Origin: Candidatus Nanohaloarchaea archaeon
GTDB taxonomy: Archaea; Nanohalarchaeota; Nanosalinia; Nanosalinales; Nanosalinaceae
Length of the DNA: 12,981 bases
Assembly: GCA_046539225.1 (NCBI GenBank)
Contig: JBKHHG010000022.1
Span: 1 to 12,981 of the forward strand
Direction of reading: 5' to 3'
Position 1 is the first letter of the stretch. Each line of letters opens with the position of its first letter. A program made the translations under genes and the position numbers. Below, one piece after another: positions 1 through 12,981 of this stretch. The notes under the pieces were generated by a model that ran no database searches, was not told where the DNA came from, and saw only the letters and a program-made list of their open reading frames with translations.

Positions 1-150
1 TCATTTTCTGGAAAGTTTTTTGAGTTGAATCTTTCAATAAAGTTTTTGTGCAGGTTTTTTCGTCTACTCGGAGGACATGGGAAGCTTTTTTATTGATTTT
101 TCTAATGTAGCTACAGTAGGTTAAGCTTTGCGTCCAAAAAATAAATCAGT

Positions 151-1605
151 ATGAAGAAGTACCAGGAGGCAGGGCTGACACTTCTTGACAACGATATCAC
201 GTTTCAGAACGGCCGGTTGATAGACGAAGAAGTCCTTCTTGATGAGGGCCTGGTTGGGAACAGGAGCTACCGGTCAGCGGAGGATGTGCAGGAAGGAAGA
301 CCCCGCAACCTGATGTATCTGGGTGAGGGCCTTATCACGTTCAACGATACTTCTTTCCCATTCCCGTACAGGCCTGAGTTCTTCCGTGAGGACGGCGAAC
401 TGATGGGGCCGGAGAGGATCCTGCATACGGCCTACGAGACCGTTGAAGAGATAGTTGAAGCTCTGGAGGAGAGAGATGAGAGACTTGAACAGGTCGAGGA
501 GATCTCTGATATCGGTGAATGGAACAGGAAAGGGAACGAGGTAAAGGAAGAGTTCAGGGAAAGGTACGCAGACATCTTCGTTGAAGGATACGAACCCAGG
601 GATGTCTGGTATGATCCGTTCCCGCACCCGGACAACCTGGAAGAAAGTTATGACGCTTTCTGGGATGAAGGTTCTCTTGATTCAAGGCCTGATCTCTCAA
701 GCTCCGAGGAACTGGAACGATTTTTCGAGGAAGGCGGAGAATTCGAAGATTTCGGACTTGGAAGCATGTGGGCCAAGACCGAGGGAGGCATACTGTTTCC
801 GTTTTACCCCGGGATGACCTTGGACAGGTTTGGAAGAAACAGTCTTAACGCATACTCCGATGACGAGGACTACTTCAAAGTCCCCAAGGTCTACCACGCC
901 GTAGGCCTCACTCTGGCGGAAAACGACATCACGTTCAGAGACGGTGTCTACATAACTGATGAGGACCTCAAGGAGGCAGGAGTGATCGAAAGCACCAACT
1001 ACAAGAATGCGTGGGACGTCAAGATGGGAAGGCCTGACACCGTCTTACCTCTTGGAGACGGCAAGGTCACTTTCAACAACACAGGCTTCTCACTTCCTTG
1101 GGCGAAAGACATATTCAGAGAACCGGTGAGATATGGGGATATCACAAGTTACAGCGGAGAACCTGAAACAGTGACAGTGGAACCCGGAGAGGAGATATCC
1201 GAAGATTCAGCTGTTCTGCGAGGCCCGGCAGATATACTCAGAGCCTCACACCAGGCATGGCAGGAAGCCAGAGAGATATCAGAGGAAGAGGCTCTCGAGG
1301 CCTTAACCGCAGCAGGAGTAAACATCGAAAACCTGGATGATGAGCACCACGTTGATCCAGAGGAAATCAATCACAGCTATACCGAGGAGTGGAGAAAAGG
1401 TTCTATAGAAGGCCTCCCGGATTTCTCAGATCCTGAAGCCCTACTGAGAACGATCGACAACGTCACGGAGATCGATGACGTGGTCAGAAAGTATGTAAGA
1501 CACCTAAAAAGCTCCCAGACTTTCAGAGTAGAGGAATCAGAAGATCCTGTCCACAGACAGGAAGATTTAGAAGAAATGGATGAAAGGAGAAGGCTTAGAG
1601 AGTAA
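151..1605 (+). CDS. Hypothetical acidic protein (484 aa) made of two diverged copies of an unrecognised ~190-200 aa domain
   Basis: Long ORF with an in-frame TAA at 142-144 just upstream of the ATG. D/E-rich. Internal similarity AGLTLLDNDITFQNG vs VGLTLAENDITFRDG, and further blocks, at an offset of about 244 aa. No family recognised. Confidence 0.85.
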   Translation: MKKYQEAGLTLLDNDITFQNGRLIDEEVLLDEGLVGNRSYRSAEDVQEGRPRNLMYLGEGLITFNDTSFPFPYRPEFFREDGELMGPERILHTAYETVEEIVEALEERDERLEQVEEISDIGEWNRKGNEVKEEFRERYADIFVEGYEPRDVWYDPFPHPDNLEESYDAFWDEGSLDSRPDLSSSEELERFFEEGGEFEDFGLGSMWAKTEGGILFPFYPGMTLDRFGRNSLNAYSDDEDYFKVPKVYHAVGLTLAENDITFRDGVYITDEDLKEAGVIESTNYKNAWDVKMGRPDTVLPLGDGKVTFNNTGFSLPWAKDIFREPVRYGDITSYSGEPETVTVEPGEEISEDSAVLRGPADILRASHQAWQEAREISEEEALEALTAAGVNIENLDDEHHVDPEEINHSYTEEWRKGSIEGLPDFSDPEALLRTIDNVTEIDDVVRKYVRHLKSSQTFRVEESEDPVHRQEDLEEMDERRRLRE

Positions 1606-1616
1606 GGCCTTACTCT
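1599..1616. repeat. Perfect 18-bp palindrome AGAGTAAGGCCTTACTCT joining two convergent stop codons
   Basis: Read directly. TAA (+) at 1603-1605 and TAA (-) at 1612-1610 flank the central GGCC. Confidence 0.9.
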
Positions 1617-1879
1617 TCCCGGGCTTCTTTCTCTTTTTCGAATATTTCCGGCAGTTTTTCCACGATGTGGTCCACTGCTTTTTCGTCGGTTGGGACGGTG
1701 AATCTCTTGTTGTAGTTGACGGATTCGTCTTCGTTGTAGTACCCTGTCGCGATCTGGATGAAGCTGTTTTCACTGCCGTCGTCCTGAATCGCCTTGTTCC
1801 TGCTTACCTCGATAAACTTTTCTCCCGGAAAGTTTCCATAGTCACGCCGCTCCTTCTCAATAGTCTCAAATTTTACCAT
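1610..1879 (-). CDS. Small archaeal protein (~89 aa), possibly PC4/PUR-like single-stranded nucleic-acid-binding fold
   Basis: ORF track gives 1610..1900. The ATG at 1879 (MVKFETIEK) is preferred because a TATA-like TATAAG lies about 25-30 nt upstream. Beta-strand pattern KFIEVSR / SFIQIATGYY / KRFTVP followed by a C-terminal helix. The fold assignment is inference. Confidence 0.65.
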   Translation of the reverse strand: MVKFETIEKERRDYGNFPGEKFIEVSRNKAIQDDGSENSFIQIATGYYNEDESVNYNKRFTVPTDEKAVDHIVEKLPEIFEKEKEAREE

Positions 1880-1915
1880 AGTAAAATTTGGTCGAAGCAT
1901 ATCTTATAGATATGC
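1867..1915. promoter_or_regulatory. Two inverted repeats covering the probable start codon and TATA box of the 1610-1879 gene
   Basis: CAAATTTTAC-cata-GTAAAATTTG (1867-1890) and GCATATCT-tat-AGATATGC (1897-1915). The repeats are seen directly; the regulatory role is inferred. Confidence 0.5.
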
Positions 1916-1971
1916 GGGTCTCGAATTCTACCATGATTAATCACGTAGAAGTTTGGTGGAGTTTAATTTAA

Positions 1972-1996
1972 GCAGCTTCCCCTTTTGAGAAGCTGC
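1972..1996 (-). terminator. Hairpin downstream of the HxlR gene, possible terminator or RNA-stabilising stem
   Basis: GCAGCTTC-9 nt-GAAGCTGC, followed on the minus strand by AT-rich TTAAATTAAA. Confidence 0.35.
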
Positions 1997-2032
1997 GAGT
2001 CTCGAGTCTTGAACTGGAGAGGCCTGAAGGGT

Positions 2033-2341
2033 TTACCGGGTTTCAAGCCATTTTTCTGCCCAGGCGTTGATTTCTTTGAATACCGGTTTCAGGGAGAGGC
2101 CTTTCTCTGTCAGTGAGTAGTAGGTTGCGATCGGGTTGCCGTTGCCTTCCCGTTTTTCCACGAGGCCGTCTTCTTGAAGGTCTTTCAGGGTTCTTGAAAG
2201 GGTTCTTGAGGAGGCCTCGGTGGATCTCTTGAGTTGGTTGAATCTTTTTTCTCCGGCGGCGAGGTCGTTAAGGATTATCAGCTTCCATTTTGAGCCTATC
2301 ATGTCGAATGATTCCACGATGGAGCATATTCCGTCTGTCAT
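2033..2341 (-). CDS. HxlR-family winged helix-turn-helix transcriptional regulator
   Basis: N-terminal Cys then IGSKWKLIIL, RFNQL, SRTLSRTLKDLQEDGLVEKR, YSLTEKG, C-terminal W: the typical HxlR pattern. Confidence 0.92.
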   Translation of the reverse strand: MTDGICSIVESFDMIGSKWKLIILNDLAAGEKRFNQLKRSTEASSRTLSRTLKDLQEDGLVEKREGNGNPIATYYSLTEKGLSLKPVFKEINAWAEKWLETR

Positions 2342-2443
2342 GGAGGATTTTTGAGGCCTGAACCTTTAAACAGGTTGTGTTTTTGAACCTGGTGTGGTTA
2401 TACAACCTTTAATTTATTTATTCTGTGCCGGGAATACTGGGTT

Positions 2444-2857
2444 ATGTCTTTTATCCGGGCTGTAACGTTGACGGTTATCCTGAGCTTTGTGTTAGTGGCC
2501 TCGGCCTTTGGGACGTTTGTCTATCTTTTATCAGGTTATCCAAGCCCTGAAGTCGATAACTTTCGCGTGAACTCGACTGATACAGGAGACCGGCTGATAG
2601 CTGATGTAGAGGCCTCTGTCAGAAATATCGGTGGAGAGGGAGAAGTCAGAGTCGAGGTAAGATCGCTGGATGAGCAGGACAGGGTGATCGACTCCCGTTC
2701 GCAGACAGCTTTCATGGCTTACAATGAGACCCGAGTGTTCAACGAGAGCTTTAACGCTGAGGAAGCGGATGATATAGGTCTTGCTGTGTTCGCGCCTGAA
2801 AGGCCTGACCTGATTAGGGATGAGTCCGAGATTGTTGAAAGGATTCCTATGCCTTGA
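2444..2857 (+). CDS. Membrane-anchored or exported hypothetical protein with a probable beta-sandwich domain
   Basis: N-terminal hydrophobic helix (aa ~6-30) followed by an acidic, beta-rich region (VRNIGGEGEVRVEVR). Confidence 0.75.
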   Translation: MSFIRAVTLTVILSFVLVASAFGTFVYLLSGYPSPEVDNFRVNSTDTGDRLIADVEASVRNIGGEGEVRVEVRSLDEQDRVIDSRSQTAFMAYNETRVFNESFNAEEADDIGLAVFAPERPDLIRDESEIVERIPMP

Positions 2858-2920
2858 AGGTTTCAGGCCACCGGGAAGGATTTAACTCTGTCTTTCAAAT
2901 TATAGGCTGGAGGGGTTTTC

Positions 2921-3931
2921 TTGGAGAACACTGTAATCGGAGACGCCAGGGTTTTGACAGCGGATTATCTCCCCAACAGAATGGTTCATCGGGACAGTGA
3001 AAGAGAGGCGATCGCCGCCAACCTGAGGCCTATACTTGAGGACGAGCCGCCGATCGACATGCTGATTTACGGGCCTCCAGGAACTGGAAAGACAGCGATG
3101 GCAGAATACGTTGTAAACGAACTGGAGAAACATTCTCCCGAGGTCCAGTCCGGTTTCGTCGACGGTTTCGGCCAGCCATCCCGGTTCGAGGTCTACTACA
3201 AGCTTTTACGGGATATGAACGAGTTTATAACCCGTGGAGGCACTTCGACAGAAGAGCTTGTCGACAAGTTCGAGCAAAAGGCCCGCAACAGTCCGATGGT
3301 GGTGGTGCTGGATGAAGCAGATCAGATAAAGGATGAAAACGTTCTATACGATCTTTCCCGTTTCCAGAACGCTGCAATAATTTTGATAGCGAACAGGCCT
3401 GACGTATTCGTGGATATAGACGACAGAATACGCTCATCTTTCTCCAGTCTGGAGGAGATAAGGTTCAAGGCCTACACGGATTCCCAGCTGTTTGATATAC
3501 TTGATGACCGGAGGAAATACGGTTTGAGAGAGGATGCGGCGAGTGACTCGCTTCTGAAGCTTATATCTTCGAAGTCGAACGGCGATGCCCGGGTTGCGAT
3601 ATCGACGTTGAGAAAATCGGCTCAAAAAACCGAGAAAAAAGGCCTCGAGCAGATTCCGCGTGAGTTTGTCGAGGAAAGTTTTTCGGACGCGGTGGAGGAG
3701 GATCGATCCGTCTCGCTTCAGAAACTGAATGAACATCAGAGAGAGCTTTACAGCATCCTGAAAGAGGAGGAGAGCCTGGGCTCCGGGGGGCTATTTGAGA
3801 GGTACCGGGATAGGGTTGAGGACGGGCCTACGGACAGGACTCTGCGGCGTTACATGAAGAAGATGGAGAGTTACGGCCTTGTAGAGTCCAGAGGCTCGAC
3901 AAGGGACAGGGAGTACCTTTTGAAGGGTTAG
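2921..3931 (+). CDS. cdc6: Cdc6/Orc1-family AAA+ ATPase (short 336-aa paralog)
   Basis: DARVLTADYLPNRMVHRDSE N-terminus, Walker A GPPGTGKT, Walker B VVVLDEAD, sensor-1 IANR, FKAY, sensor-2 GDARVAI, C-terminal winged helix. TTG start preceded by GGAGG at 2909-2913. Confidence 0.93.
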   Translation: MENTVIGDARVLTADYLPNRMVHRDSEREAIAANLRPILEDEPPIDMLIYGPPGTGKTAMAEYVVNELEKHSPEVQSGFVDGFGQPSRFEVYYKLLRDMNEFITRGGTSTEELVDKFEQKARNSPMVVVLDEADQIKDENVLYDLSRFQNAAIILIANRPDVFVDIDDRIRSSFSSLEEIRFKAYTDSQLFDILDDRRKYGLREDAASDSLLKLISSKSNGDARVAISTLRKSAQKTEKKGLEQIPREFVEESFSDAVEEDRSVSLQKLNEHQRELYSILKEEESLGSGGLFERYRDRVEDGPTDRTLRRYMKKMESYGLVESRGSTRDREYLLKG

Positions 3932-3974
3932 GCCTTGCAGGAAATCTTTAATAGAGAGACAAACAAGTTTACAT

Positions 3975-4475
3975 ATGGATTTCGAGGTCGAAAACCGGAC
4001 CCTGCTGACTTTCTGGGGATTCTCCGTTCTTGTGGGCTGGGTCGTATCCTACTATCTCAACAGTTTTTTCCAGCCGGTTTCCATGATAGCGTTCTGGACT
4101 ATCTTGATGTCCGTACCTATGATCGCAGCCATCAAATGGATGGGGCAGCAGTCCAGCGATACCCTCCCGCTTCCATGGGTTCTGACGACAGGCCTCGCAC
4201 TGGTGCTTGGATTTGCTGTGGTCGAAGGACATATTCATGTCCCGGAGATAGAGAGTTACGCAGTCTTCTGGTTTTTCCTACCGGCTCTGGCGTTCTCCGC
4301 CACAACATACTACACCAAGGGATTCCTCACCCATCTCTACACCAGTGCATCCCTCGCAAACTTTATGGTGGCGGCCCTGCTGCTTTTCCAGCCTAACGTG
4401 ATGCAGCAGCACTATATACTTGCAGCTGTGTTCCAAGCCTTCCCCCTGCTCTACCACGCATACTACGAATTCTAA
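3975..4475 (+). CDS. Small integral membrane protein of unknown function (~5-6 TM segments)
   Basis: 166-aa ORF of consecutive hydrophobic segments. Fits between cdc6 and the next promoter without overlap. Confidence 0.82.
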   Translation: MDFEVENRTLLTFWGFSVLVGWVVSYYLNSFFQPVSMIAFWTILMSVPMIAAIKWMGQQSSDTLPLPWVLTTGLALVLGFAVVEGHIHVPEIESYAVFWFFLPALAFSATTYYTKGFLTHLYTSASLANFMVAALLLFQPNVMQQHYILAAVFQAFPLLYHAYYEF

Positions 4476-4509
4476 AGATAATCCGGACATCCGGAAACCC
4501 GCGAATCGG

Positions 4510-4517
4510 TTTAAATA
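4510..4517 (+). promoter_or_regulatory. Archaeal TATA box (TTTAAATA) upstream of the PolB2 cassette
   Basis: Matches the TTTAWATA consensus, is intergenic and lies about 23-30 nt before the first in-frame TTG of the cassette. Confidence 0.6.
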
Positions 4518-4539
4518 GGCCTCGCCGGTAAACAAGTTC

Positions 4540-5175
4540 TTGAAAAGCTCCCGGAGGCCTAACCCAGGGGGGGAGGGGTTGCCTATTTCTCAAAGAGTCA
4601 AAAGTATCCACACACTGAAGACAGTAGAAGGCTGGAACCTGGTCAAGACAGATACAGCGGCTGCCTTCCCGGCACTGATCAAGTATCTGGCATCAAACCA
4701 CGACAAGATACTCTGGATCGACTCATCCAACCAGGCCTCCACACATTTCCTCGAGTCAAGGCCTCAAGCCCTGGAAAAACTTTACATCGCAAGGGCTTTC
4801 ACCGCGCTGCAGCACCACCAGCTCTGCAGAAACACAGAGGGATTCGACCTCCTGATCTTGCCGGAGATCGACAGGCTCTACACCGAAGACTCGATGCGCA
4901 GGAAAGAGGCAGTAGAGCTCTTCGAAGACGCGGTTGAAGGCCTCGAGGGGAAGATACTGTACTCGGTCTCCGGAGAGATAGAAGACTGGGAAAAGAACGA
5001 AAACGTTATAGAAGTTGAACAGACGGGTCAAGGCCTGAAGTTCTCGCAGAAAGACCGGCAGACACGAGCATATTCCGACAGAACCGGTGTCCAGACGACC
5101 GTACCGCTTTACAGGGAGGTGAAGACTCAATGGGAAGAACCAATCAAACCTACCGAAACCGGCTGGAGAAACTGA
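4540..5175 (+). CDS. Degenerate RecA/RadA-like protein of the PolB2 cassette; start uncertain (TTG 4540 or TTG 4579)
   Basis: ILWIDSSN, LEKLYIARAFTALQHHQL and DLLILPEIDRLY match RadA-fold core strands. No GxxxxGK(T/S) Walker A. Sits in the first position of the known three-gene PolB2 arrangement. Confidence 0.8.
   Translation: MKSSRRPNPGGEGLPISQRVKSIHTLKTVEGWNLVKTDTAAAFPALIKYLASNHDKILWIDSSNQASTHFLESRPQALEKLYIARAFTALQHHQLCRNTEGFDLLILPEIDRLYTEDSMRRKEAVELFEDAVEGLEGKILYSVSGEIEDWEKNENVIEVEQTGQGLKFSQKDRQTRAYSDRTGVQTTVPLYREVKTQWEEPIKPTETGWRN
5115..5122 (+). promoter_or_regulatory. Shine-Dalgarno GGAGGTGA for the 5130 gene
   Basis: Perfect archaeal SD consensus 7 nt upstream of ATG 5130. Confidence 0.8.
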
Positions 5176-5402
5176 AGGAAAGCTTCAAACCCTTCAGACA
5201 GGCCCTGAGAAGAGAGGACAGGAAGCACTTGGACGCGCTCTGGGAGAAGGCCTTCTACCATGCATCCGCCTCAAGCTACATGAACCCGAGAAACCCGGCT
5301 GAAACCGCTTTGATCTCGATCCAGGTCGAACAGGAGAAAGAGATCCACAGACTGAAACAGAGAATGGGCAAACTGGAAGAACAGATGGAATGTTCAAGGT
5401 AG
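5130..5402 (+). CDS. Small alpha-helical PolB2-associated protein (arCOG07300-like)
   Basis: MGRTNQTYR...FRQALRRED...D.LWEKA..HA.A is the pattern I recognise in the small gene upstream of PolB2. It overlaps both neighbours and has a strong SD. Confidence 0.85.
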   Translation: MGRTNQTYRNRLEKLKESFKPFRQALRREDRKHLDALWEKAFYHASASSYMNPRNPAETALISIQVEQEKEIHRLKQRMGKLEEQMECSR

Positions 5403-7384
5403 ACTTTCAGGGAGAGAAAGCCGTTGAATGGAGCAGAAACGGCGAACTAAAACGAAGAGAGAAGGTTTACAGGCCTAAACTCTATATAAAAGCCGGGAAA
5501 GAGTTGCTGAGGAGGATCCGGGCCGAAACCGCCTCGAAAACTTGGGCTTCAAGCTTTGAAGAGTGGCGTACTTCGCCTGGAAAAAGGCCTGAAAAAGTCC
5601 TGAGGCTTGACCTGAAAAGACAGGAGGACTTCAATTCTTTCCGGGATTTTTTACTTAGAAAGTATCCAAGGCCTGAAATCAGGTTTTTCCATGCCGGTTT
5701 AAGCCCGCAGTTCAAGTACTGTATAGAACAAGACAGGAGCCCCGGCATTGAAGCCGGGCTGGATTCGCTGAGGCTTGAACTTTCAAGACCCCGGATCGCC
5801 CAGGCCTCGCTGAAAGGCCTGAAAATCAACGGGGGAAAACACCGGTCGGAGCCTCAGGCCTTGAAAGCCCTGGAAGAAGAGTTCAGCGGCGAAGGACCTG
5901 ATGTCTTGAGAATAAACAGGTCTCAGGTTTTATCTTTGATTGATGAGAAAACATTTTTCTCGTTGGGTCGAGACTCGGGAATGAAAAAACTGGCGGGAGA
6001 GAACACCGTCACGTCTTATGGAAGGAAGATGCATTCTCCGTCGCGGTACAGCGTCTCCGGACGCGCTGTGATCGATGAATCATCCAGCTTCATGCTTTCA
6101 GAGGCGGGGATGGAAGGCCTCTATGACCTGGTGGAGCGAACATGGAAGCCTTTGCAGGAAGTAGCATGGGCAAGTATCGGGAATATCCTGACAGCGATAG
6201 AAATCCGCCGAGCATATGACAACAATGTCTTGACGCCCTGGAAGAACTGGACTCCGGAAGAGCCGAAAAAAGCAAGTACAATGAGGAAAGCTGATCGCGG
6301 AGGCTTCATATTCAGTCCGATGCCCGGGGTCTATGAAGATGTGCATGAACTGGATTTTGCCTCGCTTTTCCCGAACATAATGGTGAGAAAAAATATTTCC
6401 CCCGAGACGGTTAACTGCAGCTGCTGCAACAACTCTCGAGTACCTGAACTTGACTACTCTATATGCGAGAAACAGATAGGCTTTATACCCCATGTTTTAG
6501 GGCCTATAATCCGTGATCGATCCCGGTACAAGCAAAAAGACACGGATTACAGCGGGAAGGCCTCATCAGCATTAAAATGGATCTTGGTCTCCTGCTTCGG
6601 CTACATGGGACATGCGCACGCATCCTACGGCGCTATTGAATGCCACCAGGCGATCCAGGCCTTCGACAGGAAGATAATGGTGGAAACCAAGGACATGCTG
6701 GAGGATGAAGGCCTCGAGATCAAGCACGGTATCATTGACAGTATCTGGGCCTCCGGCTCAAACGTGGAAAAGGCCTGTGAAAAAGTCTCGGAGGAGATAG
6801 GAATCGAACTGGAGCACGAGCACAGCTTTGACTGGATAGCCTTCGTCCCGAGAAAAAACTCGAACATTTCAACGTTGAACCGTTACTTTGGCAAAACCGT
6901 GGAAGGCGAAACCGTAACCGCTGGAATAGAGATGAGGCAGTCCTCCACACCTGACATAGTAAAGAACTGTCAGAGCGAAATGATAGAGAAAATCCACGAA
7001 GACAGGGAAGAAGCCCTGAAAATCCTGGAAAAATATATTTCCAGGGTTAGAAACGGAGAAGTCGACTTTGAGAATCTTGTAATCGAAAAAAAGATCAGCC
7101 AGAACCCAGAGGCCTATAAATCCGTTAACAAAAGCGCAGAAGCCGCGAAAAGAATGAAGCGGAAAGGCATAGATGTTAAAGCCGGTCAAAAATTAAGATA
7201 CGTTGTCAGGGACTCAGCTTCAAGGCCTCGAGTCCTGCTCGACTTTGAAGAAATAGACAGATACGATAAAGATTTCTACGTTGAGCGGCTTGAAAATGCG
7301 GCGAAATCAGTTCTCAAGCCTTTCGGGTCTGCGCATCGTTTTGAGGCCGCTGAGCCCTCTATTTCTGAATGGTTATCTGAATAA
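5390..7384 (+). CDS. polB2: Family B DNA polymerase, PolB2 group (proofreading-deficient, altered catalytic motifs)
   Basis: RKADRGGFIFSP, motif A DFASLFPNIM, SPETVNCSCC, motif B KWILVSCFGYMG, motif C HGIIDSIW, LNRYFG, GIEMRQ. No intact exonuclease motifs recognised. Confidence 0.93.
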   Translation: MFKVDFQGEKAVEWSRNGELKRREKVYRPKLYIKAGKELLRRIRAETASKTWASSFEEWRTSPGKRPEKVLRLDLKRQEDFNSFRDFLLRKYPRPEIRFFHAGLSPQFKYCIEQDRSPGIEAGLDSLRLELSRPRIAQASLKGLKINGGKHRSEPQALKALEEEFSGEGPDVLRINRSQVLSLIDEKTFFSLGRDSGMKKLAGENTVTSYGRKMHSPSRYSVSGRAVIDESSSFMLSEAGMEGLYDLVERTWKPLQEVAWASIGNILTAIEIRRAYDNNVLTPWKNWTPEEPKKASTMRKADRGGFIFSPMPGVYEDVHELDFASLFPNIMVRKNISPETVNCSCCNNSRVPELDYSICEKQIGFIPHVLGPIIRDRSRYKQKDTDYSGKASSALKWILVSCFGYMGHAHASYGAIECHQAIQAFDRKIMVETKDMLEDEGLEIKHGIIDSIWASGSNVEKACEKVSEEIGIELEHEHSFDWIAFVPRKNSNISTLNRYFGKTVEGETVTAGIEMRQSSTPDIVKNCQSEMIEKIHEDREEALKILEKYISRVRNGEVDFENLVIEKKISQNPEAYKSVNKSAEAAKRMKRKGIDVKAGQKLRYVVRDSASRPRVLLDFEEIDRYDKDFYVERLENAAKSVLKPFGSAHRFEAAEPSISEWLSE

Positions 7385-7401
7385 TTAAATAGAGAAGGAA
7401 G

Positions 7402-8148
7402 TTACAGGTCTTTAGCCCATTCGTAGCCTTCGTCTTCCAGTTTTTCAGCAAGCTCCGGGCCTCCGCTTTCTGCGATTTCTCCATCGATCATTACGTGTAC
7501 TCTGTCAGGCTCAACGTAGTCAAGTATCCGCTGGTAATGCGTGACCATCAGGAAGCCGCGGTCTTCTTCCGCCAGATTGTTGATGCCGTCGGCCACGACC
7601 TTCAATGCGTCTATGTCAAGGCCTGAATCGATTTCATCCAGGACAGCGTACTTCGGCTGTAGCACGGCGAGCTGCAGGATTTCGTTCCTCTTTTTTTCTC
7701 CTCCTGAGAATCCCTCGTTCAAATATCTGCGGGCGTACTCTTCGTCCATGTCAAGCATGTTGAGCGCTTCTTTTACTCTGTCTCGGAACTCCTCCTGTTT
7801 AAGCGGTTCCTCGCCTTCTGCCTCTCTACTTGCGTTCAAGGCCTCTCTAAGGAACTCCGCCACCGAGATCCCTGAAATCTCTGCAGGGTACTGGAATCCG
7901 AGGAAGAGGCCTTTCCTGGCTCTTTCATCGGTCTCGTCTCCTGTCATGTCTTCCCCGTCGATCAGGATTTTTCCGGTGTCTACAGAGTACTCCGGGTTTC
8001 CCATCAGGGCCTTGCACAGCGTTGATTTTCCTGAGCCGTTGGGCCCCATGATGGCGTGGATTTCGCCTTTCTCTACTTCAAGCGAGACTCCTTTAACGAT
8101 TTTTTCTTCAGGTACTGATACCCTAAGATCTTCTATCTTCAAAGTCAT
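7402..8148 (-). CDS. sufC: Fe-S cluster assembly ABC ATPase SufC
   Basis: HAIMGPNGSGKST, FLGFQYPAEISG, RYLNEGFSGGEKKRNEILQ, LDEIDSGLDIDAL, VTHYQRILDY. Confidence 0.97.
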   Translation of the reverse strand: MTLKIEDLRVSVPEEKIVKGVSLEVEKGEIHAIMGPNGSGKSTLCKALMGNPEYSVDTGKILIDGEDMTGDETDERARKGLFLGFQYPAEISGISVAEFLREALNASREAEGEEPLKQEEFRDRVKEALNMLDMDEEYARRYLNEGFSGGEKKRNEILQLAVLQPKYAVLDEIDSGLDIDALKVVADGINNLAEEDRGFLMVTHYQRILDYVEPDRVHVMIDGEIAESGGPELAEKLEDEGYEWAKDL

Positions 8149-8246
8149 GTAAAATGTACGGGCACAAACTTTCTTAATTAGAATGCTTTACCAGCGATCA
8201 AGTCCCTGCTCCAGAACAGGCCTCGACTTTAGGGAGTTAAAGACAG

Positions 8247-8768
8247 CTATCTATTTACGAGCCGGATCGCATCCTCCGCAGCGTCGACGATCTTCTCCGA
8301 CTCCATCTTCTCCAGTGAGGCCTCCATCTGGCTTGGGGTCCAGAACCTTGCTTCTTCTGCGTCGCTTCCCGCTTCTACCTCCCCTTCAACGTGTTCATAC
8401 GAGATGGTGTAGGCGTTTCCAACGACGTACTTGTCAGGATGCTCCAGATGGATCGTCGCCACCAGCTCCAGTTTCTCTGGGTCGGCTGTCAGGCCTGCCT
8501 CCTCCTCAAGTTCCCGGACCGCGCCGTGCTCAGGCTTTTCATCGTATTCGAGATAGCCGGCTGGGAAGCTCCAGAGGCCTTTGTTCGGTGTCCCGCCTCT
8601 CTTGATCAGCAGGACCTCTCCACCTTTGATTACGAAGACTCCTGCGACCGGCACCGAGTTCCTGTAGACAAACTTTCCGCAGCTTGTGCAGAAGTATCTC
8701 TCCATACCTTCCTCCCGCTTTTTCACGAGTTCGGTGCCGCATCTGTAACAGTAGTTAAGCTGTTTCAT
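8247..8768 (-). CDS. Nudix hydrolase with N-terminal zinc ribbon
   Basis: CYRCG...CTSCG, and Nudix box GYLEYDEKPEHGAVRELEEEAG. Overlaps the upstream sufU-like gene by 14 nt. Confidence 0.93.
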   Translation of the reverse strand: MKQLNYCYRCGTELVKKREEGMERYFCTSCGKFVYRNSVPVAGVFVIKGGEVLLIKRGGTPNKGLWSFPAGYLEYDEKPEHGAVRELEEEAGLTADPEKLELVATIHLEHPDKYVVGNAYTISYEHVEGEVEAGSDAEEARFWTPSQMEASLEKMESEKIVDAAEDAIRLVNR

Positions 8769-9117
8769 TCTTCACACCTTTCTGCAAAGTTTTCAGGCTT
8801 AGCAACGCGCATTTCATTCTCATCGGCGAAACCTCGACACCCAACTTTTCCAGCATCCAGTCCCTGTCCAGGCCTTTCACTTCCTCTAAGTCCAGGCCTT
8901 TCACTTCTTCTGTCAGGATGCTTGTGGATGCGGTGCAGATAGCGCAGGCCTCGGTCTCGTGCAAGATCTCCGAGATCTTCCCTTCTTCAAGATCTGCGTA
9001 AATAGTCAGGCTGTCTCCACAGCTCGGGTTCTCGCCTTCCCCGACTATATCCGCGTCTTCGATGCTCCCTGCGTTCCACGGGTTCTTGTAGAGATCGAGT
9101 ATCTCATCCCTGTACAT
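8755..9117 (-). CDS. sufU: SufU/IscU (NifU N-terminal) family Fe-S scaffold or sulfur-transfer protein
   Basis: MYRDEILDLYKNP, NPSCGD, ACAICTAS, RMKCAL (three conserved Cys). The ATG at 9117 is preceded by AAGGTG; the ORF track extends to 9126. Confidence 0.9.
   Translation of the reverse strand: MYRDEILDLYKNPWNAGSIEDADIVGEGENPSCGDSLTIYADLEEGKISEILHETEACAICTASTSILTEEVKGLDLEEVKGLDRDWMLEKLGVEVSPMRMKCALLSLKTLQKGVKNETA
8866..8907. repeat. 18-bp direct repeat GTCCAGGCCTTTCACTTC x2 with a 24-bp period, inside sufU
   Basis: Copies at 8866-8883 and 8890-8907. They encode EVKGLD twice. Confidence 0.85.
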
Positions 9118-9162
9118 CAAGAACACCTTCTTTTTCCTGAGAGAAGGTTTTCAGTTTTCGTC

Positions 9163-10323
9163 TCACCGGAACACCTCCACGGCTTCCTCCACAGCTTCGA
9201 TAAAGGCCTCGACTTCTTCCCCGGTATTATAGATATAGGGGGACATTCTTGTCGTTCCTGACGCAATTTTTTCCTCCATCAATGGCTGGGCGCAGTGGTG
9301 GCCCGCTCTAACCGCAACACCTTTCTGGCCGAGAACCTCGGCTATATCATGCGGGTGAGCATTTTTGACCGTGAAAGACGTGACCACAGCATCCTCTGGA
9401 GATACCATGTCTACACCTTCTATTTTTTCAAGGCCTTTTCTCGCATTGTTACAAAGTTTTCGATCGTGGCGAAAGACTTTATCCGTGTCGAACTGTTCAA
9501 GGTAGTCAAGAGCTGCTTTCAAACCCGCGGCTCCTGCGACGTTTGGAGTCCCTGCTTCAAATCTCTGAGGTGGGTCCTCGTAACGCGTCCCTTTCTTTGT
9601 CACGGATTTAACCATCCCGCCGCCGACCTGGTAAGGCCTCAAATCTTCCAGGTATTCTTTCCTGCCGTATAGAACTCCGATGCCTGTAGGACCCATCATT
9701 TTGTGCCCGGAGAAAGCCAAGAAGTCCACGTCAAGCTCTTTCACATCAATACTTTTTCTCGGGGCTGACTGGGCCGCATCCATGAAAACCTTCGCACCGT
9801 TCTCGTGGGCGATCTCCACCACTTCCTCGACAGGGTTTTCAACTCCGTGAACATTCGTAACCTGGGAAAAAGCAACCATCGAGGCCTCCTCAACCCTGGA
9901 TTCAAGGTCTTCCAGGTCTATCCTGCCGTTCTCGGTCTCTACGAACTCCAGTTCGTTATTTTCTCGCCAAGGAAGAAGGTTTGAATGATGCGCGGTCTCG
10001 GGCACCAAAACCTTTCCCTCCAGCTCGATCCTTGAAGCCAAAAGATTGACAGCTTCCGTCGTATTCCTTACAAACACTGCTTCCTTTCTTTCAGCGCCGA
10101 TGAACTCCGCTGCTTTTCTCCGTGAAGCTTCAAAGGCCTGCGTCGCATCGTTCGCCAATGGGTAGAGGCCTCTACCGATGTTCGCATTTTTTTCCCGGTA
10201 AAAGTTTTCTACAGCTTCGATTACGGCTTCAGGTTTCTGGCTGGTGGCGGCGTTGTCCAGATAGACGAGTTCAGGCCTTTCACTGAAGATTGGAAAGTCT
10301 TTCCTGATTTTCTCCGGGTTCAT
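9163..10323 (-). CDS. sufS: Group II cysteine desulfurase SufS
   Basis: IRKDFPIF, YLDNAATSQKP, DAAQS, FSGHKMMGPTGIG (PLP lysine), FEAGTPN, VRAGHHCAQP (catalytic Cys). Start MNPEKIR at 10323 is preferred over 10368. Confidence 0.95.
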   Translation of the reverse strand: MNPEKIRKDFPIFSERPELVYLDNAATSQKPEAVIEAVENFYREKNANIGRGLYPLANDATQAFEASRRKAAEFIGAERKEAVFVRNTTEAVNLLASRIELEGKVLVPETAHHSNLLPWRENNELEFVETENGRIDLEDLESRVEEASMVAFSQVTNVHGVENPVEEVVEIAHENGAKVFMDAAQSAPRKSIDVKELDVDFLAFSGHKMMGPTGIGVLYGRKEYLEDLRPYQVGGGMVKSVTKKGTRYEDPPQRFEAGTPNVAGAAGLKAALDYLEQFDTDKVFRHDRKLCNNARKGLEKIEGVDMVSPEDAVVTSFTVKNAHPHDIAEVLGQKGVAVRAGHHCAQPLMEEKIASGTTRMSPYIYNTGEEVEAFIEAVEEAVEVFR

Positions 10324-10374
10324 GCATACTTTATGGGGGGTCAATTCTTTTTTAGTTGGAGCTATCAAGAATAG

Positions 10375-10387
10375 AAGAGAAAAAAGG
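10375..10387 (-). terminator. Oligo-T/pyrimidine tract after the cupin stop, candidate archaeal terminator
   Basis: The minus strand reads CCTTTTTTCTCTT immediately after the TAA at 10392-10390. Confidence 0.4.
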
Positions 10388-10389
10388 TT

Positions 10390-10635
10390 TTAAGGCGCTC
10401 CAACAAGCACCAGCTTCGAGGCCTCATGCGTTCTCAGAGTCCTGCTGTCTCCCGGAGAAATCCTGAGTGCGTCTCCTTCACTCATCTCAACAGAATCTCC
10501 TTCAATCTCCACCTCCGCTTCGCCTTCAACCAAAAAGTAGATCTCTTCCTGTTCTTCCTCGGCGTGGTCATGCTCCATTCCTTCAAACCCGGCTTCAGTC
10601 TCCAGAACCGTGAAGCCCTGTTTCTCCGCGTTTAA
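10390..10635 (-). pseudogene. Cupin-domain gene, apparently 5'-truncated
   Basis: HDH...QEEIYFLVEGEA...GDALRISPG cupin motifs. The frame continues upstream of ATG 10578 as LNAEKQGFTVLETEAGFEG with no ATG/GTG/TTG before an in-frame TGA at 10668-10666. Confidence 0.6.
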
Positions 10636-10660
10636 AGAGGAAATGTTAAATCCCTGAGGC

Positions 10661-12181
10661 CTACTTCAGACTATAGAGGAGACTGAAAAACCTGTCGCTG
10701 ATCTGCTCCGTAATAGTCTCCCCGAACTCGCTGGTTTCTTCAGCGACCTCTCCTTGAATCTTTCCCTCCTCCGTGATGGTCTGCCTCCAGGTTCCTCGCT
10801 GGTACCAGAGATATGCGAGGGAAGCTCCCGCAACGTTTGATACGAAGAACGCGATCCAGACTCCTTTCGTCCCGATCTCTAATGCACCAAAGTACCCCAC
10901 CGGAAGCCGGATAAGGCCTAAAGTCGCGATAGAGATTACACCAGCGGTCAAAGTTTTTCCAGCGCCTCTGAAGCTTCCATTATAGCTTCTAAGGACTCCT
11001 ATGAATCCGAAGCTTAAGGATACGTAGCGCAGGAACTCTGCCGAAACTGCCGCAATCTCAGGGCTTTTTGTGAAGACGGAAGAGATCGGCCTGGCGAAGA
11101 TAAACGTGAAGACTCCAAGGCCTGTCAGTATAAGGAAAGTCCACTTTGCTCCGAACCTGGCAGTCTCCGCAGCTCGATCATAGTTCCCTGCACCTAAATT
11201 CTGGCCAGTCATGGACTCAACTCCTCTTCCTACCGCTGCAGCTGGCAGGAAGATCATGGAGAAGATTCTTACCGCGATGCCGTAGCCTGAGACGACTGTT
11301 CCAGCAAAGATTGTGCCAACGACCGCTACCAGCAGGTTAACTGATACAGATCTCCCTGTCTGCTCCGCTGAAGCAGGAACTCCGATCGAAAGCATCTTCT
11401 TGAAGAAGCTGAAATCTGGTTTCATCTGTACCAGCGATATCTCTATCCCTCTTCTACCTGTGAAGAGTATCCAGATTCCTGCAAGCAGTGAAAGCGCTCT
11501 CGCGAAGACAGTGGCGATCGCAGCTCCCTGGACTCCCATCTCGGGAATAATCCACCAGCCGAAGATGAACAACGGATCAATTATTATGTTCAAGACTACT
11601 GTACCGAACATCAGTATCATAGGAGTCACTGTATCGCCGTAACCCCGCATAAGCGACTGGAAAACCAGGAAACCGAACATCGAGAACAGGCCTATCGATA
11701 TGACTTCAAGATAACTCGCCGCAGCCGCCGCTATATTCCCGGATGCTCCAAGAAGCGGTACAAGATCGCTGACAAACATTAAACCTGCTGCCCCTATCAC
11801 AACAGAGGCTAAAGCACTGAAGGCAACTGTCTGGGAAGCAGCATAATTCCTCCTCTTTTTGTTGCCTGATCCTTCGTTTTGCGCAACAAGAACGCTGCCA
11901 GCAACCGCCAAACCCATTCCCAGCGAGATCAGAAAGAATACAAGCGGGAAAGCATAGGTAACCGCCTCGAGAGCTGCGTCGCTGTACTGGCCAAGCCAGA
12001 AAGTATCAGCAAGGTTGTACGTAGTCTGAAGAAGATTGATAACGATGACAGGCAGCGAAAGATAGAACAGGTTTTTCCCTACAGGGCCGTTCAACAGGTC
12101 AAGCTCCTCTTTCGACTTGAACTGGCGCTTAAACCATTCAAAAACATTGGACATATTTCTCCTGATTTTTGATAGAACCAT
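10661..12181 (-). CDS. MATE-family (DinF-like) efflux transporter
   Basis: LLNGPVGKNLFYLSLP, YNLADTFWLG, RGYGDTVTPM, NIIIDPLFIFG, MGVQGAAIAT, GQNLGAG; about 12 hydrophobic segments. Confidence 0.95.
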   Translation of the reverse strand: MVLSKIRRNMSNVFEWFKRQFKSKEELDLLNGPVGKNLFYLSLPVIVINLLQTTYNLADTFWLGQYSDAALEAVTYAFPLVFFLISLGMGLAVAGSVLVAQNEGSGNKKRRNYAASQTVAFSALASVVIGAAGLMFVSDLVPLLGASGNIAAAAASYLEVISIGLFSMFGFLVFQSLMRGYGDTVTPMILMFGTVVLNIIIDPLFIFGWWIIPEMGVQGAAIATVFARALSLLAGIWILFTGRRGIEISLVQMKPDFSFFKKMLSIGVPASAEQTGRSVSVNLLVAVVGTIFAGTVVSGYGIAVRIFSMIFLPAAAVGRGVESMTGQNLGAGNYDRAAETARFGAKWTFLILTGLGVFTFIFARPISSVFTKSPEIAAVSAEFLRYVSLSFGFIGVLRSYNGSFRGAGKTLTAGVISIATLGLIRLPVGYFGALEIGTKGVWIAFFVSNVAGASLAYLWYQRGTWRQTITEEGKIQGEVAEETSEFGETITEQISDRFFSLLYSLK

Positions 12182-12225
12182 GAAGAAAATTATTTAGGAA
12201 ATTCTTTTAATGCCAAAACACGTAT

Positions 12226-12981
12226 CTACTTTTGATCCAATTTCCGCTGAACTTCTTCCCTGATCGATTCCTTGACCCTTGGAACCTCGATCTCACGCAT
12301 CACCGGCTCAAAGAAACCTTTCACAACCAATCTCTCCGCTTCATCTTCATTCAGGCCTCTTGACTCAAGGTAGTGCTGTTTCTCTTCCTCAACCGTTCCA
12401 GCAGCCGCTGCATGCGAAGCTTCGACGTTAGGATCTTCTATCATAAGCTTCGGCGACGCATCGCTTTCTGCTTTGTCGGAAAGCATCAGCGTTTCCTGAT
12501 CCTGAAAACTGGACGTGTCTACAGCCTTCTCCTCGACTTTCTGGAGGCCTTCATACAGGCTTCTCGCCTTATTATCTGCTACGCTTCTCGAATCCATGTC
12601 ACACTTCGTGTTGTCGCCTATATGCCTGACATGGAGAGAAATGTCGTGATGCTGTTCTCTGGTAGGATACCAGACGCCTGTCATCTCCGTCTCCGAGCTA
12701 TCTCCTTTCAAGACAGTTTCAATCTTTGTCCTGTTCAGATCACCCTTGAAAATACCGTTCAGCCAGTTAATCGAACCGTACTTATCCATTATCGCTTTTC
12801 TCCGAGAATAGGAAAACCCACCTGGTTTTTCAACTGCTCCGTACTCTACCGAGGCATTTTCTCCGACGTATATCTCGGTGAAAGAAGTGTTGAACTCTTC
12901 GCTCTCCGTCTCTTCTGTTACCGTTACGTTCGAGTTTCTCTCCGCGTCGATTATCAGGTGGCTTATCACAGGATTTTTCTC
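12226..12981 (-). CDS. sufD: SufD (SufBD family) Fe-S assembly protein, C-terminal part; gene starts beyond the window
   Basis: The frame is open to the window edge. Beta-helix region, then ESDASPKLMIEDPNVEASHAAAAG...HYLESRGLNEDEAERLVVKGFF. The ASHA motif favours SufD over SufB (EHEA). Confidence 0.88.
   Translation of the reverse strand, partial: EKNPVISHLIIDAERNSNVTVTEETESEEFNTSFTEIYVGENASVEYGAVEKPGGFSYSRRKAIMDKYGSINWLNGIFKGDLNRTKIETVLKGDSSETEMTGVWYPTREQHHDISLHVRHIGDNTKCDMDSRSVADNKARSLYEGLQKVEEKAVDTSSFQDQETLMLSDKAESDASPKLMIEDPNVEASHAAAAGTVEEEKQHYLESRGLNEDEAERLVVKGFFEPVMREIEVPRVKESIREEVQRKLDQK

Follow-up and report, generated by a model that had tools for sequence, protein, structure and literature searches.

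The window analysed here, a 12,981-nt stretch of nanohaloarchaeal DNA, raises the question of why one palindromic hexamer should recur along its whole length. It holds 63 AGGCCT sites (4.85 per kb), and 33 of its 96 GGCC tetramers lie in other hexamers; these counts and coordinates are those of the preliminary description. Dinucleotide shuffles of the window gave a mean of 3.89 sites and a maximum of 10, and none of 200 reached 63. Fifty-six of the sites lie within ORFs, in all three phases and on both strands, and four are intergenic, as had been claimed; three straddle gene ends (Table 1). The codon phases given for 370, 903 and 1298 agree with the ORF at 151-1605. The excess is not confined to the window, as the source genome (G000, an assembly 82% complete) carries 2850 sites in 606,781 bp, about 1 per 200 bases, on 38 of 38 contigs, which is 20-fold over an order-0 and 16-fold over an order-1 Markov expectation. 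Genome-wide, coding DNA contains 2532 sites, whereas 10 rounds of synonymous shuffling within genes averaged 432; a further 306 observed sites lie in 57 kb outside genes (5.4 per kb). Because the excess also persists in a conditional model with codon and codon-junction terms, which stands in for a strict dicodon-preserving shuffle, the earlier contention that codon-pair bias does not suffice is sustained. Where the protein sequence permits AGGCCT, its occupancy is 0.79 (~80%). The palindrome CGATCG has an observed/expected ratio of 0.77 in G000. The window is recovered in contigs from two public runs of one study (one may be the source sample), with intact ORFs and the sole listed joint away from any AGGCCT, thus disposing of the assembly artefact that the preliminary description had considered; of 102 strain differences 40 were listed, and none of these makes or breaks a site, a sample too small to be informative. 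AGGCCT is therefore a genome-wide over-represented palindrome that is neither an artefact nor a codon effect. We found no published report of such an excess in nanohaloarchaea.

Table 1. Features of the window, with coordinates, strand and the basis or bearing of each.
Feature	Position	Strand	Basis or bearing
63 dispersed AGGCCT	370..12550		Count and shuffles
Intergenic AGGCCT	2020..2025; likewise 2354, 4517, 8218		ORF positions
AGGCCT across a gene end	1605..1610; likewise 3930, 10657		ORF positions
Tight AGGCCT cluster (5802, 5815, 5856) in the PolB gene	5802..5861		Such close pairs are under-represented genome-wide
Short Orc1/Cdc6 paralog	2921..3931	+	Candidate reader; its occurrence does not follow the trait
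Three-gene cassette whose last gene encodes a family B DNA polymerase (presumably PolB2-type)	4540..7384	+	Candidate cause; its occurrence does not follow the trait
SufC, Nudix, SufU, SufS, MATE transporter and SufD-like genes with AGGCCT sites	7402..12969	-	Context genes

Around a strict GGCC core the preference is graded and symmetric and can be written as the matrix RAGGCCTY; in the window, 58 of the 63 sites are preceded by a purine, followed by a pyrimidine, or both. The weight of AGGCCT in the conditional model is +4.26 in G000, +4.20 in G010, +3.97 in G022 (first 300 kb) and -0.72 in the motif-poor relative G024 (G010 and G005 are single contigs). Its log-odds thus lie about 4 above all one-off variants save AGGCCC/GGGCCT. 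Deviations concentrate at the outermost bases of the hexamer, and internal one-off variants weigh 0.1-0.5 in rich genomes versus 0.06-0.34 in G024. In G010, 8-mer weights are additive over half-sites, from 4.98 for AAGGCCTT down to 2.26 for CAGGCCTA. AGGCCC and GGGCCT are nearly equal on the sense strand of that genome (1.70 and 1.71), and over eight segments of it, with the origin position not fixed, no clear replichore polarity of asymmetric variants was seen.

The sites also repel one another within about 100 bp, with log-odds of -1.45 to -1.88 for spacings below 15 bp that rise to about 0 past 100 bp. Genome-wide, they are sparse at the TATA-box distance and at gene starts and peak just past stop codons. 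Compared with G024, lysine/arginine differences before proline favour arginine 37:9 (495:413 elsewhere), and leucine after glycine is favoured 191:82 (1116:1154 elsewhere). The force behind AGGCCT fills unconstrained positions and alters even amino acids. In G010 the motif is scarce in low-GC islands and in the cas genes.

Beyond the source genome the excess is patchy. Eight of 41 related genomes are rich; all belong to one clade, in which they are mixed among relatives lacking the motif. An initial metagenome scan found no rich loci, and 10 of 80 metagenomic loci are rich; a viral scan returned at least 121 stretches, and the five densest records, when checked, were only locally or mildly rich, with no sign of a nanohaloarchaeal host seen in them. 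Archaeal rRNA is present in G010. The preliminary description had proposed that orthologs would tell positional conservation from turnover. At identical residues of G000 and G010, 448 of 547 sites are shared, approximately the occupancy level, and four-fold sites are saturated (0.367); the positions therefore look interchangeable. Between L384 and G010, four-fold positions are conserved at 54/64 inside sites against 0.451 outside, but this level equals opportunity occupancy and so is no proof of site-specific selection. In the RNA polymerase genes, 9 of 10 sites of G002 are missing from its sister G003, every one through a synonymous change, which indicates that the force switches off. Among sister lineages the force is thus on in some, relaxed in G022, decaying in G003 and off in others.

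Dispersed short palindromes are known from cyanobacteria as HIP1 (GCGATCGC) and the alternate HIPs (Elhai 2015 PMC4390886; Xu et al. 2018 PMC5861425), and the proposal of a HIP1-like excess that acts at the DNA level and across the genome is supported. Like HIP1, AGGCCT occurs in all frames and in spacers, is conserved above background, tolerates one-off variants at its ends only, has been lost in some lineages and possibly has a long-range period. It shows the genome-wide coding and non-coding excess, the conservation and the end-biased deviations of a HIP; a cognate methyltransferase was not found, unlike in most HIP1 cases. It is not HIP1 proper, as the motif is other than GCGATCGC and the organism is archaeal. 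AGGCCT reaches 4.7 per kb as a hexamer, whereas the HIP1 octamer occurs at 0.2-2.73 per kb; its enrichment, 16-20-fold, is lower than the 16-317-fold of HIP1. The same AGGCCT core lies within CAGGCCTG, the alternate HIP of one genome, Synechococcus sp. PCC 6312 (0.37 per kb, O/E 14.7; PMC5861425, PMC13756078), yet in G010 CAGGCCTG ranks near the bottom of the 8-mers (2.27 versus 4.98 for AAGGCCTT).

What kind of process could hold the motif at this level was explored with occupancy models solved as exact stationary states. A uniform advantage of S=4 for the intact site gives an occupancy of 0.84, close to the 0.79 observed, although it does not predict the enrichment of the transition neighbours AAGCCT and AGACCT (2.1- and 2.8-fold). 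Under three transition-only models, occupancy reaches 0.27-0.33, with AAGCCT and AGACCT predicted at <=0.08. On these models, a transition-limited repair bias cannot reach 79% occupancy, whereas a uniform advantage can; such a bias tops out near 0.3 and would empty neighbours that are in fact enriched, which speaks against the Vsr-type route suggested earlier. The uniform-advantage fit, the symmetric matrix, the ~100-bp penalty and the site loss in a sister are the grounds for the explanation that we tentatively prefer, with slightly less than even confidence: AGGCCT is read by a methylation-independent protein, and the intact allele wins in repair or recombination. RAGGCCTY would be the recognition site of a chromosome-encoded DNA-reading protein, and the copy at which this protein is bound would beat any variant. 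If AGGCCT serves as a self-mark that protects DNA from resection, its spread would be a conversion-type drive and not organismal selection. Both the protein reader, which is likely, and the conversion-type drive, which is a proposal, are inferred.

Ordinary selection could instead keep AGGCCT as sites of a dimeric protein that organizes the nucleoid or chromosome, as proposed for HIP1 (Xu et al. 2018). We regard this as a serious possibility, albeit an unlikely one. The predicted equilibrium is identical for drive and for selection on binding sites, and stationary solutions therefore do not separate them; the symmetric additive matrix, the footprint-scale repulsion and the four-fold conservation inside sites all agree with such selection. 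So does a 74.6-kb period in the site counts of G010, which falls in the 10-90 kb range given for HIPs, was matched in 0 of 400 block permutations (2/400 with islands masked), has a similar phase in both halves and is absent for six control words. In occupancy residuals, however, this period, known from a single genome, is not significant (296/400), and GC shows some power at 74.6 kb; moreover, close relatives lack the motif, and no DNA-binding candidate tracks the trait. The present data do not separate a protein binding site from a recombination or uptake signal.

The preferred reading, a protein that favours the intact allele, may have a specific form that we consider rather unlikely: AGGCCT as the first archaeal Chi-like self-mark, free of methylation and recognised by an AddAB-like helicase-nuclease or by some other factor acting in resection, by which a symbiont sharing its host's cytoplasm would spare and recombine its own DNA and degrade unmarked DNA, the mark spreading via gene conversion. 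Like Chi (RecBCD/AddAB), AGGCCT is over-represented, scarcer in acquired DNA and a putative self-mark, and an AddA-like helicase with a PD-(D/E)XK neighbour is present; a recent preprint states that no Chi has been identified in archaea (10.64898/2026.05.08.723854). Chi is usually strand-polarised and in E. coli occurs about once in 5 kb (PMC8022716), whereas AGGCCT is palindromic, unpolarised and found once per 0.2 kb. The AddAB-like pair is the only lead to a reader, and a doubtful one. Its UvrD helicase matches AddA below NCBIfam cut-offs, and the adjoining protein shows only PDDEXK_1 and, as an AddB-like profile, matched no solved structure. All eight rich genomes have an AddA-like gene of nearly full length; G024 has a truncated one, and none was found in G023 or G006. 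The pair is also near full length in the non-rich G007, G014, G016 and G017 and present in seven non-rich genomes from other families; 27 metagenomic loci were assessable, and 15 of the 23 with an intact nuclease are not rich. No column of the AddA/AddB alignments separates rich from non-rich lineages.

Twelve other candidate genes were rejected as the reader, as none tracks the trait. The PolB of the window is near full length in five non-rich family members and was not found in G022 or G003; a 355-aa protein of unknown function, DUF2582 and a 70-aa HTH protein were followed in 41 genomes each, and the short Cdc6, DnaG, PF01949, a SWIM-like protein, 289-aa and 91-aa unknowns and an RHH-nucleotidyltransferase in five each. 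Of the 17 non-rich family members, 12 have the twelfth candidate, a minor pilin, which was not found in G005. Subtracting G024 from G010 plus G000 left 45 proteins, part of which were followed up; this misses any reader retained in G024 or missing from the G000 assembly. The Pfam scan covered 400 G010 proteins with no counterpart, or a much weaker one, in G024, leaving out ~700 shared proteins, 18 G010-specific ones (locus-border, >3000 aa or <60 aa) and seven short ones.

The preliminary description had listed methylation-directed repair among its options. Strand choice in mismatch repair (the Elhai 2015 model), directed by a GGCC methyltransferase that either escaped recognition or came from the host, would explain the strict core with deviations at outer bases only, as in HIP1, and saturation of repair tracts would produce neighbour repulsion; methyltransferase transfer between a nanohaloarchaeon and its host has been proposed (PMC11001535). 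NucS is present in 36 of 41 genomes, near-universality that makes it uninformative as a candidate. We nevertheless consider this explanation improbable. Searches of G000, of the closed, motif-rich G010 and of G005 revealed no methyltransferase of the C5 or N4/N6 type (the PF02086 profile was left out), and PF01555 was absent from all three; three methyltransferase-like queries from fetched loci had no match in G000 or G010; and PF00145 occurs in 1 of 8 rich genomes versus 7 of 17 non-rich family members. The sole methyltransferase-like match in G010 is a PglX/type IIG-like adenine methyltransferase gene, which the motif-poor G024 also has, and one motif-poor in-clade sister with a HaeIII-like methyltransferase and an NgoPII-like nuclease depletes GGCC. 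The HIP1-like excess of the original reading is supported, and its methyltransferase or Vsr-type route is not.

A DNA uptake sequence, raised by biased import of marked DNA and recombination, has a similarly low probability in our view. The uptake sequences of Neisseria and Pasteurellaceae are non-palindromic 9-10-mers. They build up in coding DNA and shift peptide frequencies (PMC2817400), and AGGCCT resembles them in its coding accumulation, its proteome distortion and its absence from genes acquired recently. For HIP1, a correlation of abundance with pilus and competence genes is reported (PMC13756078). Several pilus operons are present. Unlike those sequences AGGCCT is a palindromic hexamer; DprA was not found in any of five genomes tested, no ComEC or ComEA occurs among the 400 G010 proteins of the Pfam scan, and the distribution of the minor pilin does not follow the trait. 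A strong depletion of CTAG is a pattern of Vsr-type systems, and G000 shows one (0.06); a Vsr- or deamination-type bias (T:G to C:G) is nonetheless strongly disfavoured and highly improbable, since it falls among the transition-limited models above, T:G-derived one-off variants are not depleted, CTAG depletion does not follow the AGGCCT trait and neighbour repulsion is not expected. An artefact, or a codon-pair or peptide bias, is refuted despite RP, GL and AS dipeptides being over-represented 1.4-1.65-fold, by the recurrence of the excess outside genes, in all phases and strands, in eight genomes and at metagenomic loci.

The purpose of HIP1 has been an open question for ~30 years, and AGGCCT provides an independent, archaeal HIP-like case in 1-Mb genomes in which no cognate methyltransferase was found. 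New here are the graded matrix, the site repulsion, the limits on transition repair, the failure to find a cognate methyltransferase and the loss in a sister; the matrix, its strength (log-odds ~4) and its range (~100 bp) constrain both a pull-down bait and the task of the reader. If true, the Chi-like tag would be the first in archaea and denser than any reported HIP1. As the force alters protein sequences, it could also bias phylogeny and binning in nanohaloarchaea.

The AGGCCT excess is real. The preliminary description had noticed 63 copies in the window against 33 other GGCC-containing hexamers, which was borne out, and 200 dinucleotide shuffles of the window gave a mean of 3.89 and a maximum of 10. 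As it had also claimed, the sites fall in all three codon phases and on both strands. By our count, 56 of the 63 lie inside ORFs, four are between genes and three run across gene ends. The window corresponds to contig C22 of the source assembly, G000, and the excess extends to all 38 contigs of that assembly (2850 sites in 606,781 bp), where it is 16–20-fold above low-order Markov expectation; on the ORF calls made in this analysis there are 2532 coding sites, compared with 432 under synonymous shuffles. Occupancy, the fraction of places permitting AGGCCT that carry it, is 451/533 (Arg-Pro), 916/1223 and 1165/1471 where the amino acids permit the motif, and the non-coding density is 5.4 per kb. 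An assembly artefact is contradicted by contigs of two public runs (one study), in which the window recurs and none of the sites coincides with a joint. CTAG stands at 0.06 of order-1 expectation in G000, a depletion that varies among relatives independently of the AGGCCT trait.

Acidic proteins, small relatives (genomes of 0.5–1.3 Mb), the archaeal rRNA of the closed rich genome G010, source runs from mat and hypersaline samples, and an RNA polymerase whose closest family-named match (62%) lies in Ca. Asbonarchaeaceae, which we take to be a member of Nanohaloarchaeota, together point to a placement in that phylum. Eight of 41 genomes are rich in AGGCCT (G000, G001, G002, G004, G005, G010, G022 and the intermediate G003), and the remaining 33 do not exceed 1.6 times the reversed control. 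In a quick-search RpoA' tree of 30 genomes, all eight belong to one 12-row clade (SH-aLRT 100), which also holds the non-rich G007, G017, G023 and G024. Among 80 other archaeal loci, the observed/expected ratio was at most 2.06 in 79 and 3.6, from two counts, in one; among 80 metagenomic loci chosen by an AddA-like gene, 10 were rich, two of them identical. No alternative motif of equal strength appeared in 3–20-kb samples of 19 relatives. The GGWCC weight was positive in G017 only (+1.06 ± 0.12; 19 fitted); this genome has a mild GGWCC excess (L028, L037 and whole-genome count), with AGGACCT at 1.7 times control vs 0.2–0.45 times in four others, and GGWCC is possibly an alternate motif in this clade member lacking the AGGCCT excess. 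Four IMG/VR viral contigs (L183, L229, L255 and L217) carry 6–13 AGGCCT per 3–4 kb in low-GC stretches without long ORFs; the copies in these stretches are mostly WAGGCCTW, and the two contigs that were counted are rich only locally.

When the choice among synonymous codons was fitted with a conditional model that included terms for codons and their junctions, AGGCCT received weights of +4.26 in G000, +4.20 in G010, +3.97 in G022 (300 kb) and −0.72 in the in-clade motif-poor control G024. Variants within GGCC received 0.1–0.5, near the control genome's values, and AGGCCC/GGGCCT received +1.2, +1.8 and +3.0 in the three rich genomes, respectively, with every AGGCCN favoured in G022. The half-sites are additive across eight-mers, with a purine preferred 5' and a pyrimidine 3', and bases beyond the eight-mer contribute little. 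In G010 the main variant showed neither a sense–antisense difference nor clear replichore polarity. We infer that such a pattern would be left by a reader that recognises duplex DNA with two-fold symmetry, or by one acting on both strands.

Neighbouring sites interfere with each other. Occupancy in G000 and G010 is 0.51–0.56 with a neighbour within 15 bp vs ~0.89 at 100–300 bp, and each neighbour within 15 bp costs 1.45 to 1.88 log-odds in regression, a cost that has faded at ~100 bp in G010 and, for the most part, already at 50 bp in G000; in G022, with fewer sites, the trend was not clear. Hairpin avoidance could contribute at the shortest spacings. AGGCCT is depleted at TATA-box distance and at starts and peaks directly after stops, and it is scarce in low-GC islands, in cas genes, over part of the 23S rRNA gene and in a few genes whose expression is presumably high; occupancy is otherwise even over conservation classes (0.78–0.90). 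The motif occurs in 2 of 21 CRISPR spacers of G010.

Four-fold sites are saturated between G000 and G010 (0.367), and the proportion of sites common to both at identical residues, 448/547, equals the occupancy level. Where amino acids differ from G024, the motif-compatible residue is favoured 2.4- to 4-fold. Nine of ten G002 sites in RNA polymerase genes are missing from its sister G003, all through synonymous changes of mixed types, so the force can lapse. When stationary states were solved exactly for 2697 contexts from G010, a transition-only boost or protection of up to 1000-fold gave an occupancy of at most 0.33 and emptied AAGCCT and AGACCT, and a uniform advantage of 4 gave 0.84 but without their excess; the observed occupancy is 0.79, with AAGCCT at 2.1-fold and AGACCT at 2.8-fold excess. 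The intact site is favoured over transitions and transversions alike, as under selection or biased conversion.

We tentatively favour a reading in which a putative protein would recognise RAGGCCTY and the intact allele would win when DNA copies are repaired or recombined. Consistent with this are the way any free position becomes filled, returns that diminish within ~100 bp, the interchangeability of positions, and the loss of the force in sister lineages. That the sites are selected because they organise the chromosome is possible but less likely; the statistics predicted by this alternative are nearly the same, and in its favour is a 74.6-kb period in the site counts of G010, which persists with islands masked and is not significant in occupancy residuals.

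Twelve candidate genes were rejected as reader or cause, as their occurrence does not follow AGGCCT richness. An AddAB-like pair, reached after several tries, is a weak lead to the putative reader. The AddA-like gene is close to full length in all eight rich genomes. Of the 17 family members that are not rich, four have it near full length, ten gave no match, G013 has it in pieces, and G018 and G024 have truncated forms; it also occurs in seven non-rich genomes from other families. The G024 protein lacks its C-terminal ~140 aa, and the gene is similarly shortened in G018, in G013 and at several metagenomic loci. Metagenomic loci were rich in 8 of 23 cases with an intact nuclease and in none of four truncated ones; rich and non-rich contigs intermix in the AddA tree, and no residue distinguished them.

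Methylation-directed repair, an uptake sequence and a Vsr-type bias are weaker explanations than a favoured allele or a chromosome-organising site. Repair guided by methylation is improbable: searches of G000, G010 and G005 found no cognate methyltransferase for AGGCCT or GGCC. C5 enzymes occur in one of eight rich vs 7 of 17 non-rich family genomes; N4/N6 enzymes were not found in G000, G010 or G005, with one above cut-off in G022, and Pfam revealed no DNA methyltransferase among 400 G010 proteins missing from or much weaker in G024. G010 has a single PglX/type IIG-like gene (810 aa); G024 carries a longer relative. The G024 C5 enzyme matches M.HaeIII from end to end, with the recognition region covered (E 1.8e-95), and GGCC is depleted in that genome. 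ACGT is depleted there too; G020 has a C5 methyltransferase of similar score, and samples of G020, G021 and G023 seem GGCC-poor. An uptake role is comparably doubtful, and a Vsr-type bias is very improbable.

Coordinates of features in the window and related genomes
Location	Feature	Remarks
Window 151-1605	484-aa acidic ORF	Internal repeat (~residues 7-90 and 254-340); no Pfam match; no counterpart in G010 or G024
Window 4540-7384	Three-gene cassette including family B polymerase	Patchy within family
G000 C2:28886-34077	AddA-like UvrD helicase and PD-(D/E)XK protein	PD-(D/E)XK protein lies upstream
L144:8661-14031 (G024)	addB-like and addA-like genes	Separated by two small toxin-antitoxin-like ORFs
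G022:C1:485483-488161	AddA-like match in 1778-aa open frame	About twice usual length; possible fusion
L002:1456-3375 (G024)	HaeIII-like C5 methyltransferase and NgoPII-family nuclease	Adjoining genes
L102/L103 (G010 798.7-808.8 kb)	CRISPR array, 22 repeats	Adjoining cas genes nearly motif-free
G010:416116-450031	Giant-protein locus (8573 aa)	Also present in G022 (within its first 300 kb); no match in G024 or in the assembly of G000

Highly iterated palindromes (HIPs) are linked to methyltransferases, yet four HIP1-rich strains are without a CGATCG methyltransferase (Elhai 2015, PMC4390886). HIP1 occurs at 0.2–2.73 per kb, with conservation and periods described, and CAGGCCTG is reported in PCC 6312 (Xu 2018, PMC5861425); HIP1 is also associated with pilus and competence genes (PMC13756078). 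Nanohaloarchaeal methylomes show GDGCHC alone, in one strain, and AGGCCT and GGCC go unmentioned in the main text of those papers (PMC10266531, PMC11001535). Related literature includes PMC10609329, PMC8022716, 10.64898/2026.05.08.723854 and PMC2817400. We found no published archaeal AGGCCT excess, supplementary oligomer tables and most subscription journals lying outside the scope of the search. The suggestion of a HIP1-like system stands for its HIP-like behaviour but not for a cognate methyltransferase: cyanobacterial HIP1 is tied to methyltransferases, whereas none was found to match the archaeal motif. AGGCCT is a strong and real archaeal highly iterated palindrome, apparently unpublished.
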